Assembly: GCA_017450125.1 (NCBI GenBank)
Contig: JAFSWZ010000013.1
Span: forward strand, 78,282-142,281
Length of the DNA: 64,000 bases
DNA from: Synergistaceae bacterium
GTDB lineage: Bacteria; Synergistota; Synergistia; Synergistales; Aminobacteriaceae
Direction of reading: 5' to 3'
The notes beneath the pieces are model-generated. The model was not told where the DNA came from. It did no database searches and worked only from the letters and a program-made list of their open reading frames with translations. The position numbers and the translations under genes were made by a program. Below are positions 1-64,000 of the stretch, piece after piece. Numbering within the stretch: the stretch's first letter is position 1; each line of letters begins with the position of its first letter.

Positions 1-1
1 C

Positions 2-133
2 GAGAACGTGCCGGGAATGCGCATCCTAATGAAGCTGGCTGACGATGTGAGGTACTTCAACGCGTTCAGCAGCAACAACATCATGATATACATTGACACA
101 AAGGAGAAGGAGAGGACACATGAGGGAAGTTAG
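2..133 (+). CDS. C-terminal fragment of a gene entering from the left edge (possibly HATPase/anti-sigma kinase-like)
   Basis: Open frame from the window edge to TAG at 131-133 (ENVPGMRILMKLADDVRYFNAFSSNNIMIYIDTKEKE...). Absent from the ORF track because it has no start in the window. Overlaps the next start by 14 nt. Confidence 0.35.
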   Translation, partial: ENVPGMRILMKLADDVRYFNAFSSNNIMIYIDTKEKERTHEGS

Positions 134-827
134 TATTGAGGGCTGCCCGGTTATAGGCACGGGCACATTCGGCAAAGTCTACAGGCTTGACGCTGATACT
201 GTGGTGAAAGTCTACGATGACCCCGCAAACCTGCCCCTTATAGAGACTGAGCAGGAAAGATCTCGGCGGGCGTTTATCAGGGGCATTCCGACGGCGATAC
301 CGTTCGGGATTGCGAGAGTAGGAGACAGTTACGGCTCAATGTTCGAGCTTATAGAGGCGCGCAACTGCAACGACTTCATAGCCGCACACCCGGAGAAGGC
401 CGACAAGCTCATAGAGGAATACGCCGGGTTCATCAGGAAACTTCACGCAGTCAAAGCCAAGCCCGGAGAGTTCCCGGATGTCCGCAAGGTCTACACAGAC
501 TACCTCGAGTGCATCAAGCAGTATCTGCCTGAGGACATTTACGCTGGGCTTGAAAGTTTCGTTACAGCTGTGCCGGAAGAGGCGGGGCTTGTTCACGGTG
601 ATATCCAGATGAAAAACGTAATGCTCTCCAACGGCGAGATGATGCTAATCGACATGAACACGCTCAGCGCAGGAAATCAGCTGTTCGAGTTCGCCGGAGA
701 CAGCAGGGACATTCAGATTCTTGCGTGGATGAGGTTTCTTCATGTCGTGATGATTGAGCTTTCCTCGCCCGACAGTTTCATGATTGCACCGACAATCGAC
801 AAGTTAAGGAGGCTTCTTGACAAGTGA
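120..827 (+). CDS. Protein kinase-like / aminoglycoside-phosphotransferase-fold protein
   Basis: Gly-rich loop GTGTFGKVYRL, VVKVY lysine, catalytic HGDIQMKNVML, LIDMN. ATG at 120 follows RBS AAGGAGAAGGAGAGG (101-115), so it is preferred over TTG at 93. Confidence 0.6.
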   Translation: MREVSIEGCPVIGTGTFGKVYRLDADTVVKVYDDPANLPLIETEQERSRRAFIRGIPTAIPFGIARVGDSYGSMFELIEARNCNDFIAAHPEKADKLIEEYAGFIRKLHAVKAKPGEFPDVRKVYTDYLECIKQYLPEDIYAGLESFVTAVPEEAGLVHGDIQMKNVMLSNGEMMLIDMNTLSAGNQLFEFAGDSRDIQILAWMRFLHVVMIELSSPDSFMIAPTIDKLRRLLDK

Positions 828-1603
828 GAATATACGTTAATACGTGCGTCCTTCCGAGATGCAGGCTCGAGACGGCCAAGATTTACCGCGATGAATTTGG
901 GGATGATTTGCGCTTTGAGATTCTGCCGATGTTCGACCTGCCGGAGTTCGAGGCAAACCTTGCGGCCAATCTGGACTTCTTCCGTGAAGGAACTGTGAGC
1001 TTTCACGAGCCTGTTTTCTGCGTTGAGCACACCGCCCCGAAGGGCACGCCGGAATACGCTGAATCAATGCGGCACATCATGCTGACCAAGAAATACGCGG
1101 ACATTCTGCACCCTGAGCACATGGTCTATCACCTCAACAACTGCGCAGTACCCCCCTCCGCCAAAGACGCGATGCTGAGCACGTCCCTCGCCAATCTCGA
1201 GGAGATACGGGAAATCTTCTCCGGCGTTCAGATTTTTGTGGAGAACACCGGCACAGACATCAAGGGCGACAAGCTGTTAGACCAGCAGGAGTTCACTGAC
1301 TTGTGCAGGGAGAAGAGCTTTGACGTGCTGATAGACATCGGGCACGCACACGCAAATTCATGGGACATCAGGAAGCTCATTGCTGACCTGAAGCCGCAGA
1401 TACGCGCATTCCACCTTCACAACAACGACGGAGTTCATGACCTGCACAACAGAATTAATGACGGGACGCTGGACTTTGCGGAAGTCATGACCTGTATCCG
1501 CGCGCAGGTTCCTGAAGCAGACCTAATCATAGAGTACACGAGGCCGGAATATCACGGCCAGCCGTTAATGGAGGACATCAGGACATTATGCAGGATGATA
1601 TGA
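824..1603 (+). CDS. Sugar phosphate isomerase/epimerase (xylose isomerase-like TIM barrel)
   Basis: 259 aa with FVENTG, DIGHAH and HLHNNDG...HDLH metal-ligand style motifs typical of the AP-endonuclease-2/xylose-isomerase-like fold. GTGA overlap with the upstream stop. Confidence 0.6.
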   Translation: MRIYVNTCVLPRCRLETAKIYRDEFGDDLRFEILPMFDLPEFEANLAANLDFFREGTVSFHEPVFCVEHTAPKGTPEYAESMRHIMLTKKYADILHPEHMVYHLNNCAVPPSAKDAMLSTSLANLEEIREIFSGVQIFVENTGTDIKGDKLLDQQEFTDLCREKSFDVLIDIGHAHANSWDIRKLIADLKPQIRAFHLHNNDGVHDLHNRINDGTLDFAEVMTCIRAQVPEADLIIEYTRPEYHGQPLMEDIRTLCRMI

Positions 1604-2904
1604 GAGAGGCACGGTTAGCCTATATTTTCGCGAACATGGCTGACGCTGTGTGCATCACCAGAAAGAACGGTGCTGTGCTATACGTCAACAACAGCGCGGC
1701 ACAACTCTTCAGCCTCAGCCGTTACGACGGAATGAAGATATGGGACGTTATCCGCTTCACAGAGAAGAATGACGGTATTATCCAGCTCTTCCTCGACGCA
1801 GTAACACAGGGCAAGGACATAAATTCGCTTGTCGAGTACGAGGCCAACGACGGAAAAATCTTCAGCCTTCACGTAAATATGACGTACATGGACGATGGGA
1901 ACGGAATTTTCGTGATGGTAGCAAGAGACCTAACGGAGCTTGTGCGCGTGAACTCTGCTTTTGCACGGTACACCTCGCCGGAAATCGCAAAGTACGTCCT
2001 GACCACACCCGGCGGCGAGAAACAGGGAGGCCAGACCCGCGACGTTACCATACTGATGAGCGACCTTCGGGGCTTCACTGCACTGAGCACGAAGCTGCAC
2101 CCTGATACCCTGATAGCTATACTCAATCACTACTTCGAGGAAATGACCGCAGTAATATCCCGCTGGCACGGCACGGTGATAGAGTTTCTTGGCGACGGAA
2201 TATTTGTCGTGTTCGGAGCACCTGAGGCTGACCCTGAGCACGCAGAACACGCCGTCTCATGTGCCCTCGAGATGCAGAACGCGATGTCGGGCGTGAACAG
2301 CTGGAACGCTTCGCATGGTTATCCTGCGCTGGAGATGGGTATAGGGATAAATTCCGGGCCTGCAGTCGTCGGCAATATAGGTTCAGCGGACAAGATGAAG
2401 TATGGCTGTATGGGCGAGACGGTCAACTTGGCCGGACGTACTGAGACCTTCACGACCGGCAGCCAGATATACATCACGGAACGCACTAAGGCCGGGCTTC
2501 ACTCTGAGCTGTCAGTCTCAGAGGAACAAAGTTTCATGCCCAAAGGTACGGCCAGCCCCATGAAGATATTTGCGGTCGACGGGCTGGGTGATGTTCACAT
2601 GACGCACAAAGAATACGTGATGAGGGACACTGTGCGCAAACCAGAGGTAAAATTCTTCAGGATTACCGGCGCAAAGAACGTTGACGGTGAAGAATGCACA
2701 GGCCGAGTTCTGAAGCTGTCTGACGATGAACGCTATGCAGTCATCGAGAGCGGTAATCACGTCGACGCGCTGCAAAACATCGTGATAAATACTGACGGGG
2801 GACTGCTTTACGCAAAGGCTGTCAGTGTCAGCGGACGGCAAATCACAATCTGCTTCACCTCCAAGCCCGACAATTTCCCCTCGTGGGTCAAAAGCCTGTT
2901 TTAG
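1588..2904 (+). CDS. PAS-sensor class III adenylate/guanylate cyclase with an extra C-terminal domain
   Basis: N-terminal PAS-like segment (AVCITRKNGAVLYVNNSAAQLF). Cyclase motifs ILMSDLRGFTALS, FLGDGIFVVFGAP, GINSGPAVVGNIGS, KYGCMGETVNLAGRTE. About 100 aa of unassigned C-terminal beta-rich domain. Alternative ATG at 1600 (ATGA overlap). Confidence 0.8.
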   Translation: MQDDMREARLAYIFANMADAVCITRKNGAVLYVNNSAAQLFSLSRYDGMKIWDVIRFTEKNDGIIQLFLDAVTQGKDINSLVEYEANDGKIFSLHVNMTYMDDGNGIFVMVARDLTELVRVNSAFARYTSPEIAKYVLTTPGGEKQGGQTRDVTILMSDLRGFTALSTKLHPDTLIAILNHYFEEMTAVISRWHGTVIEFLGDGIFVVFGAPEADPEHAEHAVSCALEMQNAMSGVNSWNASHGYPALEMGIGINSGPAVVGNIGSADKMKYGCMGETVNLAGRTETFTTGSQIYITERTKAGLHSELSVSEEQSFMPKGTASPMKIFAVDGLGDVHMTHKEYVMRDTVRKPEVKFFRITGAKNVDGEECTGRVLKLSDDERYAVIESGNHVDALQNIVINTDGGLLYAKAVSVSGRQITICFTSKPDNFPSWVKSLF

Positions 2905-2923
2905 CCCTCACCAACGCACAATG

Positions 2924-2958
2924 AAAACGGCCTCCCCATTCTCGGAGAGACCGTTTTT
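2924..2958. terminator. Bidirectional rho-independent terminator between convergent genes
   Basis: AAAACGGCCTCCCC-loop-GGAGAGACCGTTTTT: imperfect GC stem flanked by an A-run and a T-run, between the cyclase stop and the rpsA stop. Confidence 0.55.
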
Positions 2959-2970
2959 GTTTCCGCCTTG

Positions 2971-4605
2971 TTACTCTTTTCCCCAGTCCAAGCCTTTGAA
3001 GGCTTCCGCGAACGGGGTGTAATTTCCTTCTTCCGAGTCGTCCTCGTAACCTGTAACATCCTTATCGCGGTGAGGGTAATTCTTTCCGCCCTTGCGGTCT
3101 CTGCGGTCGCCTCTCTCGGAACGGTCTCCCCTAAGCTCGGGTCTGCCTTCCGCCTCAGGTGCTGCCTCCTTCACAGGTTCGGGCTCAAGCGCGCTGAGGG
3201 ACAGCCTCATTCTGCGCTGTGCCTGGTCAACCTCGAGGATGCGCGCCGTAATTTCTTGGCCTTCCGTGAGAACGTCAGCGGGCTTCTCCACTCTCTTGCG
3301 GCTGAGCTGGGAGATGTGGATAAGTGCCTCAACGCCCTCTTCGAGCTCCACGAACGCCCCGAACTCCGCCAGACGCACAACCTTTACGGGCACGTCCTGA
3401 CCCTTGACGTAACGCTTGTCGATGTCCGCCCACGGGTCATTGAGCTGCTTGCACCCGAGACTGATGCGGCGTTTCTCCTGGTCTGCCTCGAGAACGAGAA
3501 CCTCGAGCTCCTGCCCTCTGCGAAGGACATCACGCGGCTTCTTGATGCGCGCCCAGCTGATGTCTCCGACGTGCACGAGGCCTTCAATGCCCGGCTCAAG
3601 CTCAACGAACGCCCCGAAGTCCGTGAGGTTCGTTACCGTGCCTTTCATGACATCGCCCTTGTGGATGCGCTCGCTCATGGTGTCCCACGGGTCGCCGGTT
3701 ACCTGCTTGATGCTGAGGGAAATCCTGTCCTTGTCGCGCTCGATACCGATGACCTTCACCTTAACCTTGTCGCCCTTCTTGAACATGTCGCGTATCTTCA
3801 CGTTGCGCTTCCACGTGAGCTCCGTAACATGAACGAGGCCGTCAAGCTCGCCGAGATTTACGAACACGCCGAAGTCCGTCAGGCTCGACACTTCACCTTC
3901 TACGATGTCGCCCTCATGAACTCTCTCGTAGAACTTGGCCTTACGCTCGTTCTCTGCTTCCTCGAGGAGCTCGCGGCGCGAGAACACAAGCCTGTGCTTC
4001 CTCTTGTCGTGGTCGAGTACCTTGACCTTTATGTTCTGGCCGACGAAGTTCGACGGGTTAGCTCCTCTGCCTGCAAGCGTGAGGTGAGATACGGGGATGA
4101 ACCCCTCGAGCCCGAAGCTGTCCACCATGAGCCCGCCCTTGACACGGCTCACACCGCGAACCTGCATCACGGGGCTTTCCTTTACGGCTGCCTCGAGTGC
4201 TTCCCATCTCCTGTCGAACTCGTGCCTCCAGCGCGACAGCAATAACTGTGCTTCTTCGCCGTCTCTTACGCTGACTACTTCAACTTCTATCTGGTCGCCC
4301 GCTTTAGGTTCAGGGCCGGTCTCGATGAGCGCGTGATTGGTGTACTCCTTCTCGGGAAGAACGCCCTCGCACTTAAACCCTACGTCGACGATGAAACCTG
4401 CGTCCGTCTTGCCTACTACCGTGCCCGTAAGTATCTGCCCCTTGCGAAGCCTCACCGCGCTGCCGTACTGGTCGAGGAGTTCCCCCATGTTTTCCGGCTC
4501 ATGCTGTGCTTCTGCCTGTGCACCTTCCGACTGGACGGGTGCTGTGTCTTCCGCTGCTGCAGCTTCCTGTGCTGTTAATTCCTGCTGATCCATGATGTGA
4601 ATCAA
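2971..4605 (-). CDS. rpsA: 30S ribosomal protein S1
   Basis: Repeated S1/OB domains (GTVVGKTDAGFIVDVG, GVSRVKGGLMVD, GEVSSLTDFGVFVNLG, GTVTNLTDFGAFVELE, VKVVRLAEFGAFVELEEG). Lies directly downstream of ispH. Start is TTG at 4605 or ATG at 4593. Confidence 0.93.
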   Translation of the reverse strand: MIHIMDQQELTAQEAAAAEDTAPVQSEGAQAEAQHEPENMGELLDQYGSAVRLRKGQILTGTVVGKTDAGFIVDVGFKCEGVLPEKEYTNHALIETGPEPKAGDQIEVEVVSVRDGEEAQLLLSRWRHEFDRRWEALEAAVKESPVMQVRGVSRVKGGLMVDSFGLEGFIPVSHLTLAGRGANPSNFVGQNIKVKVLDHDKRKHRLVFSRRELLEEAENERKAKFYERVHEGDIVEGEVSSLTDFGVFVNLGELDGLVHVTELTWKRNVKIRDMFKKGDKVKVKVIGIERDKDRISLSIKQVTGDPWDTMSERIHKGDVMKGTVTNLTDFGAFVELEPGIEGLVHVGDISWARIKKPRDVLRRGQELEVLVLEADQEKRRISLGCKQLNDPWADIDKRYVKGQDVPVKVVRLAEFGAFVELEEGVEALIHISQLSRKRVEKPADVLTEGQEITARILEVDQAQRRMRLSLSALEPEPVKEAAPEAEGRPELRGDRSERGDRRDRKGGKNYPHRDKDVTGYEDDSEEGNYTPFAEAFKGLDWGKE

Positions 4606-4620
4606 ACCCCCTATTACTGC

Positions 4621-5472
4621 CTATTTGTGCGCTATTATGTTACGTATTTTATCGATAAGCCACCCGGGCGTGCTTGCTCCGGCGGCAATACCAATCCTGT
4701 TTTTACCCGTGAACCAGTTGCGATTTTCCTCCAGCTCGTCCTCGTCCTCTACCCATAACACACTTACTCCCTCAGAAGCTATTATGTCCCTCAGCTTGCC
4801 GGTGTTCGCGCTCTCTCTTCCGCCAATCAGCACCACTCCGTCAACATTGCTGTCTCTGACGAGTGCGCGTGCACTTGCCTGACGTTCGGCCGTAGCCTTG
4901 CAGATTGTGTTGCACACGTGGAGCTCCGAGCACTTCATTGAAAGAAGCCCTGCTACCTTCGCCAGGCGTTCTTCTCTCTGCGTAGTCTGCGAGACCAGTG
5001 CGATTCTCGGATGTCTGGTGATGTGAGCTGCCTCTTCCTCATCCGCCGCAACGTCGACGGTTTCAGGATGTGCAGTGTGCCCGAGAATGCCCTTGATTTC
5101 GGGATGGTTCTTGTCTCCCAGAAGAACGATGTGATAGTTCAGCTTCTCCCATTCCGCCGCCATGTCCTGAGCCTTCTTGACGAAAGGGCACGTCATGTCA
5201 TCGACAACTGCACCCTTCGCCGAAAGTTCCGCCAGCACCTCGAGCGGCTCGCCGTGAGCGCGAATGAGCACCCTTGCTCCGGCGGGGATGTCCTCAGCCG
5301 AACGTGCTACCTTCAGCCCCATAGCCTCAAGGCGTGCAACTTCCTGCGGGTTGTGGATGGGAAGCCCTATCGTCCAGACCTCCGGCGTGTCGCGAAGGGC
5401 TGCCTCTATTGCGTCGACTGCACGCTTCACCCCGAAACAGAAACCGGCATGTTCCGCCATAACCGTTATCAT
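4621..5472 (-). CDS. ispH: 4-hydroxy-3-methylbut-2-enyl diphosphate reductase
   Basis: GFCFGVKRAV N-terminus, conserved Cys positions (TCPFV, CNTIC), 283 aa. ATGA overlap with the miaA stop. Confidence 0.92.
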   Translation of the reverse strand: MITVMAEHAGFCFGVKRAVDAIEAALRDTPEVWTIGLPIHNPQEVARLEAMGLKVARSAEDIPAGARVLIRAHGEPLEVLAELSAKGAVVDDMTCPFVKKAQDMAAEWEKLNYHIVLLGDKNHPEIKGILGHTAHPETVDVAADEEEAAHITRHPRIALVSQTTQREERLAKVAGLLSMKCSELHVCNTICKATAERQASARALVRDSNVDGVVLIGGRESANTGKLRDIIASEGVSVLWVEDEDELEENRNWFTGKNRIGIAAGASTPGWLIDKIRNIIAHK

Positions 5473-6413
5473 TCGTGAGCTTCTCCGTGCATGTGATGTG
5501 TTATAGCCTCTATGATTTCTTCCTCGTGATTTGACGCGGACATGTCAAACCAGACTGCGGGCGTGAACTTCTTGAACCACGTCTGCTGTCTCCGGCAGAA
5601 TGCCTTTGTCCGTGAGATTGTCTGCTCAAGTGCCTGCTCCAGTGTCAACTTCCCGCGATGATGCTCGATGAGTTCCTTGTAGCCCAAGCCCTTCAGCGGG
5701 TTGAACCTCTCATCAAAACCGTGCGACAGAAGCCAGCTTATTTCTTCAGGGAAACCCTCCGAGAACTCCTGCTCAAGCCGTATCTCTATGCGCGAGAACA
5801 GTTCTTCCCTCGCCCGCGACAGCCCGACGTACAGCACATCGAAGCCGTAATCACGTTTGCTGCCTTCCTGATAGAGCTGTGAGGGAGCTTTCCCCGTCAA
5901 GTCCCATATCTCCAGAGCCCGCGTTACTCTCTGAACGTCATTCTTGTGGAGCCTTCCCGCCGTCTCGGGGTCAACCTCAGCCAGCCTCATGTGAAGCAGC
6001 TCTGCTCCCTGAGAGTTGGCGAGCGTCTCGTACTTCTCCCGAACCTCAGAGTCAGACGGCAGCTCTTCATTCAGCACAGCGTGAAACAGCGCGTTGTAGT
6101 AGAACGGAGTTCCGCCGACGAACAGCGGGATACGTCTGCGCGCAAGAATACGCGATGCCGCACGTGATGCTTCTTCTGCGAAGTCTGAGACGGTGAATTT
6201 TTCGTCGGGGTCGGCAATGTCTATCATGTGGTGTGGAATTTCACGGCGCAACGCAGGCGAAATCTTGTCAGTGCCAACGTCCATGTAGCGATACACCTGA
6301 CGTGAATCTACTGATATGATTTCAGCGTTTAGTTTCTCTGCAATGGATAAGCTGAGCGCAGTTTTGCCTACCGCTGTAGCTCCGATTAAAGCAACCACAG
6401 GCTGCCGATTCAT
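5469..6413 (-). CDS. miaA: tRNA dimethylallyltransferase
   Basis: P-loop VALIGATAVGKTALS, then SVDSRQVYRYMDVGTDK and IPHHMIDI. I trimmed the ORF-track N-terminal extension to ATG at 6413 (MNRQPVV...). Confidence 0.9.
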   Translation of the reverse strand: MNRQPVVALIGATAVGKTALSLSIAEKLNAEIISVDSRQVYRYMDVGTDKISPALRREIPHHMIDIADPDEKFTVSDFAEEASRAASRILARRRIPLFVGGTPFYYNALFHAVLNEELPSDSEVREKYETLANSQGAELLHMRLAEVDPETAGRLHKNDVQRVTRALEIWDLTGKAPSQLYQEGSKRDYGFDVLYVGLSRAREELFSRIEIRLEQEFSEGFPEEISWLLSHGFDERFNPLKGLGYKELIEHHRGKLTLEQALEQTISRTKAFCRRQQTWFKKFTPAVWFDMSASNHEEEIIEAITHHMHGEAHE

Positions 6414-6525
6414 AAAAATGCTAATGACCTCTTGACGCGAAATAGAATTGATGCGGTGATTATAGCATAAATCGTGAAACTGCGAGTGTATAATTAGCCA
6501 ATCCGTTACATGAAGGAGACGAACT

Positions 6526-7047
6526 GTGATGAAGAAGTATCCTCCCCTCGAGATAGTTGCGCCGGTAGTGTTCGCGGTAGTGTTTGCGGTTACGCTGATA
6601 TACTCGCGGTTCGAGCCGCATGTTGAGGACGTGGACGCGTCGTACGTCAAGGCCAACACCGGGAAAGCAGGCTACGTGCTGGTTGACGTGAGGAGCGAGG
6701 AGGTTTTTGAGGGAGCGTCTCCGATGCCTGGAGTTCCTGGCGGGCACATTCCTGGAGCAGTGAACTTTCCGCTCGATGACCTGAAGATTGCGGCACCAGC
6801 GGCGGCACTGGCCAAGACGGGCATCGTGAAGGACAGGACGGTGATACTGTACTGTAACACCGGGACAGCGGCGGGGAAGTTCGCTGATGCGTTGATCCGG
6901 CACTTCAACTTTTCGCCCTCGCGCCTGAAGAACTATCGCGGCAGCATGCGGGATTGGTCAAGGTACTCGTCGAACCCTCTGTTGCCGAAAGACCACGAGA
7001 CCGGCCTTCCCGACGCAGTGAAGCCGCTGACACTCGGGGGCAAATGA
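6526..7047 (+). CDS. Rhodanese-domain sulfurtransferase with N-terminal membrane anchor
   Basis: YVLVDVRSEEVFEG, GHIPGAVNFP, active-site loop ILYCNTGTAAG. Hydrophobic N-terminus. RBS AAGGAG at 6513-6518. Confidence 0.75.
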   Translation: MMKKYPPLEIVAPVVFAVVFAVTLIYSRFEPHVEDVDASYVKANTGKAGYVLVDVRSEEVFEGASPMPGVPGGHIPGAVNFPLDDLKIAAPAAALAKTGIVKDRTVILYCNTGTAAGKFADALIRHFNFSPSRLKNYRGSMRDWSRYSSNPLLPKDHETGLPDAVKPLTLGGK

Positions 7048-7078
7048 CGGATAATAATTATCGGGAGATGATTCGTAA

Positions 7079-8215
7079 TTGGCAGTACCAATCTTAGACC
7101 TAAAGCGTTCGTTCAGTGAGATAAAGCCGGAAGTTTCTGCGGCGGTAGAGAGAGTGTTTGCCTCGCAGGGATTTATTCTCGGGCGTGAAGTCAGTGTGTT
7201 CGAGAAGCACTGCGAGAAGTATCTCGAGATTCCAGAAGGCTCGTGTGTTGGCTGTGCGTCGGGTACAGATGCATTGCTTCTTGCTCTGATGGCCGAAGAC
7301 CTCAAGCCCGGCGACGAAGTAATCACAACGCCGTTCACGTTCTTTGCGACGGCGGGGGCGATTGCGCGTCTCGGAGGAGTGCCGGTGTTCGTGGACGTTG
7401 ACCCTGTAACGTACAACATCGACCTTCAGCAGGTGATGGACAAAGTTACGGATAGAACGAGAGTTTTTCTGCCTGTGCACTTGTTCGGACAGATGACACC
7501 GCTTGAAGAGATAATCCCCCAGCTTCACGGCAAGGGCATCAAGGTCATCGAGGACTCGGCTCAGGCTTTCGGTGCGACGCGCAACGTCAATGACGAGATT
7601 ACGCGCGCAGGATGCGTCGGTGATGTTGGGTGCTACTCGTTCTTCCCGACGAAGAATCTCGGGGGCTGCGGGGACGGCGGAATGGTAGTCTCTCGCGACA
7701 AGGACACTGCGGAACGTTTGCGCCGTCTTCGTGTTCACGGTTCAGGGACGACGTACTACCACGACGAGATAGGCATAAACAGTCGGCTTGATGCGATTCA
7801 GGCGGCAATACTGGACATCAAGCTCCGCCACCTCGACGAGTGGAACGAACAGCGCAGAAAGTCAGCCGAGTACTACAAGCTGCTGTTCAAGGCGAAGGGG
7901 CTTCATGAGTTCGTGAGCGTCCCTGAGGAACTGCCCGGCAACGTGCACATCTGGCATCAGTACGTAGTGAGGGTCAAGGAGAGGCGCGATGAGCTGATGA
8001 GCTTCCTTGAGGATAAGGGAGTGAGCGTGAGGGTGTATTATCCCCTGCCGCTGCACCTTCAGCCGTGCTTCAGGTATCTGGGTTACGCGGAAGGAAGCCT
8101 GCCGGTCAGCGAGGAGCTGTCGCGTGAGGTTATGGCCTTGCCGGTGTATCCCGGCCTGACGCAGGAGGAACAGGAAGAAGTAGTGGTGAGAATAGCAGAG
8201 TTCTTCACGAAGTAA
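7079..8215 (+). CDS. DegT/DnrJ/EryC1/StrS family PLP-dependent aminotransferase
   Basis: PILDLKR..., GFILGREVSVFE, SGTDALLLAL, PGDEVITTPFTFFATAGAI, VFVDVDPVTYNID, FFPTKNLG. TTG start preceded by GGGAGA. Confidence 0.85.
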   Translation: MAVPILDLKRSFSEIKPEVSAAVERVFASQGFILGREVSVFEKHCEKYLEIPEGSCVGCASGTDALLLALMAEDLKPGDEVITTPFTFFATAGAIARLGGVPVFVDVDPVTYNIDLQQVMDKVTDRTRVFLPVHLFGQMTPLEEIIPQLHGKGIKVIEDSAQAFGATRNVNDEITRAGCVGDVGCYSFFPTKNLGGCGDGGMVVSRDKDTAERLRRLRVHGSGTTYYHDEIGINSRLDAIQAAILDIKLRHLDEWNEQRRKSAEYYKLLFKAKGLHEFVSVPEELPGNVHIWHQYVVRVKERRDELMSFLEDKGVSVRVYYPLPLHLQPCFRYLGYAEGSLPVSEELSREVMALPVYPGLTQEEQEEVVVRIAEFFTK

Positions 8216-8274
8216 TCTGATACAATACCTCCATAAATCCCCCAACATTCAGCTTAATATGGAGGTATTGTTTT

Positions 8275-9771
8275 ATGGTCAACCACGAACTCAACCGGCT
8301 GTTAGCCTTTGCGCTTCACCACCAGCTTATCACGCCCGCCGACAAGATATGGGCGGCAAATTCGCTCATCGGGATACTCGGCATCCACGACTTCCAGCCC
8401 GAAGACATCAGCGAGACGTTCGGGACATCGCCGGACAGCATCTTGGCCAGGATTCTTGACTGGGCGGCAGAAAATCACCTCATCGAGAACACAGAGACCG
8501 AGCGCGACCTTCTCGACACGGAATTAATGGGGGCACTCACACCCAGACCTTCCGACGTGATCGAGAGGTTCAACGCCCTGCGTGCACAGTCCCCCGTAGC
8601 GGCAACTGATTACTTCTACGCGCTGGGAGTGTCGTCGAACTACATACGTTCCGAGCGCACGGCCAAGAACATCTGCTGGAAGAGTGCGACGGAGTTCGGG
8701 GAGCTCGACATCACGATAAACATGAGCAAGCCCGAGAAAGACCCGCGCGACATTGCGAAGGCCAAGACGATAAAGGCGACCGGCTACCCGAAGTGCCTGC
8801 TCTGCAAGGAGAACGAGGGCTTCTACGGTCATCACGGCCACCCTGCGCGACAGAACATCAGGCTTATCCCCGTAGAGCTTGAGGGGCGTGAATGGTATTT
8901 CCAGTACTCGCCCTACAGCTACTACAACGAACACTGCATTGTGCTCGACGGCAATCACGTGCCCATGCTCATCAGCCACGAGACGTTCAGCAACCTCTTT
9001 GCGTTCATCACGGAGTTTCCTCATTACTTTGTGGGCTCGAATGCAGATTTGCCCATCGTCGGGGGCTCGATACTCTCACACGACCACTATCAGGGAGGGC
9101 GTTACGTCTTCGCGATGAACACAGCTCCGTTCGAGCGTCAGTACGAGTACGGTGATAGTGGGGTAACAGTGGGACGCATAAAGTGGCCGATGAGTGCGGT
9201 GCGCCTGCGTTCGGCAGACCCCGAGAAGCTGATACCGTTAGCGGACAAGATTCTTTCTGCGTGGCGCGAATGGACGGACGAGAGCGTGGGAGTGTTAGCG
9301 TATTCCGACGGCGAGCCCCACAACACGATCACGCCGATTGCGCGGAGGCACGGTACGGACTACGAGCTTGACCTTGTGCTCAGGAACAACAGAACGAGCG
9401 AAGAGCACCCGCTGGGCATTTTCCACCCTCACGCAGAAGTTCACCACATCAAGAAAGAGAACATAGGGCTGATTGAGGTAATGGGCTTGGCGGTTCTTCC
9501 TGCGAGGCTGAAGAGTGCTCTGGAGAAGATATGCGCGGCGTGGCTTGAGGGGAAAGAGAGTTTGCCGTCAGAGCTTGAGGCGCATGACGTGTGGTACAGA
9601 GGCCTTCGGAAGAAGCACGAGGGCTTGAGCGGCGAGACGGAGACGCGGGAGATGCTGCGCTCTGAGGTCGGGCACGTGTTCGCGCAGGTTCTGACGGACA
9701 GCGGGGTCTACAAGAGAACGCCGGAAGGTACGGCGGCATTCGACAAATTCATGACGGAGGTATTGCGGTAA
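8275..9771 (+). CDS. galT: UDP-glucose--hexose-1-phosphate uridylyltransferase (GalT, type 2)
   Basis: About 498 aa, the long Firmicutes-type GalT: KATGYPKCLLCKENEGFYG, HPARQNIRLIP, WYFQYSPYSYYNEHCIVL, GGSILSHDHYQGG. Confidence 0.85.
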   Translation: MVNHELNRLLAFALHHQLITPADKIWAANSLIGILGIHDFQPEDISETFGTSPDSILARILDWAAENHLIENTETERDLLDTELMGALTPRPSDVIERFNALRAQSPVAATDYFYALGVSSNYIRSERTAKNICWKSATEFGELDITINMSKPEKDPRDIAKAKTIKATGYPKCLLCKENEGFYGHHGHPARQNIRLIPVELEGREWYFQYSPYSYYNEHCIVLDGNHVPMLISHETFSNLFAFITEFPHYFVGSNADLPIVGGSILSHDHYQGGRYVFAMNTAPFERQYEYGDSGVTVGRIKWPMSAVRLRSADPEKLIPLADKILSAWREWTDESVGVLAYSDGEPHNTITPIARRHGTDYELDLVLRNNRTSEEHPLGIFHPHAEVHHIKKENIGLIEVMGLAVLPARLKSALEKICAAWLEGKESLPSELEAHDVWYRGLRKKHEGLSGETETREMLRSEVGHVFAQVLTDSGVYKRTPEGTAAFDKFMTEVLR

Positions 9772-10763
9772 TGGAGAAGGAGAGATTTTATCGTTACGTG
9801 GGCAACAGCGGGCAGGTTTACGGTGTCCGCAGGGTAATTCTGGACGAAGGCAACGCACGCGGAATAGCAATCTATCAGGTCAAGACTGCTGGCGGGCTTA
9901 CGCTTGACATTCTGCCGGACACGGGGCTGGACATCGGAAATCTGCGCTACAAAGGCGTGAACATCAGCTACATGACGAAGAACGGCTACGACTCTCCCGC
10001 ACGGTTTCTGCCTGTAAGCGGCGAGTTCGGGCGGTACTTCCCGGGCGGAATGCTCTTCACGTGCGGCTTGCTTTCTGCGGGCCCGGAGAACACCGACACC
10101 GACGGCAACGGTGAATTTCAGCCGCTTCACGGACGCTATCACGGACAGAGCGCAAAAGGCCTGTACGGTTACGTTGACGGGGAGAACATCATTGTCGGCG
10201 GAGAGGTCAGGGAGACAGAGCAGGGTGGACACAACTTCAGCGTGAAGAGACGGTACACGATTCCCGTCTGGGGAAGCGAGCTCACGATTGAGGACGAGAT
10301 CACGAACCTCACGCCCGCACCCGTAGAATACATGATGCTGTACCACATGAATTTCGGCTGGCCGATGCTGAGCGAACATGCAGTCCTCGAGCTTCCGGCC
10401 AAGCGCAAGGTTACACCCCGCACGCCCTACGCCGCCGCAAACATCAGCACACAATGCGAGTTCCCTGCACCGATTGACGGCGAGGAGGAGCAGGTCTTCT
10501 TCAACGAGATGGAGAGCGAGCCTTACGCGCGCCTGAAGAACCCTGAAGTGGGCCTGTGCGCGGAGATTACGTGGTCGCTGGACACTCTGCCCATCCTTGC
10601 GCAGTGGAAGAACCCGGCGAGCGGTGATTACGTGATGGGGCTTGAGCCGTCGAACTGCTACATCATGGGACGCGCGAACGAGAGGAAGGAAGGCAGGCTT
10701 CAGAAGCTCGGTGCGTTTGGGAGCGTCAAGCATTGCGTGAGGCTTAAGCTGTCGGAAATTTAG
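9771..10763 (+). CDS. Aldose-1-epimerase-like protein (DUF4432-type)
   Basis: 330 aa. Motifs LHGRYH, MLYHMNFGWP and GLEPSNC resemble the mutarotase superfamily. Abuts the galT stop. Confidence 0.6.
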   Translation: MEKERFYRYVGNSGQVYGVRRVILDEGNARGIAIYQVKTAGGLTLDILPDTGLDIGNLRYKGVNISYMTKNGYDSPARFLPVSGEFGRYFPGGMLFTCGLLSAGPENTDTDGNGEFQPLHGRYHGQSAKGLYGYVDGENIIVGGEVRETEQGGHNFSVKRRYTIPVWGSELTIEDEITNLTPAPVEYMMLYHMNFGWPMLSEHAVLELPAKRKVTPRTPYAAANISTQCEFPAPIDGEEEQVFFNEMESEPYARLKNPEVGLCAEITWSLDTLPILAQWKNPASGDYVMGLEPSNCYIMGRANERKEGRLQKLGAFGSVKHCVRLKLSEI

Positions 10764-10838
10764 CGTGTTCATAGGGTATAATTACACTTATCCAGCGGGT
10801 AAAACTAGATAGCAAACTTAACGAGGGAGTGATGAATT

Positions 10839-12698
10839 TTGAGTCGCCTCAGCATTACTAACGAGACAAAAGCTCAGGCAACCGTCGAATCGCTTCACAA
10901 GGATCTTGAACGCAGAGTAACGGGAGCACCTCCCGGCCTGTGTCCGTTGGACCTTGCGAGCAGTTACCTGAAGGTGTGTTCAGCGCAGACGTGCGGAAAG
11001 TGCGTGCCCTGCCGCGTAGGGCTTCCCCAGCTCGAGATGCTGATTGATGACCTCATTGACGGCAAGGGAGACATGTCCACCGTTGCGACAATCGAGCGTA
11101 CAGCCGAGACAATCGCCGACTCTGCGGACTGCGCAATAGGTTACGAGGCCGCCAACATGGTGTTGAAGGGCGTGAAGGGCTTCCGTGATGACTACGTAGC
11201 CCACGCAAGTGAAGGCCACCACTGCACAGCAGACGGCTTCCACGCAGTGCCGTGCGTTACGCTGTGCCCCGCGCACGTCGACATCCCGGGCTACATCGCG
11301 CTGGTCAACGCCGGACGTTACGCCGACGCAGTGAGGCTCATCCGCAAAGATAACCCGTTCCCGAGCGTGTGCGCAATGGTCTGCGAGCATCCCTGCGAGA
11401 ACAAGTGCCGCCGCCGTATGGTTGACGACGCAATCAACATCAGAGGGCTCAAGCTCTACGCGATTGACCATTCAGGACACGTGCCGGTATACCGCGACGG
11501 CGAGAAGCCAGCACCTGCAACAGGCAAGAAAGTCGCAATAATCGGCGGAGGCCCGAGCGGAATCAGTGCCGCGTACTATCTCGGAATGATGGGCCACAGC
11601 GTGGAAATCTTCGAACAGCGCAAACATCTCGGCGGAATGCTCCGCTACGGCATCCCGTCATACCGTCTGCCCAGAGAGATTCTCCATGACGAGATAGAGA
11701 CCCTGCTTACGGCCGGAGACATCAAGGTTCACAGAGAAGTATCCGTAGGCGGAAAAGACTTTCCCCTGTCAAAGCTCCGTGAAGAGTTCGACGCAGTATA
11801 TATCGCAATCGGAGCACACACCGACAAGACCTTAAAGATTCCCGGCGAGGACGCACAGGGCGTAATGTCAGCTGTTGCGCTTCTGAGGAGAATCGGTGAT
11901 GAGGACTTCCCGAACTTCAAGGGCAAGAAGGTCGTAGTTGTCGGAGGCGGAAATGTCGCTATGGACTGCGCACGTTCATCACTCAGGCTCAACGCGGACA
12001 AGGTTACGCTGGCTTACCGCAGGCGCAAGGACGACATGACTGCACTTGCTGAAGAAGTCGAGGCAACAGAGGTTGAGGGCTGCGAGATTCTGGAACTTGC
12101 CGCACCGCTTAAGGTTGAAGTCGGCGAGGACGGAAAGGCCAAAGCACTCTGGGTGAAGCAGCAGATGATAAGCAACATCAAGGGCGGCCGTCCCGCACCC
12201 AAAGACGCGAGCGCAGAGCCTATTAGAATCGAGGCAGATATTATCGTCGTCGCAATCGGACAGGGCATCGACAGCTACAACTTCGAACAGTCAGGCATCG
12301 CAGTGAAGTGGGGATGCATTGAGGCATTCGAGAGCGAGGCAGTCAAGGGCGACAACATGGCCGGAGTGTTCTCGGGCGGCGACTGCGTGTCGGGCCCCGC
12401 AACAGTCATCCGTGCAATCGCGGCAGGCAAAGTCGCGGCGGCAAACATTGATGAGTATCTCGGCTTCCACCATCCGATTACGCTTCCCGTAGAGATTCCT
12501 GACCCCGTACCTCACAACAGGGCTGCGTGCGGCCGCGTGAAGATGCGCGAACGTCCGATAGACCAGCGTATCCACGACTTCAAGCTGGTTGAGCAGGGCA
12601 TGACGCAGGAAGAGATGGAGCAGGAGTCGAACAGGTGCTTGCGGTGCGACTATTACGGCTTCGGAAAATTCAGAGAGGGGCGTGAGTTCGAATGGTAA
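10839..12698 (+). CDS. FeS/FAD NAD(P)H oxidoreductase: NuoF-like 4Fe-4S region fused to a GltD-like (glutamate synthase small chain) module
   Basis: CGKCVPCRVG (NuoF-type cluster site), CENKCRR, dinucleotide folds VAIIGGGPSGISAAYYL and VVVVGGGNVAMDCA, C-terminal RCLRCD. TTG start 9 nt after GAGGGAG. 7-nt overlap with hydA. Confidence 0.8.
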   Translation: MSRLSITNETKAQATVESLHKDLERRVTGAPPGLCPLDLASSYLKVCSAQTCGKCVPCRVGLPQLEMLIDDLIDGKGDMSTVATIERTAETIADSADCAIGYEAANMVLKGVKGFRDDYVAHASEGHHCTADGFHAVPCVTLCPAHVDIPGYIALVNAGRYADAVRLIRKDNPFPSVCAMVCEHPCENKCRRRMVDDAINIRGLKLYAIDHSGHVPVYRDGEKPAPATGKKVAIIGGGPSGISAAYYLGMMGHSVEIFEQRKHLGGMLRYGIPSYRLPREILHDEIETLLTAGDIKVHREVSVGGKDFPLSKLREEFDAVYIAIGAHTDKTLKIPGEDAQGVMSAVALLRRIGDEDFPNFKGKKVVVVGGGNVAMDCARSSLRLNADKVTLAYRRRKDDMTALAEEVEATEVEGCEILELAAPLKVEVGEDGKAKALWVKQQMISNIKGGRPAPKDASAEPIRIEADIIVVAIGQGIDSYNFEQSGIAVKWGCIEAFESEAVKGDNMAGVFSGGDCVSGPATVIRAIAAGKVAAANIDEYLGFHHPITLPVEIPDPVPHNRAACGRVKMRERPIDQRIHDFKLVEQGMTQEEMEQESNRCLRCDYYGFGKFREGREFEW

Positions 12699-14425
12699 AC
12701 GCGACGATTAACGGAAAAGCGATTCAGGTCCCGGAGAACACGACGATACTTGAAGCCGCGAAGCTCAACCACATAACAATACCTCACCTGTGCTACCTGA
12801 AGAAGGTCAACGAGATAGGCGCGTGCCGTGTGTGCGTAGTCGAGCTCGAGGGACAGGACAGGCTGGTATCATCCTGCAACACAATCGTTCAGGAAGGCAT
12901 GAAGATTCTCACGAACAGCCCCAAAGCCCGCCAGGCCAGACGCATAAACGTAGAGCTTATCCTTTCCCAGCACAATGCCCGCTGTGCCGAGTGCGTGAGG
13001 TCGGGGAACTGCGAGCTCCAGACGACAGCAAACGATTTGGGCATCAACACCTTCCCGTATCATGAGGACATTGCGGCGTTCGACTGGAACAATGATTTTC
13101 CGCTGATTCGCAACGCCAGCAAGTGCATCAAGTGTATGCGCTGCGTCCAGATATGCGACAAGGTACAGGCTATGCACGTCTGGGACATCGCGAAGACCGG
13201 CTCGCGCACGACGGTTGACGTAACGGGCGGGCAGGACATCACTAAGGTAGACTGCACGGTCTGCGGACAGTGCATTACGCATTGCCCTGTAGGTGCGCTC
13301 GTTGAACGCGACGACACCCAGAAGGTGCGTGATGCGTTCGCGTCGAAGGAGAAGATAATGATAGCCTCAGTAGCTCCGGCAGTCAGAACATCATGGGGCG
13401 AACAGCTCGGCCTCACCCACGAAGAGGCTTCACAGAACAGGCTTGCGGCGGCATTGCGTGCTGTAGGGTTCGACTACGTTTTCGACACGGACTTTTCTGC
13501 TGACCTCACGATTATGGAGGAAGCCAGCGAGTTCGTCGAGAAACTCAAGGCCTCTCTTGCGGGTAAGCCGGTGAAGTTCCCGATGTTCACATCATGCTGT
13601 CCGGGCTGGGTGAGGTTCATAAAGATGGAGTTCCCGGATTTAGTGCCCCAGCTGTCGAGCGCGAAATCACCCCAGCAGATGTTCGGAGCAATCATCAAGT
13701 CGTGGTACGCCCAGATTCTGGGAGTTGAGCCGGACAAGATTTATCACGTGTCATTCATGCCCTGCACGGCCAAGAAGTATGAATGCGACGTGGAATGCAT
13801 GAACAGTTCCGGCGCGCGTGATGTTGATGTTGTTCTGACAGTGAGGGAGCTTGACCGCCTCATCAGGTCTGAGGGCATCGACGTTAAGGCTCTCGAGGAG
13901 TCGGAGTTTGACGCTCCTCTTGGGACTGCATCAGGAGCAGGACACATCTTCGGGACGACCGGCGGCGTAATGGAAGCGGCACTGCGTACGGCGTACTACC
14001 TTGTTACGGGCAGCAACCCCGACCCGAACGCGTTCCGTTATGTGCGCGACTACGACGGCTTTAAGGAAGCGACGTTCGAGATTGCTGGAACGAAGCTGAA
14101 GATCGCGGTAGTTCACGGGCTCGGAAACATCCGCAAGCTCTGCGAGGACGTACAGAGCGGGAAGGCGCAGTATGACTTCATCGAGTGCATGGCGTGCCCG
14201 ACAGGATGCGCTGGCGGTGGCGGACAGCCCATCGAGGAAGGACAGGAGCTCGGCGAAGGCAGAGGAAGAATCCTTCTCGACATGGATCGCGCAATGAACC
14301 TCCGCTTCTCGCACGAGAATCCGAGCATCAAGCAGTGCTATGCTGAGTATCTCGGAGCACCGCTGGGCGAGAAGTCGCATCATCTTCTCCACACCGACCA
14401 GGCCAAGTGGGAGCTGTGGAAGTAG
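12692..14425 (+). CDS. hydA: [FeFe]-hydrogenase catalytic subunit
   Basis: N-terminal 2Fe-2S/4Fe-4S ferredoxin-like Cys clusters. H-cluster signatures FTSCCPGWV, MPCTAKKYE and ECMACPTGCAGGGGQP. Confidence 0.92.
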   Translation: MVNATINGKAIQVPENTTILEAAKLNHITIPHLCYLKKVNEIGACRVCVVELEGQDRLVSSCNTIVQEGMKILTNSPKARQARRINVELILSQHNARCAECVRSGNCELQTTANDLGINTFPYHEDIAAFDWNNDFPLIRNASKCIKCMRCVQICDKVQAMHVWDIAKTGSRTTVDVTGGQDITKVDCTVCGQCITHCPVGALVERDDTQKVRDAFASKEKIMIASVAPAVRTSWGEQLGLTHEEASQNRLAAALRAVGFDYVFDTDFSADLTIMEEASEFVEKLKASLAGKPVKFPMFTSCCPGWVRFIKMEFPDLVPQLSSAKSPQQMFGAIIKSWYAQILGVEPDKIYHVSFMPCTAKKYECDVECMNSSGARDVDVVLTVRELDRLIRSEGIDVKALEESEFDAPLGTASGAGHIFGTTGGVMEAALRTAYYLVTGSNPDPNAFRYVRDYDGFKEATFEIAGTKLKIAVVHGLGNIRKLCEDVQSGKAQYDFIECMACPTGCAGGGGQPIEEGQELGEGRGRILLDMDRAMNLRFSHENPSIKQCYAEYLGAPLGEKSHHLLHTDQAKWELWK

Positions 14426-14496
14426 GACGAACGTTATCCCCTCGTCAATTACGGCGGGGGGAAATTTTCACAGGAAGGACGGTTGACAAAACGATA

Positions 14497-15297
14497 ATGA
14501 GTAACATAATGGACTCAGGACTCAGGACTCAGGACGAACTGTGCGCTGATATAAATCCTGAAGCTCCACAGTCCGAAGACCACGCAATGAGTCGCGGCGA
14601 GTTTGAGGAAATGCTGGAGACACAGAGTGCACATTGGTGGTTCGAAGGCAGACGCAGAGTCATAGACAGAATAATACGCAAAAAGATATTCTTTTCACAA
14701 ACTCCCCACATACTGGAAATAGGCAGCGGAACAGGCGCAAATCTGGGCATATTGTCCCGATACGGCCATGTTACGGCGATGGAGCTGGATGATTACGCGC
14801 GCAGCGCAATACAGGAAAGTTCCCTTATTGCAAAAGTTAAGGGCTGGCTTCCGAACGGTCTTGATGAGATTAACGGAAAAACTTTCAGCCTTATATGTAT
14901 GTTCGATGTTCTGGAGCATATTGAGGACGACGGAGCTGCACTCGAAGCCCTGAAGCCATATGTTGCGCGTGGGGGCTTCCTCTTTGTCACTGTGCCAGCG
15001 TATCAATGGATGTTCAGCGCACACGATAAGAGAATGGGGCATTACAGGCGTTACACTAGGACGCACCTCAAGAGGCTTATATCATCACACGGCTTCACAG
15101 TAACTTATTCAGGCTATATGAACACATTTCTTTTCCCGCTCATGGCATTAGGGCGTGCTTTCAACAAGAGCGGTACGGGAATACCTGGTTTCGGACTGAA
15201 CAAGATACTCACTGCAATATATTCATTCGAATCGCTGTTTGTGCCGTCAATATCACTGCCATTCGGAGGGAGCGTTGTAGCTGTTTGCCGTCTGTAA
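14497..15297 (+). CDS. Class I SAM-dependent methyltransferase
   Basis: HWWFEGRR, SAM motif ILEIGSGTGANL, FDVLEHIED. Start uncertain (ATG at 14497, 14509 or 14587; none has a strong RBS). Appears lower in GC than its neighbours, by eye. Confidence 0.7.
   Translation: MSNIMDSGLRTQDELCADINPEAPQSEDHAMSRGEFEEMLETQSAHWWFEGRRRVIDRIIRKKIFFSQTPHILEIGSGTGANLGILSRYGHVTAMELDDYARSAIQESSLIAKVKGWLPNGLDEINGKTFSLICMFDVLEHIEDDGAALEALKPYVARGGFLFVTVPAYQWMFSAHDKRMGHYRRYTRTHLKRLISSHGFTVTYSGYMNTFLFPLMALGRAFNKSGTGIPGFGLNKILTAIYSFESLFVPSISLPFGGSVVAVCRL
14511..14535. repeat. Tandem heptanucleotide repeat (GGACTCA x3 plus a partial copy)
   Basis: ggactca ggactca ggactca ggac read directly. Lies in the 5' coding region or 5' UTR of the methyltransferase, depending on the true start. 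Confidence 0.9.
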
Positions 15298-15305
15298 TTT
15301 ATCAG

Positions 15306-15339
15306 CATCCCCCGAGATCTTAACGGGGGATATTTTTTT
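15306..15339 (+). terminator. Rho-independent terminator after the methyltransferase
   Basis: ATCCCCCG-loop-CGGGGGAT followed by ATTTTTTT. Confidence 0.75.
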
Positions 15340-15370
15340 GCCCGTCCTCTCGTGTAAAATATACCCCATC

Positions 15371-16081
15371 ATGAACAATTCGCGCATACTTGAACTTTAT
15401 TCACGCCTTCGCACGGATGCTGACGCTCTGACGTTCACGCCTCCTGTCGAGTGCGTCTATAATCCTCTGCGTTACGCTTGGGACGGTTTCACGCAGTACC
15501 TTCATCTGTGCCCGGACAATCCCCGCACCGTCTTTCTCGGAATGAACCCCGGCCCGTACGGCATGGCTCAGACAGGAGTCCCATTCGGCGAGGTTGACGC
15601 AGTCAGAGACTTTCTCGGCATCAGCAGGATTGACGCTGTTCCTCCTGAGCATCAGCACCCATCTTACCCTGTCAAAGGCCTCGAGTGTTCACGTTCAGAG
15701 GTCAGCGGACGCAGGCTCTGGGGGCTCTTCAGGGAGCGTTTCGGCACAGCAGAAGCCTTCTTCCGTGAGAACATCGTCCTGAACTACTGCCCGTTACTGT
15801 TCATCGAACAAGGCCGCAACCTCACTCCCGACAAGCTCCGCAAGCCCGAACAATCAGCCCTCTTCGCGCTCTGTGATGAGTGCCTCAAAGGTGTAGTAGC
15901 CGAACTCAGGCCTGAAGTTGTCGTCGGAGTTGGAGCGTTCGCAGAGAAGAGAGCACGGGAGGCGTTGAAGGGCGTAAAGGTTGTGAGGATTCTGCATCCA
16001 AGCCCGGCATCACCTGCGAGCAATAATGACTGGGCCGGAAAAGTTACACAGCAGCTTATAGATTCGGGGGTATGGCAATGA
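15371..16081 (+). CDS. Uracil-DNA glycosylase family 3 (SMUG1-like)
   Basis: FLGMNPGPYGMAQTGVPFGEV and LHPSPASPASN match the SMUG1 signature motifs as I remember them. ATG at 15371 chosen because the TTG at 15338 lies inside the terminator T-run. Confidence 0.8.
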   Translation: MNNSRILELYSRLRTDADALTFTPPVECVYNPLRYAWDGFTQYLHLCPDNPRTVFLGMNPGPYGMAQTGVPFGEVDAVRDFLGISRIDAVPPEHQHPSYPVKGLECSRSEVSGRRLWGLFRERFGTAEAFFRENIVLNYCPLLFIEQGRNLTPDKLRKPEQSALFALCDECLKGVVAELRPEVVVGVGAFAEKRAREALKGVKVVRILHPSPASPASNNDWAGKVTQQLIDSGVWQ

Positions 16082-16374
16082 GTTACGAGGACAAGAGCAG
16101 CTTCATCCGTGTACGCGCGCTCATCAGCGGCAGGGTTCAGCACGTGGGCTACCGTTATTGGGCGTTCGAGCAGGCAGAGAGGTTAGGGCTGACAGGAAGC
16201 GTCGAGAACCTCTCTGACGGACGGGTCGAGGTAGTGTTTCAGGGAGTGCCTGAGTGCGTCGCCGAGATGAAGGAGAAGCTGAAGCAGGGGCCGAGCATGG
16301 CAGTCGTTAAGCAGGTAATCTTTTACCGCGAAAGGGTCAAGGAAGAGGAGACATATTTCGGCCCGGTGTATTAA
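16072..16374 (+). CDS. acyP: Acylphosphatase
   Basis: ISGRVQHVGYRYWAFEQAERLGLTGSVENLSDGRVEVVFQG, about 100 aa. Confidence 0.85.
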   Translation: MAMSYEDKSSFIRVRALISGRVQHVGYRYWAFEQAERLGLTGSVENLSDGRVEVVFQGVPECVAEMKEKLKQGPSMAVVKQVIFYRERVKEEETYFGPVY

Positions 16375-16427
16375 GTCAACTGCGTGTGTTATCATTTGCT
16401 GTATTCCACAGATAAGAGAGAGTTTGC

Positions 16428-17198
16428 ATGAATGACATAAAGCAGATACTTCACGACTTCAAGGACGGCACGATAAATATTGATGAGGCGTATCTCCGGC
16501 TCAAGGAAGCACCCTTCGAGGACATCGGCTATGCGAAAGTAGACCTTCACCGCCAGCTTCGTCAAGGAGCAAGTGAAGTGATTTACGGCGCAGGGAAAAC
16601 CCCAGAGCAGATAGCGGGCATCGTCAGCGTAATGCGTTCCCACCACCAGAAAGCTATACTTATCACGCGTCTTTCTCCTGAAGCACACGCAGAACTTGGC
16701 CGACTTGGCTGTGAGGTGAATTACTACCCCGAAGCCCGCGCAGGAGTCGCCGGAGAGATTCCCGAGCCCGAAGGGAAGAGTTCTGTTGTTGTGGCTACGG
16801 GCGGAACGAGCGATATTCCCGTCGCAGAAGAAGCCTCGCTCACCGCAGAAGTTCTCGGGAGCAGGGTGAAACGTCTCTACGATGTCGGAGTGTCCGGGCT
16901 TCACCGCGTATTGTCGCACATTGACGACATAATGAGCGCGAGTGTCATCGTCGCGGTCGCCGGGATGGAGGGAGCGTTAGCCAGCGTTCTCGGAGGACTA
17001 GCGGACTGCCCGGTGATTGCCGTACCGACGAGCGTGGGCTACGGTGCATCGTTCGGCGGAATTGCGGCACTGCTGGCAATGCTGAACTCCTGCGCCAGCG
17101 GTGTAAGTGTCGTGAACATAGATAACGGATTCGGAGCCGGATATTTGGCGGCCATGATAAACAGGATACGAACGGAAGGAGATAGTGATCAGCAGTGA
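16428..17198 (+). CDS. larB: PurE-like NCAIR-mutase-related protein, LarB-type (nickel-pincer cofactor biosynthesis)
   Basis: 256 aa. IGYAKVDLHRQLRQGASEVIYGAGKT N-domain plus a PurE-like fold (VVVATGGTSDIPVAEEA, AVAGMEGALASVLGG). Confidence 0.7.
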   Translation: MNDIKQILHDFKDGTINIDEAYLRLKEAPFEDIGYAKVDLHRQLRQGASEVIYGAGKTPEQIAGIVSVMRSHHQKAILITRLSPEAHAELGRLGCEVNYYPEARAGVAGEIPEPEGKSSVVVATGGTSDIPVAEEASLTAEVLGSRVKRLYDVGVSGLHRVLSHIDDIMSASVIVAVAGMEGALASVLGGLADCPVIAVPTSVGYGASFGGIAALLAMLNSCASGVSVVNIDNGFGAGYLAAMINRIRTEGDSDQQ

Positions 17199-17863
17199 AG
17201 AGAAAAATTCTGCTTGCGGCGGCGGCTGTGATGCTGCTGTGCAGTTCAAGTATTGCGGAAGATTATGACATTTCGGGCGGCTGGAACTTAGCGGGGACAG
17301 GTTTTGTGGAGAAGGAATTTCTGCGCGTCAGCCTCGAGCTTGAAGGAGACATGCACCTGACGACCTCGACAACTCAAGAGGTTCTGGACAACGCAGCCAG
17401 CCGCGACCTAGTGAGGCAGGAATACCCCGACAGCCCCGACATCCTCAGCGGAGACCTGAAATTCCTGACAGCATACGAGATTGACCTGAAGATTACGGCG
17501 ACAGAGCTGGACATCAAGGCATGGAGCGACCACCTCCCCAACTACATAAGAATCCCTGTTCCATTGCCGGAAATGAGGCCGTCGAACAGCCATCCCTACG
17601 AGCTCCCGGTCTACGCCTACAATGACGGGCTGACCTACAGGGTTACGCTGACATCAACAACGTCCGGCAAGGTCAGGATAACAGGCTACGTTGACCTTGA
17701 CGTTGTGGGCAAAACGGAGCTCAACTCTGACTGTACGGTCTGGAAGTACGGAACTCAGAGGCCTACGCTCGAAGAAGAGACGGACAGCGGGTGCAATTCA
17801 GGTTTCGGAGCATTGATGATGCTGCTTTTGTTAGCGGGGGTGCGCGGAATTGTTCGGGACTGA
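17195..17863 (+). CDS. Secreted protein with Synergist-CTERM-like C-terminal sorting tail
   Basis: N-terminal signal peptide MKRKILLAAAAVMLLCSSSIAED. C-terminus ...DSGCNSGFGALMMLLLLAGVRGIVRD (Gly/Cys-Asn motif, hydrophobic helix, basic end). Confidence 0.6.
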   Translation: MKRKILLAAAAVMLLCSSSIAEDYDISGGWNLAGTGFVEKEFLRVSLELEGDMHLTTSTTQEVLDNAASRDLVRQEYPDSPDILSGDLKFLTAYEIDLKITATELDIKAWSDHLPNYIRIPVPLPEMRPSNSHPYELPVYAYNDGLTYRVTLTSTTSGKVRITGYVDLDVVGKTELNSDCTVWKYGTQRPTLEEETDSGCNSGFGALMMLLLLAGVRGIVRD

Positions 17864-18896
17864 CATCGGAATAGACTTAGGGACAGCAACCGTACTCATC
17901 TACGAGAAGAATCACGGAGTAGTTCTGCGCGAGCCGTCTGTTGTTGCGGTGGATCAGGACACCGGCGACATTCTGGCGGTGGGTTACGATGCCAAGAGCA
18001 TGGTCGGCAGGACACCGGGCAGCATAACGTCAGTACGTCCCCTCCGCGACGGAGTAATCGCCAACTACGCGATGACTGAGGCTATGCTTCAGCACTTCAT
18101 GAGGCGTGTAACTAAGGGTTCGCAGAGGTTCTTCCGCAACCGCACTATGATCTGCGTACCTTCGGGAGCAACGGATGTTGAGCGTCGTGCTGTGCTTGAG
18201 GCAGCTCTAGAGGTCGGGGCACGTGAAGCGTACCTCATTGAAGAGCCAATGGCCGCCGCGATAGGTGCGAACCTCGACGTTGAGGAGGCGCGCGGAAAAA
18301 TGCTCGTCGACATCGGCGGAGGAACGACGGATATTGCCGTGATTTCGCTCGGAGGAGTTGTTGTGTCGAAGTCATTAAGGCTCGGGGGCGACAAGTTCGA
18401 TGAAGGGATTATGCGCTACCTTCGGAGACAGTACAATCTTGCAATAGGTGAGCAGACTGCAGAGAACCTCAAAATCTGGATAGGCACATGCGTTCCCCTT
18501 GAGGAAGACAAGCACATGATAGTGAAAGGCAGAGACCTCGTGCAGGGACTTCCGCGACAGATAGACGTAACCAGTTCGGCGGTGAATATGGCGATTGGCG
18601 AGATGATACAGACGCTGATTGACGGAATACGCAACGTCCTCGAGCTAACTCCTCCCGAATTATCCGCCGACATAATTGACAGAGGAATAGTGCTTACGGG
18701 CGGAGGAGCTCTGCTTCACGGACTGCCCGAACTCATAGCCCAGCAGACCGGCATAAACTGTTTCACGGCAGAAAACCCGATGGAGAGCGTTGCGCTCGGG
18801 ACAGGTAAAGCCTTGTCGGAGATTGACCGCCTCAAGAGTTCCGGCAGAAGCTCAATGCTGGTGAACCTGAAGCGTTCGAGCCGCAAGCACTACTAG
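17850..18896 (+). CDS. mreB: Rod shape-determining actin homolog MreB/Mbl
   Basis: DIGIDLGTATVLIY, VRPLRDGVIANY, LVDIGGGTTDIAVISLGG, IVLTGGGALLHGL. Confidence 0.92.
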   Translation: MFGTDIGIDLGTATVLIYEKNHGVVLREPSVVAVDQDTGDILAVGYDAKSMVGRTPGSITSVRPLRDGVIANYAMTEAMLQHFMRRVTKGSQRFFRNRTMICVPSGATDVERRAVLEAALEVGAREAYLIEEPMAAAIGANLDVEEARGKMLVDIGGGTTDIAVISLGGVVVSKSLRLGGDKFDEGIMRYLRRQYNLAIGEQTAENLKIWIGTCVPLEEDKHMIVKGRDLVQGLPRQIDVTSSAVNMAIGEMIQTLIDGIRNVLELTPPELSADIIDRGIVLTGGGALLHGLPELIAQQTGINCFTAENPMESVALGTGKALSEIDRLKSSGRSSMLVNLKRSSRKHY

Positions 18897-18912
18897 AGGG
18901 AGTTGAGGAGTC

Positions 18913-19719
18913 ATGAACAGAGGGATATACGAAGCCGCGTCGGGAATGCTTGTTCAGGAGACGCATCTTGACGTAATCACCAACAACTTGGCCAACGTAG
19001 ACACGCCGGGCTACAAGCGGAGGATAAGCGCGACGGCGGACTTCTCTGCACTTCTTGACCGCATCGAGAAGGTCAGCGAGGACGGCGAGACGAAGATTAC
19101 CACCGTGCTGCCTGCGGATATGCCTTTCAGGGGGCGCGAGGTCATCGGCTCAGTTGCTCTTGCCGCAATCTTCTCTGAGGACGTTATGGACACGTTTCCG
19201 GGAGTGCTGAAGACCACTGAAAGCCCGCTGGATGTGGCGATAGAGGGCGAGGGGTTCTTTGCGGTAGCTGACGAGAACGACAACACGTTCTACACGCGCG
19301 AGGGGAACTTCACGCTTGACGGCACGGGAAACATCGTTACGCCGAACGGAATGATGCTTCAGGGTGAGGGCGGAGCAATAAGCATCGGCAACGCGTCGCA
19401 CGTCGAAATCAACCGCTCCGGCCAAGTCATCGCTGACGGTGAGGTCGTGGGGCGAATCGCAGTCTTCAACTTCGGGAATCCGACGTACCTTCATCACCAG
19501 TCGCGCAACCTCCTCACGCCTACGGAGCAGTCCGGCGAGGCGGAAGCTGTCGAGAATGTCCGTGTGTGGAGCGGTGCACTGGAGATGTCGAACGTTGAAG
19601 TAGTTACGGAGATGGCACGAATGATTGAGGCTCAGAGAATCTATGAGGGAGCATCGAAGGCCTTGATGACGCATGACGAAATGACGAGCCGACTGGTTAC
19701 AGCATTCAGTCGCGGATAA
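18913..19719 (+). CDS. flgF: Flagellar basal-body rod protein (FlgF/FlhO-like)
   Basis: N-terminal GMLVQETHLDVITNNLANVDTPGYKR, C-terminal LEMSNVEVVTEMARMIEAQRIYE. Confidence 0.85.
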   Translation: MNRGIYEAASGMLVQETHLDVITNNLANVDTPGYKRRISATADFSALLDRIEKVSEDGETKITTVLPADMPFRGREVIGSVALAAIFSEDVMDTFPGVLKTTESPLDVAIEGEGFFAVADENDNTFYTREGNFTLDGTGNIVTPNGMMLQGEGGAISIGNASHVEINRSGQVIADGEVVGRIAVFNFGNPTYLHHQSRNLLTPTEQSGEAEAVENVRVWSGALEMSNVEVVTEMARMIEAQRIYEGASKALMTHDEMTSRLVTAFSRG

Positions 19720-19734
19720 GGGAGGGAAACGATA

Positions 19735-20526
19735 ATGTTACGTTCATTGTGGACGAGCGCGTCAGGAATGATAGCCCAGCAGACACACTTAGACGTAGTT
19801 ACGCACAACTTGGCGAACGTCAACACGCAGGGCTACAAGAAGAGACGTGCAGACTTTGAGGACTTGATGTACCAGATTTACCGCGAGCCCGGCGCACCAA
19901 TCGAGGGCGGAAGCGTTGTGCCTACAGGAGTTCAGGTAGGACTAGGCACTAGAGTAACAGCAACACCCAGCTTCATGGTTCAGGGAAACTTCCAGATAAC
20001 GGACGGGCCGCTTGACTGGGCAATAATCGACGACAACGGCTTCTTTCAGGTGAACTTGGGCAACGGCGATATAGGTTACACGCGAGGCGGAGCATGGCAG
20101 ATTGACGATCAGGGGCAGATAGTCAACGAGGACGGGTATTTACTCGAACCCGCAATCACGATTCCTGCAAACGCGCAGGAGATTCAGTTATCGCCGACGG
20201 GAGTAGTCAGCGTACGTATCGCAGGCGAGACTGAGCTTCAGGAACTCGGACAGATAGAGCTTGCCCGCTTCATCAACCCCACAGGTCTCCGCGCGATCGG
20301 CGACAGGCTGTTTGTGCAGACGGACGCGAGCGGCGAACCCATTACGGGAGTTCCCGGAGAAGACGGAATGCCGCAAGTCAGACAGAACGTCGTAGAGATG
20401 TCGAACGTTCAGGTAGTTGAAGAGATGGTAGAAATGATAGTTGCACAGAGGGCTTACGAGGCGAACTCTAAGGGCATACAGACAGCAGATGACCTTCTCA
20501 GAATCGCTAACGGCCTGAAACGTTAA
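19735..20526 (+). CDS. flgG: Flagellar distal rod protein FlgG
   Basis: SLWTSASGMIAQQTHLDVVTHNLANVNTQGYKK ... VEMSNVQVVEEMVEMIVAQRAYEANSK. Confidence 0.9.
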   Translation: MLRSLWTSASGMIAQQTHLDVVTHNLANVNTQGYKKRRADFEDLMYQIYREPGAPIEGGSVVPTGVQVGLGTRVTATPSFMVQGNFQITDGPLDWAIIDDNGFFQVNLGNGDIGYTRGGAWQIDDQGQIVNEDGYLLEPAITIPANAQEIQLSPTGVVSVRIAGETELQELGQIELARFINPTGLRAIGDRLFVQTDASGEPITGVPGEDGMPQVRQNVVEMSNVQVVEEMVEMIVAQRAYEANSKGIQTADDLLRIANGLKR

Positions 20527-20531
20527 AGGTT

Positions 20532-21470
20532 ATGCGCAAGTTATTGCGGCAGGAGTGTCTGGCATTGATGCTCCTGCTTTGTTGTATTGCGGGTGCTGAA
20601 GCCGCGCAGACCATCAGGATAGAGATTCCTGAGGTCATTTACGCTGCCGGAGACAGTTTCACGCTCGGCCAAGTTGCACGTATAACAGGCGGACAGCTCA
20701 GGACGCGGAATATCCTCGTGAACGTTCAGGTGTTTGCGGACAGAGGCAGGCTGACGCGGAACGAGGTGCTTCGTGCGATTCAGGACAGTGATGCCAGCGA
20801 CGCAAGGATAGAACTCTACATGCCTCCATTTTCGCGCATAGAAGCTCCGGGCTACGAGGGGAATTTCACGGAGACTCCGCAGGTACGCACAGCACAGAGC
20901 CTAGCACCGCTCATCAAGTCCCTCGCGTCGTGGAACGGAGAAGTTGAGGTGAGCGCGGGTTCTCCTGTGCCTGACGGTGAGCTTGTTGACCCTGCGAGCA
21001 TCGTGCCCGGAACTCAGGCGGCAACGTTGCGCTTCAGGGACAGCACGGGATGCGTTCGGTCTCTGGGAGTTCGCTTGACGTGGACGCAGAACGTAGTCTT
21101 CGCCTCGCGGAACGTCAACAAGGGCGACCGGCTCACTGCAGGAAGCCTCATAGTGAGGCCGATGAAGATAACCCGTCCCGGACTTTACGCTTCATCTGTT
21201 GCAGAAATAGCGGGCTTCACTGCCAACAAGACCATCAAGCAGGGAGAGCCCATCCCTCTCAGCAGTGTAACGAGCTCTAACATGCTCAAGAGAGGCCGGA
21301 GGGTGAGGATAATTGCGCGTTACGGCGGAATAACTGTGTCGGCAGAAGGTATCCTGATGGAGGACGGCAGTCCGGGCGAATGGGTGAAGGTTCGCAGGGC
21401 AGACGACAAGAGGGTACAATTGCGGGCGCGCATCATCAATGAAAACACGGTAGAAGTTCAGGTCAACTAA
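20532..21470 (+). CDS. flgA: Flagellar P-ring assembly chaperone FlgA
   Basis: Signal peptide. C-terminal SAF-like domain IKQGEPIPLSSVTS..MLKRGRRVRIIARYGGITVSAEGILMEDGSPGEWVKVRR. Position between flgG and flgH. Confidence 0.75.
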   Translation: MRKLLRQECLALMLLLCCIAGAEAAQTIRIEIPEVIYAAGDSFTLGQVARITGGQLRTRNILVNVQVFADRGRLTRNEVLRAIQDSDASDARIELYMPPFSRIEAPGYEGNFTETPQVRTAQSLAPLIKSLASWNGEVEVSAGSPVPDGELVDPASIVPGTQAATLRFRDSTGCVRSLGVRLTWTQNVVFASRNVNKGDRLTAGSLIVRPMKITRPGLYASSVAEIAGFTANKTIKQGEPIPLSSVTSSNMLKRGRRVRIIARYGGITVSAEGILMEDGSPGEWVKVRRADDKRVQLRARIINENTVEVQVN

Positions 21471-21483
21471 GGAGGGAATGTAC

Positions 21484-22056
21484 ATGAAGAAGTTTTTGTG
21501 CGTACTGTTTGTGCTGGCGGTGGCAGGGAGTGCGTGCGCGGGCTCGTTGTGGAACGACGACAACAACTGGTACGCGGATGACCGTCCCCGCAGGGTCGGA
21601 GACATCGTTACCGTCCTCGTGAACGAGCAGACCGACGCTAAGGACGAGGCGACAATGGACGTGAGCAAGTCCAGCAACAACGACATCAACGGCGGCCAAG
21701 ACGGACTGGGAATCCTGAAGTTCATTCGCGGCTTAACGTTCAGCACGACAAACTCAACAGCTGGCGACGGTTCGGCGGAACGCAAGCACCACGCTACGGC
21801 AACTCTGGCGTGTCTGGTTACGGAAGTCCTGCCCAACGGAAATTTAGTGATTGAGGGCACAAGAGACATCCGCACGAGCGAGGAGATGTTACAGCTCCAG
21901 CTTGTGGGTGTGATTCGTCCTCAGGATGTTACGGCGGACAACCAGATCAACAGCAGCCTTGTCGCGAACGCCGAAATTTCCGTGAAGGGGCGCGGGATGA
22001 TCTCGCGTACCCAGAAAGTCGGAGTAATCACGCAGATTCTGCAGACGGTGTTCTAA
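21484..22056 (+). CDS. flgH: Flagellar L-ring lipoprotein FlgH
   Basis: Lipobox-like LAVAGSAC, then GDIVTVLVNEQT and NGNLVIEGTRDI. ATG at 21484 lies 7 nt after AAGGAGGG; the ORF-track ATG at 21478 is too close to the RBS. Confidence 0.88.
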   Translation: MKKFLCVLFVLAVAGSACAGSLWNDDNNWYADDRPRRVGDIVTVLVNEQTDAKDEATMDVSKSSNNDINGGQDGLGILKFIRGLTFSTTNSTAGDGSAERKHHATATLACLVTEVLPNGNLVIEGTRDIRTSEEMLQLQLVGVIRPQDVTADNQINSSLVANAEISVKGRGMISRTQKVGVITQILQTVF

Positions 22057-22057
22057 G

Positions 22058-23185
22058 ATGAAGAAAGTATTGTGTGTGATTCTGCTTGTGCTCAGCGTTC
22101 AGGCAGAGATCTTTGCGGCGGTGAACCTTCAGGACATGGACTTCACCCGCGTTAATCCTTCCGTGCGCATAAAGGACATCACCGAAGTTGAGGGGGCACG
22201 CGGAAACCAGCTCACAGGAATTGGGCTCGTTACGGGGCTCAACGGTACAGGGGACAATTCGCCGATGGCCGTACAGATGATGCGCAACATGATGCGGAGC
22301 TTCGGCGTAACTCTTGATGCACGTTCGGTGAGGACGAGGAACATTGCGGTAGTTTCGCTGACTGCTACTCTTCCTCCTTATGTCCGAGAAGGCCAGAACA
22401 TTGACGTTATAGCCAGCACGATGGGCAACGCCTCGAGCCTTCAGGGAGGAATGCTGATCCAGTCTCCGCTAAGAGCAGCTGACGGCAGAGTTTACGCGGT
22501 CGCGCAAGGGCCTGTGATTGTCGGAGGAAGTTCCGCACAGGGAGCAGGAGCTTCGCGTACGCAGAACATCCCGACAGCCGGACGTATTCCCGGCGGAGCA
22601 ATCGTCGAGCGCGAAGTCCCGACGGATTACACGATGGGCGGGCAGGTTGCGCTGCTGCTGAGAGATCCTGACTTCACGACAGCACAGAGAATCGCCGACG
22701 CAATCAATGAGGTCTATGGTGTGGTAGCTTACGCAGAAGATGCCGCGCGAGTCGCTGTGAACCTTCCCGGCCCGTACGTTCAGGCACCTGCGGCGTTCCT
22801 CGCGAACATGGGCAACCTCGAGATTGAGCCGGACACTACAGCTAAAGTTGCGGTCAACGAACGGAGCGGCACTGTGGTTCTCGGCGGAAACGTGAAAATC
22901 TCGTCGGTCGGAGTTGCGCACGGGAACTTGACGGTTACCGTCGGGGACACCGCAACTGTTGTTCAGCCCGAGAGCATGAGCGGAGGAGTTACGGCCATCA
23001 CGAACAGGACGGACATTACTGCGGACGAAGAAGGAGGAAGCCTCATTGCGATGCCTTCGACGACGACGGTGAGAGACTTGGTGCGTGTGCTGAACTCTGT
23101 AGGGGCACGGCCGAGAGATATCATCGAGATTCTGCAGGCGATAAGCAGGGCTGGTGCGCTTCACGGCGAACTTGTTACGATGTGA
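22058..23185 (+). CDS. flgI: Flagellar P-ring protein FlgI
   Basis: RIKDITEVEGARGNQLTGIGLVTGLNGTGD, SLQGGMLIQSPLRAADGRVYAVAQGPV, LNSVGARPRDIIEILQAISRAGALHGELV. Confidence 0.93.
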   Translation: MKKVLCVILLVLSVQAEIFAAVNLQDMDFTRVNPSVRIKDITEVEGARGNQLTGIGLVTGLNGTGDNSPMAVQMMRNMMRSFGVTLDARSVRTRNIAVVSLTATLPPYVREGQNIDVIASTMGNASSLQGGMLIQSPLRAADGRVYAVAQGPVIVGGSSAQGAGASRTQNIPTAGRIPGGAIVEREVPTDYTMGGQVALLLRDPDFTTAQRIADAINEVYGVVAYAEDAARVAVNLPGPYVQAPAAFLANMGNLEIEPDTTAKVAVNERSGTVVLGGNVKISSVGVAHGNLTVTVGDTATVVQPESMSGGVTAITNRTDITADEEGGSLIAMPSTTTVRDLVRVLNSVGARPRDIIEILQAISRAGALHGELVTM

Positions 23186-23194
23186 GGAAGGTTT

Positions 23195-24313
23195 ATGCGC
23201 GTTCTGTTCATCAACGTACAGTGCGGGATAGGAAGTCATGGCAAGATAGCGGCGGCTCAGGCTGAAGAGTTCGAGCGTCAGGGGCACGAAGTGAAGATAG
23301 CTTACGGCAGAGACCCGGACATTCCCGAGAAATTCAGGAAGTACGCTGTGAGAATCGGCTCAGCTGTTGATGTCTACTTTCACGCACTCATGACACGCCT
23401 CACCGACAGAAACGGGTTCTTCTCGCGCGGTGCAACAAAACGCTTTCTGTCTTGGGCTGAAGAATATAGTCCTGACCTGCTGTGGCTGCACAACATTCAC
23501 GGCTACTACATCAATATGGAGATGCTGTTCACGTGGATAAAGTCCCGGCCTGGAATGAAGGTGCTCTGGACTCTTCATGACTGCTGGGCGTTCACCGGGC
23601 ACTGCGCATACTTCACGTTTGCTGGCTGTGAGAAGTGGAGGGCGCACTGCGAACACTGCCCGCAGAAAAGTGCATACCCTGCAAGTTTTGTGGACTGCAG
23701 TTACAGGAATTACGAGGACAAACGCAGGCTCTTCACCGGCGTAAAAGATATGACCCTGATAACTCCGTCGCAATGGCTTGCTGACCTTGCGGCACAGAGT
23801 TTTCTGGGCGAATATCCCTGTGAGGTCAGGCACAACGAAATAGACAGAAACATTTTCCGTCCTGTGCAGGGAGATTTCCGCGAGAGGTACGGACTTGCAG
23901 GCAAACATATAGTGCTCGGAGTTGCCAACAGATGGGAACCCAGAAAGGGGATAAAGGATTTCGTGAGGCTTTCGGGGCTTCTGGATTCTGAAAGGTTCAA
24001 GGTGGTGCTTGTTGGCCGCAAGCATGACGCACTGCCGGACAGCATCATTCACATAGAGCGCACCCGCAATCAGCAGGAACTTGCGGAGATATACACTGCC
24101 GCTGATGTGCTGTTCAATCCGACGTATGAGGACAATTACCCGACAGTGAACCTCGAAGCGGAAGCCTGCGGTACGCCGGTGGTAACATATGACGCAGGAG
24201 GAGCACCAGAAACAATACATCGTGAGGATTCGCGGGTGATAAAGTGCGGTGATGTATATGCGGCCAAGTCCGCGATAGAGAAACTTTGCGAAGGAGCAGC
24301 AGACAATGATTAA
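23195..24313 (+). CDS. Glycosyltransferase (GT-B, GT4-like) embedded in the flagellar operon
   Basis: LWLHNIHGYY, Cys-rich HDCWAFTGHCAYFTFAGCEKWRAHCEHCPQ, C-terminal NPTYEDNYPTVNLEAEACGTPVV (E-x7-E type). Confidence 0.7.
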   Translation: MRVLFINVQCGIGSHGKIAAAQAEEFERQGHEVKIAYGRDPDIPEKFRKYAVRIGSAVDVYFHALMTRLTDRNGFFSRGATKRFLSWAEEYSPDLLWLHNIHGYYINMEMLFTWIKSRPGMKVLWTLHDCWAFTGHCAYFTFAGCEKWRAHCEHCPQKSAYPASFVDCSYRNYEDKRRLFTGVKDMTLITPSQWLADLAAQSFLGEYPCEVRHNEIDRNIFRPVQGDFRERYGLAGKHIVLGVANRWEPRKGIKDFVRLSGLLDSERFKVVLVGRKHDALPDSIIHIERTRNQQELAEIYTAADVLFNPTYEDNYPTVNLEAEACGTPVVTYDAGGAPETIHREDSRVIKCGDVYAAKSAIEKLCEGAADND

Positions 24314-24671
24314 CGGTATAAGCAGTACAAGGATAGTGCGTGAAGTTCCGCCGGAGATTCACCAGACGGAAGACGCACAGAAGCTCAAGGAGTCGTGCCA
24401 GCAGTTCGAGTCTATTCTGTGGGCGAAGCTCTGGAAGGACATGCGGGACTCTGCACAGGCAATAAGCGGGAACGACAAAGGCCACACGTTCCAGAAGATG
24501 GAGGACTTGTCGCTTGAGATGGCAAGTGATGACCTCGTCGAAGGCTCAGGAGGCGCGGGGCTGTGGAAGATGCTCTATGACAGCATGATCGGCAAGCTCG
24601 CGGCAGACCAGGAAGCCGAAGCCAGACGCGCGGCAGACGAAGAAGCCTCAAGGCTGGACGTTCAGGCATAA
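24306..24671 (+). CDS. Rod-binding protein (FlgJ N-terminal-domain-only)
   Basis: 121 aa. KLKESCQQFESILWAKLWKDMRDS matches the FlgJ rod-binding domain pattern. No muramidase domain. 8-nt overlap with the glycosyltransferase gene. Confidence 0.65.
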   Translation: MINGISSTRIVREVPPEIHQTEDAQKLKESCQQFESILWAKLWKDMRDSAQAISGNDKGHTFQKMEDLSLEMASDDLVEGSGGAGLWKMLYDSMIGKLAADQEAEARRAADEEASRLDVQA

Positions 24672-24692
24672 GAGAAAGGATTTGTTATCACA

Positions 24693-26123
24693 ATGAGTAT
24701 TGTATTGTTCAACGACTTGACACGCAGAAAGGAGACGTTCAACCCGATTAAGCCCGGGCACGTAAGCTTCTATTCCTGCGGGCCGACGGTCTATGACTAT
24801 TTCCACATCGGCAACGCAAGGCCGTTCATCGTGTTCGATGTCCTCAGAAGGTGGCTCGAACATGAAGGCTATAAGGTTACGTTTGTGCAGAACTTCACGG
24901 ACATTGACGACAAGATGATACACCGTGCCCGACACGACGGAATTACGGTGAAGGAGCTCGCCGACAGGTTCATAGCGGAGTACAACAAGGATGCGGACGC
25001 GCTCGGAATACGCAGGCCTGACGTTTCGCCCCGTGCAACGGAACACATTCCCGAGATAATCAGCACCATCGAACGCATAATCGCCAACGGACACGCATAC
25101 GTTGCGGACGGAGATGTGTACTTCGACATCCAGAGCTGGCCGCAGTACGGTTCGCTGTGCAAGCAGAACCTCGAAGACCTCGAAGCAGGCGCGCGCGTCG
25201 AACCCGGCGAAAAGAAGCGTGATCCTCTGGACTTTGCGCTGTGGAAAGCAGAGAAGCCCGGCGAACCTTCGTGGGATTCCCCGTGGGGAAAGGGACGGCC
25301 CGGCTGGCACATAGAGTGCTCCGCAATGTCGAGCAAGTATCTGGGCGACAACATAGACATACATTCCGGCGGAGTTGACCTGATGTTCCCGCACCACGAA
25401 AACGAAGCCGCACAGAGCGAAGCTGCCTCGGGCTCGGGAAAACCTTTCGTGAACTACTGGCTTCACAATGGCTTCCTTCTCATCGACAGCGAAAAGATGT
25501 CCAAGTCTCTCGGCAATTTCCTCACAGCACGGGCAGCCCTCAAGGAGTACCCTCCGTTAGCGTTGAGGTTCTTCATGCTGAGCGCGCACTACAGAAGCCC
25601 CATCAACTTCACGCCCGAATCTCTCGAACAGGCCTCAGCAGGAGTAGCACGCCTCAGGAACTGCCGGAGCGACCTCGACTTTGCGGCCAGGACACGTGCA
25701 GATGAAGCCTCAGCGTTCGACGTTCAGGCGTTCAAGGCACAGCTCGCGGAGCTTCACGGAAAATTCGCCGACGCAATGAACGACGACTTCAACACCGCCG
25801 CCGCAATCGGAATCCTCTTCGATGTGGTCTACCTCATCAACACCAGCCTTAAGGAGAACGGGAAACTTCCTGCAGAGTTCTTCACGCTCTCGAAGGACGC
25901 GCTGTCTGAGTACGACGAAATTCTCGGGGTAATCGGTTCTGATGACGCAGAGACAGAGCACGACGACGAATCCGCAGAGATCGAGCGTCTGATTCAGGAA
26001 CGTGCGGACGCAAGGAAGGCAAAAGACTTCAAGCGTTCCGACGAGATAAGAGACTCCCTCAAGGCGCGGGGAATCGTCCTCGAAGACACTCCGCAGGGCA
26101 CGAAATGGAAGCGTGAACTGTAG
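24693..26123 (+). CDS. cysS: Cysteine--tRNA ligase
   Basis: [17 protein letters not shown] (HIGH), [17 protein letters not shown] (KMSKS). Confidence 0.95.
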
Positions 26124-27383
26124 ATGATAAAGCTGTTATTTGTCAGGAGATTCATGCCCCTCTTCTTGACGCAGTTTCTCGGGGCATTCAACGATAACTT
26201 CTTCAAGAGTGCGCTGATGATGCTCATAACGTACCGGCTCGGTGATGCCGCAGGTGTGGACTCGCGAATCCTCGTGAACGCCGCCGCCGGTGTGTTCATT
26301 CTGCCGTTCTTCGTGTTTGCGCCGACAGCAAGCGACCTGGCCGACAAGTACGACCGTTCAGACCTCATGCGCTGGGTGAAGTTCGCGGAAATCGTTGTGA
26401 TGTCCGGGGCGGCACTGGGCTTCTGGCTCGGAAATGTCTGGCTCTTGATGGCTGTGCTGTTCCTTATGGGCGCGCAGTCTGCCTTCTTCTCGCCCGCAAA
26501 GTACAGCATACTTCCCCAGCACTTGCGCGAAGATGAATTAATCGCGGGGAACGGCCTTATTCAGATGGGAACGTACTTAGCGATTCTCACGGGCACAATC
26601 TCGGGCGGGCTTATGATTCTCAGGGAGAACGGCATCTACTGGGTCGGAGGGCTCGCGGTAACAATTGCCGCCGCAGGATGGTTAAGCAGTATGTTCATTC
26701 CTCCGACAACACCGATTGACCCGAGCCGTGAAGTGTCGTTCCGAATCGTAAAGAGGACTCGTGAGATGTTCGCGGACATTGTGCCGATGCGAAAAGTCTT
26801 CGGGGCAATGCTCGCTATATCGTGGTTCTGGCTTGTGGGTTCGGTGTTCCTCGCGCAGTTCCCGACGTATTCGCGGCTCGTTCTCGGAACGGATGAGAGC
26901 GTAGCTACTGCGTTCCTCGCAATATTCTCGTGCGGTATCGGCATCGGCTCTATGGTCTGCGACTCGCTCCTGAAGGGTAAGGTTACGACGCGCTTCGTGC
27001 CTTCCGCCGCGTACGGGATTGCGGTTGCGAGCGTTCTGCTCTGGTGGGTGAGCGACAGGCCGCCGGTAGAGGCAGGAACACCGATAATCGGAGCTTGGGA
27101 GTTCTTTGCGCGGCCGGAGAACTGGACGATTACGGCGTGTTTGTTCGTGATTGCATTCTGCGGAGGGCTGTACATCGTGCCTCTCTATGCAGTGATGCAG
27201 ACAGGTGCTGGCGACAAAGTCTCTGGAGCTATCGCGTGCTCGAACATCACCGACTCCATCTTCATGGCGGTTGCCGCGCTCGGTGCGGGGGTGTTGATCT
27301 CGTGGGGAGTAAGTATCCCGCAGTTGTTCTTAACGATGGGGCCGACTACGTTTATCGTCGGGCTTCTGGTTGGAATGCTGTAG
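26124..27383 (+). CDS. MFS transporter, lysophospholipid transporter (LplT)-like
   Basis: FVRRFMPLFLTQFLGAFNDNFFKSAL N-terminus typical of LplT-type MFS. About 12 hydrophobic segments. Confidence 0.65.
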   Translation: MIKLLFVRRFMPLFLTQFLGAFNDNFFKSALMMLITYRLGDAAGVDSRILVNAAAGVFILPFFVFAPTASDLADKYDRSDLMRWVKFAEIVVMSGAALGFWLGNVWLLMAVLFLMGAQSAFFSPAKYSILPQHLREDELIAGNGLIQMGTYLAILTGTISGGLMILRENGIYWVGGLAVTIAAAGWLSSMFIPPTTPIDPSREVSFRIVKRTREMFADIVPMRKVFGAMLAISWFWLVGSVFLAQFPTYSRLVLGTDESVATAFLAIFSCGIGIGSMVCDSLLKGKVTTRFVPSAAYGIAVASVLLWWVSDRPPVEAGTPIIGAWEFFARPENWTITACLFVIAFCGGLYIVPLYAVMQTGAGDKVSGAIACSNITDSIFMAVAALGAGVLISWGVSIPQLFLTMGPTTFIVGLLVGML

Positions 27384-27385
27384 CA

Positions 27386-27426
27386 CAAAAAAAACCGTCC
27401 GGCTCTTCACCGGGCGGCTTCTTTAT
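27386..27426. terminator. Bidirectional rho-independent terminator
   Basis: AAAAAAAACCGTCCGG-CTCTTCA-CCGGGCGGCTTCTTT between convergent stops at 27383 (+) and 27436 (-). Confidence 0.7.
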
Positions 27427-27435
27427 CCTTTTCCC

Positions 27436-28707
27436 TTACTTCCTCAGTCTGCGGTTAATCTCCTCGAACTCTAGGCGCATCGCCCCGCTCTCAAACACTT
27501 TCAGCTCCGGCATCTTCAGCGCACCGACAGCGTCAAACAGCTTCAGCCCCGTGTGTATTAACCCTCTGAGTTCACCCGAGCTCCGAACAGTCTTGTACGT
27601 GTTCTCGGCCAAGTCCCTGTTCAGGCGCAAACTCTTGAGGCTCTCCATCGTTCCGGCTCTCTGGCTGTCAAGAAGTTCCGTGTAGAGGTTCGCAACCTGA
27701 ATCGTCAGTGCGTTCGACTGTGCGTTTGCCGCAAAACCCTTGCGCTGTTCAACACTGTAGATGTTCTGGTTGCTCCGCGCTAATGCTTCCTTCCTCAGTG
27801 CCTCAGCCTCAGCTATTATTGCCTTGAGGCGTGCTTTGTACTCTTCGTCAATCTTCCTCACCAGCTCTTCCTGCGTGTGTATGAGCAGGTCATTCAGCAC
27901 GAGGTACATTCCCGTGTAACGCCGCGTAATCTCGAGCGTGTTCGTGTCGTTCTGGGCAAGTTCCTCGAGCTTCGCCACAACTGCCTTCACGTTGCTGAAA
28001 ACTATCGTGTTCTGCATGAGGTCATCTCCTGTTACGGAGTTGAGCAGTATATCTGTCTGTGCCTCGTCAAGCTCAAGCCCGACAGCCTTAAGAGCGTCAG
28101 TGAGTCGTGAGGTTATTGCTCCGAGCCTCTCTTCTTCGTCCGCTATCTCCTCCTGAAGGCGGGCTATCCTCTCGTCAGCTTTGGACTTCGTGAGCTTCCA
28201 GGGAAGAGATGACTTCTCGGGTGCACTTATGCGCTTGTTCCTGAGGCCGTCAAGCTCGGTCTTCTGCTTCGTGATTGTGTCGCGGAGCTGTGATGCCTCT
28301 TTGCGGATGTCTCCTGCTTCGCCGTTCACCAGAATGTTTACCGCCCTATCAAGCAGTGCGTTAATCTTCCTGCCGTTGCTCTGCTGGTCTTCGCGGAACG
28401 GTATCCACGTACTGCGCGGCAGTGTCTCCTGCTTGTCCCGCAAGGTCAGAGTGTCGCCGAGTGTTCCTGTAAGCCTGTCCCAGCCCTCTGCTACAGCGGG
28501 AGGAAGGTTGTCGTCCGATGCCTTCACTTCTACGTCCTCACTCTTTCCGCTGAACCATCCCGACACGTAGTCTGACGCGTCATTCCACTTCTCGGAGGTG
28601 TAATCCTTCACGGCATCCCAGTCAAACTTGAAGTAGCTTGACCAGTCGCTTGCCTCCGCACTCACACACAACGACAGCACCATAACCATAACCAACAATT
28701 TACGCAT
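27436..28707 (-). CDS. Secreted alpha-helical/coiled-coil protein of unknown function
   Basis: ATG at 28707 (MRKLLVMVMVLSLCVSAEA signal peptide) preceded by AGGAGG. Long heptad-like charged helices. No family recognised. 5 nt downstream of the ABC exporter gene. Confidence 0.55.
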   Translation of the reverse strand: MRKLLVMVMVLSLCVSAEASDWSSYFKFDWDAVKDYTSEKWNDASDYVSGWFSGKSEDVEVKASDDNLPPAVAEGWDRLTGTLGDTLTLRDKQETLPRSTWIPFREDQQSNGRKINALLDRAVNILVNGEAGDIRKEASQLRDTITKQKTELDGLRNKRISAPEKSSLPWKLTKSKADERIARLQEEIADEEERLGAITSRLTDALKAVGLELDEAQTDILLNSVTGDDLMQNTIVFSNVKAVVAKLEELAQNDTNTLEITRRYTGMYLVLNDLLIHTQEELVRKIDEEYKARLKAIIAEAEALRKEALARSNQNIYSVEQRKGFAANAQSNALTIQVANLYTELLDSQRAGTMESLKSLRLNRDLAENTYKTVRSSGELRGLIHTGLKLFDAVGALKMPELKVFESGAMRLEFEEINRRLRK

Positions 28708-28712
28708 AATAA

Positions 28713-30437
28713 TCACTCCTCCTTGTTTTGTGATGCATAAATTTCGCCGTAAATCCCGCACGTCTTTAACAGCTCCTCGTGTGTTCCGATTGCCGCAACA
28801 CCTCCTTTGTCCATTACGATGATTCTGTCCGCGTCCTGCACCGACAGTATACGCTGGGCAATGATTATCTTTGTCGTGCCGGGCATGTACTCACGGAGTG
28901 CAGAACGTATCTTCGCGTCCGTGTGCGTGTCGACCGCGCTTGTGGAGTCGTCGAGGATTAAGACTTTCGGCCTCTTCAGGAGCGCGCGCGCAATACACAG
29001 CCTCTGCTTCTGCCCGCCGGAAAGGTTAGTGCCTCCCTGCTCCGTCCATGTGTCGAGCTTCTTCGGCAGCCTCTCTATGAACTCATCAGCACACGCGATC
29101 CTGCAGGACTCCCAAATTTCCGCGTCCGTCGCATCTGGTTTTCCCCACTTCAGATTGTCGCGCAGCGTCCCGGAGAACAGCAGGTTCTTCTGCAGAACGA
29201 CGGCTACACTGTTCCTCAACGCTTCAAGCTCATACTCTCTCACGTCGTGCCCGCCGACTCTCACGACTCCTTCTGATGCGTCATAGAGACGGGGGATAAG
29301 CTGCACAAGCGTTGACTTCGACGAGCCTGTTCCGCCGGTTATCCCTATCGTCTCGCCGGAACGAATCTTCAGGGAGATTCCCTCGAGTGCGTTAGCACCA
29401 GCTCCGTACGAAAAACTTACTCCCTCGAACTCTATATCACCCGTCGCAACATCCTGCAGTCCGTCTTTGGGGCTGGAGATTGACGGCACAGCGTCAAGCA
29501 CTTCAACGATTCGTATTGCCGACTCGCGGGCAAGGGTTACCATCACGAACACCATCGACATGCGCATTAATGAGCCCAGTATCTGCACACCGTAGGTCAT
29601 CAGCGCGCTTATCTGTCCGACATTCAGGTCAAGCCCCCGCGATGTTATGACTTTGTACGTGCCATAGTAGAGGATGAACAGCGTAACAGTGTACATGCTG
29701 AGCTGCATCATGGGGTTGTTGAGGGCTATTATCCTCTCCGCCGTCGTGAAGTCCCCGCAAAGTTCACCCGCCGCACGTGAGAACTTCTCCTTCTCGAAGT
29801 CCTCGCGCACAAACGCCTTCACGACACGCATACCCCGCACATTCTCCTGAATCGATTCGTTTAGGCGGTCATACTTCACGAATAACCGTCTGAATGTCGG
29901 CATTGCCCAACGTGCCACAGACCACAGGCCAAGTGCCAGGAACGGCACTACTGCGACGAACACAACCGCAATCCGGCCGCCCATCGCGAAGGCCATTACG
30001 CACGAGAAGATCACCATCAACGGCCCGCGTATCACCGTGCGCACAAGCATCATGTACGCTTCCTGAACGTCCGTAACGTCAGTGGTCAGGCGCGTAATCA
30101 GCGATGCCGAAGAGAACCTGTCTATGTCCCCGAAAGAGAACGTCTGCACTGCCCTGAACATGTCCATACGGAGATTTTTCGCGAAGCCGCACGACGCTGT
30201 GGAACACGCATTGCCGGCGAGTATCCCGAACAATAACGACATGCACGCCATCACTACGAGAATCCCGCCGTCCTTCAAGAGGCTCGACAGCTCGCAGCCC
30301 GCCCGAATCTGGTTCACGAGGCTGGCGACAACAAAGGGTATAAGGCACTCCATAACTACCTCAAGCGACACATAAAACGGTGCTTCGATTGAGGGGCGTT
30401 TATATTCGCGGATACTTGCTGCTAATTTGGCGTACAT
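28713..30437 (-). CDS. ABC exporter, fused permease/ATPase (MdlB/MsbA-type)
   Basis: Six-TM N-domain. Walker A GGTGSSKST, signature LSGGQKQRLCIARA, Walker B ILILDDSTSAVD. Confidence 0.88.
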   Translation of the reverse strand: MYAKLAASIREYKRPSIEAPFYVSLEVVMECLIPFVVASLVNQIRAGCELSSLLKDGGILVVMACMSLLFGILAGNACSTASCGFAKNLRMDMFRAVQTFSFGDIDRFSSASLITRLTTDVTDVQEAYMMLVRTVIRGPLMVIFSCVMAFAMGGRIAVVFVAVVPFLALGLWSVARWAMPTFRRLFVKYDRLNESIQENVRGMRVVKAFVREDFEKEKFSRAAGELCGDFTTAERIIALNNPMMQLSMYTVTLFILYYGTYKVITSRGLDLNVGQISALMTYGVQILGSLMRMSMVFVMVTLARESAIRIVEVLDAVPSISSPKDGLQDVATGDIEFEGVSFSYGAGANALEGISLKIRSGETIGITGGTGSSKSTLVQLIPRLYDASEGVVRVGGHDVREYELEALRNSVAVVLQKNLLFSGTLRDNLKWGKPDATDAEIWESCRIACADEFIERLPKKLDTWTEQGGTNLSGGQKQRLCIARALLKRPKVLILDDSTSAVDTHTDAKIRSALREYMPGTTKIIIAQRILSVQDADRIIVMDKGGVAAIGTHEELLKTCGIYGEIYASQNKEE

Positions 30438-30515
30438 GATTTCTTTCTCCGTGTGAAATTTTTTACTCAGACCATATTATAATTTCTCAATCACTAACAA
30501 TCTTAATTCGGGGAT

Positions 30516-31619
30516 GTGAATTTCTTGCGGATTACTATTCTCACTAACGGGCCCGGCGAATTATGGGGCTGGGTTCGTCCTGTCGTTACGGAACTTCGGA
30601 AACGCGGACACACTATATCTCTCTGGATACTGCCCTGCCAGTTTGCGTCGGGGCATGAGCGCGAAGCCGCATCGCTTCTCGGTGTCGACAAACTGGAAGG
30701 TCCGGCTGGTGCTTCAACAATCTGGAAGGATATTGCTTACGAGAGAACGGACAAGATTATACAGCTCGGAGGTGATATAGCTTTCGGCCTCCGAATGTCA
30801 GAGACAACCCGCGCGTCTCTCGTGTGCTACACTTACGGGCCGAGAAAGGACATTGACGGCGTTAGGATGTTCACGGCATACGAGGCACAGGCTAACGGCA
30901 CGAAGGCAGAAGCTATCGGCGACATCGTGAAGGATGCTCTTGCTCTTGACGCGGGGAAGTACAGCCTCTCGTCGTGGAACTGGCCGGAAGAGAAAGGTTC
31001 TCCGCGCGTACTGTTCCTGCCCGGAAGCCGTCCGGCAATCCGCAAGCCCGCCCTTCAGTGGCTGGTCGATGTCCACACTGCGCTGAAAGCAAGAATGCCC
31101 GCCGTGAGAGTACGTACTCTGTTCTCGCAGTTCATGCCGGAGTCGGAGTTCGTGCAGTGGCAGAAGGCAGGGCTCAACCCAATAAGAGCCGGTGCAGGCG
31201 TTGCGATGCGCGCGTCTGATTACGCACTGACCCAGCCGGGAACAAACAACTTCGAGCTTATGCACTGCGGGCTTCCTGCTCTGGTCGTTGCGCCGGAAAA
31301 GTTCCTGCCGTTCGTGCCGGTCTCGGGAGTGCTGGGGATATTGGCGGGGCTTCCGATTCTTGGCCTGAAGCTGAGAAGGTACGGAGCAATGAGAATCATA
31401 AAACGCTGGAACGGATGCATTTCCCTGCCGAACAGAATATCTCCGCACAAGGTCATGAATGAGATGTGGGGAGACATTACGCCGGAAGATGCCGCCGAAG
31501 AAATCTGCGAACGCCTCCTCGACAAGGACGGCCTCAAGCGTACCCGCGCGGAACTGCTGAGCCTGTCGGGTGAAGCCGGTGCTGCCTCGAGACTGTGCGA
31601 CATAGTTACGGCAAGATGA
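30516..31619 (+). CDS. GT19-like glycosyltransferase (lipid-A-disaccharide synthase LpxB-like)
   Basis: ILTNGPGELWGW, LFLPGSRPAIRKP (LLPGSR motif), ASDYALTQPGTNNFELMHCGLPALVV, C-terminal GEAGAASRLCDIV. Start is GTG at 30516 or TTG at 30525. Confidence 0.55.
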   Translation: MNFLRITILTNGPGELWGWVRPVVTELRKRGHTISLWILPCQFASGHEREAASLLGVDKLEGPAGASTIWKDIAYERTDKIIQLGGDIAFGLRMSETTRASLVCYTYGPRKDIDGVRMFTAYEAQANGTKAEAIGDIVKDALALDAGKYSLSSWNWPEEKGSPRVLFLPGSRPAIRKPALQWLVDVHTALKARMPAVRVRTLFSQFMPESEFVQWQKAGLNPIRAGAGVAMRASDYALTQPGTNNFELMHCGLPALVVAPEKFLPFVPVSGVLGILAGLPILGLKLRRYGAMRIIKRWNGCISLPNRISPHKVMNEMWGDITPEDAAEEICERLLDKDGLKRTRAELLSLSGEAGAASRLCDIVTAR

Positions 31620-33346
31620 GCAGCCCGGTAAAGTTCCTCCTCTCCTACACGCGCAAATATTCCCTGAAGATTTGCCTGTCCATGCTGTTCATGCTCGCGT
31701 CTTCGGGGCTTAACGTCCTGCCTCCGTACCTGTTCAAGACCGTTGTTGATGACGTGCTTATCTCGCGAAATGTCTTCATGCTGAACATGATCTGCGTTGC
31801 CATCGTCGTAATCTTCGGGCTCAAAGCGATAACGACATACTTTCAGCGTTACCTGATGAACGACGCTGGGCAGAGTGCCGTGATGGACATACGCATAGCC
31901 CTCTATGACCACATGCAGAGGATGAGCCTCGCGAAAATTTACGCCTCGCGCATAGGAGAGCTCATGAGCAGGATAACGGGCGATGTTGCTGTGTTACAGA
32001 ACATAGTAACGAGCACGATAGTCGACCTGCTCTTCAACCTAGTAACGTTCTTGGGAATGTTCGCGTTCATCATCTACCTGAACTGGCGGCTGACGTGCTT
32101 AATCGTGCTTGTCCTGCCGGTAGTGGGATTCCTGCTGTCGTTCGCCTCAAAGAAACTCCGCAAGGCAGGGCACAACGTACAGGAGCACTTGGCCGACATT
32201 ACGGCGACAGCGCAGGAGGCTTTCAGCGCGATACGCGTTGTGAGGTCATTCGCGACTGAGGACATGGAGCTGGAACGTTTCAGGACTGCCAACGCGGAGA
32301 ACTACAACGCGCTGATGTCCGCAGTGTCGATTCAGGGAGTTCTGGCGGGAGTGATTGAGGAGTTCCTTATTGCCGCGCTGGCTGTGGTGTTCTGGTTCGG
32401 GGGGCAGAACGTCATAGAGGGTACATTAACGCCCGGAGAATTAATCTCATTCATCGGGTACATAGCCTTCATGGTTCAGCCAATACGTTCGGTGATGAAC
32501 AGCATGAGTACACTTCAGACGGGGATAGCGAGCGCGGAAAGAATCTGTGAGATGCTTGATGCTCCTGTAGAAGGTTCAACAGGCGACGAGGGGATAAATC
32601 CCGGCAGGCTTTCTGGGGCTGTGAAGTTCGAGGGAGTGTCGTTTAGCTACGAGGACGGACAGGAAGTGCTTAAGGGTATTGACCTCGACGTGAAGGCTGG
32701 CGAGAAAATCGCGATTGTCGGAGCGACGGGCTCGGGAAAATCTACGCTCGCAGACCTTATCCCTCGATTCTATGACCCGACGGCAGGACGAATCCTAGTT
32801 GACGGCCAAGACATACGAACGCTCTCACTTAAGGATTTGCGCCGTCAGATAGGGATTGTGCCGCAGGAATGCGTGCTGATGAAGGGAACAATAGCCTTCA
32901 ATATAGCTTACGGCATCGACAAACCCGACATGCAGAAGATTGCAGAGGCGGCGGAGATTGCGGACATTCGGAGCTTCATTGAGAGCCTCCCTGAGAAGTA
33001 CGAAACCGAAGTCGGAGAACGCGGCGTAACCCTTTCCGGCGGACAGCGTCAGAGAATCGCCATAGCCCGCGCGGTAATCCGAGACCCGAGAATACTAATC
33101 CTCGACGAGGCTACGAGCTCGCTTGATGCGGCAGTAGAACAGGCTGTGCAGAAGGCAATCAACCAGGCGATGAAGGGCAGAACGTCATTCATCATCGCGC
33201 ACCGTCTCACAACAATACGTGAGGCCGACAGAATATTAGTGCTCGAGGACGGAAAGTTCACGCAGTCAGGTACTCATGAAGAACTGCTGAGAGCCGGAGG
33301 GCTTTACGCTGACTTGTACCGTATGCAGTTCGGCGAGGTGCGGTGA
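31616..33346 (+). CDS. msbA: ABC lipid exporter, MsbA-like
   Basis: TMD plus NBD (GATGSGKSTL, LSGGQRQRIAIARA, ILILDEATSSLD). ATG at 31616 forms an ATGA overlap with the upstream stop. Flanked by lipid A genes. Confidence 0.75.
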   Translation: MSSPVKFLLSYTRKYSLKICLSMLFMLASSGLNVLPPYLFKTVVDDVLISRNVFMLNMICVAIVVIFGLKAITTYFQRYLMNDAGQSAVMDIRIALYDHMQRMSLAKIYASRIGELMSRITGDVAVLQNIVTSTIVDLLFNLVTFLGMFAFIIYLNWRLTCLIVLVLPVVGFLLSFASKKLRKAGHNVQEHLADITATAQEAFSAIRVVRSFATEDMELERFRTANAENYNALMSAVSIQGVLAGVIEEFLIAALAVVFWFGGQNVIEGTLTPGELISFIGYIAFMVQPIRSVMNSMSTLQTGIASAERICEMLDAPVEGSTGDEGINPGRLSGAVKFEGVSFSYEDGQEVLKGIDLDVKAGEKIAIVGATGSGKSTLADLIPRFYDPTAGRILVDGQDIRTLSLKDLRRQIGIVPQECVLMKGTIAFNIAYGIDKPDMQKIAEAAEIADIRSFIESLPEKYETEVGERGVTLSGGQRQRIAIARAVIRDPRILILDEATSSLDAAVEQAVQKAINQAMKGRTSFIIAHRLTTIREADRILVLEDGKFTQSGTHEELLRAGGLYADLYRMQFGEVR

Positions 33347-35601
33347 AGATGTATTCTTTCATGAGAGCCTACATGCACCACGTACGGGGCACGAGGCAGA
33401 GCATTATGCTTAACGCCTTCCTTGCTCCGTTCTCTTGGCCTGTCGGTGCGGTGATTGCGTTCACGGACTTTCTGAGAGCACACGGACTGCTGAAAACCTC
33501 CGAGCCTCCTCTTCCCGTGATAAGCGTCGGCAACATCACTTACGGCGGGACGAACAAGACTCCCTTTGTCGAAATGCTGGCACGTTACGCGCAGGCTAAG
33601 GGCATAAAGGCCGGAATTGTTACGCGGGGCTACACTGGGCATTCACACAGGGTGATACTGATTCGCGGAGGAGAAGGAGACCGTGAACTTGCAGGGGACG
33701 AGCCGCTTCTTCTCTCGCGCGAGCTTCCTGATGTGCCGGTAGCTGTGGCCAAGAACAGGCTTGAAGGTGTGAAGGCATTGCGTGAGGCCGGTGCTGAACT
33801 GGTTATCGCTGATGACGCGTTCCAGCATAAAGCACTTGGCCGGGATGCAGATATTGTTCTCGTCGACTCTCTGTGTCCGTTCGGGAACGGCAGGCTGATT
33901 CCGGCGGGGATAATGCGCGAGAAGGTTAATGCGCTCTCACGTGCAAGCATGGTTGTGCTCACGAAGTCGGAGCAGGTTACAACAGATGAACTCTCTGCAC
34001 TGCGTGAACGTGTCGCTGAGTTCGTGCCCCCAGAGAGAATCTTCACGTCGAGGCTCGAACCTGACGGCTGGGTTCTTCACGGAACGGACAAACCTCCGGC
34101 GAAGGGAGCGCGTGTGTTTGCGTTCTCTGCGATAGGAAGTCCCGAAAGTTTCAGGAAGTCGCTCGAGGAGCAGGGCTTCATTCTTGCGGGGCACAAGAGC
34201 TTCACGGATCATCATCAGTTTTCCGTCAGAGACCTTGAGGAACTGTGCGCTCTCGCGGAAGGTGCTGACTTCATGGCCTGCACAGAGAAAGACCTCTACA
34301 ACCTTCCAGCGCGTAACCTCTGGCCGTTCACGCTTCCTCTTGCTGTCCCGAAAGTTCGTGCCGCAGTCAACGAGCCTGAAGCCTTCTTCTCTGCGCTGTG
34401 CGACTGCATGAAGCCCCGAATAGTTGTCGCGTCAAACGGTTACGGCGAGGACGCAATAGGTGTTGCGCTCGCGGATAAGCTCCGCACACGTCTTCCGGCC
34501 TCCGAAGTCTCGGCGTTCCCGCTCGTCGGAAAAGGTGATGCGTACCTGCAGGCAGGGTTCACGGTGAAATCTGCTCCGTCAGTTACGCCGTCGGGAGGTG
34601 TCCTGAAATATTCCCTGAAAGATTTATGGGGAGACATGAGAGCAGGCCTCTTGAAGCATGTGCGTGCTCAGCTCGCTGACTGGAAGAAGATTGCGCGCTC
34701 GGTGAGGACTCCCATTTGCGTCGGGGATGTGTACCTTCTGCTTCATACGTTATGGGGGGCTGGTGCTCGCCCGATGTTCTGCGCTACGGCAAAAACTGTC
34801 TACCTTTCCGGGCACTGGCGGATTGAGCGGGCAATAATCAGCCGCTTCACCCTGCGGACATGGACGCGCGACAGGAAGAGTGCTGAACAGCTCGGGCACA
34901 ACGCCGTGTATTCGGGAAGCCCGGTGATGGATCTGCTGGGTGAACACAAACGCGTGAAAGGAGATGTGATTCTTCTGCTGCCGGGCTCAAGGATGAGGGC
35001 TTGCAAGGACGTGAAGATGCTGCTTGATGCCGCAGAGATTATGTGCGAGGCGGGAGAGACTAGTTTCAGGATGGTACTTGCGCCTACGTTGCCGGATGAT
35101 GAGTTCCTGCAGGCCTGCGAGGGTTACGGCTGGACTGTGAATAACGGAAGGCTTCTGCACAGCGGAATAACTATCACCCTAACGCACGAATCCATAGCGA
35201 GGGCAGCAGAGGGCGTGAAGATTCTTATTGGTCTCGGGGGGACGGCTAACCAGCTGTGCGCGGGGCTGGGGATTCCAGTCATCAGCATCGACGAGAAGGG
35301 AAAACGTGTGCAGAAGAAACTGCTCGGTGATTCTGAGATTCTCACTGAGCCGTCGGGAAAAGCACTCGCTGAATGTGCGTTGATGGTTCTGCGTGATGAA
35401 GAGCTGTATTCGTCGATGAGCCGCGCAGGACGCGAGAGAATGGGCGAGCCCGGAGCACTCGACGGCATCGCTGACTATGCCTGTGAGGTTCTGGGCTGGA
35501 AGATCCGCGAGGAAGTCTACATGCGGCTTAGCAGGTTCACTCCGAGTGAGGCCAGCATTTTCCCCAGTGCGCACACAGGAAGCCCCACAACGTTGAAGTA
35601 G
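33343..35601 (+). CDS. lpxK: Fusion protein: tetraacyldisaccharide 4'-kinase (LpxK) plus a C-terminal LpxB-related GT19-like domain
   Basis: N-half: ISVGNITYGGTNKTPFV P-loop, ADDAFQH. C-half: VVASNGYGEDAIGVALA, LLLPGSRMRACKD, IGLGGTANQLCAGLGIPVISI. GTGA overlap with the msbA stop. Confidence 0.75.
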   Translation: MKMYSFMRAYMHHVRGTRQSIMLNAFLAPFSWPVGAVIAFTDFLRAHGLLKTSEPPLPVISVGNITYGGTNKTPFVEMLARYAQAKGIKAGIVTRGYTGHSHRVILIRGGEGDRELAGDEPLLLSRELPDVPVAVAKNRLEGVKALREAGAELVIADDAFQHKALGRDADIVLVDSLCPFGNGRLIPAGIMREKVNALSRASMVVLTKSEQVTTDELSALRERVAEFVPPERIFTSRLEPDGWVLHGTDKPPAKGARVFAFSAIGSPESFRKSLEEQGFILAGHKSFTDHHQFSVRDLEELCALAEGADFMACTEKDLYNLPARNLWPFTLPLAVPKVRAAVNEPEAFFSALCDCMKPRIVVASNGYGEDAIGVALADKLRTRLPASEVSAFPLVGKGDAYLQAGFTVKSAPSVTPSGGVLKYSLKDLWGDMRAGLLKHVRAQLADWKKIARSVRTPICVGDVYLLLHTLWGAGARPMFCATAKTVYLSGHWRIERAIISRFTLRTWTRDRKSAEQLGHNAVYSGSPVMDLLGEHKRVKGDVILLLPGSRMRACKDVKMLLDAAEIMCEAGETSFRMVLAPTLPDDEFLQACEGYGWTVNNGRLLHSGITITLTHESIARAAEGVKILIGLGGTANQLCAGLGIPVISIDEKGKRVQKKLLGDSEILTEPSGKALAECALMVLRDEELYSSMSRAGRERMGEPGALDGIADYACEVLGWKIREEVYMRLSRFTPSEASIFPSAHTGSPTTLK

Positions 35602-36092
35602 TCCCCGTTAAGCCCTTCGACCAACAGCGAGCCCTTACCCTGAACAGCATACGCACCGGCCTTGTCGTCGCACTCTCCTGAAGCTACATACGCGGTTATC
35701 TCCTCACGCGTCAGAGGCCGGAATTTCACGAGGGTACGTTCTGCGTGAGAGAAAATCTTTCCGCCCCTGCACACACTTACTCCCGTCAAGACCTCGTGCG
35801 TGCGTCCCTGAAGCATCGTCAGCATTCTCACAGCGTCTTCACGGTCAGTTGGCTTCCCGAGAACCGCATCATCAATCACCACGATAGTATCTGCGGCAAT
35901 AATCAGCGCGTCAGGGAATCTTCGTGAGCCAGCTTCTGCCTTCAGCCTCGATAACCTCACGCACAGTGCTTCAGGAGCTTCGTCGGGAGAGTGAGACTCG
36001 TCAGCATCAGGCTTCCACACCTCGAATGTCAGGCCAAGTTCAGCGAGCAAGGCTTTACGTCTCGGGCTTCCCGACGCAAGAATTATCCTCAA
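35517..36092 (-). CDS. maf: Maf-like nucleoside triphosphate pyrophosphatase
   Basis: RIILASGSPRRKALLAELGL, AADTIVV, AGAYAVQG. I place the start at TTG 36092 (TTGA overlap with the uppP stop) rather than at the ORF-track ATG at 36167. Confidence 0.85.
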   Translation of the reverse strand: MRIILASGSPRRKALLAELGLTFEVWKPDADESHSPDEAPEALCVRLSRLKAEAGSRRFPDALIIAADTIVVIDDAVLGKPTDREDAVRMLTMLQGRTHEVLTGVSVCRGGKIFSHAERTLVKFRPLTREEITAYVASGECDDKAGAYAVQGKGSLLVEGLNGDYFNVVGLPVCALGKMLASLGVNLLSRM

Positions 36093-36892
36093 ACCTGCAG
36101 CACCCCCAGCCCGAACAGCACAGCCGCCGCACCAATCACAAGGCAGTACACCCCGAAGTATACCCACTTCCCTGCGTCAACGAGTCCCTTCATGAATTTC
36201 AGTGAGGCCATTCCGAGAACAAACGCCACAACTGCACCAGCTATCCATCCTTCCGGCAGAAACACAGCTTCTCCGCCCTTGATGTACTTCAGGCACTCAA
36301 GAAGTGTTGCGCCGAGAATCGCAGGTATCGAGATCAGGAACGAGAACCTGAACGCCTCAGAGATGCTCAGCCCCATGAACAAGCCCATAGCGATTGACAT
36401 TCCAGAGCGCGAAACGCCCGGCAGTACCGCGATGCCCTGCGCGAAGCCCACAGCCAGAGCTATCGCCATAAGCGATGAGTTGCTTGGACGGCGCGAAAAT
36501 ACAGGTATCATCAGAAGCACTATCGCCGTGAAAAGCTCTCCTATTCCGACAAGTAACAAGCTCTCGCTGGCTTTCTCGACGACGTTCTTCAAGGACAGCC
36601 CGAGCACCGCCGTAACGCATGACGCGATTATTATTGCCCAGCCATAAGACCAGCCGGAACGTTTGCTCTTCGTGAACCACCCGCCGAACCAGTCGCACAG
36701 AATCTCCCAGATGTCCCGCCAGAAGAACAGCACAACCGCCAGCAGTGTCGCGAAGTGAAGCAGTATGTCGAACGCCACAAGGTTATCTTCATAGCCCATG
36801 AATATCTGGAACAGCGCAAGGTGTCCAGAGCTGCTGACCGGCAGGAACTCGCATAAGCCCTGGACCGCCCCGAGTATAAGCGTCTTTATCAT
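36089..36892 (-). CDS. uppP: Undecaprenyl-diphosphate phosphatase
   Basis: GAVQGLCEFLPVSSSGHL, LPGVSRSGMSI. AGGAGG RBS 6 nt upstream. Confidence 0.92.
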   Translation of the reverse strand: MIKTLILGAVQGLCEFLPVSSSGHLALFQIFMGYEDNLVAFDILLHFATLLAVVLFFWRDIWEILCDWFGGWFTKSKRSGWSYGWAIIIASCVTAVLGLSLKNVVEKASESLLLVGIGELFTAIVLLMIPVFSRRPSNSSLMAIALAVGFAQGIAVLPGVSRSGMSIAMGLFMGLSISEAFRFSFLISIPAILGATLLECLKYIKGGEAVFLPEGWIAGAVVAFVLGMASLKFMKGLVDAGKWVYFGVYCLVIGAAAVLFGLGVLQV

Positions 36893-36903
36893 GATTATTC
36901 CTC

Positions 36904-38658
36904 CTAGAAAAACTCTTTCTCGTAATTGCTTATGTCGTCGTAATACCCCGACTGTCTCACCGACACAACCGGCAGCACCACAGCAAATGATGAGTTGCGT
37001 TTCCTCAGCACATCCCTCACACGTGCCTTCAGTGTCTTCTTCAGGGCATCGACGTTCACCCTGCCCCCCGCCATCTCCTGAATTGCCCGCTCGCTCACCG
37101 CGTAGAGTTCCTGGAAAATTGACGGCGTATCCTCAGAGATGAACACTCCCTGCGTCTCGATGGCCACCGGCGCAAGAAGATTCCCCCTGTCGTCAACTGA
37201 TGCACCGACAACAAGCACTCCGTCTTCCGCAATCTCGCGGCGTTCCTTGAGGACTTCGCTCTTGATGCTTCCGGCGGCGTTCCCGTCAACGATTACTGCA
37301 CCAGACTGCACTTGGCCGTGCTTCTTCGGCGGAGCACTCCGCGTGAAGGTCAGGATGTCTCCGTTGTTCATCAGGAAGATGTTGCGGGCGGGGATGCCGA
37401 CTTCCTGCGCAAGCTGTGAGTGTCTCACCATGTGCTTGTACTCTCCGTGAACGGGCACAAAGTACTGCGGACGTACGAGGTTCAGCATAATCTTGAGCTC
37501 CTCGCTCGATGCGTGGCCGGAGACGTGAATGTTCTTGTCCCTCTCGTAAACAACTTCGCACCCCTGCGCAAACAGACGGTTGATTGTGTTGTTCACGAGT
37601 TTTTCGTTGCCGGGAATGACCGACGCAAGAAGGAACACTACATCATGTTCGCCGAGCTCTATGGACTTGTTCTCACCCCTGCTCATCGTTACGAGGCCGC
37701 TGAACGGCTCGCCCTGACTTCCTGTCGTTACAACAACGAGCTGATTGTCAGAATACTTCCAGCTCTCCTCGATCTGGATTATCATCTTCGAGTCTATCTT
37801 GAGGTAGCCGGTATCTCTGGCAAGCTCAACGTTCCGAATCATGCTGCGGCCGAGAAAAGCTATCTTCCTGTTGAAGCGCGCTGACACGTCCGCAACCTGC
37901 TGAATTCTGTGGACGTTGCTCGCGAATGACGAGATGATTATCCTCTTGCTCCTGTAGTTGCGGAAAAGCTGGTCGAGTGTCGCCGCGATTATGCGTTCTG
38001 ACGGCGTGAAACCTTTGCGCTCTGCGTTCGTGCTGTCGGAACACAGAAGCATCACTCCTTTGTCCCCCTCTTCCGCAAAAGCTCCGTAGTCGGTTATGCG
38101 TCCGTCTACCGGCGTGCTGTCGAGCTTGAAGTCCCCCGTGTGAACAATCCGTCCCAGCGGCGTGTCAATCGACAGGGCTACACAGTCGGGGATTGAGTGC
38201 GACACCGCGATGAACCTTATCGTGAACGAACCTATCTTTATCACGTCCCCAGCGCGAATCTCGTGCATGTCGGGCCGGTAGAGCGGCAAGTCCTCCTGCA
38301 GCTTGTTGCGGATAAGTCCGAGCGTCAGCTGTGTCCCGTAGAGAGGAACATCAAGACGCGGCAGAACATAAGGCAGTCCGCCGGTGTGGTCTTCGTGGCC
38401 GTGAGTGATTAGGATTGCGAGTATCTTGTCCTTGTTGGCTTCGAGGTAAGAGATGTCCGGCACAATGTAGTCTATTCCGGGAAGTTCGCTGTCCGGGAAC
38501 TTCAGCCCCGAATCGATAACTATGATTTCGTCGCCGTACTCAAGAACGTACATGTTCTTTCCGATTTCCCCGAGCCCTCCGAGTGCTATGAAGCTCAGAT
38601 GCTCTTTGCCCTCACTGCCTCCATTCTTCCTGCGTGTACGTGAATTTTTCTGCGTCAA
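36904..38658 (-). CDS. rnj: Ribonuclease J
   Basis: FIALGGLGEIGKNMYVLEY, ITHGHEDHTGGLPY, beta-CASP and C-terminal domains. Start trimmed to TTG 38658, 9 nt after AGGAGG. Confidence 0.9.
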   Translation of the reverse strand: MTQKNSRTRRKNGGSEGKEHLSFIALGGLGEIGKNMYVLEYGDEIIVIDSGLKFPDSELPGIDYIVPDISYLEANKDKILAILITHGHEDHTGGLPYVLPRLDVPLYGTQLTLGLIRNKLQEDLPLYRPDMHEIRAGDVIKIGSFTIRFIAVSHSIPDCVALSIDTPLGRIVHTGDFKLDSTPVDGRITDYGAFAEEGDKGVMLLCSDSTNAERKGFTPSERIIAATLDQLFRNYRSKRIIISSFASNVHRIQQVADVSARFNRKIAFLGRSMIRNVELARDTGYLKIDSKMIIQIEESWKYSDNQLVVVTTGSQGEPFSGLVTMSRGENKSIELGEHDVVFLLASVIPGNEKLVNNTINRLFAQGCEVVYERDKNIHVSGHASSEELKIMLNLVRPQYFVPVHGEYKHMVRHSQLAQEVGIPARNIFLMNNGDILTFTRSAPPKKHGQVQSGAVIVDGNAAGSIKSEVLKERREIAEDGVLVVGASVDDRGNLLAPVAIETQGVFISEDTPSIFQELYAVSERAIQEMAGGRVNVDALKKTLKARVRDVLRKRNSSFAVVLPVVSVRQSGYYDDISNYEKEFF

Positions 38659-38790
38659 ATTATTAGTCCTCCTGTTTGAGAAAGATTTTGTATATATAAC
38701 CCGTAATATCGGGTAAAAATTCAGTGTCCGTAATGGAGTTATTATATTATAACTGTCAGGAGGATTGATTTTCACGTCAATGAAGGAGTG

Positions 38791-41001
38791 TCAGAAGAGA
38801 AGCTCCTCCTTTTTGCGTCTGCCGGGCGTAAACACTTTCACATCAACTTTTGCGCTGCGTCCTGCTTCATCAACTGCACTCACAACGTGTTCGCCGTCAG
38901 GAATATCATGGAAGAACGTACTCTCTGCCCGCGATGTGCCTATGTATTTCCCGTCCAAGTACCACCACACAGACCCGCTCGCGCCTTCTGTCTTCATGGG
39001 TATTCTGCGCTCGTTGTCCAGAGGCGCGGCAAAGTACGATGCTCCCGGAACAGGAGAGATTATGCTCAGCTCAGCACGTGCCTTCACCGCAGGAACATTC
39101 TCGCGCGCACCGAAACTTGCCGGAAGGTTCACGACTGTCTGACCGCCCTTCAAGGCGTGCATGTCGCAGGGCAGCGTCTGTGTTATGCCCACAATCGCCC
39201 ACTCCATTTTCACTGACGGACAAAGAGCTGTCGGAGGTTTGCCCGACAATGAACACACTTTGCGCAGGGTGAGGGCTTCGGGTTTGTCGTACCAGCCTGA
39301 TTTCGGCGAGACAGTGCGCAAGAGCTTCACCGCAACAGGAGCCGCCGCACGTGCACCCACTAAACCTTCCCACGAAGTACCGTCGGGGTTTCCCGCCCAC
39401 ACAACCACTGTGTAATCAGGAGTCCACGCCGCCGCCCAAGCATCACGCAGCCCGTACGATGTCCCCGTCTTCAGAGCAACACGCCACCTTCCGCCGAGAG
39501 TTCCGCGCGCAAGCAGGGACAGTTCTCCGTTGTAGCGCAGCATGTCGCTGACCAGCCAGCACCCTGCCGCAGTCGCGATCCTTCCTGAGTTCTGCGGTGA
39601 ATCCTGCAGGAGCTTCAGCGGCCGGTGAACCCCCAGCGAAGCCAGCGCGGTAAATGCCTCGAGCTCCTCGAGAAGCGTAATGTCGCACCCTCCGAGTATC
39701 AGCGAGTCGCCGTAGTACTTGGCCGGGTGGATGAGATGGCGTAGCCCTGCCTCGCGCATAAGGCTCAAGACGCGTTCATTGCCCGTCCTGCGGAGCACTC
39801 TCACTGCCGGAGCATTCAGGCTCTGCGACAACGCTGTCCGTGCCGTAACTGCCCCCCTGTACTTCAGGTCAAAGTTTCGCGGTGCGCGCCCGGAGAATGC
39901 CATTGACGTGTCAGCAAGAAGCGTTGAGGGAGTGAGGATACCGTCGTCGATTGCGGCCAAGTAGGCGAAAGGTTTAAGCGTCGAGCCCGGAGAACGCGGA
40001 GCACGTCCGCAGTCAACCCACGACGAAGGGTCAGAACCGTAGCTGAAGCGCGCGTTTCCCGACCACGCAACGAGTGCCGCAGTCTTGTTGTCGACGATTC
40101 CGGCGGAAAGCGTGATGTCTCGCGGAAAGTCGTTCAGCGACTGCCGGAGCACTGCCTCAAGTTTCGTCTGTGTCTCGAGGTTCAGGGTTGTGTCGAACTT
40201 CCGTGAGTGCTCGGGGTTCTGGGTCAGCACGAGCTCGGAATAATGCCACGCCCTTGCCGGAAGGTCTGACTTCTTGCGCGGCAAGTCCTCGAGCTTTGCG
40301 CGGCGTGCCTCCTCGTGCGTGAATACTCCCTTGCGCTCCATCAGGTCAATTATCTCGTCGCGGCGTTTCCGTGCTGCTCTTGGCCGGGTGTCGGGACGGT
40401 AAAGCGTCGGCCCCTTGAGCATCCCTATCATCAGGCACGCTTCACCGGGCGAAATCTGCTCGGCCTTCTTCCCGAAGTATATCAGCGATGCCGCCTGAAC
40501 TCCCCTGATGTTCCCGCCGAACGGTGCAAGGTTGAGGTAGCTCTCCAGAATCTGCTCCTTGCTCAGCGAACGTTCCACCTTCAACGCCATCACGAACTCG
40601 CGGATCTTCGTCATCGGTGTGCGCTTCCGGCCTTCGCGTTCGGACACCGAAAGGCGGATAACCTGGCTCGTTATCGTCGACGCGCCGGAAACTATCCGCC
40701 CTCTCGTTATGTCCTTGTAGACCGCCCGCAGCATCGCGATGAAGTCTATTCCTCCGTGCCGGTAAAACCTCCCGTCCTCAGCGTTCACCGCCACAAGCGG
40801 AAGCCACTTGCCCATCTCCCCGAGCGGAATCGGTATCTGCCACTCGGAGTCCGGCGACAGCCTCACGTGGAACAATCTGCCCTCAGAGTCGTAGAGTGCG
40901 GGTGAGCCGAAGATTGTCGTTACGCGTTCAGGGTTGATGTCTATGCTGAGCCACAACACACCGAACGCCAGAACAGGCAGGAGGAACAGATACTTCTTCA
41001 T
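38791..41001 (-). CDS. pbpC: Penicillin-binding protein 1C (bifunctional glycosyltransferase/transpeptidase)
   Basis: GT51 motifs EDGRFYRHGGID and ITSQVIRL. TPase GSTLKPFAY and KTGTS. PBP1C-type C-terminal domain. ATG at 41001 (MKKYLFLLPVLAF) overlaps the upstream TAA by 1 nt. Confidence 0.85.
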   Translation of the reverse strand: MKKYLFLLPVLAFGVLWLSIDINPERVTTIFGSPALYDSEGRLFHVRLSPDSEWQIPIPLGEMGKWLPLVAVNAEDGRFYRHGGIDFIAMLRAVYKDITRGRIVSGASTITSQVIRLSVSEREGRKRTPMTKIREFVMALKVERSLSKEQILESYLNLAPFGGNIRGVQAASLIYFGKKAEQISPGEACLMIGMLKGPTLYRPDTRPRAARKRRDEIIDLMERKGVFTHEEARRAKLEDLPRKKSDLPARAWHYSELVLTQNPEHSRKFDTTLNLETQTKLEAVLRQSLNDFPRDITLSAGIVDNKTAALVAWSGNARFSYGSDPSSWVDCGRAPRSPGSTLKPFAYLAAIDDGILTPSTLLADTSMAFSGRAPRNFDLKYRGAVTARTALSQSLNAPAVRVLRRTGNERVLSLMREAGLRHLIHPAKYYGDSLILGGCDITLLEELEAFTALASLGVHRPLKLLQDSPQNSGRIATAAGCWLVSDMLRYNGELSLLARGTLGGRWRVALKTGTSYGLRDAWAAAWTPDYTVVVWAGNPDGTSWEGLVGARAAAPVAVKLLRTVSPKSGWYDKPEALTLRKVCSLSGKPPTALCPSVKMEWAIVGITQTLPCDMHALKGGQTVVNLPASFGARENVPAVKARAELSIISPVPGASYFAAPLDNERRIPMKTEGASGSVWWYLDGKYIGTSRAESTFFHDIPDGEHVVSAVDEAGRSAKVDVKVFTPGRRKKEELLF

Positions 41002-42614
41002 TACTTCTTGCCGAGAGCGAGGATGTCCAGCGTGTAACCGGCTACGTTGTTGCTGTGGTCGCCGATACGTTCGAGGTTGCTCAGCAGCGTGATGAAGTTC
41101 ACGCCCTTCTCGGGGTCGCACTCGCCCTTGTTGAGGCGGTCAATGTGGTTCTTCCTGTAGGTGCGCTCCTGTCCGTCTATCCTCTTCTCGATGTCGCGGA
41201 TGACTTCCCATGCTTCAGAAGCATTCTCCTTCTCGATTGAGGACATTGCGAGCGTTACGGCTCTGTTGGTGGTGTCGTACATGTCCCGGAACTCACCGAC
41301 TGCCTCAGCCGAAAGATAGTGATCCATAGCGTCGCACCTCTCAATGAGGTTCTCCATCCTGTCGCCGATTCTCTCGAGGTCAAGCGAAGCATTCACGTAG
41401 CACCCGAGAACCGTCGAGACTTCGTCGCTGACACCTTTCTGCCAGATCTCGGAAGCATACTCGGAGATTGCGCGCGTTATCTTGTTGACGCTGTCCTCGA
41501 GGGAGTCGAACCTCTTGCGCCTGTCCTCCATCTTGGCCGTGTCGTACTGGAAGAACGCTTCCCCCACAACGTCGAACATCTTGCCGATGATGTTTCCCAT
41601 GTGAAGGAGCTCGTCCTTCACCGCCGCAACTGCCGAAGCCGTCGAAACGTTGATGAGCGTCGGGTCAAGGTACATGACATCTTCGGGCTTGTCTTCCGGA
41701 CGGATGGGAATAATCGTCTCGATGAGCTTTGCCAGCAGCGAGATGAACGGGAAGAAGATTATCGTGTTGAGGACGTTGAAGATCATGTGCGAGTTAGCTA
41801 TCTGGCGGCCTATGTCGTCCGAACTCATCAAGACAATCTCCTTGTAGAACGGCAGACAAATCAGGCAGATTATTGTGCCGATAAGATTGAAGAGTACGTG
41901 CCCCATTGCGGCCTGTTTCGCCGGGCGCGAGGCGTTGAGGGAGACGACTATTGCTGTGAGGGTCGTGCCGATGTTGTCGCCGAGAATTATGGGTATCGCC
42001 GCGTCAAGCGATATAAGCCCCTGCGAAGCTACGGCAATCGTGAGGCCTATTGTTGCGGCGGAAGACTGTATCAGCGCAGTAAGGATTATTCCCGCGAGGA
42101 CTCCCGTCAGAGGACTACGGCTCAGGAACAGCAGAAGGTCTCTGTGCTGTGAGATTACGTGCGAGGCGGCCTTCATGGTCTGCATTCCGATGAACACCAG
42201 ACCCAGCCCGATAAGCCCGCTCGCGATGTAACCCAGCTGCTTGCGGTTCGTGAGCATCGACATGAACACTCCGACCGCCAGAAGAGGCAGTGCCAGCGTG
42301 TCGATGTTGAGGGCGATCAGCTGTGCGGTTACGGTTGTCCCGATGTTCGCGCCCATTATGAGGCCGAGTGCCTGCTTGAGGGACAGAAGGCCGGTGTTCA
42401 CGAAGCTGACGGTCATGACAGTTGTGCCCGCTGAGGACTGTATCAGGACAGTAACCAGAATGCCGACGAGTATTCCGCGCAAGGGAGTCTTGGTGAGCTC
42501 ACCGAGAAGCTGGCGGAGCTTGTCCCCTGCGAGGGACTGTAGAGCTGACGATAGCAGCTTTATGCCGTAGAGGAACAGAGCGACTCCTCCGGCAATCGTG
42601 AAGAATGTTTGCAC
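41001..42614 (-). CDS. Na+/phosphate cotransporter family protein with PhoU-like C-terminal domain
   Basis: Duplicated GANIGTT/GDNIGTT motifs. C-terminal helical PhoU-like repeats (LERIGDRMENL, LERIGDHSNNV). GTG start 8 nt after GAGGAGG. Confidence 0.85.
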   Translation of the reverse strand: MQTFFTIAGGVALFLYGIKLLSSALQSLAGDKLRQLLGELTKTPLRGILVGILVTVLIQSSAGTTVMTVSFVNTGLLSLKQALGLIMGANIGTTVTAQLIALNIDTLALPLLAVGVFMSMLTNRKQLGYIASGLIGLGLVFIGMQTMKAASHVISQHRDLLLFLSRSPLTGVLAGIILTALIQSSAATIGLTIAVASQGLISLDAAIPIILGDNIGTTLTAIVVSLNASRPAKQAAMGHVLFNLIGTIICLICLPFYKEIVLMSSDDIGRQIANSHMIFNVLNTIIFFPFISLLAKLIETIIPIRPEDKPEDVMYLDPTLINVSTASAVAAVKDELLHMGNIIGKMFDVVGEAFFQYDTAKMEDRRKRFDSLEDSVNKITRAISEYASEIWQKGVSDEVSTVLGCYVNASLDLERIGDRMENLIERCDAMDHYLSAEAVGEFRDMYDTTNRAVTLAMSSIEKENASEAWEVIRDIEKRIDGQERTYRKNHIDRLNKGECDPEKGVNFITLLSNLERIGDHSNNVAGYTLDILALGKK

Positions 42615-42714
42615 TGGAAATACCTCCTCAAAATTGTGATGAGTAATTGTTTAGAGTATAGCAGAGTGTGTGATATTATTTCCCTCATCCCATTAAGGAA
42701 AGGCTTAGTGAATT

Positions 42715-43819
42715 ATGAACCCTAACATCAAATCCGAACTGGAGGAACTGCACGCGCTTATCCGCAACATGCGGGACAGCCTTTGACCTCCCTGCACTCT
42801 CTTCCCGCGCCGAAGAGCTTACACGTCTGACTTCTGCCCCTGACTTCTGGACGCAGGAGAACCGTGAAGACACTCTGCGCGAACTTTCCGGCATCAATGC
42901 CAAGCTGGACGGCCTAAAGCACATAACTTCAGAGTACGAGGACTTGTCGGCGATAGAGGAGATTCTGGGCGAGACCGACGACGCAGACCTCGAGGCAGAG
43001 TTCTCGCAGAGAGCTTCAGCTTTGCGCGAGGAGCTCGAACGTTCAAGCCTCCTTCTTCTACTCAATGAACCATACGACTCCGCAAACGCAATATTGATGG
43101 TTCACGCGGGCTCGGGCGGACTGGACTCTCAGGACTGGGCGGGAATGCTCCTGAGGATGTATCTGCGTTACTGCGAGCGCGAGGGCTTCAGGACGAACGT
43201 CATCGAGGCCACTGCCGACGAAGGAGACGGCATCAAGAACGCAACTATTCTTGTCGAGGGCGAATACGCGTACGGTTTCCTGAAGGCAGAACGAGGAGTG
43301 CACAGGCTCGTGCGAATTTCGCCGTTCGACAGCGCGCACAGAAGGCACACCAGCTTTGCGAGCGTGCTTGTTTCGCCGGAGTTCAGCGATGATGTTGACG
43401 TGGAGATAAAGCCCGAAGACCTGAAGGTTGACACTTTCCGGGCATCAGGAGCAGGAGGGCAGTACGTGAACAGGACGGACAGTGCAGTGAGAATCACCCA
43501 CATTCCGACGGGAATCGTAGTAACGTGCCAGAACGAACGCTCACAGCACATGAACCGCGCGACAGCACTTCACGTCCTCAAGAGCCGCCTCTATGAACGT
43601 GCCTTGCAGGAACGCGAGGAGGAGCTGGCCTCTGTTGTCGGCGAGAAGAAGGAGTCCGCGTGGGGAAGCCAGATCCGCAGCTACGTCCTGCACCCGTACA
43701 CTCTGGTTAAGGATCACAGGACCAACTACGAGAAGGGCAACATCCAGGCAGTTCTTGACGGGGACATCAGCGGCTTCATAATGGAATACCTGAAGAGGAG
43801 GGCGAAAGGTGATGCGTAA
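42715..43819 (+). CDS. prfB: Peptide chain release factor 2, requires a programmed +1 frameshift
   Basis: Frame 0 runs ATG 42715 ... CTT (42781-83) TGA (42784-86). Frame +1 from 42785 (GAC CTC CCT...) runs into the ORF-track ORF ending at 43819. Motifs SPF and GGQ (SGAGGQYVN). Confidence 0.93.
42781..42787 (+). promoter_or_regulatory. RF2 autoregulatory +1 frameshift site CTT TGA C
   Basis: Exact CUU UGA C heptamer 22 codons into prfB. Both flanking frames are open only in the way the frameshift model predicts. Confidence 0.9.
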
Positions 43820-45488
43820 ATTTCTGCTGGCTGTGGTATTGATCCTGCAGTGCGTTGCGGCCGAAGCAGCCCGGTTTGTCCCGGAACAGCTAATCATGCC
43901 GGTGAGGGAGATACGTCCCGGAATGACGGGGTACATCATGACGGTGCTCAAGGGCTACACTCCCGAGAGATTGCCGGTAAAAGTCGTGAGCGTTGCTCCG
44001 CAGAAACCGGGCAGGGAGCTTTCCGACGAGATACTGATACGTCTTACGGGCAAACACAAATTCGCGCAGGGAATGAGCGGAAGCCCTGTGTACATCAACG
44101 GCAGGCTTATCGGAGCAGTGCGGAGCGGCTGGAACTTGAGCGACCACAAGCTGGGCATGGTTGCGCCGATAGAGTCGATGTGCAATGTCTTCGAGTACGG
44201 GTCTCCGAGCCTTCCTCTAGCTGACTTCATGATCTCCGGCCTTAGCCTGAACAACTCCGCTGTATGTGCGCTGGCTGACACGATGGGCTTGACGTTCATG
44301 CAGGGAGCACCTCTGAGCTCACAGCCCATGACCATCAGCAGAGAGAGGCTGAAGCCCGGCGACTCAGTCTCTGCGCTCCTCGCGTGGGGAGACGTGGAGA
44401 TAGGGGCTGTCGGGACAGTTACAGCGACGGCGCGGGACGGGAGATTCCTTGCGTTCGGGCACGAGATGAACAAGGCCGGCAAATCATCATACCCTGCGGC
44501 CAAGACCTACATTCACGAGACGGTAGACAGCATCAGGTTTCCCTTCAAGCTGGGAAGCCCTGAGACGATCGTCGGGACATTCACGGAGGACAGGGAGGCC
44601 GCTACGGGCGGAAAGTTCGGCGTGTATCCACCGTCAATCTCTGCCGAGCTGGTCTTCAAGAACCTCGACAACGGAACAGAGGCGCAAAGTCAGTTCCGCG
44701 TGATTGTCGATGAGTTCATGAGCCGGGAAATCATCGTGAAAGTCTTTCAGGCTCTCGTCGAGGAATGCTGGGGCAGGAAGGGGCAGGGCACAATGTCCGT
44801 CAGTCTCCGCATAGACGGCCCGGCAGTCCCCAAAGGCTGGGCGCGGAAAGACATATTCTTCTCCGACAGCAACATCTTCGAGGAAGCGTTCAAGGACGTT
44901 CAGGCACTCATCAACGCCTACATGATACAGCCTTTTGAGGAGACGATGCCCGCAGGATTCACGCTCACTGTCGAGGCGACACAGAGGCCGAAGGTTCTGC
45001 TCATCGAGGACGTTACGCTCTCTGAAGACACAGTTGAGCCCGGCGGAGAGGTCGGCGTAACCGTGAAGCTGAGGGGCTGGCGAACCGGCATAGTCGAGCG
45101 CAGTTTTACGATGAAGATGCCCGATGACGCTTCGGAGGGAGTGTGCGAACTAATCGTGAGGGGCGGAGGAACTGAACCGATGAGCCAGCTTTCCGTCGAC
45201 GAAGGCTGGAAGTCTATAGACAGCATTGAGCGTATGCTGACGGAGTTCAAGGCCGCTGACGCGAACAACGACCTAGTTCTAGAGCTCAACGCCGACAAGG
45301 ACGATGCCCTGAAGAAAGCTCTTGCGCGCAGAAGAAGCAAAAAGCGTGAGCCTGACCTTCTGCCGGAAGAAGAAGAATACATGAGCGAGACCAAAGAACG
45401 CCGCATCTCTGAGGGCACGCTCCGTGTCTTCAAAGCCGACTACATCATAGAAGGCATGATGAAGAGAATAATACATGTCGAGAAGTAA
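43812..45488 (+). CDS. Peptidase S55 (SpoIVB-like) family secreted protein
   Basis: Signal peptide MRKFLLAVVLILQCVAAEA. GMSGSPVYINGRLIGAV serine-protease motif. Overlaps the prfB stop. Confidence 0.6.
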   Translation: MRKFLLAVVLILQCVAAEAARFVPEQLIMPVREIRPGMTGYIMTVLKGYTPERLPVKVVSVAPQKPGRELSDEILIRLTGKHKFAQGMSGSPVYINGRLIGAVRSGWNLSDHKLGMVAPIESMCNVFEYGSPSLPLADFMISGLSLNNSAVCALADTMGLTFMQGAPLSSQPMTISRERLKPGDSVSALLAWGDVEIGAVGTVTATARDGRFLAFGHEMNKAGKSSYPAAKTYIHETVDSIRFPFKLGSPETIVGTFTEDREAATGGKFGVYPPSISAELVFKNLDNGTEAQSQFRVIVDEFMSREIIVKVFQALVEECWGRKGQGTMSVSLRIDGPAVPKGWARKDIFFSDSNIFEEAFKDVQALINAYMIQPFEETMPAGFTLTVEATQRPKVLLIEDVTLSEDTVEPGGEVGVTVKLRGWRTGIVERSFTMKMPDDASEGVCELIVRGGGTEPMSQLSVDEGWKSIDSIERMLTEFKAADANNDLVLELNADKDDALKKALARRRSKKREPDLLPEEEEYMSETKERRISEGTLRVFKADYIIEGMMKRIIHVEK

Positions 45489-46092
45489 GGGAATATTCAT
45501 CACTATAGAAGGGATTGACGGGTGCGGAAAGTCGACGCAGTCCGCACGTCTCGCGCAGTGGCTCAAGGAACGCACAGCCTCAGAGGTCATCAGAACCTTC
45601 GAGCCCGGCGGTTACCCTGACGGCGGAAAGCTCCGCGAGTTTCTCCTAGAGGACAGCATCTCCCCTATGCCGGAGCTCCTGCTGTTCCTCGCTGACAGGG
45701 CAAGGCACGTCGACGAAGTCATTGCTCCGGCAATATCTGCAGGCAGCCACGTAATCTGCGAACGCTGGAACGAGTCAACCCTAGCCTACCAGTCAGGATG
45801 GCACGGGCTGGATTTTTCGCGCGCAAAGAGCATCATCGACGCGTGCGCATTCCCAGAGCCGGACGCAAAGATATTCCTTGACGTTCCGCCGGAGATAGCT
45901 TTCTCGCGGGTAGCTGCGCGGACAAAAAGCGACAGGTTCGAGGCAGAGGGGCTCGCGCTGATGAAGCGGGTATCATCCTTCTACAGGTGGCTTGAGAGCA
46001 TGATACGCATCGACTGCGGGGCAATGGACGAAGACGAGGTGTTTGCGTCGATAACCCGCGAACTGGAGGCCAGGCTGTGGCTATTCAGATAA
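45475..46092 (+). CDS. tmk: dTMP (thymidylate) kinase
   Basis: FITIEGIDGCGKSTQ P-loop, LADRARH, DRFE. Confidence 0.92.
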   Translation: MSRSKGIFITIEGIDGCGKSTQSARLAQWLKERTASEVIRTFEPGGYPDGGKLREFLLEDSISPMPELLLFLADRARHVDEVIAPAISAGSHVICERWNESTLAYQSGWHGLDFSRAKSIIDACAFPEPDAKIFLDVPPEIAFSRVAARTKSDRFEAEGLALMKRVSSFYRWLESMIRIDCGAMDEDEVFASITRELEARLWLFR

Positions 46093-46535
46093 AGCGCGGA
46101 GGGGGCGAACCCCCTGCTGCCTCACAACCGCGCGTGGAGTCAGGCACAAGTCATACCGGCTCGCACACCGCACCGGCAAACTCTGTGGCATCATCGGCGT
46201 TCTCGTTTGAGGCGGCGATGGAGAGCACGGAGCTTGAGGACTTGCTCGACCAGCTCTACGAACTCTCGGACAGGCTTTCGGTTTTTCCGGGCGGCCGTCT
46301 CATCGAGGAGTACAGGAACGTCCTTCACGAGCTGCTGAAACGTGCGGCGAAGGGTTTGAGGATAAAGCGCGACATGAGGTGGCGCAAGACTGACCGCAAA
46401 ATGTACGTAACGATAGAACGCACTGAGAAGGCGATGGACGAGCTCGAGGAGGCGTTCCTTTACGAGGGCAACAGGACGAAGGCACTTGCGCTGATGGAGG
46501 AGATAAAGGGTTGCTTGATCTCGCTTCTGATGTAG
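46077..46535 (+). CDS. DUF327/YaaR-like protein
   Basis: Size, position between tmk and holB (as B. subtilis yaaR) and a helical C-terminus. GTG start. Confidence 0.5.
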   Translation: MAIQIKRGGGEPPAASQPRVESGTSHTGSHTAPANSVASSAFSFEAAMESTELEDLLDQLYELSDRLSVFPGGRLIEEYRNVLHELLKRAAKGLRIKRDMRWRKTDRKMYVTIERTEKAMDELEEAFLYEGNRTKALALMEEIKGCLISLLM

Positions 46536-47227
46536 CTTGGCAGGAAATTCTGCACGAAACGGAAGCCGGAAACATTCCGCACTGCCGGGCAGTTGCTGCG
46601 CCCGCGAAACTCCACAACGAAATCACGGAGACCCTAGCCCGCATGATTCTCGGGACGTACCGGCCGTCTCATCCTGACCTGCTGATAACCGGCACGCCTG
46701 ACAAAGCCCCCAACATCGACATGTGCAGGCAGCTCATCGAGGACATTGCCCTGAAGCCGCTGGAATCTTCACGCCGTCTCGGGGTAATCCTGAACGCTGA
46801 CCGTCTGCTTCTTCCTGCCGCGAACAGTCTGCTGAAGCTCGCGGAAGAACCTCCCGCACACGCCTTCCTGCTGTTCCTGATGGAGGACGGAAGACTGTTT
46901 CTGCCGACGCTGAAGAGCCGGTCGCGTTTCAGCACGATAACGCTCAAAGAGGACGAAGATGCCCGCCCGTTGCCGTCAGACTGGGTGAAGTGGCTTGCCG
47001 GAGCGCGGAAGTACGACACCGACGCGATGATCGCGGAACTCCGTGCATGGGCAAACCGTGCTTCAGACGACAAAGATTTTGCGAAGGCAGAACGCCTTGA
47101 CACACTGAGAATTATTGCGGAGAAGAAGAATCTATCCGTGCCGCTTCTCTGCGACCTGATAATACTTACATTACGAGAGGACAACACGAAACATGAACAT
47201 ATACTTGACGATCTTCGGCAAGCCTAG
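46511..47227 (+). CDS. holB: DNA polymerase III delta-prime-like subunit (short form)
   Basis: ILNADRLLLPAANSLLKLAEEPPAHAFLLFL clamp-loader sensor region. No intact Walker A. Synteny tmk-yaaR-holB-yaaT. Confidence 0.6.
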   Translation: MLDLASDVAWQEILHETEAGNIPHCRAVAAPAKLHNEITETLARMILGTYRPSHPDLLITGTPDKAPNIDMCRQLIEDIALKPLESSRRLGVILNADRLLLPAANSLLKLAEEPPAHAFLLFLMEDGRLFLPTLKSRSRFSTITLKEDEDARPLPSDWVKWLAGARKYDTDAMIAELRAWANRASDDKDFAKAERLDTLRIIAEKKNLSVPLLCDLIILTLREDNTKHEHILDDLRQA

Positions 47228-48317
47228 ATACTTGGGACTTGCGAGGATTGACGGAGAGATACATTCACCGCGCTGGACGGTGCTCAGGACATCCAGAGGC
47301 TACGAGATGGGGCTTCCCGGCGGATGCCTCTCAGAAGAACAGCAGGCCAAATACCGGGCAGAAGCGTCGAGGTACGAAGATCCTGGCGATGCGGTGCTGC
47401 AGGACGTGGAGTTTGTGCGTGAAGCCGACGCTGAGGACATCGAGAACTACTACATGTGCCGACAGGAGGAGAACGAGGCACTTCTTCGTGCCCGCGAGAT
47501 TCTTGCCGCCCACAATCTGGACATGAAGCTGGTGGACGTGGAGTTCATGCTTGACCGCAAAAAGTTCTTCCTGTACTTCACGGCGGAACAGAGGGTAGAT
47601 TTCCGTGCGTACGTGAGGGATTTGGCGAGGGAGTTTCGTACGCGCATCGAGATGAGGCAGGTAGGTATCCGCGACGAAGCTAGGATTGTGAAGGGTATTG
47701 CGTCGTGCGGGCGGCCTTGCTGCTGCGGTTACTGGCTTAGGGGTTTCATGCCGATAAGCATCAAGATCGTTAAAGAGCAGCGTTCAGCACTGAACCCGAC
47801 GAAGATTTCGGGGCTTTGCGGGCGGCTGATGTGCTGTATGTCGTACGAGCAGGAGTTCTACTCCGAGCTTTGGGCTAAACTTCCCGGCCCGGGCGCGAAG
47901 ATAAAGACGGAGCAGGGAGCATACATCCTCGAGAGCCTCGACATCGGGCGTGAGAGCGTGAACATACGTTTTCCGTCCGGAAGGCTGGTATCTGTGCTGA
48001 TAAGCGAGTTCCCGGACTTCAAGGAAACAGTATTGCGCGGCGAGGAATGGGGAGAGGACAAGGAGTTTGCGGCCAAGAAGAGGGCGATGCAGGAGCGTGC
48101 GGCGATGCTGGAGAAGCGTCGTGAGAGGCAGAAGCTGAGGGCGACGGCGAAGGTTGCGCGCCTTCGGAGTGAGAGGATTGCGCGTGCGGAGAAGCGTCAT
48201 GAGGAGCGCAGGCAGGCCAAGAGCAGACCGGCGAAGCAGCCTCAGCAGCAGCAGGGCAGCAGTAATCCTCCGAAGCGCAGGAGAAACCGCAAGCCGAAGG
48301 ATAACCCGGAAAAGTAG
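47193..48317 (+). CDS. ricT: PSP1-domain protein RicT/YaaT-like with a basic C-terminal tail
   Basis: PSP1 domain with Cys cluster CGRPCCC ... CGRLMCCMSYE. Lys/Arg-rich tail. Confidence 0.8.
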   Translation: MNIYLTIFGKPRYLGLARIDGEIHSPRWTVLRTSRGYEMGLPGGCLSEEQQAKYRAEASRYEDPGDAVLQDVEFVREADAEDIENYYMCRQEENEALLRAREILAAHNLDMKLVDVEFMLDRKKFFLYFTAEQRVDFRAYVRDLAREFRTRIEMRQVGIRDEARIVKGIASCGRPCCCGYWLRGFMPISIKIVKEQRSALNPTKISGLCGRLMCCMSYEQEFYSELWAKLPGPGAKIKTEQGAYILESLDIGRESVNIRFPSGRLVSVLISEFPDFKETVLRGEEWGEDKEFAAKKRAMQERAAMLEKRRERQKLRATAKVARLRSERIARAEKRHEERRQAKSRPAKQPQQQQGSSNPPKRRRNRKPKDNPEK

Positions 48318-48328
48318 CCCACAAAAAA

Positions 48329-48361
48329 GCGGAGTCTCCTCACACTTGAGAAAACTCCGCT
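48329..48361. terminator. Probable bidirectional terminator between ricT and porin paralog 1
   Basis: AAAAAAGCGGAGT...(inner TCTC/GAGA)...ACTCCGCT hairpin between convergent stops. Long loop, so moderate confidence. Confidence 0.5.
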
Positions 48362-48397
48362 GGTTGCTGCTTGTTCTTGTTGAAGCCCTGTGCCGTG

Positions 48398-49954
48398 CTA
48401 GAACTCTATCGCTGTCCTGAACTTCACGACATTGTCTTCCCTGCTGGCCGCGCCGTTAGCATCGTTATCAGCGTGCATGTAGTTGAGACCGAGTGTCGTG
48501 TAGTCGTTGAGCTTGTACTGTACGCCTAAACCGAACTCCTTCGGGCTGACATCAGCGTTGCCCCACTCGAGCTTGTAGCCGTAGTAGAACAGGTAGGTTG
48601 ACCACTTGTCGTTCCACTCCTGGCCGAGACCGACTCTCCAGTACTTCGTATCAAACTGTATACGCCTGCCGCCATTCATGCCGTACTCTTCCTTCAGAAG
48701 GTCGCCATAGAACAGGATTCCAGTGTTGTTGCCCCAGAAACCCCTGTCATACTGGCCATACTCGAGCCACAGGCTGGTGAACTTCAGAGCCTGCTGTTTC
48801 ACATCAAGGATGGCTGCCCAGTGGTTTGCGTCATCAATGATGTTGTTGTTTGCGTCCAGCAACAAAGAGCCGGTATCCATCCACTTGAGCAACCCGTCAT
48901 TAGGGTCGCGATAGACCATCTCGGTATCCATCTCCTGATGGTAGAACACACCCTTGAAGCCGATGGCATCGTTGAAGTTAAAGCGAAGCCCGCCATACAC
49001 TGTCCAGAGGTTGTTGAAGGACACGTCGCCAATTCTGTGCTCAGTAATATCGCCGTTATTGTCAAGCCCCGTAAACTGCTCAGCATTATCACCGACGAAC
49101 ACCTGTGCTCCGAGATCGAGTCCGATCTGTTCGGTGAACTGGAGCGTAACCTGCGGCAAAATCATCCACAGATCGAACACTGTCGTCTGGCTTCCGTAAA
49201 AATTACCATTACGATCCGTTATACGACCACCGATACTCCATCTGTCGCTGGGATGTGCGAACACTACACGTGCCATGCCCAGCCCGAAGTTCTTGGTTAC
49301 GCCGAAGCCCGTCATTGTCCAGTCTGTGAGGATCTGGTCACCGTCCCAAACGCCCGTGCCGGGGAGGGAAATCTTATAGTCGCCCTCAAGAGCCCAGTTG
49401 AAACGTCCTACAGTCATCTTCGTGTCGAAGAAGAAAGGCATCTCCACGAAGAACCTGTCTAAGCGTCCATTTCCGCCCTCTTCATCGCGAAGTCTTGCCG
49501 CGAAGAAGTAATCCTCATTCTCGCCAAACCTGCGCTCGAACCAGATTCTCGCCTCATCGAAGCCTACTGAACCCTTACCGTCAGGTCCGATTGCGTCGCC
49601 AGCGTCATTACGGCTCTCATTCTGAACATCGAGCACGAGCGTTCCGTGCATGTGCCACCCGCCGAGCCTGTCTTCCAGAACAGCTACTCTCTCGTCAAGC
49701 TCGTCTACCCTTACGCCGAGTGCCTCGAGCTCGTCCTTGAACTCAACAACGAGCCTCTTGAGCATCTCTACGTCCTGCTTGCTGGCCTTCGTCATGTCTA
49801 CTACTGCGAGTGCTCTGGCAAGCGCACTGGCCATCTCGTAACGTGTCGTGGACTGCTGCCCTTTGTAGGTTCCGTCAGGATAACCCGAGAGAATCCCGTG
49901 TGCGGCCAGCTGGCCGATTGCGTCATATGCCCAGTGGTTCATCGGCACGTCCAT
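48398..49954 (-). CDS. SLH-domain OmpM-like outer-membrane porin, paralog 1 (apparently silent: no start codon ahead of its signal peptide)
   Basis: SLH domain (NHWAYDAIGQLAAHGILSGYPDGTYKG), coiled-coil stalk, beta-barrel ending ...VKFRTAIEF. The frame stays open upstream to 50035, encoding KKKLAVIAAVVAVAALAAPAFSATNPF, but begins right after an in-frame TGA with AAA where paralog 2 has ATG. The first ATG (49954) would give a protein with no signal peptide. Confidence 0.75.
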   Translation of the reverse strand: MDVPMNHWAYDAIGQLAAHGILSGYPDGTYKGQQSTTRYEMASALARALAVVDMTKASKQDVEMLKRLVVEFKDELEALGVRVDELDERVAVLEDRLGGWHMHGTLVLDVQNESRNDAGDAIGPDGKGSVGFDEARIWFERRFGENEDYFFAARLRDEEGGNGRLDRFFVEMPFFFDTKMTVGRFNWALEGDYKISLPGTGVWDGDQILTDWTMTGFGVTKNFGLGMARVVFAHPSDRWSIGGRITDRNGNFYGSQTTVFDLWMILPQVTLQFTEQIGLDLGAQVFVGDNAEQFTGLDNNGDITEHRIGDVSFNNLWTVYGGLRFNFNDAIGFKGVFYHQEMDTEMVYRDPNDGLLKWMDTGSLLLDANNNIIDDANHWAAILDVKQQALKFTSLWLEYGQYDRGFWGNNTGILFYGDLLKEEYGMNGGRRIQFDTKYWRVGLGQEWNDKWSTYLFYYGYKLEWGNADVSPKEFGLGVQYKLNDYTTLGLNYMHADNDANGAASREDNVVKFRTAIEF

Positions 49955-50015
49955 GAAAGGATTGGTCGCTGAAAACGCCGGGGCTGCAAGTGCTGCAACT
50001 GCTACAACAGCTGCT

Positions 50016-50032
50016 ATTACTGCTAATTTCTT
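50016..50032. repeat. Left copy of an exact 17-nt inverted repeat (ATTACTGCTAATTTCTT; reverse complement AAGAAATTAGCAGTAAT)
   Basis: Identical in inverted orientation to 51302-51318. Covers codons 2-7 of the paralog 1 signal-peptide frame. Confidence 0.9.
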
Positions 50033-50079
50033 TTTTCAGTACAATACACCTACAATTTTTCCACGAAGGAGAACCCGCC

Positions 50080-51009
50080 ATGATCCTAGAACCATTCTTC
50101 AGGTTTATCGATGTCTCGGAGAAAACAGAGTCCATCTACCGCAGAGCCTTGCGGCAGCTCTTCACCTACTTCACCGAACACGGAATCCTCAAGCCCTCCC
50201 GCGACGACATCATCAGCTTCCGCAGACACCTCGAACGCAAGCACCTCAAGCCCAGCACCATCGCACTATACCTCGCCGCAAGCCGCAGGTTCTTCGCCTG
50301 GACAGAACACGCCGGAATCTACCCCAACATCGCGCTCGGCGTTAAAGCCCCGAAGCCCGAGCCCGGCCACAAACGCGACTGCCTCTGCGCCGAACAGCTC
50401 CGCACAATCCTCGCCGGGATCGACCGCACAACCCCCATAGGCCGCAGAAACTTCGCCATCATCGCCCTCATGTCAGTAACCGGCCTCCGCACAATCGAGG
50501 TCTCTCGCGCAAACATCGGCGACTTCCGTAAAGTCGGCACGCACACCTGCCTGTTCGTGAGGGGCAAGGGACGGTGCACAAAGTCTGAGTTCGTGAAGGT
50601 CCCTCCCCCAGTCAGCTCAGCAATCGGCGACTACATCAGGGAACGCGGCAAAGTTCAGGAGTCCGCCCCGCTCTTTGCCTCAATGAGCCGCCGGAACACG
50701 AATGCCCGCCTCTCCGCACAAACCATCTCCAAGCTCTGCAAATCCGCAATGCGCGCAAACGGCTTCTCCTCCTCGCGCCTCACCGCGCATTCCCTCCGAC
50801 ACACCGCAATAACCTTGTCCCTATCGGCTGGCATACCACTGAGTGAGGTTCAGGCCTTCGCACGGCACAAGAACATCACCACCACAATGATCTACGCTCA
50901 CCACGTCGACCGCCTCAGAAGCCCTTGCGAGGAAGCAGTCTGCGCCGCTGTTTTCCAAAACTTTATACGTGAAATTACAGATTCGCTTGCAATTTTCAGA
51001 TGTGTGTAG
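50080..51009 (+). CDS. Tyrosine site-specific recombinase (XerC/XerD/integrase family)
   Basis: SAM-like N-domain, then TGLRTIEVSR (Arg I), HSLRHT (H-x-x-R), MIYAHH (catalytic Tyr). ATG at 50080 follows AAGGAG. ORF-track N-terminal extension trimmed. Confidence 0.85.
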   Translation: MILEPFFRFIDVSEKTESIYRRALRQLFTYFTEHGILKPSRDDIISFRRHLERKHLKPSTIALYLAASRRFFAWTEHAGIYPNIALGVKAPKPEPGHKRDCLCAEQLRTILAGIDRTTPIGRRNFAIIALMSVTGLRTIEVSRANIGDFRKVGTHTCLFVRGKGRCTKSEFVKVPPPVSSAIGDYIRERGKVQESAPLFASMSRRNTNARLSAQTISKLCKSAMRANGFSSSRLTAHSLRHTAITLSLSAGIPLSEVQAFARHKNITTTMIYAHHVDRLRSPCEEAVCAAVFQNFIREITDSLAIFRCV

Positions 51010-51015
51010 TAATAT
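50987..51015 (+). promoter_or_regulatory. Strong sigma70-like promoter TTGCAA-17 nt-TAATAT reading toward porin paralog 2
   Basis: TTGCAA (50987-92), 17-nt spacer, TAATAT (51010-15). Overlaps the recombinase stop codon. Predicts a 5' UTR of about 275-280 nt. Confidence 0.55.
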
Positions 51016-51298
51016 ACTCCGCGTGCTACGGGAAATACGTAGCGGAATATCGTCAAACCAACGCAGAACTTGTTAGCCAGAAGCAGGGAAAGGAGATGCA
51101 CGAATCCCCGTTCAAGCATTAAGGAAGAGTTCGGACGCGGAGGGCGCAGGAGGTCGGGAGTACAGCCTCTCGGACTGTCAGAGGGACAGAAAGGAAACAA
51201 GGTAACTTTCCGAACCCCCGCAGGCTCAGGGCAGTATATGGACTGAGTGCGTAAAAGGCGATAGTTGATTGACAATTTCATAAGGGGGTTTATCTGTA
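51016..51298 (+). promoter_or_regulatory. Long purine-rich 5' leader of porin paralog 2 (possibly a structured RNA)
   Basis: About 290-nt non-coding gap, the largest in the window. Local hairpins (GCTACG-GGAAATA-CGTAGC; CTCAG-13 nt-CTGAG). RBS AAGGGGG before ATG 51299. Confidence 0.45.
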
Positions 51299-52942
51299 AT
51301 GAAGAAATTAGCAGTAATGTTCTTAGCTGCAGTTCTTGCGGTGAGCGCGGTTGCTCCTGCATTCTCTGCAACTAATCCGTTTATGGACGTACCCATGAAT
51401 CACTGGGCGTACGATGCGATAGGACAGCTTGCGGCTCATGGAATACTTTCCGGCTACCCGGACGGCACGTACAAGGGTCAGCAGTCAACCACGAGGTACG
51501 AGATGGCATCAGCACTTGCGAGGGCACTTGCTGTTGTGGACATGACCAAAGCGAGCAAGCAGGATGTCGAAATGCTGAAGCGTCTTGTGGTGGAGTTCAA
51601 GGATGAGCTTGAAGCTCTGGGTGTCAGGGTTGATGAACTCGACGAGCGCGTTGCTGTTCTCGAGGATCGTCTCGGAGGATGGCACATTGAAGGTTCACTG
51701 GTGCTTGATGTCATAAACCAGAGCAGGAACAGTGCAGGCGATGCGTTTGATGGTGACGGCGAAGGCTCGGTTGGCTTCGATGAAGCAAGGTTGATCTTCG
51801 AGCGCAACTTCGGCGAGAACGACGACTACTTCTTCCGTGCGAGGCTTCGCAATGACGATACGGTTCATGCGCGCTTCGATAGGTTCTTCGTGGAGATGCC
51901 GTTCTTCTTTGACAGCAAGATGACTGTCGGACGCTTCAGCTGGGCTCTCGAAGGAGACTACAAGATTTCTCTTCCCGGCACTGGCGTGTGGGATGGCGAC
52001 CAGATCCTCACGGACTGGACGTTTGATGGCTTCGGTCTCACCAAGAACTTCGGTCTGGGTATGGCGCGTATAGCCTTCGCGCATCCTAGTAGGTATACTG
52101 CCAGTACATTGACGTATGATGCCGATGGGAACATAACGGGTTGGAGAACCACAGCATTGGACACTTGGATGATTTTGGCGCAGGCTTCCCTCCAGTTCAC
52201 CGAACAGATCGGTTTCGATATTGGCGGACAAGCATATGTAGGCGACAATGCAGAGCAATTTTCTGTGGCAGATGTCAATGGTAACCTCACTAGGCATGGT
52301 GCTGGAGACTTGTCCTTCAACAATATCTGGACAATTTACGGTGGCCTTCGCTTCAACTTCAACGACGCTATAGGCATCAAGGGTGTCTTCTACCACCAGA
52401 ACGTGGATATGGAAGAAGTCTATGTAGACGGGAATAATCGTCTCGCTTGGAGAGATCGTGGCTACTTCGGCGGCGGAGCTGGGATGATTGATGATGCCAA
52501 CCACTGGGCAGTAATTCTCGACGTGAAGCAGGCGGCTCTCAAGTACACTAGCCTGTGGCTCGAGTACGGCCAGTTCGATGAGGGCTTCTGGGGCAATAAC
52601 GGCGGAATACTGTTCTACGGCGACCTTCTTCAGCAAACCTTTGGCGGGAGCAGGGCGTACTGGGATACAAAGTACTACAGAGTCGGGCTTGGGCAGGAGT
52701 GGACCGACAAGTTCTCAACTTACCTGTTCTACTATGGATACGTCGTTGAGGATGCTATAGGAGTCTATAATGGTAATGGCGTGTTTCTTCGCACTGAGGA
52801 CGTAAAGCCCAAGGAGTACGGCATCGGTGTAAGCTACAAGCTCAATGACTACACGACGCTCGGCCTCAACTATATGCACGCTGATGACGACGTAGGCCGC
52901 GAGGACAACGTCGTGAAATTCAGGACGAAGGTAACGTTCTAG
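51299..52942 (+). CDS. SLH-domain OmpM-like outer-membrane porin, paralog 2 (expressed configuration)
   Basis: Complete signal peptide MKKLAVMFLAAVLAVSAVAPAFSA. SLH domain and coiled coil identical in protein sequence to paralog 1. Beta-barrel ending ...VKFRTKVTF. Confidence 0.85.
   Translation: MKKLAVMFLAAVLAVSAVAPAFSATNPFMDVPMNHWAYDAIGQLAAHGILSGYPDGTYKGQQSTTRYEMASALARALAVVDMTKASKQDVEMLKRLVVEFKDELEALGVRVDELDERVAVLEDRLGGWHIEGSLVLDVINQSRNSAGDAFDGDGEGSVGFDEARLIFERNFGENDDYFFRARLRNDDTVHARFDRFFVEMPFFFDSKMTVGRFSWALEGDYKISLPGTGVWDGDQILTDWTFDGFGLTKNFGLGMARIAFAHPSRYTASTLTYDADGNITGWRTTALDTWMILAQASLQFTEQIGFDIGGQAYVGDNAEQFSVADVNGNLTRHGAGDLSFNNIWTIYGGLRFNFNDAIGIKGVFYHQNVDMEEVYVDGNNRLAWRDRGYFGGGAGMIDDANHWAVILDVKQAALKYTSLWLEYGQFDEGFWGNNGGILFYGDLLQQTFGGSRAYWDTKYYRVGLGQEWTDKFSTYLFYYGYVVEDAIGVYNGNGVFLRTEDVKPKEYGIGVSYKLNDYTTLGLNYMHADDDVGREDNVVKFRTKVTF
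51302..51318. repeat. Right copy of the exact 17-nt inverted repeat (AAGAAATTAGCAGTAAT)
   Basis: Immediately follows the ATG of paralog 2. Inverted match to 50016-50032. Confidence 0.9.
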
Positions 52943-52975
52943 TCCAACGAAACCCAATCAGGGCTAAAGACAATT

Positions 52976-53010
52976 CGGAGGGAGTCAGAAACGGCTTCCT
53001 CCGTTTTTTT
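52976..53010 (+). terminator. Rho-independent terminator after porin paralog 2
   Basis: CGGAGGGAG-loop-CTTCCTCCG followed by TTTTTTT. Confidence 0.75.
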
Positions 53011-53011
53011 G

Positions 53012-53458
53012 TTATGCAAACGCCCTCTTCAGTGCCTCGAGGCCTTCCTGCGCCCTCGTCTTGCTCACGATGCAGATCGCACTCTCCCCAGTCGAATTGA
53101 TGATCTCGATGTTCACCTTCACCGACGCAAGTGCCGCAAAAATCCTCGACAGCGTCCCCGCCGCATCCTCACCAATCCCCACCGTAATTGCCGCTACCTC
53201 CGTCGCGAAAGACACTCCCTGCCCCCCTACACGCTCGGCCGCTTCCCGGCACACAGGGATAACGTCATCCAGCTTGTCCTTGCCCATCAGGAACGACAGA
53301 TCCGAACGCCCGCCGCGCATCGTGTTCTGCGTTACCATGCCGACGCTCACTGAATGTGCTGACAGCGTCCCGAATATCTCCGACGCTACTCCCGGAACAT
53401 TCGGCACACCGAGAAACACTACGTGAACGCACTCATCGTTGAAGGATATTTTCGTCAT
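53012..53458 (-). CDS. ACT-domain protein (aspartokinase regulatory-domain-like)
   Basis: Two ACT-like repeats (VVFLGVPNVPGVASEIFGTLSAHSVSV; ITVGIGEDAAGTLSRIFAALASVKVNI). ATG at 53458 follows GGAGAGGAG. Confidence 0.6.
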   Translation of the reverse strand: MTKISFNDECVHVVFLGVPNVPGVASEIFGTLSAHSVSVGMVTQNTMRGGRSDLSFLMGKDKLDDVIPVCREAAERVGGQGVSFATEVAAITVGIGEDAAGTLSRIFAALASVKVNIEIINSTGESAICIVSKTRAQEGLEALKRAFA

Positions 53459-53573
53459 CAGCTGTTCTCCTCTCCATATTATGGCAGGGTAAATTTTACA
53501 ATGCCCTGTGCTAAAATTTAAGCCATTCACATCACATTACACAACCAATTTTCTCATTAAGGGAGGTAATCTG

Positions 53574-54050
53574 TTGAGCCTCGTATATTTTGCTTTGTGG
53601 GTAATCTTCAACGGACGCGTTACCCGCGAGATTCTCATAGCCGGAGTGATAATCTCTCTTCTGCTGGATTTTTTCGTCAAGCGCGTGATGAAGATACGCC
53701 TCGCCGGAGCAACTTTCTGGAAGTTCTTGAAGCTCCTGCCTGACGCACTGGTTTATGCTGTCGTCCTTCTCGTCGAGATAATACGCGCAAACTTTACGAT
53801 AATCCGCCTCGTCTTGGCCTCACACATTCAGGTTGAGCCGTGCCTCGTGAAGTTCACTACCCCCCTCAAGACGACGGCCGCACGTGTTGCCCTCGCCAAC
53901 TCCATCACCCTGACTCCCGGAACGATCACCGTTGCCCTCGAGGGAAATTCCCTGCTCGTTCACGCACTGGACAAGGGGATCGCTGAGGGCTTGGAGGGAA
54001 GCATCTTCGAGCGGCTGTTAGCCAGAATGGAGAGAAGAGCAAATGCCTGA
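53574..54050 (+). CDS. mrpE: Mrp-type cation/H+ antiporter subunit E (MbhA-like)
   Basis: TTG at 53574 after AAGGGAGG. NSITLTPGTITV motif. Position at the head of the Mrp module. Confidence 0.7.
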   Translation: MSLVYFALWVIFNGRVTREILIAGVIISLLLDFFVKRVMKIRLAGATFWKFLKLLPDALVYAVVLLVEIIRANFTIIRLVLASHIQVEPCLVKFTTPLKTTAARVALANSITLTPGTITVALEGNSLLVHALDKGIAEGLEGSIFERLLARMERRANA

Positions 54051-54339
54051 CGTACTAACGCTGAAGAACGCGCTTCTTGTTGTGTGCGCAGTGTTCCTGT
54101 CGGTTACGGTGTTCATCTGCCTGTTCAGGGCTTCGCTCGGCCCGAGATACACGGACAGGATTACGGCCTCGAGCATCATCGGGACAAAGGTCATTCTGTT
54201 GATTGCGGTGCTGGCTATGGTTGTCGGGAATGATTACCTCGTGGACATCTGCCTGATCTACGCAATCATAAACTTCTTGGCGGTTGTTGTGCTTGCGCGG
54301 TCAGTCCTCGAGAAGCGGGAAGGAGAGAAGGAACTGTGA
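54043..54339 (+). CDS. mrpF: Mrp antiporter subunit F
   Basis: 98 aa, three TM segments, RASLGPRYTDRI motif. Confidence 0.7.
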   Translation: MPDVLTLKNALLVVCAVFLSVTVFICLFRASLGPRYTDRITASSIIGTKVILLIAVLAMVVGNDYLVDICLIYAIINFLAVVVLARSVLEKREGEKEL

Positions 54340-54680
54340 TTAGGGTAATTGTTGCGGCGGTCTTGATGCTCGGCGGGCTGTGCGTGCTTGGGATTGCGAC
54401 GATGGGAATCTTCAGGTTCTCGCACATGCTGAACAGGATACACGTTGCGGCCAAGTGCGACACAATGGGGGCTCTGCTGGTTCTGTCGGGGTTGATGGTG
54501 CTGTCGGGCTGGACGGTGTTCACGCTGAAGCTGGGACTGGTGATAGTGTTCCTGTGGCTGTGCAACCCTGCGGCGAGCCATCTTGTTGCGCGCGCTGAGG
54601 TCAAGACCAACCCGGAAATAGAGCAGATATGTGATTACGTTGACCTGACGAAGGAGGACAAGGCAGATGCTGGTGATTGA
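54336..54680 (+). CDS. mrpG: Mrp antiporter subunit G
   Basis: 114 aa. RIHVAAKCDTMGALL and NPAASHLVARA motifs. Confidence 0.75.
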   Translation: MIRVIVAAVLMLGGLCVLGIATMGIFRFSHMLNRIHVAAKCDTMGALLVLSGLMVLSGWTVFTLKLGLVIVFLWLCNPAASHLVARAEVKTNPEIEQICDYVDLTKEDKADAGD

Positions 54681-54924
54681 GTGGCTGTTATTGATATTCC
54701 TGATTGTGTGCGCAATCGCTGTGTCAATCTCGAACAACCTGCTGAACTCTATAATTATCTTCATGAGCTACAGCCTTGTGATGGCGGTTATCTGGGTGCT
54801 GCTGAGGTCTCCTGACCTCGCGATAACTGAAGCGGCGGTCGGTGCTGGAGTAACGAGCGTGCTGTTCTTCCTTGCGCTGAGGAAGATCGGGCAGATGGGA
54901 CACAAGGACGAGGGAGATAAATAA
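54667..54924 (+). CDS. Small MrpA-C-terminal/MbhD-like (DUF4040-type) membrane subunit
   Basis: 85 aa, three TM segments, APDLAITEAAVGAG-like motif (SPDLAITEAAVGAG). Confidence 0.6.
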   Translation: MLVIEWLLLIFLIVCAIAVSISNNLLNSIIIFMSYSLVMAVIWVLLRSPDLAITEAAVGAGVTSVLFFLALRKIGQMGHKDEGDK

Positions 54925-54955
54925 CTATGTATTCAACGAAAGGAGACACACAGCC

Positions 54956-55909
54956 TTGAACGAAGAACTCCGCAAAATCTGGCTCTCATTCTTCAACTGG
55001 GTAATGGGCAACGGCCCGCGCCCCGAAAACGAAGTCATCCCTCCCGAACCTCCGCCTGCCCTGCCCTTCACGCAGAAACAGGAGGAGAAGTACACCCGCT
55101 TCCACGAGGCAACCCTCAAGGAACGCTATAACCAGTGGCTCGAGATTCACGGCCTCCACCTGTTCTCGTCCCTGTACTCAGGCCTTAGCGTCCTGACCTG
55201 CGTTGTGATTGTCTGCCTGCTCTTGGCCACAGTCGCAGAGCTTCCCCCCTTCGGGCACGAACGCAACCCCGCCAACAACGAGGTGATTCAGCGTTACGTC
55301 AAACACGGCGGCTTCGAGACAGGAGCACAGAACATCGTCGCGGGACTGATTCTGGATTACCGCGCGTTTGACACGTTCGGGGAATCTTCCGTGCTGTTCA
55401 CGGCGGCCTGCAGTGTCTTGATGATACTCAGTGCCTCGCGAAGCACCAAGACCGACAAGAAATCTCCGCTTGCACGGCATCACCTATTCAGGAAGGACGA
55501 CGCTATTCTTCGCGGCGTGGCATCGCTGGCTATTCACGTCATCCTGATGATGGGGATTGTCGTCGTCATCAACGGGCACTTGTCGCCGGGCGGAGGCTTC
55601 TCCGGCGGAGCTATCCTCAGCACTGCGTTAATCCTTATGGCTAACGCTTGGGGCTTCGAGCGTGTTCACGAGTTCTTCAACGAGCGAACGTTCATCCTAT
55701 CCAGCTCTACGGCACTCATGATTTACGCGCTGTCTAAGGGCTACTCGTTCTTCACTGGGGCGAATCACCTGCACTCAATCATCCCTAAGGGCACAATCGG
55801 CGACATCCTAAGCGCAGGCCTCATCCTTCCTCTGGACATCTGCGTCGGGTTAATCGTTGCCGGAACGCTTTACGGGTTCTATGCGTTATTCAGCGAGGGG
55901 GAAATATAG
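54956..55909 (+). CDS. mrpB: MnhB/MrpB-domain subunit with a roughly 70-aa Pro-rich cytoplasmic N-terminal extension
   Basis: TTG start 10 nt after AAAGGAGA. GAQNIVAGLILDYRAFDTFGE (MnhB signature), SPGGGFSGGA. Confidence 0.7.
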   Translation: MNEELRKIWLSFFNWVMGNGPRPENEVIPPEPPPALPFTQKQEEKYTRFHEATLKERYNQWLEIHGLHLFSSLYSGLSVLTCVVIVCLLLATVAELPPFGHERNPANNEVIQRYVKHGGFETGAQNIVAGLILDYRAFDTFGESSVLFTAACSVLMILSASRSTKTDKKSPLARHHLFRKDDAILRGVASLAIHVILMMGIVVVINGHLSPGGGFSGGAILSTALILMANAWGFERVHEFFNERTFILSSSTALMIYALSKGYSFFTGANHLHSIIPKGTIGDILSAGLILPLDICVGLIVAGTLYGFYALFSEGEI

Positions 55910-55912
55910 ACC

Positions 55913-56347
55913 ATGCTGGAAAAATTATTGCTCAACCATTACGAGGCCGCCGCAGTCATCCTCTCTGGGATAGGCCTGACGAATCTGCTTCTTCAGCGCA
56001 ACCTCATCAAGAAGATCATCGGCCTCAACATCATGGACACTGCGGTCTACCTGTTCTTGGCCGCGAAAGGCTACGTTGAAGGCAGAGCCGCACCGATTCT
56101 GATTCCTGCGGAGGGCGGCGGATGGATAACCAACCCAGACGTGTACGTCAACCCCGTACCTGCAGGCCTCGTCCTCACGGGAATTGTCGTCAGCGTGAGC
56201 GTTACAGCGTTCGCGCTTGCATTAACTCTCCGACTGTACGAGCATTACGGGACGCTGAACATTGACGAGGCACTCATGAAGATGACCGAACAGCAGGAAG
56301 ACATTGAGGCCAAGATTTCGCGGGCAGAAGAGGATGTGCTGTCATGA
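55913..56347 (+). CDS. mrpC: Mrp antiporter subunit C (NuoK-like)
   Basis: IIGLNIMDTAVYLFL, VLTGIVVSVSVTAFALAL. Confidence 0.75.
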   Translation: MLEKLLLNHYEAAAVILSGIGLTNLLLQRNLIKKIIGLNIMDTAVYLFLAAKGYVEGRAAPILIPAEGGGWITNPDVYVNPVPAGLVLTGIVVSVSVTAFALALTLRLYEHYGTLNIDEALMKMTEQQEDIEAKISRAEEDVLS

Positions 56348-57855
56348 ACGAAGTAAACATGTTCGCGTTCAACATCCCGTTCATCAGTATCTTCGTGATG
56401 ATGATCTCGGCGATAATCACTCCCCTGCTCCCGACGCGCAACAGGCTTCCCGAGAAGCTGTCGTGTTACGCTATCGGCACTGTGGGAGTTCTGTCGGCGT
56501 ACCTGCTCTACAGTCTGACGGCAGGAGGGCAAAGCATCGCCTTCAACTTCGCGATGGGACATTTCCCTGCCCCTTGGGGAAACGAACTGAGAGCCGGGCC
56601 TCTGGAGGCTGTGCTTGCGCTGGTCTTCTGTGCGGCAATGCTGCTCTCGCTGACCGGCAACTTCTCGTCAACTCAGGAGGACATCCCCGCCTCGCGCCGA
56701 AGCATCTTCTGCGTGCTGGTGAACCTGCTCACAGCTTCTCTTCTTGCGCTGACGTACACCAACGACCTCTTCACAGCGTATGTCTTCATCGAGATAAACA
56801 CTATCGCGGCGTGCTCGATTGTCGCGGTCAAGGAGGGCCCGGAGACAGTGAGAGCGGCAATCCGCTACCTCGTGATGAGCCTAGTGGGCTCGGGGCTGGT
56901 GATGATCGCGATATGCCTGCTCTACGACTTGACGGGACACCTCCTGATGCAGAACATGCACGGAGCGATTCAGGTTCTTGTCGCGACGAAGAGCTACATG
57001 ATGCCGCTGACCGTGTCGCTGGCGTTCATCACTGTCGGGCTCGCCATAAAGAGCGCGCTTTATCCTTTCGCGGCGTGGCTGCCTGACGCTCACGGAAGCT
57101 CGACGAACGCTTCAAGCGCAATACTCTCCGGCCTCGTCCTGAAGGGGCACATCTTCACCGTCATAAAGATATTCTACAGAGTGTTCGGGCTGGATGTGAT
57201 TCATGCCTTGAGGATGGACACGGTGATATTCATTCTCGGAGTCGCGGCAATGATTATGGGTTCGGTTCACGCTCTGCAGCAGAAGAACGTGAAGCGTATG
57301 ATTGCGTGGTCGAGCGTCGCTCAGGTCGGGTATATTTTTCTCGGCGTAGGCCTGAACACCGCCGCAGGAGTAGCCGCCGCGTGCCTTCACATAATCGTTC
57401 ACGCGACAGTTAAGCCGATGCTGTTCACCGCCGCAGGAGGCCTCAGCAACGCCGCCGGGCACAAGAAGGGGCTTCATGCCTTGATGGGAACGTTCTACGT
57501 CAACCGCTGGGCCGGGCTTGGCCTCGTTGCTGGAGCGTGCTCGATGATGGGAGTTCCGGCGTTCGCGGGGTTCGCCTCGAAGCTCAGCCTGATGCTCGCG
57601 TCGTTTGACAGTCCTTTTGTCGCTTGGTCATTGGCGGCACTGGCGGCGAGCTCCGTCCTTAACGCCCTCTACTACGTCCCTGCAGTAATCGTTATCCTCA
57701 CCCACAACAAGGACGCAGAAAAGAACTTCACCGCGCCTCCTCCGACGAAACTCTACAACTTCTCGATGTTCGTGTTTCTCGCGCTGAATTTCTACTTGGG
57801 GCTGTTCTGTATGCCGCTGCTGAGGCTGATAACTAGGGGGGTGAACGTGCTGTGA
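56344..57855 (+). CDS. mrpD: Mrp subunit D / NuoL-M-N family proton-translocating subunit
   Basis: 503 aa polytopic. AWLPDAHGSSTNASSAILSGLVLKG, WSSVAQVGYIFLG. Confidence 0.8.
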   Translation: MNEVNMFAFNIPFISIFVMMISAIITPLLPTRNRLPEKLSCYAIGTVGVLSAYLLYSLTAGGQSIAFNFAMGHFPAPWGNELRAGPLEAVLALVFCAAMLLSLTGNFSSTQEDIPASRRSIFCVLVNLLTASLLALTYTNDLFTAYVFIEINTIAACSIVAVKEGPETVRAAIRYLVMSLVGSGLVMIAICLLYDLTGHLLMQNMHGAIQVLVATKSYMMPLTVSLAFITVGLAIKSALYPFAAWLPDAHGSSTNASSAILSGLVLKGHIFTVIKIFYRVFGLDVIHALRMDTVIFILGVAAMIMGSVHALQQKNVKRMIAWSSVAQVGYIFLGVGLNTAAGVAAACLHIIVHATVKPMLFTAAGGLSNAAGHKKGLHALMGTFYVNRWAGLGLVAGACSMMGVPAFAGFASKLSLMLASFDSPFVAWSLAALAASSVLNALYYVPAVIVILTHNKDAEKNFTAPPPTKLYNFSMFVFLALNFYLGLFCMPLLRLITRGVNVL

Positions 57856-59342
57856 GCAATGCATACCTTACGCTTATACCGATACTGTTCCCGATAATTG
57901 CCGGGTTTGCGCTGTTTTCGAGGCCGATCTTCGAGGACAGGCACATTTACGTAGGAGTGATGACGTTCCTGACTGCGGGAATAACCTTCGCGGCAGTATG
58001 CCTGACGGGCAGTGAGCTGATAGTTCTCTGGCGCGTAACGCCCTCGCTGTCGATCGCCTTCAGGTTCGACTATCCCGCTAGAGCTTTCGCGTGCCTAGTG
58101 TCGTTCATCTGGCCTCTGGTTACGCTGTATGCGTTCGAGTACTTGAGACGGCGGCCGCCTGTGGACAGGTTCTACTGCTTCTTCCTGTCGACGTACGGAA
58201 TACTTATCGGCGTTGCGTGTGCCGCTAATCTCCTCACGCTGTACCTGTTCTACGAGCTGATGACGTTCATGACTCTTCCGCTGGTTATGCACTCACAGCA
58301 GAGGGAGGCGATACGAGCGACGGTCTCGTACCTGCTGTATTCGCTGGTAGGTGCGGCACTTGCGCTGGGAGGATTCTTCTTCTTCCAGGTGTACGGTGTC
58401 TCGATGGAGTTTACGCCGGGCGGAGTGCTGGACATGGCGCGTATAACCGCAGAGCACAGCGAAGGAATGCTTCTCACCGTAACCTTCCTGACGCTCGTAG
58501 GTTTCGGGGCGAAGGCTGGGCTTGTGCCTCTTCACGCGTGGCTTCCGACCGCTCACCCTGTTGCTCCGACACCGGCAAGCGCGGTACTCTCCGGCTTAAT
58601 CACGAAGGCAGGAGTTATCGCGATGTTCAGGGTAATCTATTACGTCGTGGGTGATGATTTTCTGCGCGGGACGTGGGTTCAGACGGCGATAATCTGCATG
58701 GCACTGCTGACCATCTTCACCGGCTCAATGATGGCTTACACAGAAAAGCACCTGAAGAAACGTATTGCGTGGTCGAGTGTGAGCAATGTCTCCTACGTCG
58801 TGTTTGCGATGATGCTGCTGAACGCCGACGGTCTGAGGGGAGCGGTTCTGCAGATTGCGGCTCACGCTATGGCGAAGAGCTGCCTGTTCCTGAGCGCGGG
58901 AGTGGTGATCTACTTCACGCTTGAGGGAGCGAACTACCACTACGCTGACCAGCTCAAAGGCGTGGGCAAGGAGCTTCCCATCACAATGACGTGCTTTGCG
59001 CTGGCTTCGGTGTCGCTGATAGGGCTTCCTGTTACGGGAGGATTCGTGGCCAAGTGGTACATGGCTTCGGGAGCACTGGGGCTGGGCTGGCTCGGCGGGG
59101 CTGGAATTGCCGTGCTGATGGTGAGTGCCTTGCTGACGGCCGGGTACTTGCTGCCGATTGTTACTGATGCGTTCTTTCCGGGAGCTGACTACGACTACAC
59201 GAGGGTTGTTCAGCAGAAGGAACTGACGGTGAACATGAAGATTCCGTTATTGCTGCTGAGTGCCGGAGCGGTGTTGACGGGATTGTTCGGCGGGTACATC
59301 ATGGATTTCGTCGGGACGAAGATTATTCCCGTTCTGCTGTAA
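57852..59342 (+). CDS. Second NuoL/M/N-family subunit (MrpD or MrpA-N-like)
   Basis: 496 aa. HAWLPTAHPVAPTPASAVLSGLITKAG, WSSVSNVSYVVFAM. Confidence 0.8.
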   Translation: MSNAYLTLIPILFPIIAGFALFSRPIFEDRHIYVGVMTFLTAGITFAAVCLTGSELIVLWRVTPSLSIAFRFDYPARAFACLVSFIWPLVTLYAFEYLRRRPPVDRFYCFFLSTYGILIGVACAANLLTLYLFYELMTFMTLPLVMHSQQREAIRATVSYLLYSLVGAALALGGFFFFQVYGVSMEFTPGGVLDMARITAEHSEGMLLTVTFLTLVGFGAKAGLVPLHAWLPTAHPVAPTPASAVLSGLITKAGVIAMFRVIYYVVGDDFLRGTWVQTAIICMALLTIFTGSMMAYTEKHLKKRIAWSSVSNVSYVVFAMMLLNADGLRGAVLQIAAHAMAKSCLFLSAGVVIYFTLEGANYHYADQLKGVGKELPITMTCFALASVSLIGLPVTGGFVAKWYMASGALGLGWLGGAGIAVLMVSALLTAGYLLPIVTDAFFPGADYDYTRVVQQKELTVNMKIPLLLLSAGAVLTGLFGGYIMDFVGTKIIPVLL

Positions 59343-59348
59343 AAAGTT

Positions 59349-59378
59349 TCCCCCTGTTGATTACGGCAGGGGGATTTA
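59349..59378. terminator. Bidirectional terminator between the Mrp operon and ldh
   Basis: TCCCCCTG-loop-CAGGGGGA with flanking A/T runs, between convergent stops. Confidence 0.65.
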
Positions 59379-59381
59379 TCA

Positions 59382-60329
59382 TCACAATACGTCGCTGATT
59401 ACTTCTTTGAGAACGCTTGCACTTTCCCTCAGCTTCCGTTGTTCCGTAACGTCAAGCCGTACAGGAATCAAGTCCTCTATTCCGTCCTTGCCGATAATCG
59501 CCGGCATACTCAGCGCAACATCCTCAACGCCATAGACATCCTTCATCAGGCTAGAGACTGCCAGAACAGATTTCTCGTCCCTGATGATTGCCTCGCAGAT
59601 GCGCTTCACTGCCATCGCTATGCCGTAATACGTCGCGTTTTTGCGCTTGATTATCTCGTAAGCACTGTTCCTGACTTCGTCCTCTATCTTCCGTGAGGCT
59701 TCCTCAAAATGTGAATGCCCCCTCATAGTGCAGAAGTCGTAGAGCGGGACTCCCGAGACGTTCGCGCTCGACCATGCCGCAAACTCGCTGTCCCCGTGTT
59801 CGCCGATGATGAATGCGTGAATGCTCCGGCTGTCAACGCTGAGATGTTCGCTGAGCAGGTACTTCAGGCGCGCGGTGTCAAGGACTGTCCCCGAACCGAT
59901 GACCTTCTTTGCGGGAAGTCCCGAGTACTTGGCCGCAACGTACGTGAGGATGTCGACGGGGTTAGCGACGACGAGCATGATACCTTTGCACTGACGCTTA
60001 GCGAACTCCGGCATGATGGATTTGAAGATGTTTACGTTCTTCTTCACGAGATCAAGGCGCGTCTCTCCGGGCTTCTGGTTTGCCCCGGCGGTAACAACGA
60101 TTACTGCGGCATCCTGTGCGTCGTCGTAGTCCCCCGCGTAAATCTTCATCGGACGGGCGAGAGGCATTCCGTGCCCGATGTCGAGAGCTTCGCCTTCTGC
60201 GCGTCCGTGATCCACGTCAATTAGAACCATCTCCGAGAACAGGCCGCTCTGCATCAGCGCGAAAGCACTTGCACTCCCGACGAAACCACAGCCTATTATC
60301 GCGACCTTGCGCAGATTAATATTTGCCAT
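59382..60329 (-). CDS. ldh: L-lactate dehydrogenase
   Basis: KVAIIGCGFVGSASAF, VVTAGANQKPGETRLDL, GEHGDSE. ATG at 60329 (MANINL) lies 12 nt after GAGGG; the ORF-track ATG at 60341 sits on the RBS. Confidence 0.9.
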   Translation of the reverse strand: MANINLRKVAIIGCGFVGSASAFALMQSGLFSEMVLIDVDHGRAEGEALDIGHGMPLARPMKIYAGDYDDAQDAAVIVVTAGANQKPGETRLDLVKKNVNIFKSIMPEFAKRQCKGIMLVVANPVDILTYVAAKYSGLPAKKVIGSGTVLDTARLKYLLSEHLSVDSRSIHAFIIGEHGDSEFAAWSSANVSGVPLYDFCTMRGHSHFEEASRKIEDEVRNSAYEIIKRKNATYYGIAMAVKRICEAIIRDEKSVLAVSSLMKDVYGVEDVALSMPAIIGKDGIEDLIPVRLDVTEQRKLRESASVLKEVISDVL

Positions 60330-60344
60330 GACTTGCCGCATCCC

Positions 60345-60950
60345 TCATTCTTCTACAGTTATAGTTCCGTTCTTTGACAGCAGGAAGCTGATAATCTCCG
60401 ACTCTCTAGCCTCAAGTTCAGCATTTCTTTCGTCTGAGAATCTGCTGTGAGGTATGAGCTTGCATATGTCCCAGTTTTTCCCTGTCCTGTCAACAGCCCG
60501 CAATGTCCGTGATCTTTCGCGCCTCTTTTGTTTATAGACGGACTGGTAAACCTTCACGATGTCCGTATATCTGAGGACAGAACAGCAATTCCCGCCGAAC
60601 AAATATCTATCCCCAAAACGAATATGATCCTGAAAGAAAGGCTGGGCAGAAGAAAAGTCTGCTGCTGCTTCATCAAGACTATTGCTGCTTGTGAGAGACT
60701 TCACCGTTTTCCTGTAGTCCATGAAAGGCAAGAACGCGAAGAAACAATACGCCGGAATGAACACCGCAAACAACACAAGCTCGAATGTCGAGGCATTTCC
60801 TGCAGAAATTTTTTTGATCATTACCCACAGCAGATATAGTGCAGAGAGGGGGAAAAACGTCGCCGTGAAAAGCACCTGCCAAACAGGCGGACGTATATAC
60901 TTCAGCATTGCATTCCTATTGTCCACATAATCACCATCCATCATCTCCAA
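60345..60950 (-). CDS. Hypothetical two-TM membrane protein
   Basis: Two N-terminal hydrophobic helices plus a soluble C-domain. No family recognised. Visibly lower GC than its neighbours. Confidence 0.5.
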   Translation of the reverse strand: MEMMDGDYVDNRNAMLKYIRPPVWQVLFTATFFPLSALYLLWVMIKKISAGNASTFELVLFAVFIPAYCFFAFLPFMDYRKTVKSLTSSNSLDEAAADFSSAQPFFQDHIRFGDRYLFGGNCCSVLRYTDIVKVYQSVYKQKRRERSRTLRAVDRTGKNWDICKLIPHSRFSDERNAELEARESEIISFLLSKNGTITVEE

Positions 60951-60968
60951 AAATACGTCAGGGACTTG

Positions 60969-62390
60969 TTACAGTCCCATAACGTACTCAAGGCACGTCC
61001 TCACCCCGAACGCGCTCGCTCCCTTAGCGTACACGCCTTCTTCTTTGTCCTTGAAGTCCGTGCCCGCAATGTCCATGTGCGCCCACGCTATGCCCTCGCC
61101 GACAAACTCCTTCAGGAACAGAGCCGCGAATATAGCTCCGCCGTACCTGTTTCCGCTGTTTACGAGGTCAGCATAAGGAGACTTCAGGGACTCGGAGATG
61201 TGCTCGTCCTCGAGGGGCATCCTCCAGAAGGGCTCGCCCTGAGCTCCTGAGGCAGACAGAATCTCGCCCGCGAGTCCGTCGTCGTTCGAGAAGAGACCTG
61301 CGCGGTATTTTCCCAGAGCCACGACACACGCACCAGTGAGCGTCGCCATGTCAATAATCGCGTCGGGCTTCAGCTCGCTGGCAACACACAGAGCGTCCGC
61401 AAGCACGAGCCTGCCTTCCGCGTCAGTGTTGTTGATCTCGATGGTCTTGCCGTTGCGCGCAGTGATTATGTCGTCGGGACGGTACGAACTCCCTGAAGGC
61501 ATGTTCTCGGCGCACGACAGAATGCCGTGAACCTCGACGTTCAGGCCAAGTTCAGCGACTCCCTTCATGACTCCGAGAACGTTGCACGCGCCGGTCTTGT
61601 CGCCCTTCATCGTTAGCATGAACTGGTCAGGCTTGATGTTGAGGCCTCCGCTGTCGAAGGTTATACCTTTGCCGACAAAAACGATTTTCTTCACGGGGTT
61701 AGCGGGTGTGTACGCAAGGTGAATAAGGCGCGGTGGATTCTTTGAGCCGCTTCCGACAGCAAGAATCCCGCCGGTTTTCTCTGCCTTCAGCCTCTCCTCG
61801 TCCCAGACTTCGCAGGTCAGTCCGTACTGTTCCGCGAGTGCCTGAGCCTTCTCCGCCATTACCTGAGGCCATACAGCACAGCCCGGCTCGTTGGCGATGT
61901 CGCGGGAGAATATCTGTGCTTCCGCGAACGTCAAGCCCCTCGCAAAATCTCCGTCGATGTCCGTGAAGATTTCTTCAAGCGCAAACGGTTCGTAGTCTTC
62001 CTTCTTTGCCTTGTACTTGTCGAAAACGTACCCGCACAGCCCTGCGGCCTCTCCGAGCACAGCACCCAAGCCCTCAGCTCCGAGATGCGACAGAGGAACG
62101 AACGCACTCTTCGCGCGTTTGCGTCCTGCCGCCCTCAGGCCTGAAGCGAGAGCATCACGGATTACGTTCAGCGCGGGCTTCTTTCCGAGACCGGCCAAGT
62201 ACAGCGTCCCTTCAACGAGCGGAACACGCAGAAGGCTTCCCTTCTTGCCGGTGAAATCTTTGCGGGCAATCAGAGAAGCCGTTATCTCCTTGAGGCTGTC
62301 AGGGAGAGCAGGAAGGTTTGTGCAGTCCTCTTCCCGAAGCAGAACAAGGACACTATCAACGGGAGTGTTCTCCCAGCGGTTAATCTGCAT
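60969..62390 (-). CDS. pepA: Leucyl aminopeptidase (M17)
   Basis: VGKGITFDSGGLNIKP, NTDAEGRLVLADAL, DMATLTGA. Confidence 0.92.
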   Translation of the reverse strand: MQINRWENTPVDSVLVLLREEDCTNLPALPDSLKEITASLIARKDFTGKKGSLLRVPLVEGTLYLAGLGKKPALNVIRDALASGLRAAGRKRAKSAFVPLSHLGAEGLGAVLGEAAGLCGYVFDKYKAKKEDYEPFALEEIFTDIDGDFARGLTFAEAQIFSRDIANEPGCAVWPQVMAEKAQALAEQYGLTCEVWDEERLKAEKTGGILAVGSGSKNPPRLIHLAYTPANPVKKIVFVGKGITFDSGGLNIKPDQFMLTMKGDKTGACNVLGVMKGVAELGLNVEVHGILSCAENMPSGSSYRPDDIITARNGKTIEINNTDAEGRLVLADALCVASELKPDAIIDMATLTGACVVALGKYRAGLFSNDDGLAGEILSASGAQGEPFWRMPLEDEHISESLKSPYADLVNSGNRYGGAIFAALFLKEFVGEGIAWAHMDIAGTDFKDKEEGVYAKGASAFGVRTCLEYVMGL

Positions 62391-62583
62391 TTACAGCACG
62401 CTTGACGTAGCCGGACTTCAGGCACTTGGTGCAGACCCTGACCTTCATGGTCGTGCCGTCTCCGCAGTCTACCTTGACGCTCTGAAGGTTGATCAGCCAG
62501 CGTCTCCTTGTGTGTCTGTTGGAATGGCTCACAGCGTTACCGGCCACAGGCCCGCGCCCGCAGCACTCACAAAATTTAGCCAT
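62380..62583 (-). CDS. rpmB: 50S ribosomal protein L28
   Basis: MAKFCECCGRGPVAGNAVSHSNRHTRRRW..NLQ, 67 aa. Confidence 0.9.
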   Translation of the reverse strand: MAKFCECCGRGPVAGNAVSHSNRHTRRRWLINLQSVKVDCGDGTTMKVRVCTKCLKSGYVKRAVNAD

Positions 62584-62674
62584 AGTAATTAATCCTCCTG
62601 TATATGTGAAAAATTCAGTGATTGGGTAATTATAACAAATACCCCCCTGAATGTTCAGAAGGGTATCGTGATTA

Positions 62675-64000
62675 TTATTCTAGAATTGCTCCCTTGTCCG
62701 CCGACGTAACAAGTTTCGCGTAACGTGCCAAGTACCCTGTCTTGATCTTCGGCTCGTTGGGAGTCCAGTTTTTACGGCGTTCAGCAAGCTCCTCGTCGCT
62801 GACCTTGAGGGTTATGCTGTAGCTGTTGATGTCGATGGCTATGATGTCTCCCTCACGGACAAGCCCGATGTTCCCGCCGCTTGCCGCTTCAGGTGAGACG
62901 TGCCCGATGCTTGCGCCCCTCGTTGCGCCTGAAAATCTTCCGTCAGTGATGAGCGCAACACTCGTATCAAGCCCCATTCCGCAGATCGCGCTTGTGGGGT
63001 TGAGCATCTCGCGCATACCGGGCCCGCCCTTCGGACCTTCGTAGCGGATAACAACAACATCACCCGGATTAATCTTCTGCGCGTAGATTGCCGCAATAGC
63101 ATCATCCTCGCTGTCGAAGACTCTCGCAGGGCCTTCATGCTTCATCATTTCGGGAGCAACTGCAGAACGCTTCACTACGCACCCGTCCGGCGCAAGGTTG
63201 CCCTTCAGCACCGCTATTCCTCCGGTCTGCGAATAAGGGTTGTCGATGGGACGGATTATCGTAGTGTCCATAATCTCACAGCCCGCAATGTTCTCGGCTA
63301 CCGTCTTGCCTGTCGCTGTGAGAAGCGTCGTGTTGATGAGTCCCTTCTTGGCCAGCTCGTTCATCACGGCGTACACTCCGCCCGCACGGTCGAGATCTTC
63401 CATGAAGGTATCTCCTGCAGGTGCAAGGTGGCAGAGGTTCGGTGTGCGCTCGCTGATTGCGTTTGCGTGCGATAGGTCGATAGTTACGCCAGCTTCATGC
63501 GCGATTGCGGGAAGGTGAAGCATCGTGTTCGTCGAGCATCCCAACGCCATATCTACGGCCTCTGCGTTGTTGAAGGCTTCGGCGGTCATTATGTCGCGCG
63601 GACGTATATTCTTCTTCACCAGCTCCATAATCTTCATGCCGGTGAGCTTGGCCAGACGTATACGCGCGCTGTAAGGTGCAGGAATCGTTCCGTTGCCGTG
63701 TAACGACATGCCTATAGCTTCGGTGAGGCAGTTCATAGAATTTGCGGTGTACATTCCCGAACACGAACCGCACGACGGGCACGCGTTCTCCGTGTAGTCA
63801 TCGACTCCTGCTTCATCGAGCTTCCCTGCGTGGTACGCACCGACTGCCTCGAACATGTGGCTTAGGCACGTCCTGCGTCCGTCCTTGAGGTGTCCCGCGA
63901 GCATCGGCCCTCCAGCGCAGAAGATTGCGGGAATGTTCAGCCTTGCTGCCGCCATCAGGAGGCCGGGAACGTTCTTGTCGCAGTTGGGAATCATCACGAG
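62675..64000 (-). CDS. ilvD: Dihydroxy-acid dehydratase (C-terminal about 440 aa; gene continues past the right edge)
   Basis: [65 protein letters not shown]. The frame is open to the window end. Confidence 0.92.

Follow-up and report, generated by a model that had tools for sequence, protein, structure and literature searches.

Two porin genes that lie in opposite orientations at one bacterial locus begin with the same stretch of protein, and this stretch is written in largely different codons in the two copies. How can surface-protein paralogs stay identical as proteins (dN = 0) while their synonymous sites approach saturation? The locus lies in the window, the whole stretch of 64,000 nucleotides that was analyzed, which comes from a rumen/gut Synergistaceae bacterium. 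The original prediction offered two explanations: extreme constraint on a peptidoglycan-anchoring and trimer-stalk module, or selection against nucleotide homology between the inverted copies. With a probability of roughly 0.8, the pattern is explained by two ancient copies, A and B, of a near-invariant anchor within a porin locus that would be switched by promoter inversion.

One protein block in two sets of codons

48398..50032, minus strand: porin paralog 1 (W1; A lineage, PSP1 side), from sequence, translation and Pfam
51299..52942, plus strand: porin paralog 2 (W2; B-lineage block, ACT side), 547 aa, joined to the candidate promoter and ATG
49652..49984, minus strand: version A of the invariant module, 111 aa, the same as in paralog 2 (the 101 aa first described are 49652-49954)
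51353..51685, plus strand: version B of the invariant module, 111 aa (the 101 aa first described are 51383-51685)

The two block copies (49954..49652, minus strand, and 51383..51685, plus strand) were compared by machine translation. All 101 residues (MDVPMNHWAY...VLEDRLGGWH) were the same, as had been read by hand, and the machine codon comparison again gave 67 differing codons out of 101, all synonymous. Seven codons encode Met or Trp, so that 67 of the 94 degenerate codons differ. Five multi-step switches were confirmed, at R38 (CGT/AGG), S43 (AGT/TCA), R67 (AGG/CGT), R89 (AGA/CGC) and R96 (AGG/CGT). A machine recount had been named as a possible refutation of the hand count, and the counts stand. 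In the machine alignment, 73 of 303 nucleotides differ (75.9% identity; 67 at third, five at first and one at second codon positions), every one of them synonymously, and the longest identical run is 11 nt. The identical protein run proved longer than originally noted, as ten residues upstream (APAFSATNPF) extend it to 111 aa, with 76 of 104 degenerate codons different. The last part of the signal peptide, the SLH domain and the coiled-coil stalk make up this module.

The difference had been judged to be about what independent codon choice would give. The observed number equals or exceeds that prediction: 70.2 ± 4.6 of the 104 codons should differ under uniform usage (observed 76, z = 1.3) and 61.2 ± 4.6 under the codon usage of the window (z = 3.2). 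Shuffling the codons within each block copy gave 59.3 ± 3.1 expected differences versus 67 observed (P = 0.009). Among four-fold codons of the pair, 39 of 42 differ (binomial P = 0.003 versus 0.75). Plain saturation does not fully account for these numbers. Two-fold codons differ at 45%, not above 50%.

Porin architecture and a putative invertible segment

The W2 protein is 100% identical to an annotated protein from a Synergistaceae MAG. The porin N-terminus reads as a signal peptide, MKKLAVMFLAAVLAVSAVAPAFSA, followed by TNPF.., and then a single SLH domain (PF00395, E = 1.1e-10, residues 27-70, above the curated cut-off). W1 matches Pfam SLH (E = 1.2e-10) and, weakly, Porin_4. In the AlphaFold model, helices (66-122) make up the stalk between the SLH domain and the barrel; modelled as a monomer they have low confidence, as would be expected if the stalk is trimeric. 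Residues 128-546 of W2 form the strands of a confident beta-barrel (pLDDT mostly 80-95). The Foldseek matches of the barrel model were porins, including OccAB4, OprP, MOMP and OmpM1 8bys (E = 2e-11).

OmpM1 (Veillonella parvula) and Mep45 (Selenomonas ruminantium) are tether porins with the order SLH-stalk-barrel (PDB 8bys, 8bym, 8bz2; PMC10628300), and their full set of elements, from the signal peptide through the single SLH domain and the coiled-coil stalk to the C-terminal barrel, recurs here. The SLH domain and stalk of Veillonella OmpM1 were matched by phmmer at E = 5.5e-27 (query 3-133 to chain 3-122), and the N-terminal 130 residues align. The ligand groove of VpOmpM1 is given as W34, Y36, G58 and TRYE 63-66, with Tyr36/Tyr65 as the polyamine-binding type (PMC10628300); W8, Y10, G32 and T37-R38-Y39-E40 of the block align to these positions, so that the block has the W, G and TRYE motifs as well as both tyrosines. 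The known proteins belong to another phylum, and the barrel here is larger and without detectable sequence similarity. The likeness comes from sequence and model, and the ligand, trimer and tether role are putative. Judged by this alignment, the block serves as the unchanging "chassis" of an outer-membrane tether porin of the OmpM type. We infer trimer formation and peptidoglycan binding, in which the SLH domain would bind the cell wall and the coiled-coil stalk would form the trimer. No inversion switch is described for OmpM in the available part of PMC10628300.

50033..51301, no strand: putative invertible segment with recombinase gene, porin promoter, conserved leader, RBS and ATG
50016..50032, no strand: left 17-bp inverted repeat ATTACTGCTAATTTCTT, the reverse complement of AAGAAATTAGCAGTAAT; porin codons 2-7
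51302..51318, no strand: right 17-bp inverted repeat AAGAAATTAGCAGTAAT, directly after the ATG
50080..51009, plus strand: Xer-like tyrosine recombinase, 309 aa (Pfam Phage_integrase PF00589, E = 6.5e-21; SAM-like N-terminal domains)
50987..51015, plus strand: candidate porin promoter, -35 TTGCAA (50987-50992), 17-nt spacer, -10 TAATAT (51010-51015)
51016..51298, plus strand: conserved leader of about 280 nt, RBS AAGGGGG (51282-51288), possible anti-SD ACCCCC (51214-51219)

The perfect 17-bp inverted repeats lie 1269 nt apart and are presumed to be the crossover site of the recombinase. Their 15-nt core, AAGAAATTAGCAGTA, is kept on both copies in most switch loci, and the adjacent synonymous sites are saturated. 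In two related loci (L083/L084) the repeats have diverged (AAGAAATTTGCAGTT or AAGAAATATGCAGTA versus AAGAAATTTACAGCG), and the switch may therefore be locked there. The recombinase is the presumed invertase. Its catalytic residues R137, H237-x-x-R240, H263 and Y272 are invariant in the recombinase alignment (A1), and the Xer families of NCBIfam were matched only below their cut-offs. Homologs at 64-80% identity include Synergistaceae-named MAG entries, and all four homologs whose contigs were examined adjoin such a porin.

The candidate promoter, identified by reading the sequence, overlaps the 3' end of the recombinase ORF and is kept in eight loci, including those that lack the switch; a consensus promoter scanner made no call at TTGCAA-17-TAATAT. 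It is likely the porin promoter, and its position would place it inside the segment. A comparison of the leader with Rfam matched no family, and its structure stays only predicted because all predicted pairs are invariant. The W1 frame is open from AAG AAA TTA.. (KKLAV) to its stop, with a TGA just upstream, and is without an ATG, RBS or promoter. On these features, porin paralog 1 would currently be silent.

The two porins would thus flank a 1.27-kb invertible segment, with the inverted repeats just past the start codon. The segment would hold the only promoter, leader, RBS and ATG, and a flip would hand them to either porin. Such a flip would exchange the surface-exposed barrel and leave the periplasmic anchor unchanged, and a biological reason for porin switching may lie here. 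The locus is flanked by PSP1/holB on one side and an ACT-domain gene on the other. Judged against these genes, the window, L090 and L086 have the segment pointing to the porin on the ACT side, and in L083-L085 it points to the one on the PSP1 side; the block lineages of L001 agree with this picture. Both orientations thus occur among related genomes, and segment inversion may be active. Against this, assemblies of the same species share one orientation (the window and L090; L083, L084 and L085).

In the sap locus of Campylobacter fetus, an inverting promoter serves opposed S-layer protein genes in turn; these have 5' regions in common whose DNA is the same for hundreds of base pairs, and inversion depends on RecA. 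The single invertible promoter between opposed surface-protein paralogs, with a conserved N-terminal anchor and a different exposed part, recalls the present locus. Unlike in sap, the shared part here is identical only as protein (76% in DNA), and the locus has a dedicated tyrosine recombinase with 17-bp repeats. RecA-dependent inversion of the sap type, which needs long identical 5' regions, was rejected on that identity and the 11-nt longest run. In the vsa/HvsR system of Mycoplasma pulmonis and the Piv pilin inversion of Moraxella, the crossover site lies within the 5' coding region. "Partial intergenic" and intragenic invertons were described by Chanin et al. (PMC10028968). All of these share with the present locus short inverted repeats in or beside the CDS start, silent copies without promoter and first codon, and an adjacent recombinase gene. 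They differ in that the cargo here would be an essential outer-membrane tether porin, the recombinase rides on the segment, and there are only two alternatives. No account of such a switch in Synergistaceae was found in the literature searched.

Two old lineages of a near-invariant anchor

Conservation among homologs bears directly on the first of the two original explanations. Over 111 Synergistaceae homologs, median identity is 95% in the block versus 48% in the barrel, and 93-99 of the 101 block residues are identical in nearly all of the best 120 homologs, whereas the whole proteins reach only 50-75%. Had orthologs lacked unusual conservation here, the claim would have failed; the block is far more conserved than the barrel. 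Together with the OmpM1 alignment, this supports extreme constraint on the anchoring and stalk module. Purifying selection (omega about 0.01 in the block, about 0.15-0.2 in the barrel) is so strong that the SLH-stalk protein is near-invariant across the whole family. The block of L001, with 12 differences between its two copies, is not absolutely invariant.

At the nucleotide level, the block falls into two lineages, A on the PSP1 side and B on the ACT side, whose consensus proteins are identical. Lineage A is also the sole porin of genomes without the switch (L091, L092, L096-L100), which have the same leader, and the block of W1 is orthologous to it; the lineage B porin always adjoins a tyrosine recombinase. 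The fraction of degenerate codons that differ is 0.24-0.44 for A-A comparisons, 0.35-0.60 for B-B and 0.53-0.78 for A-B, within the same genome or not. Lineage-fixed synonymous differences include AGR versus CGY at R67, R89 and R96, GAC/GAT at D61 and CAC/CAT at H101. Each window copy has one derived residue, versus 26 and 32 derived synonymous codons. By these comparisons, A and B are old orthologous lineages that separated well before the sampled species split, and the age of that separation has left their synonymous sites saturated, with about 70% of degenerate codons differing. Zero dN with saturated dS would thus follow from ancient duplication and purifying selection rather than from an unusual mechanism. 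An old resident porin gene (lineage A) would lie between PSP1/holB and the ACT-domain gene, to which some species would have added a second, oppositely oriented porin (lineage B) with the tyrosine recombinase. Paralogs of the histone H4 and EF-Tu type likewise combine dN near 0 with saturated dS under strong purifying selection. Unlike in those proteins, the constraint here falls on one module of a mosaic surface protein, and parallel replacements occur as well.

Gene conversion is the usual explanation when tandem or inverted paralogs encode identical proteins; the synonymous differences would then have arisen later or from strand mutation bias, and the barrels of this locus do show exchange. 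For the block, this account is scarcely credible. Its two DNA versions are 76% identical and share no run longer than 11 nt, either copy resembles its ortholog from another species far more than its partner, and lineage-specific synonymous states are kept across species. Concerted evolution by gene conversion was rejected on the codon fractions, which are 0.69-0.71 for the copies within a genome versus 0.24-0.60 for orthologs. Strand mutation bias was also rejected, because the plus- and minus-strand genes of the window do not differ in third-position composition.

With one derived residue per copy, constraint alone predicts about two residue differences between W1 and W2; there are exactly none because both copies carry the same derived S35. 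The modules may be co-adapted, each having to match the other or a shared genome-specific partner (the ligand in the cell wall, mixed trimers present while switching takes place, or further OmpM paralogs), so that a change in one selects the same change in the other. This would explain the zero differences in the window, and it complements ancient duplication under constraint rather than replacing it. Rare residues are shared by both copies of a genome in different codons, with lineage synonymous markers intact alongside: site 35 is S/S in the window (TCC/TCA), Q/Q elsewhere and P/P in L001 (CCT/CCG), site 41 is L/L in L083/84 (CTT/TTA), and sites 25 and 95 of L086 are F/F and N/N. Both copies of L001 have D19, K33, N64 and R66, and six more positions have changed in both to different residues. 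Within-genome identity (101, 100, 101 and 89) exceeds every cross-genome A-B pairing, the true pairing being the maximum of 24 permutations (P = 0.04), and sites 33 and 35 fall between the ligand-groove Gly and the TRYE motif. Nevertheless, the comparison rests on four paired genomes, sites 33, 35, 41 and 95 are the most variable of the family, so that some coincidence is expected, and very short conversion tracts could account for F25, N95, D19 and N64, where the codons are the same. On balance, co-adaptation has slightly better than even odds. The parallel replacements lend indirect support to the earlier idea of mixed trimers or a shared partner; the mixed-trimer argument is weakened by the expectation that one copy is expressed at a time.

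Partner codons and mosaic barrels

The second original explanation was selection against homology between the inverted copies, which would block RecA-mediated inversion or gene conversion and leave the 17-bp site as the sole crossover. In the form considered here, it would keep the inverted N-terminal blocks different in DNA beyond age and constraint, and would stop RecA recombination, gene conversion or antisense pairing beside the segment. The pattern does not need it, as the lineages differ equally between and within genomes; of the earlier interpretation, it is the constraint that is supported. Some codon data do point towards repulsion. In five of five cases, partner copies differ at more codons than when each copy's own codons are paired at random (z = +2.5 in the window, +1.3, +0.9, +3.2 in L086 and +1.4). 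When A-type genes of genomes that lack a B copy (L092, L096, L100) are compared to these B blocks, z is about -0.2. In eight of eight tests, synonymous changes specific to one lineage produced fewer new matches to the partner than to non-partner copies (54 observed versus 76.2 expected overall). In L086, 0 versus 6.1 and 10 versus 17.3 expected matches were created (P = 2e-4 each), and new codons of the A copy interrupt an A-like patch in the B copy (codons 62-66 and 73-75). Efficient RecA recombination needs roughly 25 nt of identity, and the 11-nt run is far below this.

However, only the L086 signal is significant; without this genome, 44 matches were created versus about 53 expected, a difference that is not significant. 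As one genome drives this weak avoidance signal, selection against homology may occur but is unproven, and with only four independent paired genomes the partner permutation P never falls below 0.04. The true pairing does not give the greatest total A-B distance, and the two-fold codons show no excess. The A and B consensus sequences differ at 60 of 94 codons versus 55.6 ± 3.1 expected (P = 0.10), that is, without over-dispersion. GC3 is lower in B-side than in A-side genes, which alone raises the A-B difference count. Homology also has no clear cost, since sap inverts normally through its long identical 5' regions. We therefore regard codon repulsion as doubtful. It is likewise improbable that the anchors are held the same as protein by parallel selection, with the same rare replacements fixed separately in each copy, yet actively apart as DNA by a partner-codon avoidance that disrupts tracts of identity. 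If true, one interchangeable chassis would serve both barrels, and only the site of the recombinase would be open to recombination.

51773 in W2 (~49564 in W1), plus strand: approximate mosaic breakpoint (change-point, alignment column 159)

Exchange is evident in the barrels but not in the block, which also counts toward repulsion. The barrels had been said to diverge like ordinary paralogs, and this did not hold: at identical residues, 117 of 273 barrel codons differ versus 76 of 104 block codons (Fisher P = 1.6e-7), and the barrel lies below saturation (145.6 ± 7.5 expected). The change-point falls about 30 codons past the block, with 0.71 of degenerate codons at identical residues differing upstream and 0.41 downstream (permutation P < 0.0005). 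As the barrels are less diverged synonymously than the block, the porin genes are mosaics. The W2 barrel is closer to A-side barrels (0.38-0.44) than to most other B-side barrels (0.52-0.60).

Two Porins with One Anchor and Two DNA Versions

The identity of the protein block in the two porins, combined with different DNA, is a real observation. The locus is probably a two-gene promoter-inversion switch of a known kind, together with ordinary but very strong purifying selection. What is new is its occurrence in Synergistaceae and with an OmpM-type tether porin; the literature searched gave nothing relevant on a described porin switch in Synergistetes. The two genes and their blocks are located as follows.

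48398..50032 (-), paralog 1, A lineage, PSP1 side
49954..49652 (-), block of paralog 1, SLH domain and coiled-coil stalk
51299..52942 (+), paralog 2, B lineage, ACT side
51383..51685 (+), block of paralog 2

Machine translation of the blocks gave the same 101 residues, as originally predicted, and the hand count of 67 codon differences, all synonymous, was reproduced; 73/303 nucleotides differ. The multi-step switches are also all present (Arg CGT/AGG, AGG/CGT (twice), and AGA/CGC; Ser AGT/TCA). In a global alignment of both porin genes, the identical stretch covers 111 residues from APAFSATNPF onward, and 76 of its 104 degenerate codons are unlike between the paralogs (two-fold 17/38, four-fold 39/42, and six-fold 18/22). 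Independent codon choice would give 61.2 ± 4.6 differences with the codon usage of the window and 70.2 ± 4.6 with uniform usage, so the block is at saturation or somewhat past it. The Nei–Gojobori pS of 0.95–0.99 in the block was not taken as "super-saturation" because six-fold switches of Arg, Ser, and Leu inflate pS, and codon-difference fractions were used instead as the measure of divergence. Strand-specific mutation bias was rejected as a source of the codon differences; plus- and minus-strand genes in the window share one third-position composition, and the compositions of A and B do not complement each other.

Each porin carries a signal peptide and, in Pfam, a single SLH domain. Residues 3–133 align with Veillonella OmpM1 (E = 5.5e-27), and the next match outside OmpM in the same search is SlpA of an S-layer entry. 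In the AlphaFold model (43 homologs), a beta-barrel is predicted with confidence from residue 128 on, with helices ahead of it, and the Foldseek matches of the model are porins, OmpM1 among them. A protein from a Synergistaceae MAG matches paralog 2 at 100% identity. In diderm Terrabacteria, OmpM-type proteins serve both as the main tether of the outer membrane and as the general porin. The OmpM study (PMC10628300) describes OmpM as a trimeric porin. Its three SLH domains and triple coiled-coil make up a stalk in the periplasm by which the outer membrane is anchored to modified peptidoglycan, and ligand grooves lie between the protomers. Residues W34, Y36, G58, and TRYE 63–66, which the study assigns to the grooves, correspond to W8, Y10, G32, and T37–E40 in the block.

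Constraint on the Block and the Origin of the Two Lineages

The first explanation offered by the original prediction, extreme constraint on the block, is right. Almost all of the 120 best homologs are identical at 93–99 of the 101 positions, and median identity across the family is 95% for the block and 48% for the barrel. Comparisons with related loci (L001 and L083–L100; the sign gives the strand of the porin copy) sort the DNA versions by side.

Fraction of degenerate block codons differing. A set: window-, L083+, L084+, L086-, L001+, and the single porins of the switch-less L091, L092, and L096–L100. B set: window+, L083-, L086+, L087-, L088-, L001-, L093, and L095.
A with A (PSP1 side): 0.24–0.44
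B with B (ACT side): 0.35–0.60
A with B, any A against any B: 0.53–0.78
A with B, same genome, five paired genomes: 0.69–0.71

By these codon comparisons, the two DNA versions of the block are orthologous lineages. Many synonymous states are fixed by lineage (e.g., Arg 67/89/96 are AGR in A and CGY in B), and the A and B consensus proteins are identical. Gene conversion was ruled out for the block by the nucleotide lineage comparisons and the lineage-fixed synonymous states. In each window copy a single residue is derived, compared with 26 and 32 of the 94 degenerate codons, which gives an estimated omega of ~0.01; barrel comparisons give a dN of 0.15–0.3 at a dS of 0.6–1.5. An ancient duplication under extreme constraint thus explains a dN of 0 with saturated dS. 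By its median identity and derived counts, the anchor ranks with the most tightly constrained portions of the envelope and offers a good way into outer-membrane attachment in the phylum. The ancestral resident gene is A, with B and the recombinase added on the ACT side.

GC3 is systematically lower in the B-side than in the A-side porin genes of the same genome (window, L001, L083, and L086–L088). It is ~0.55 in B and 0.65–0.70 in A barrels, 0.31–0.63 in B and 0.53–0.67 in A blocks, and 0.73 in the recombinase. The lower values may reflect weaker expression or a foreign origin of B.

The barrels were originally described as diverging like ordinary paralogs, which did not hold. At identical residues, they are less diverged than the block (117/273 versus 76/104 codons differing, P = 1.6e-7), and a change-point in codon divergence lies ~30 codons past it. 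The A-side barrels are coherent (0.25–0.42), most B-side barrels are saturated against everything (0.50–0.61), and those of window+ and L088- are akin to the A-side barrels (0.37–0.44). Since A-like barrels sit on B-side genes, barrels have been replaced while the block was kept with its locus; the porin genes are mosaics. The A-side porin of L086 is broken by an N run (a scaffold gap at 3409-3537, after residue 114), so its barrel was left out of the analysis; the two gene calls there (329 and 153 aa) are pieces of one gene.

Parallel Replacements and Codon Differences between Partner Copies

Within each genome, rare residues are common to both copies, often through different codons.

Parallel replacements in partner copies (A/B; sites numbered within the 101-residue block).
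Window: site 35, S/S (TCC/TCA; consensus Q)
L083/L084: site 41, L/L (CTT/TTA)
L086: site 25, F/F; site 95, N/N
L001: sites 19, 33, 35, 64, and 66, D/D, K/K, P/P (CCT/CCG), N/N, and R/R

Six more coiled-coil positions in L001 are altered in both copies, to unlike residues. Lineage-specific synonymous markers 1–3 codons from the parallel replacements are intact, so any conversion tracts would be only a few nucleotides long. Within-genome block identities (101, 100, 101, and 89) exceed every cross-genome pairing, where four genomes allow a permutation P of 0.04 at the lowest. The groove Gly and TRYE flank sites 33 and 35. We read this pattern in the sequences as probable co-adaptation of both modules to one cellular partner, which would explain 0 differences in the window instead of ~2.

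The second explanation of the original prediction, that partner blocks are actively kept different in their DNA, is considered unlikely. When codons were permuted among same-residue positions within one copy, the number of differences fell below the observed one in each of the five partner pairs (window, P = 0.009; L086, P = 0.0004; the others, P = 0.10–0.22), and the test was centred on zero for the A genes of switch-less genomes against B. Derived synonymous changes match the partner in 54 cases versus 76.2 expected, fewer than with non-partners in 8/8 tests, but the deficit is individually significant in L086 only. In this genome, an A-like patch of the B copy is interrupted by new A-copy codons. 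Against active separation, two-fold codons are not more than 50% different, the A and B consensus sequences are not over-dispersed (P = 0.10), B genes have the lower GC3, the greatest overall distance does not fall on the true partners, and homology beside such a switch is without obvious cost. Comparing within-genome pairs with the consensus A–B pair was judged biased because the consensus favours common codons. Nothing relevant on natural recoding to avoid recombination was found in the literature searched. What merits follow-up is the parallel replacements and the hinted codon repulsion; if both hold in more genomes, paralogs would be selected to remain the same protein in different DNA, which bears on genomic control of recombination between repeats.

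The Presumed Invertible Segment and Its Distribution

A Xer-like tyrosine recombinase of 309 aa with intact catalytic residues is encoded between the porins, and further features mark the segment.

50016-50032 and 51302-51318, perfect 17-bp inverted repeat, right after the start codon
50987-51015, TTGCAA-17-TAATAT, candidate promoter
51016-51298, leader of ~280 nt

Paralog 2 has an ATG, an RBS, and the leader, and paralog 1 reads TGA AAA AAG AAA TTA.. without them. The 15-nt repeat core, AAGAAATTAGCAGTA, is the same on both copies in most switch loci, and adjacent synonymous sites are saturated; such conservation would fit a protein-recognised site. Eight loci show high conservation over the 290 nt 5' of the ATG, and the candidate promoter was taken from their alignment. 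A promoter and terminator scanner made no calls over the locus, and an Rfam search of it gave no credible match.

Gene order in related contigs is holB/PSP1, porin, recombinase, porin, ACT, and Mrp. Relative to the flanking genes, the segment faces the ACT-side porin in the window, L090, and L086 and the PSP1-side porin in L083–L085. In L001, which is not obviously syntenic, and in L087, L088, and L093–L095, where the contig carries the B copy and the recombinase only, the 5' end of the recombinase gene adjoins a B-type copy that has no ATG, which implies a promoter directed to the opposite side. In the latter five, contig ends close to the recombinase were rejected as a sign of mixed orientation. 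The breaks fall in the leader conserved between species, away from the repeats, and assembly collapse therefore explains them equally well. The arrangement suggests that rumen and gut Synergistaceae could swap the surface-exposed barrel by a DNA flip with the periplasmic anchor unchanged; phage, immunity, and nutrient supply are proposed as likely pressures.

The recombinase and the B-side porin are each 100% identical between L083 and L084 (5229-6806), but identity drops to 78% in the A-side barrels and the repeat cores are also unlike (AAGAAATTTGCAGTT versus AAGAAATATGCAGTA), which points to a recent allele replacement of one porin. Divergence of these repeats from the silent copy, AAGAAATTTACAGCG, may have locked the switch.

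A genome scan for relatives of the recombinase gave one true relative only, L001, and a metagenome scan (alignment A1) returned 80 loci with 45–58% identity, none of which held the porin block or inverted paralogs around the recombinase. Five paired genomes, four of them independent, were analysed. Gut, rumen, and digester metagenomes very commonly contain recombinases with 45–58% identity to that of the window (confirmed in 567 stretches), and those of L003–L082 adjoin no SLH porins or inverted paralog pairs within the stretches examined.

The leader is also strongly conserved upstream of the porin ATG in L001, L083, L086, L091, L092, L096, and L100, switch-less genomes among them. In the RNAalifold prediction, ACCCCC (51214-51219) is paired to the RBS GGGGGT (51284-51289), where all predicted pairs are invariant and lack covariation support; the predicted pairing suggests possible translational control. 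The recombinase ORF is 309 aa long in the window and 294 aa in its closest relatives (L083/L084/L086). Its extra C-terminal codons (50962-51009) extend across what is presumed to be the -35 box of the porin promoter and across the spacer, and the ORF ends one base ahead of the -10 box.

Small toxin-antitoxin-type genes (Gp49/HigB-like, YoeB, PhdYeFM, and PIN) repeatedly adjoin the porin in different species, which suggests that the porin locus is an insertion hotspot.

Toxin-antitoxin-type genes beside the porin.
L091: 3968-4569
L092: 3973-4633, 6792-7809
L096: 4977-5637, 7739-8687
L100: 5046-5704
L083: 6969-7515
L086: 1568-2217

Follow-up and report, generated by a model that had tools for sequence, protein, structure and literature searches.

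The divergent porin genes and the segment between them

In a rumen Synergistaceae bacterium, a segment of approximately 1.3 kb lies between two oppositely facing outer-membrane porin genes, only one of which has a start codon. A preliminary description of the 64-kb stretch of DNA that was analysed (hereafter the window) had proposed that recombination between two 17-mers detaches a promoter, leader, RBS and ATG from one porin and attaches them to its partner. Our analyses support that proposal through a survey of cassette orientation in related lineages, a chimeric junction in one of them (L017) and the selection acting on the genes, and we consider it very probable that the locus is a site-specific DNA inversion switch which selects the porin that is made. 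The features of the locus are as follows.

48398..50035, minus strand: porin 1, SLH/OmpM-type, OFF in the present orientation; intact 545-codon frame, signal peptide included, with TGA-AAA in the place of the ATG
50016..50032, no strand: left inverted repeat ATTACTGCTAATTTCTT, porin 1 codons 2-7; proposed crossover site
50033..51301, no strand: putative invertible segment, 1269 bp, with the recombinase promoter and gene and the porin promoter, leader, RBS and ATG; among eight lineages it occurs both ways round between conserved flanks
50040..50045, plus strand: TACAAT, likely -10 of the recombinase's own putative promoter, within the invertible segment
50080..51009, plus strand: tyrosine recombinase, 309 aa, presumed invertase; PF00589 and SAM-like N-domains
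50987..51015, plus strand: putative porin promoter TTGCAA-17-TAATAT, overlapping the 3' end of the recombinase gene
51016..51298, plus strand: conserved 5' leader, ~280 nt, kept in related loci
51282-51288, plus strand: RBS AAGGGGG, as read from the sequence
51299..51301, plus strand: the only ATG, directly inside the right repeat
51302..51318, no strand: right inverted repeat AAGAAATTAGCAGTAAT, porin 2 codons 2-7
51299..52942, plus strand: porin 2, SLH/OmpM-type, 547 aa, ON in the present orientation; complete ORF

Most elements of the preliminary description were borne out on inspection of the window. An SLH domain was present in both porins, and the sole gene between them, at 50080-51009, belonged to the Phage_integrase family. 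The 17-nt repeat at codons 2-7 of both porins was an exact inverted pair with two copies in the window, and no further copy was found in these 64 kb when up to three mismatches were allowed. AAGGGGG and TTGCAA-17-TAATAT were located as claimed, on the porin 2 side only. The loss of the porin 1 start was likewise evident, as its frame reads TGA AAA AAG AAA TTA..., with the in-frame TGA two codons ahead of the left repeat, no RBS upstream of the signal peptide and no ATG, GTG or TTG before the methionine at 49954. The signal-peptide frame itself was intact (KKLAVIAAVVAVAALAAPAFSATNPF), and inversion of the segment in silico produced a complete 545-aa porin 1 with its signal peptide. The claim that porin 2 would be left startless by the same event held only in part: its RBS, its promoter and the KK n-region of its signal peptide would be lost, but its codon 7 would become an ATG (GTA ATG).

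In the switch that we propose, the recombinase would pair the two inverted 17-bp sites at codons 2-7 of the porins, and strand exchange inside them would flip the 1269-bp segment. The expression module would be in frame with porin 2 in the present orientation, leaving porin 1 without promoter, RBS or start codon. In the flipped state porin 1 would be made as MKKLAVIAAVV..., and porin 2 would lie behind the 5' end of the recombinase gene with neither promoter nor RBS; the inverted junctions would be expected to read porin 1 flank-17-mer-CATTACAGATAAACCCCC and GAAAA-17-mer-GTTCTTAGC. Such a switch would be reversible, because the recombinase and its promoter travel with the segment.

The putative porin promoter scored 8/12, under the threshold of a generic scanner, and a generic promoter and terminator scan returned nothing at threshold. 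Alignment of related loci showed TAATAT to be invariant and the -35 to be kept in six of seven, and the -10 with its flanks (TGTAGTAATATA) was almost invariant across seven loci. The leader, with a mean column identity of 79% over seven loci, single-copy porins included, has a predicted 5' hairpin (51025-51043) and an element, GAACCCCC (51212-51219), that is complementary to the RBS AAGGGGG (51282-51288). RNAalifold predicted helices in the leader with almost no covariation, and an Rfam search of the leader gave no match. For the recombinase, a likely -10 hexamer of the form TA(C/T/G/A)AAT occurs at this place in every one of the seven species, four of which have a preceding TG. A recombinase -35 (TTACTG) inside the repeat, as had been suggested, was rejected: across species the conserved -10 stands anywhere between 5 and 14 nt from the repeat, and TTACTG matches TTGACA at only 2/6 positions. 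We regard both promoters as putative assignments made from the sequence.

Orientation of the cassette in related lineages

The opposite orientation was found in related genomes, where the preliminary description had proposed to look for it: six of eight Synergistaceae lineages were flipped (L006/7/10, L008/9, L014, L015/16, L017 and L018) and two, the window and L013, were window-like. The orthologous loci are flanked by PSP1 on one side and by ACT and Mnh on the other, with synteny kept in L008 and L013 (Peptidase_S55, Tmk, DUF327, HolB, PSP1 / cassette / ACT, MnhE...). In the window and L013 the recombinase reads toward a full-length porin on the ACT side, and in the flipped lineages the start codon is missing from the ACT-side or porin-2-type copy; the full-length, ATG-bearing copy in L006 and L008 is the orthologue of the left-hand porin. 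A repeat-bounded segment with an internal recombinase was present wherever both ends were recovered (the window, L006, L008, L013 and L017), the contigs of the remaining three lineages covering one cassette end, and the locus is covered from end to end by long contigs (38-315 kb) of either orientation. As the two window-like lineages were not sisters on a neighbor-joining (NJ) tree of the recombinase, there must have been at least two independent flips.

The junction sequence in L017 was the predicted chimera, ...GGGGGTTTATCTATAATG-AAGAAATTAGCAGTAAT-AGCAGCTGTTGTAGCAGTT..., which encodes MKKLAVIAAVVAVAALAAPAFSATNPFMDVP and joins the ATG to a porin-1-type 5' end. Its promoter-side flank had 95.0% identity to the porin 1 flank of the window and 71.6% to the porin 2 flank, and its recombinase-side flank had 94.9% identity to the porin 2 flank and 65.3% to the porin 1 flank. 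The bases directly inside and outside the 17-mer follow the partner. With swapped flanks of ~95% identity at these junctions, the crossover is confined to the 17-mer. The recombinase and leader cassette of L017, by comparison with its 95% identical porin flanks, was only 78% identical to that of the window (synonymous difference 0.52). This disparity hints at a further reading, which we consider improbable, in which the 15-17-nt sequence after the ATG would be a family-wide docking site for the recombinase, as a domesticated mobile-element integrase, and porin bodies or the cassette would be exchanged between loci, and even species, in an integron-like manner.

The 17-mer was also sought in the orthologous loci. 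L013, L014, L015/L016 and L017 have it, without any change, at the corresponding place, and L006 has it at its right-hand end; both copies were exact in the window, L013 and L017. The L006 repeat is shortened to 15 nt. The L008 site pair matches at 13/17 positions, and given this match that lineage may be locked. The synonymous divergence that had been reported beside the repeat (67 of 101 codons) was about right, as codons 27-126 have 100/100 amino-acid identity and 68 of these positions use different codons. The contention that the 17-mer stands out statistically did not survive. Exact runs of 23, 20 and 17 nt between the paralogs also occur in the barrel, and simple arithmetic gives about three runs of at least 17 nt at 75% nucleotide identity, which makes an argument from a single genome weak. 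We also asked whether the conserved nucleotides of the repeat prove it to be a recombination site. That argument was weakened by the finding that AAGAAATTAGCAGTA, the first 15 nt of the 17-mer, likewise comes after the ATG in two single-copy porins (L019 and L020) that have no recombinase, and the conservation is therefore no such proof. The KKLAV codons were identical in 287/287 pairwise comparisons, versus 51% in the invariant SLH block. No recombinase-binding dyad was evident around the site.

Within the species of the window, the flipped state was not found in approximately seven contigs from at least five samples, all of which had the window orientation. No record of a full-length chimeric porin 1 was found, with cluster members also checked, and no record of a truncated porin 2. 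The assemblies seen for the L006 and L008 species were each uniform in orientation as well. If the switch still operates within populations, as we propose, it would do so either rarely or under a strong selective bias. The only hint of mixed orientation is contig L016, whose first base coincides with the outer base of the repeat, as would happen at an assembly-graph branch. Contig breaks in general were mostly rejected as evidence of this kind. Those at 49942, 49967 and 51211, and those in the leaders of L014, L015, L016 and L018, fall within conserved SLH/leader sequence shared by other porin genes, and most breaks near the cassette are explained by these shared repeats rather than by inversion, with the L016 start alone fitting an inversion branch.

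The recombinase and the two porins

The recombinase matched PF00589 (E=6.5e-21), PF02899 (E=3.4e-10) and PF13495 (E=6.5e-7), the latter two representing an N-terminal SAM-like core-binding domain. Alignment with the Xer-like recombinase of PDB 4a8e placed its LRT, HxLRH and IY motifs, and residues R137, K168, H237, R240, H263 and Y272 (R-K-H-R-H-Y) were invariant in eight cassette orthologues, whose dN/dS was 0.06-0.22. An orthologue of the XerC/XerD chromosome-dimer resolvases was ruled out by NCBIfam scores below the cut-offs (XerD, 103 bits/330; XerC, 102/335; XerA, 119/220), the protein being Xer-like in fold. A serine invertase of the Hin/Gin/Mpi kind was likewise rejected, as the Pfam domains of the protein are those of tyrosine recombinases only, and there was no shufflon-recombinase family among its NCBIfam matches. 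Its nearest relatives beyond the cassette clade (54-60% identity) were integrases of ~6.5 kb elements that look circular. The 17-mer was considered as an att site of these elements and discarded, being absent from L022-L027 with up to three mismatches allowed. When the recombinase alignment was scanned against GTDB genomes and JGI metagenomes, the result was two goat-rumen MAGs that had already been found, unrelated matches and nothing else. We presume that this recombinase catalyses the inversion.

Both porins appear to share the layout of OmpM-type tether-porins, namely an N-terminal SLH domain (PF00395 at residues 27-70, by profile match), a stalk and a C-terminal barrel. An AF2 model of porin 2 (pLDDT 83) predicted a periplasmic SLH domain, a helical stalk and a beta-barrel, with helices to residue 124 and the barrel thereafter, and Foldseek with this model retrieved 18-strand porins and OmpM1 of V. 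parvula (8bym/8bys, E ~1e-10). By analogy with OmpM and Mep45 (PMC10628300, PMC5020339), the proteins would bind peptidoglycan and form the main diffusion pore.

Comparison of the two porins gave 100% identity in the SLH domain and stalk, 84% in the periplasmic turns and 53% in the outward loops other than an L3-like loop, and all barrel indels were in outward loops or hairpin tips. On the modelled topology, the porins thus seem to differ mainly in their predicted surface loops. The complete amino-acid identity of the SLH and stalk region, despite saturated synonymous change, was considered as a sign of selection against recombination and this was rejected, since the region is near-invariant across the whole porin family. 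Because an identical periplasmic SLH and stalk is combined with differing surface loops, the pay-off is likely to be variation of the exposed face of the major tether-porin, which could serve as a phage receptor or antigen, with anchoring unchanged. All of the porin ORFs examined (five silent and four active) were intact, the silent copies over more than 500 codons in five lineages. Porin dN/dS was ~0.05-0.20 where dS was unsaturated, silent-silent pairs included, and porin 1 was under purifying selection relative to its orthologues.

Alternative explanations and known switches

Three other accounts of the locus were weighed against a working switch. The locus could be a fossil: inversions would then have been rare and ancient, with a cassette that no longer moves, a recombinase of different or no function and a porin 1 that survives as a silent remnant; this would agree with the single orientation in the assemblies of each species, with the degenerate or shortened repeats of L008 (13/17) and L006 (15 nt), and with the lack of any record of the alternative-state protein. 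We consider this unlikely, because a gene that is never expressed would decay, yet five lineages retain intact silent copies whose synonymous sites are saturated and whose dN/dS is ~0.05-0.2. The purifying selection on the recombinase and its intact catalytic residues, the two or more independent flips, and the exact 17-mer pairs of the window, L013 and L017 also argue against a relic.

RecA-dependent homologous recombination between the 5' parts of the porins, with the recombinase as a bystander from a mobile element, appeared very unlikely to us. The breakpoints of all lineages fall within the same 17 bp, with non-homologous sequence on the inner side and ~75% identity on the outer, and 17 bp of identity is less than the usual minimum for efficient RecA recombination. 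In addition, the recombinase gene is kept inside the segment in 8/8 lineages and is under purifying selection. These points outweigh those in favor, which are that the porins form a 737-nt inverted repeat of 75% identity adjoining the cassette, and that the nearest non-cassette relatives of the recombinase are the integrases of the circular-looking ~6.5 kb elements. An artefact, whether through mis-joined metagenomic contigs or translation of porin 1 from a non-canonical start, is scarcely credible, even though all the data are metagenome-assembled and several contigs break near the cassette. A 17-nt repeat falls below assembler k-mer length and so cannot be collapsed, independent assemblies of one species are identical at every base, and the 38-315 kb contigs cross the whole locus in both orientation kinds. 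The in-frame TGA before the repeat, and the lack of an upstream RBS or of an ATG, GTG or TTG, stand against an alternative start for porin 1.

The proposed inversion switch belongs to a mechanism class that, as had been stated beforehand, is already known, namely gene-altering programmed inversion, with Omp1 of Dichelobacter nodosus and SusC/D of Bacteroides as examples. For D. nodosus Omp1, the sites reportedly lie near the 5' end of the coding sequence, according to work of Moses et al. from 1995. Site-specific inversion is the presumed means of switching between the linked, structurally variant genes for this major outer-membrane protein (PMC4196234), and the likeness to our locus lies in that combination of variant major outer-membrane protein genes with site-specific inversion. 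The differences are that there are two genes here versus four omp1 genes, that the product is an SLH-anchored OmpM-type tether-porin rather than a classical proteobacterial outer-membrane protein, that the recombinase gene is inside the invertible segment, and that the phylum is another. Shufflon-type inversions of SusC/SusD genes in Bacteroides fragilis by the tyrosine recombinase Tsr0667 (cited in PMC4747536 and PMC12632263) similarly involve a tyrosine recombinase and inverted repeats within outer-membrane protein coding sequences. Gene-altering inversions as defined by Milman et al. (2023, PMC9881135), whose main text has no mention of porins or Synergistota, combine one upstream part of a coding sequence with alternative downstream parts, and the architecture here is the same, a single 5' part with alternative 3' parts that are intact and in frame after inversion. 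Unlike both the Bacteroides SusC/D genes and the Milman class, the shared 5' part here consists of the start codon and the repeat (6-7 codons) and there are two alternatives only; the target also differs from SusC/D in being a general porin and outer-membrane tether and not a TonB-dependent transporter.

In the vsa, vpma and vsp systems of Mycoplasma, a locally encoded Xer-like tyrosine recombinase brings a single expression site to one or another of the silent surface-protein genes, with sites in the 5' UTR or leader; unlike the present pair, those are multi-gene lipoprotein families of wall-less bacteria. High-frequency Vpma variation in Mycoplasma agalactiae occurs via Xer1-mediated site-specific recombination (PMC5634654). 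The sapA locus of Campylobacter fetus resembles ours in that homologous surface-protein genes in opposite orientations flank an invertible segment with a single promoter. Switching of sapA is RecA-dependent and uses long conserved 5' regions, unlike the dedicated tyrosine recombinase and 17-bp site here. The site also appears asymmetric, a likeness to the R64 shufflon, where Rci, an inversion-only tyrosine recombinase, acts on asymmetric sfx sites (PMC11852207). From its sequence, our site would be conserved on one side of the presumed crossover and non-conserved on the other. There are two sites in the 64-kb window, unlike the multi-segment R64 shufflon, a shufflon having at least three.

Our literature searches returned no earlier report of such an inversion for OmpM porins or Synergistota, to which, together with SLH-anchored porins, the present locus would extend programmed gene-altering inversion. 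In Terrabacteria-type diderms, OmpM-type proteins act both as the principal tether of the outer membrane and as its general porin (PMC10628300). It follows that they are abundant and probably essential, and that they are open to phages and to recognition by hosts or predators. Swapping the exposed barrel loops while the anchor is constant would give such a constrained protein a route to variation, and populations of rumen and gut Synergistaceae may vary in a major surface protein. Should its activity be confirmed, the two-site, one-recombinase module of 1.3 kb could also provide a compact tool for inversion. In practice, annotation pipelines report the silent copy as a protein truncated at its N-terminus, and metagenome assemblies tend to break around the locus.

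Anatomy of the locus and its orientation in related genomes

The preliminary description had reported two divergent porin genes with a recombinase between them, an exact 17-nt repeat, and a promoter, RBS and ATG on one side only, and each of these elements was confirmed as described:

48398-50035, minus strand: porin 1, an SLH-domain porin and divergent paralog of porin 2
50016-50032 and 51302-51318: exact 17-nt inverted repeat (ATTACTGCTAATTTCTT / AAGAAATTAGCAGTAAT) at codons 2-7 of both porin frames
50040-50045: probable recombinase -10, TACAAT; conserved, and TGn-extended in several relatives
50080-51009: tyrosine recombinase, 309 aa, the sole gene between the porins, with Phage_integrase and SAM-like N-terminal domains
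50987-51015: putative porin promoter TTGCAA-17-TAATAT, with the -10 TAATAT at 51010-51015
51282-51288: RBS AAGGGGG, 5' of the ATG at the inner edge of the right repeat
51299-52942, plus strand: porin 2, an SLH-domain porin and divergent paralog of porin 1

Just inside the right repeat stands the ATG, separated from the promoter by a leader of ~280 nt; the bases just inside the left repeat give TGA AAA in the porin 1 frame. No ATG, GTG or TTG start was found for porin 1 upstream of Met 49954, which is itself beyond the signal peptide. There were no further copies of the 17-mer in the 64-kb window at up to three mismatches. The two orientations of the segment between the repeats (50033-51301, the cassette) are distinguished by their junctions, porin 1 flank-17-mer-TTTTCAGTACAAT versus porin 1 flank-17-mer-CATTACAGATAAACC, with a corresponding pair for porin 2. 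The source material comprises SRR12529378 and the goat-rumen runs underlying ERZ28653813, ERZ28653718, ERZ28653721 and ERZ28019071.

The orthologous locus was recovered in seven further lineages by exact-protein look-ups and homologue searches, with recombinases 64-80% identical to that of the window. In the window and in the related contigs L008 (goat-rumen MAG JAFSSM010000056) and L013, synteny was the same on both sides of the cassette (Peptidase_S55, Tmk, DUF327, HolB and PSP1 on one side; ACT and MnhE-G on the other). The L008 recombinase is on the opposite strand relative to the window; its PSP1-side porin is full length (MKKYAVIAAIV...) and its ACT-side porin has no start (GTA AAG AAA...). 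The flipped arrangement was found in six of the eight lineages (L008, L006/L007/L010, L014, L015/L016, L017 and L018), and the window-type arrangement recurs in L013. In a neighbour-joining tree of the eight cassette recombinases, rooted with a mobile-element integrase, the window and L013 lineages are not sisters, and therefore at least two independent flips are required.

The most telling contig for inversion is L017 (1553 nt), in which the promoter, leader and ATG lead through the 17-mer into a flank that shares 95.0% identity with the window's porin 1 flank and 71.6% with that of porin 2. On the recombinase side the flank of the 17-mer shows the converse, sharing 94.9% identity with the porin 2 flank of the window and 65.3% with that of porin 1. 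As the bases just inside and just outside the 17-mer match their respective partners, the exchange point lies within the 17 bp. A flip had been expected to give porin 1 the N-terminus MKKLAVIAAVVAVAALAAPAFSATNPFMDVP, and exactly such an N-terminus is encoded in L017. The flanks themselves (L017:1-135 and 1396-1553, compared with window 51302-51436 and 49875-50032) are 95% identical, and the recombinase gene and leader between them have 78% identity to the window, with a synonymous difference of 0.52. This mosaic divergence suggests that the cassette or the porin genes may have been exchanged between lineages.

Together, these comparisons supported the inversion interpretation, and we consider it very probable that the cassette is a recombinase-driven inversion switch. 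We are less confident that present-day populations undergo switching with appreciable frequency. The flipped state was not found in the window's own species, in which ~7 contigs from at least five samples have identical orientation, and no predicted alternative porin proteins are on record. Species of the L006 and L008 types also show a single orientation each. Most contig breaks near the cassette lie within conserved leader or SLH sequences, whose repetition accounts for them; the sole break fitting an inversion branch point is that of L016, whose first base coincides with the outer base of the repeat.

The probable recombination site and the leader

Both repeats carry the exact 17-mer in the window, L013 and L017; for L014 and L015/L016 one copy was recovered, and it too is exact; L006 has one exact copy whose partner matches over 15 nt. 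The L008 repeats (5678-5694 and 6962-6978) match at 13 of 17 positions (AAGAAATATGCAGTAAT versus AAGAAATTTACAGCGAT), with AAGAAAT common to both, and the KKLAV motif is altered to KKYAV and KKFTA. Either AAGAAAT suffices for crossover, or the switch is decaying in L008. The 17-mer had been put forward as statistically exceptional, a claim that fails within this genome, as the barrels of the two porins share exact runs of 23, 20 and 17 nt, and ~3 runs of at least 17 nt are expected at 75% identity by our own arithmetic. The repeat is distinguished by where it lies and by how abruptly similarity ends at its inner edge.

Within the site, the stretches AAGAAAT and TAGCAGTAAT are candidates for the crossover region and the binding arm. 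The KKLAV codons were identical in all 287 pairwise comparisons among site copies, and in the adjacent invariant SLH block identical residues share codons in just 51%. Conservation of the KKLAV region is not specific to the cassette, as the single-copy porins of L019 and L020, which have no recombinase nearby, also read ATG AAGAAATTAGCAGTA. The recombinase thus presumably uses, or has adopted, a sequence whose conservation throughout the family probably reflects a role in expression. No dyad symmetry was evident at the site. AAGAAAT is flanked by conserved sequence on one side only, like the asymmetric sfx sites of shufflons (PMC11852207), a likeness that is only an analogy.

Two predictions about expression need correcting. 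Porin 2 had been expected to be startless after a flip; its RBS and promoter would be gone, but an ATG would remain at codon 7. Of a proposed recombinase promoter at 50017-50045, the -10 is conserved, but a -35 inside the repeat is unsupported because the distance from -10 to repeat ranges from 5 to 14 nt among species.

The leader (51016-51298) has 79% mean column identity across seven loci with Synergistaceae OmpM genes (window, L006, L008, L013, L017, L019 and L020), far above the synonymous sites of coding regions. It has a predicted 5' hairpin, GCTACG-N7-CGTAGC (51025-51043), and an invariant GAACCCCC (51212-51219) predicted to pair with the RBS AAGGGGG (51282-51288), a possible anti-SD. 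The leader had no Rfam match and almost no covariation, and possibly represents a cis-regulatory or stabilising element not described before. At L019:5001-6548 and L020:5001-6536 there is one OmpM-type porin each, preceded by this leader and likewise starting with ATG-AAGAAATTAGCAGTA, and no recombinase; the L019 porin adjoins the same ACT and Mnh genes on the opposite strand, and the ~1.2 kb 3' of it (6549-7744) have no called gene. These two loci may represent the state before duplication and recombinase capture.

Selection on the genes and the difference between the porins

All nine porin copies (five silent and four active) are uninterrupted ORFs. Pairwise dN/dS was 0.05-0.20 where dS was unsaturated, silent-versus-silent pairs included, with synonymous sites saturated in many pairs. 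A porin copy that was never expressed would not have stayed intact. In the recombinase, R137, K168, H237, R240, H263 and Y272 are invariant in all eight cassette orthologues, dN/dS was 0.06-0.22, and scores fell far short of the XerC, XerD and XerA equivalog cut-offs. The C-terminus of the window recombinase (50962-51009) extends 15 residues beyond those of the seven orthologues, for total lengths of 309 and 294-298 aa; the porin -35 lies within its reading frame, and its stop codon is directly 5' of the -10. With this overlap, recombinase transcription and translation run into the porin promoter, and no terminator-like site was found between the recombinase and porin 2.

The porins are 77% identical as proteins. 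Residues 24-128, the SLH domain and helical stalk (window 49650-49960 and 51375-51690), are 100% identical, with ~68% of codons differing synonymously. The same region is almost invariant in more than 100 Synergistaceae homologues of 50-75% overall identity, with saturated synonymous sites. Identity at the amino-acid level with synonymous divergence is due to very strong purifying selection, and the constraint on this periplasmic anchor is unusually strong. As modelled with AlphaFold (mean pLDDT 83), porin 2 consists of SLH domain, helical stalk and barrel, and its Foldseek matches included 18-strand porins and OmpM1 of V. parvula. With loops assigned by strand parity counted from the periplasmic N-terminus, identity between the porins is 84% in periplasmic turns and 70% in strands; a long L3-like loop (215-240) is 100% identical and the remaining outward loops 53%, and all indels within the barrel sit in outward loops or hairpin tips. 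The pattern is consistent with a varying exposed surface and an unchanged anchor, the pore constriction probably being unchanged too. We infer that the benefit of the switch would be phage or immune evasion.

Known inversion systems and the probable origin of the recombinase

Milman et al. (PMC9881135) describe gene-altering programmed inversions, in which one upstream expression part serves alternative downstream coding parts, and the cassette has this architecture. Its closest analogues are the Omp1 switch of Dichelobacter nodosus (Moses et al. 1995, as cited in PMC4196234 and PMC5903667), the SusC/SusD inversions by Tsr0667 in Bacteroides fragilis (PMC4747536), Vpma switching by Xer1 in mycoplasmas (PMC5634654), and the intragenic and partial invertons surveyed in PMC10028968. 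Literature searches on Synergistota, OmpM/SLH and inversion turned up no such switch for OmpM-type porins or for Synergistota; its target here is the outer-membrane tether-porin, probably essential, of a diderm phylum that has received little study.

Outside the porin-cassette clade, the next relatives of the recombinase (54-60% identity; L022-L027) are integrases of ~6.5 kb elements, from which the 17-mer is absent. These elements look circular, as the gene order wraps around the contig, and all of them encode a Toprim/DnaB_C primase-helicase and Bro-N/ANT proteins alongside small ORFs. A mobile-element integrase was probably domesticated to give the invertase. Rumen metagenomes contain relatives of the recombinase in very large numbers (more than 5000 proteins at E<=1e-40), and many among those listed are on contigs of 1-8 kb.

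Follow-up and report, generated by a model that had tools for sequence, protein, structure and literature searches.

The closest known system to the locus described here, a pair of divergent porin genes in Synergistaceae, is the susC-like shufflon BT1040–BT1046 of Bacteroides thetaiotaomicron with its tyrosine recombinase BT1041, to which the outer-membrane-protein shufflons of B. fragilis are similar (Porter et al., bioRxiv 10.1101/521070). That locus and the present one are both arranged around a central tyrosine recombinase gene. In each, the alternative genes for outer-membrane β-barrels lack their 5' ends, and recombination within the 5' part of the coding sequence hands the sole full-length 5' end, together with the promoter, to another gene. 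Phage pressure has been proposed as the driver of the B. thetaiotaomicron shufflon and its dependence on the recombinase was shown by means of a mutant (bioRxiv 10.1101/521070), whereas for our locus we infer such dependence from sequence. The two systems differ in phylum and in cargo, which is an OmpM-type SLH porin and tether of Synergistota in our case and a TonB-dependent transporter in Bacteroides. They also differ in the number of alternative genes (two here, three there) and in the coding part that is swapped, which here amounts to the ATG only, with the recombinase gene and the promoter riding on the inverted piece.

A further parallel is the vpma/Xer1 system of Mycoplasma agalactiae (PMC2268961), to which M. 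bovis vsp and M. pulmonis vsa/HvsR are related. Both systems have a single promoter for several alternative surface proteins, silent genes that remain intact and a neighbouring Xer-like tyrosine recombinase that inverts, or at our locus would invert, the DNA lying between short conserved sites at the 5' ends of the genes. The vpma site, however, lies in the 5' untranslated region (−1 to −72) and the silent genes keep their start codons, whereas the site at our locus consists of codons 2–7, which leaves the silent gene without a ribosome-binding site (RBS) and ATG. The mycoplasma systems are multi-gene loci whose cargo consists of lipoproteins, and xer1 is a neighbour of the rearranging genes, whereas the recombinase gene here is part of the inverted piece.

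In Lactobacillus acidophilus, slpA and slpB change places when the slp segment inverts (Boot et al., 1996, as described in the review PMC3666127, where no dedicated recombinase is named in the segment). Here too, two complete surface-protein genes are opposed, one of them is silent, the expression site is common to both and inversion activates the silent gene; since the Slp protein is abundant and probably indispensable, this design never turns both genes off. The inverted segment is reportedly about 6 kb in length and carries the two genes. Whereas a chromosomal segment inverts in front of a fixed promoter in that monoderm host with its S-layer cargo, a small promoter and ATG cassette flips between fixed genes at our locus. 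In the flagellar switch of Salmonella the invertible H segment, like the cassette described here, contains both the gene for its recombinase and a promoter that reads outward. Hin, however, is a serine invertase, the switch is an ON/OFF switch for one operon plus a repressor, and no start codon is exchanged, unlike here, since the coding sequence of the target does not include the repeats.

OmpM proteins are the main porins of diderm Terrabacteria. OmpM is also the outer-membrane tether of these bacteria, and homologs have been reported in Synergistetes (bioRxiv 10.1101/2021.05.31.446380). The mechanism that we describe is of a known kind and what is new is the bacterial group and the protein family; the distinctive features are the host phylum, the OmpM cargo, a crossover site that places no coding part of the porin other than the ATG on the mobile piece, and the recombinase and promoter that ride along with it. 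A literature search returned no paper joining OmpM with 'phase variation', and of the two Synergistetes species in one genome survey, one is given as having a putative inversion, with neither the species nor the locus named in the main text.

A porin gene without a start codon and the adjoining cassette

The window, a stretch of 64 000 nucleotides from contig JAFSWZ010000013.1 of a Synergistaceae assembly (GCA_017450125.1), contains two OmpM-type SLH porin genes with 74% identity. Paralog 1 (position 1; 48398–50035, minus strand) is complete except for its start codon and is the OFF copy in this assembly. Its 545 codons translate with no stop and the protein begins KKKLAVIAAVVAVAALAAPAFSATNPFMD. 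Between 50040 and 49950 the minus strand reads ...GTACTGA AAA AAG AAA TTA GCA GTA ATA GCA..., with the first codon, AAA, at 50035–50033 and an in-frame TGA (50036–50038, minus strand) directly 5' of it. The TGA is cassette DNA and is not a conserved feature, the ATG position of other OFF copies being occupied by TAA, TAA or CAA. The original prediction had described an intact minus-strand signal-peptide frame with AAA in place of ATG and a TGA just upstream, a description with which the sequence and the translation agree. It had also placed the first possible start beyond the signal peptide; the open-reading-frame listing concurs, the first in-frame ATG, GTG or TTG after the TGA being at 49954 (Met27), past the A-F-S|A signal-peptidase cleavage motif. 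Its coordinates and statements were correct throughout.

Paralog 1 has a good signal peptide, a Pfam SLH domain and a weak match to Porin_4, and a terminator-like hairpin was found 3' of it by a terminator scan (48328–48361, minus strand). Public gene calls of this paralog (P0004 and P0123, 514 and 518 residues) begin at internal Met codons and would thus give an SLH porin without a signal peptide; a protein homologue search for clusters of at least 90% identity recovered only these truncated calls from this strain and no full-length, Met-started paralog 1. Truncated or odd N-termini of a similar sort occur in about nine of 120 related protein clusters (∼8%; P0006, P0012, P0015, P0024, P0035, P0088, P0103 and P0114). 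For six of the odd entries (the strain's own copy, P0006, P0012, P0024, P0088 and P0103) the locus was read and the gene is a silent arm of the same switch, and P0015, P0035 and P0114 are likely to represent the same situation. Both the 514/518-residue entries and the odd N-terminus clusters would accordingly be silent switch arms, neither pseudogenes nor cytoplasmic proteins.

Paralog 2 (position 2; 51299–52942, plus strand) encodes a porin of 547 residues and is the ON copy in this assembly. Its RBS, AAGGGGG (51282–51288), is separated by 10 nt from the ATG (51299–51301), and the terminator scan placed a hairpin 3' of the gene as well (52976–53003, plus strand). The two paralogs share the 17-mer AAGAAATTAGCAGTAAT, of which the window holds exactly two copies, in inverted orientation (0 expected in shuffles), with no further exact copy in the 2.16 Mb genome. 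One copy, IR-L (50016–50032, minus strand), covers codons 2–7 of paralog 1 and the other, IR-R (51302–51318, plus strand), covers codons 2–7 of paralog 2, so that the repeat encodes K-K-L-A-V-I/M in both divergent genes. Similarity between the paralog 5' ends starts abruptly at the boundary between codons 1 and 2, the sequences 5' of it being unrelated, which upholds the earlier description of the paralog 1 5' end as a homolog missing exactly the RBS and the start codon.

From the placement of the 17-mers and the onset of similarity at codon 2, it follows that the repeats bound a cassette of 1269 bp (50033–51301). The cassette contains the recombinase gene, a promoter-like site, a leader of ∼285 nt, an RBS and a single ATG, which forms its last three bases and has to serve both porin genes, there being no other. 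The 51299 end alone carries leader, RBS and ATG, all of which are lacking at the paralog 1 end, an arrangement that is the same in five other loci. Dyad symmetry and conserved recombinase-binding arms were sought by eye around the 17-mer, but conservation between loci was confined to the bases of the core and of the porin side; the cassette side of the OFF junctions showed none in the same inspection. By analogy, this one-sided conservation recalls the asymmetric sfx sites of Rci.

The recombinase gene (50080–51009, plus strand; 309 residues) is the only gene between the two porins. The protein has Pfam Phage_integrase and SAM-like N domains, and the catalytic motifs (GLRxxE, HxxR, H and Y) can be aligned with those of XerA 4a8e. 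The best NCBIfam matches are all below cutoff (XerD, 103 bits against a cutoff of 330; XerC, 102 against 335; XerA, 119 against 220); the protein is predicted to be Xer-like in fold and motifs and is not filed as XerC or XerD. Only 44 nt separate the start-less frame from the divergent recombinase ATG. A TACAAT/TATAAT −10-like box (50040–50056), situated 25–30 nt 5' of this ATG, is conserved in all three species. The matching −35 element would lie in or beyond the inverted repeat, in porin signal-peptide DNA, a position that could make transcription of the recombinase depend on which porin adjoins.

A candidate porin promoter, TTGCAA-17-TAATAT (50987–51015, plus strand), overlaps the stop codon of the recombinase gene. 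It matches the consensus at eight of 12 bases and for this reason was not listed by the promoter scan, which also gave no promoter facing paralog 1 and none in the 44 nt gap. In three species the −10 hexamer, the 17 nt spacing and five of the six −35 bases (TTGCA, followed by A or T) are invariant, a conservation that suggests this position for the promoter. The leader that follows (51016–51298, plus strand), which includes the RBS, is conserved with a mean column identity of 86% in the three species, in which coding DNA is saturated at synonymous sites. It matches no Rfam family and may be a structured mRNA-stabilizing or regulatory element. Loose ends in other runs suggest that the leader is also conserved before the porins of relatives without the recombinase.

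Both orientations in strains and related species

Contigs of four public sequencing runs were aligned to the segment 48300–53100 of the window. Runs X1 and X2, which probably represent the samples from which the assembly was derived, show zero differences to the window and its arrangement only. Run X12, from a different study, contains a strain that is about 97.5% identical (30 differences in 1188 bases), and a 1432 nt contig of this run, with a depth of 32.6, follows the window from 51203 down to 50016 and then continues with 51319–51562 on the other strand. A second X12 contig joins 50032 to 51301. At both joints, 17 letters are common to the two sides, and the joints make up the reciprocal pair of products that a conservative inversion between the repeats yields. 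We took the 31-letter word given in the Logan run index description as the assembly word length for these contigs; if it is so read, a false join is not expected, as the 17 bp repeat is shorter than the word.

Run X12 shows the flipped orientation only, and each sample showed a single orientation in assembled contigs, which drop minority variants, so that this neither shows nor excludes switching within a sample. All assemblies that encode an identical recombinase (two ENA scaffold records, another ENA assembly and a Logan run) have the window orientation, although the two scaffold records are named in one series and the four may not be independent. Low-depth contigs of run X2 that join RBS, ATG and inverted repeat to a paralog-1-like signal peptide were set aside as not belonging to the same strain, since they differ at five of 63 bases and resemble another species. 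A search of JGI metagenome contigs for the ON junction of paralog 1, with an exact 37-mer and then with a 26-mer, gave zero matches.

Among 107 genomes of the family, a recombinase of at least 72% identity with two divergent flanking porins is found in only two others, G058 and G048, both of the same genus. The flanks of the G058 locus are colinear with the window on both sides (prfB–S55 peptidase...PSP1 gene, porin, cassette, porin, ACT gene, mrp operon) and the recombinase is on the opposite strand. The position-1 porin of G058 reads ...TTGACAATTTCATAAGGGGGTTTATTCATA ATG AAG AAA..., with a normal RBS and ATG, and encodes MKKYAVIAAIVAVAALAAPAFSATNPF; judged by its sequence, it is the ortholog of the start-less signal peptide in the window. 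The position-2 porin has no start. The inverted repeats of G058 are imperfect, agreeing at 13 of 17 bases, from which it appears that some lineages may be locked. The second genome, a goat-rumen Synergistaceae MAG, is in the same state as G058. Three metagenome contigs (L044–L046), found through homologs with odd N-termini, each have a start-less position-2 porin, with frames that open exactly at AAG AAA TTA GCA and with TAA, TAA or CAA at the ATG position. With these contigs included, the start-less copy adjoins the 5' end of the recombinase gene in all seven loci.

Both orientations thus exist in nature, with breakpoints at the repeats. The original prediction had suggested looking for sister strains that carry an ATG here or the opposite orientation, and we find a conspecific strain and two sister species in which the cassette is flipped and RBS and ATG abut paralog 1.

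More distant homologs of the recombinase in the family (38–57% identity) are in no case beside porins and are uninformative on this locus; many of them sit at contig ends. In L010, L011, L012, L018 and L021 such homologs adjoin pairs of 14–23 bp inverted repeats ∼185–440 bp apart, which resemble classic promoter invertons. In Synergistaceae, several phase-variable loci may be under the control of this recombinase family.

A proposed toggle and competing explanations

The silent copy is under purifying selection as strong as that acting on the ON copies. The dN/dS ratio is 0.18–0.19 for the OFF paralog 1 of the window against ON position-1 orthologs and 0.20 for ON against ON, so that the relaxed selection for which a test had been proposed is not seen; for paralog 1 against paralog 2 it is 0.067. 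In the mature proteins the N-terminal ∼105 residues, comprising the SLH domain and stalk, are identical between the paralogs, while synonymous sites are saturated. Position-1 genes are nearer to one another in dS than to position-2 genes, which indicates a duplication older than these species, with both copies preserved intact ever since. All six of the independent loci examined (the window, G058, G048 and L044–L046) have an intact OFF copy. Taken together, the dN/dS values, the identity of SLH domain and stalk and the grouping by dS rule out a decaying pseudogene. The claim that an undecayed signal peptide marks a silent copy awaiting activation rather than an old pseudogene is therefore borne out, and the frameshifts or stops that would have spoken for decay are absent from paralog 1 and from the OFF copies at all six loci. 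The term 'silent cassette' used in the original prediction holds in so far as the copy is silent and could be activated; it does not hold in the sense of copying into an expression site, since it is the expression signals that move and the gene that stays.

We consider it very probable that the two genes form a two-state DNA-inversion toggle in which paralog 1 is silent at present. In this scheme the recombinase would exchange strands within the repeats and flip the cassette, whereby paralog 1 would gain promoter, leader, RBS and ATG in frame, and paralog 2 would be left with the recombinase-proximal end, which has neither a start nor an RBS. At every moment the cell would make one, and only one, of the two porins; neither joint expression nor the absence of both would occur. 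Such a never-off design would suit a protein that doubles as an outer-membrane tether and of which most relatives have one gene. The likely benefit would be a changed surface-exposed receptor or antigen, under pressure from phages, bacteriocins or the host, or changed pore properties. Catalysis by the encoded recombinase, the reversibility and frequency of switching within a population and the selective agent are elements of this scheme that we infer.

The arrangement might instead be a historical and now fixed rearrangement, in which the cassette flipped rarely, through the recombinase or through chance recombination, and paralog 1 was left stranded and has not yet decayed. The contigs, with no within-sample mixture of orientations, and the degenerate repeats of G058 (13/17) fit such a history, but the repeats in the window are perfect, the recombinase is intact with its catalytic residues and the orientation differs even between strains that are about 97.5% identical. 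Moreover, OFF copies that are intact at six loci, with dN/dS as low as in ON copies, are not expected if silent copies are permanently stranded, and the DNA identity of only about 75% between the paralogs outside the 17-mer disfavours general homologous recombination. We regard a fixed rearrangement as unlikely. A second reading, to which we give very little credence, is that paralog 1 is not silent, its translation beginning, with the cassette oriented as it is, at a non-canonical codon such as the ATA of codon 7 or the AAA; this would suit a frame that is intact and under selection. Against it, no in-frame ATG, GTG or TTG lies between the TGA and codon 27, there is no suitably spaced Shine–Dalgarno site, the nearest CTG is out of frame and initiation at ATA would lose the Lys-rich n-region of the signal peptide. 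The 44 nt up to the divergent recombinase ATG also lack a promoter-like site, and orthologs towards which the cassette is turned start from an ordinary RBS and ATG.

That paralog 1 is a pseudogene whose start was lost by a point mutation of ATG to AAA is suggested by the AAA standing where paralog 2 has ATG, but is scarcely credible: similarity upstream stops abruptly at the boundary of codons 1 and 2 instead of being interrupted by one substitution, five other loci have the boundary at this very place, with different bases at the ATG position, the 545 codons contain no stops or frameshifts and dN/dS is 0.18.

Porin architecture and possible consequences of switching

Pfam SLH was found in both paralogs (E = 1e-10) in an N-terminal position after the Sec signal peptide, and in a phmmer search both match the solved Veillonella parvula OmpM1 (8bys/8bym; E = 5e-27). 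In an AF2 model of paralog 2 (pLDDT 83), the SLH domain and a helical stalk extend to residue 124 and are followed by a large porin barrel in which about 18 strands were counted; Foldseek matches of this model are porins, including 8bys with an E value of 3e-11. Six stretches of the paralogs have 40% identity or less, and all six map to odd-numbered connections between strands of the modelled barrel. Given a periplasmic N-terminal stalk, strand parity, rather than the coordinates themselves, would make these stretches extracellular loops, and a long conserved connection (214–241) looks like a constriction loop in the model. The paralogs are accordingly predicted to differ mainly in their surface loops.

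These two paralogs are the only OmpM homologs in this genome, and most genomes of the genus have one OmpM copy. With moderate confidence, we propose a self-contained, never-off toggle of the sole tether and porin of a diderm Terrabacterium, in which a 1.27 kb cassette with its own tyrosine recombinase gene, the single promoter, a strongly conserved structured leader and no coding part but the ATG flips at appreciable frequency between two complete OmpM genes differing only in surface loops; it could change the main phage-receptor or antigenic surface of uncultured rumen and gut Synergistaceae while attachment is kept, and programmed variation would thereby be described for OmpM-type proteins for the first time. 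A toggle with exactly one variant expressed would alter the exposed surface and retain the tether, and two alleles with the same anchor and stalk and with different surface loops would point to strong surface-directed pressure from phages, bacteriocins or the host on these bacteria. The paralog pair offers natural variants for the study of loop function, and a compact module of a recombinase and a 17 bp site that exchanges only the start codon could make a tidy genetic switch.

A third OmpM-like fragment is present in G058 (G058:C2:2-1405). It is 76% identical to paralog 2 and begins at a contig end inside the SLH region, and may be a strain variant or the product of an assembly break arising from the conserved SLH region.
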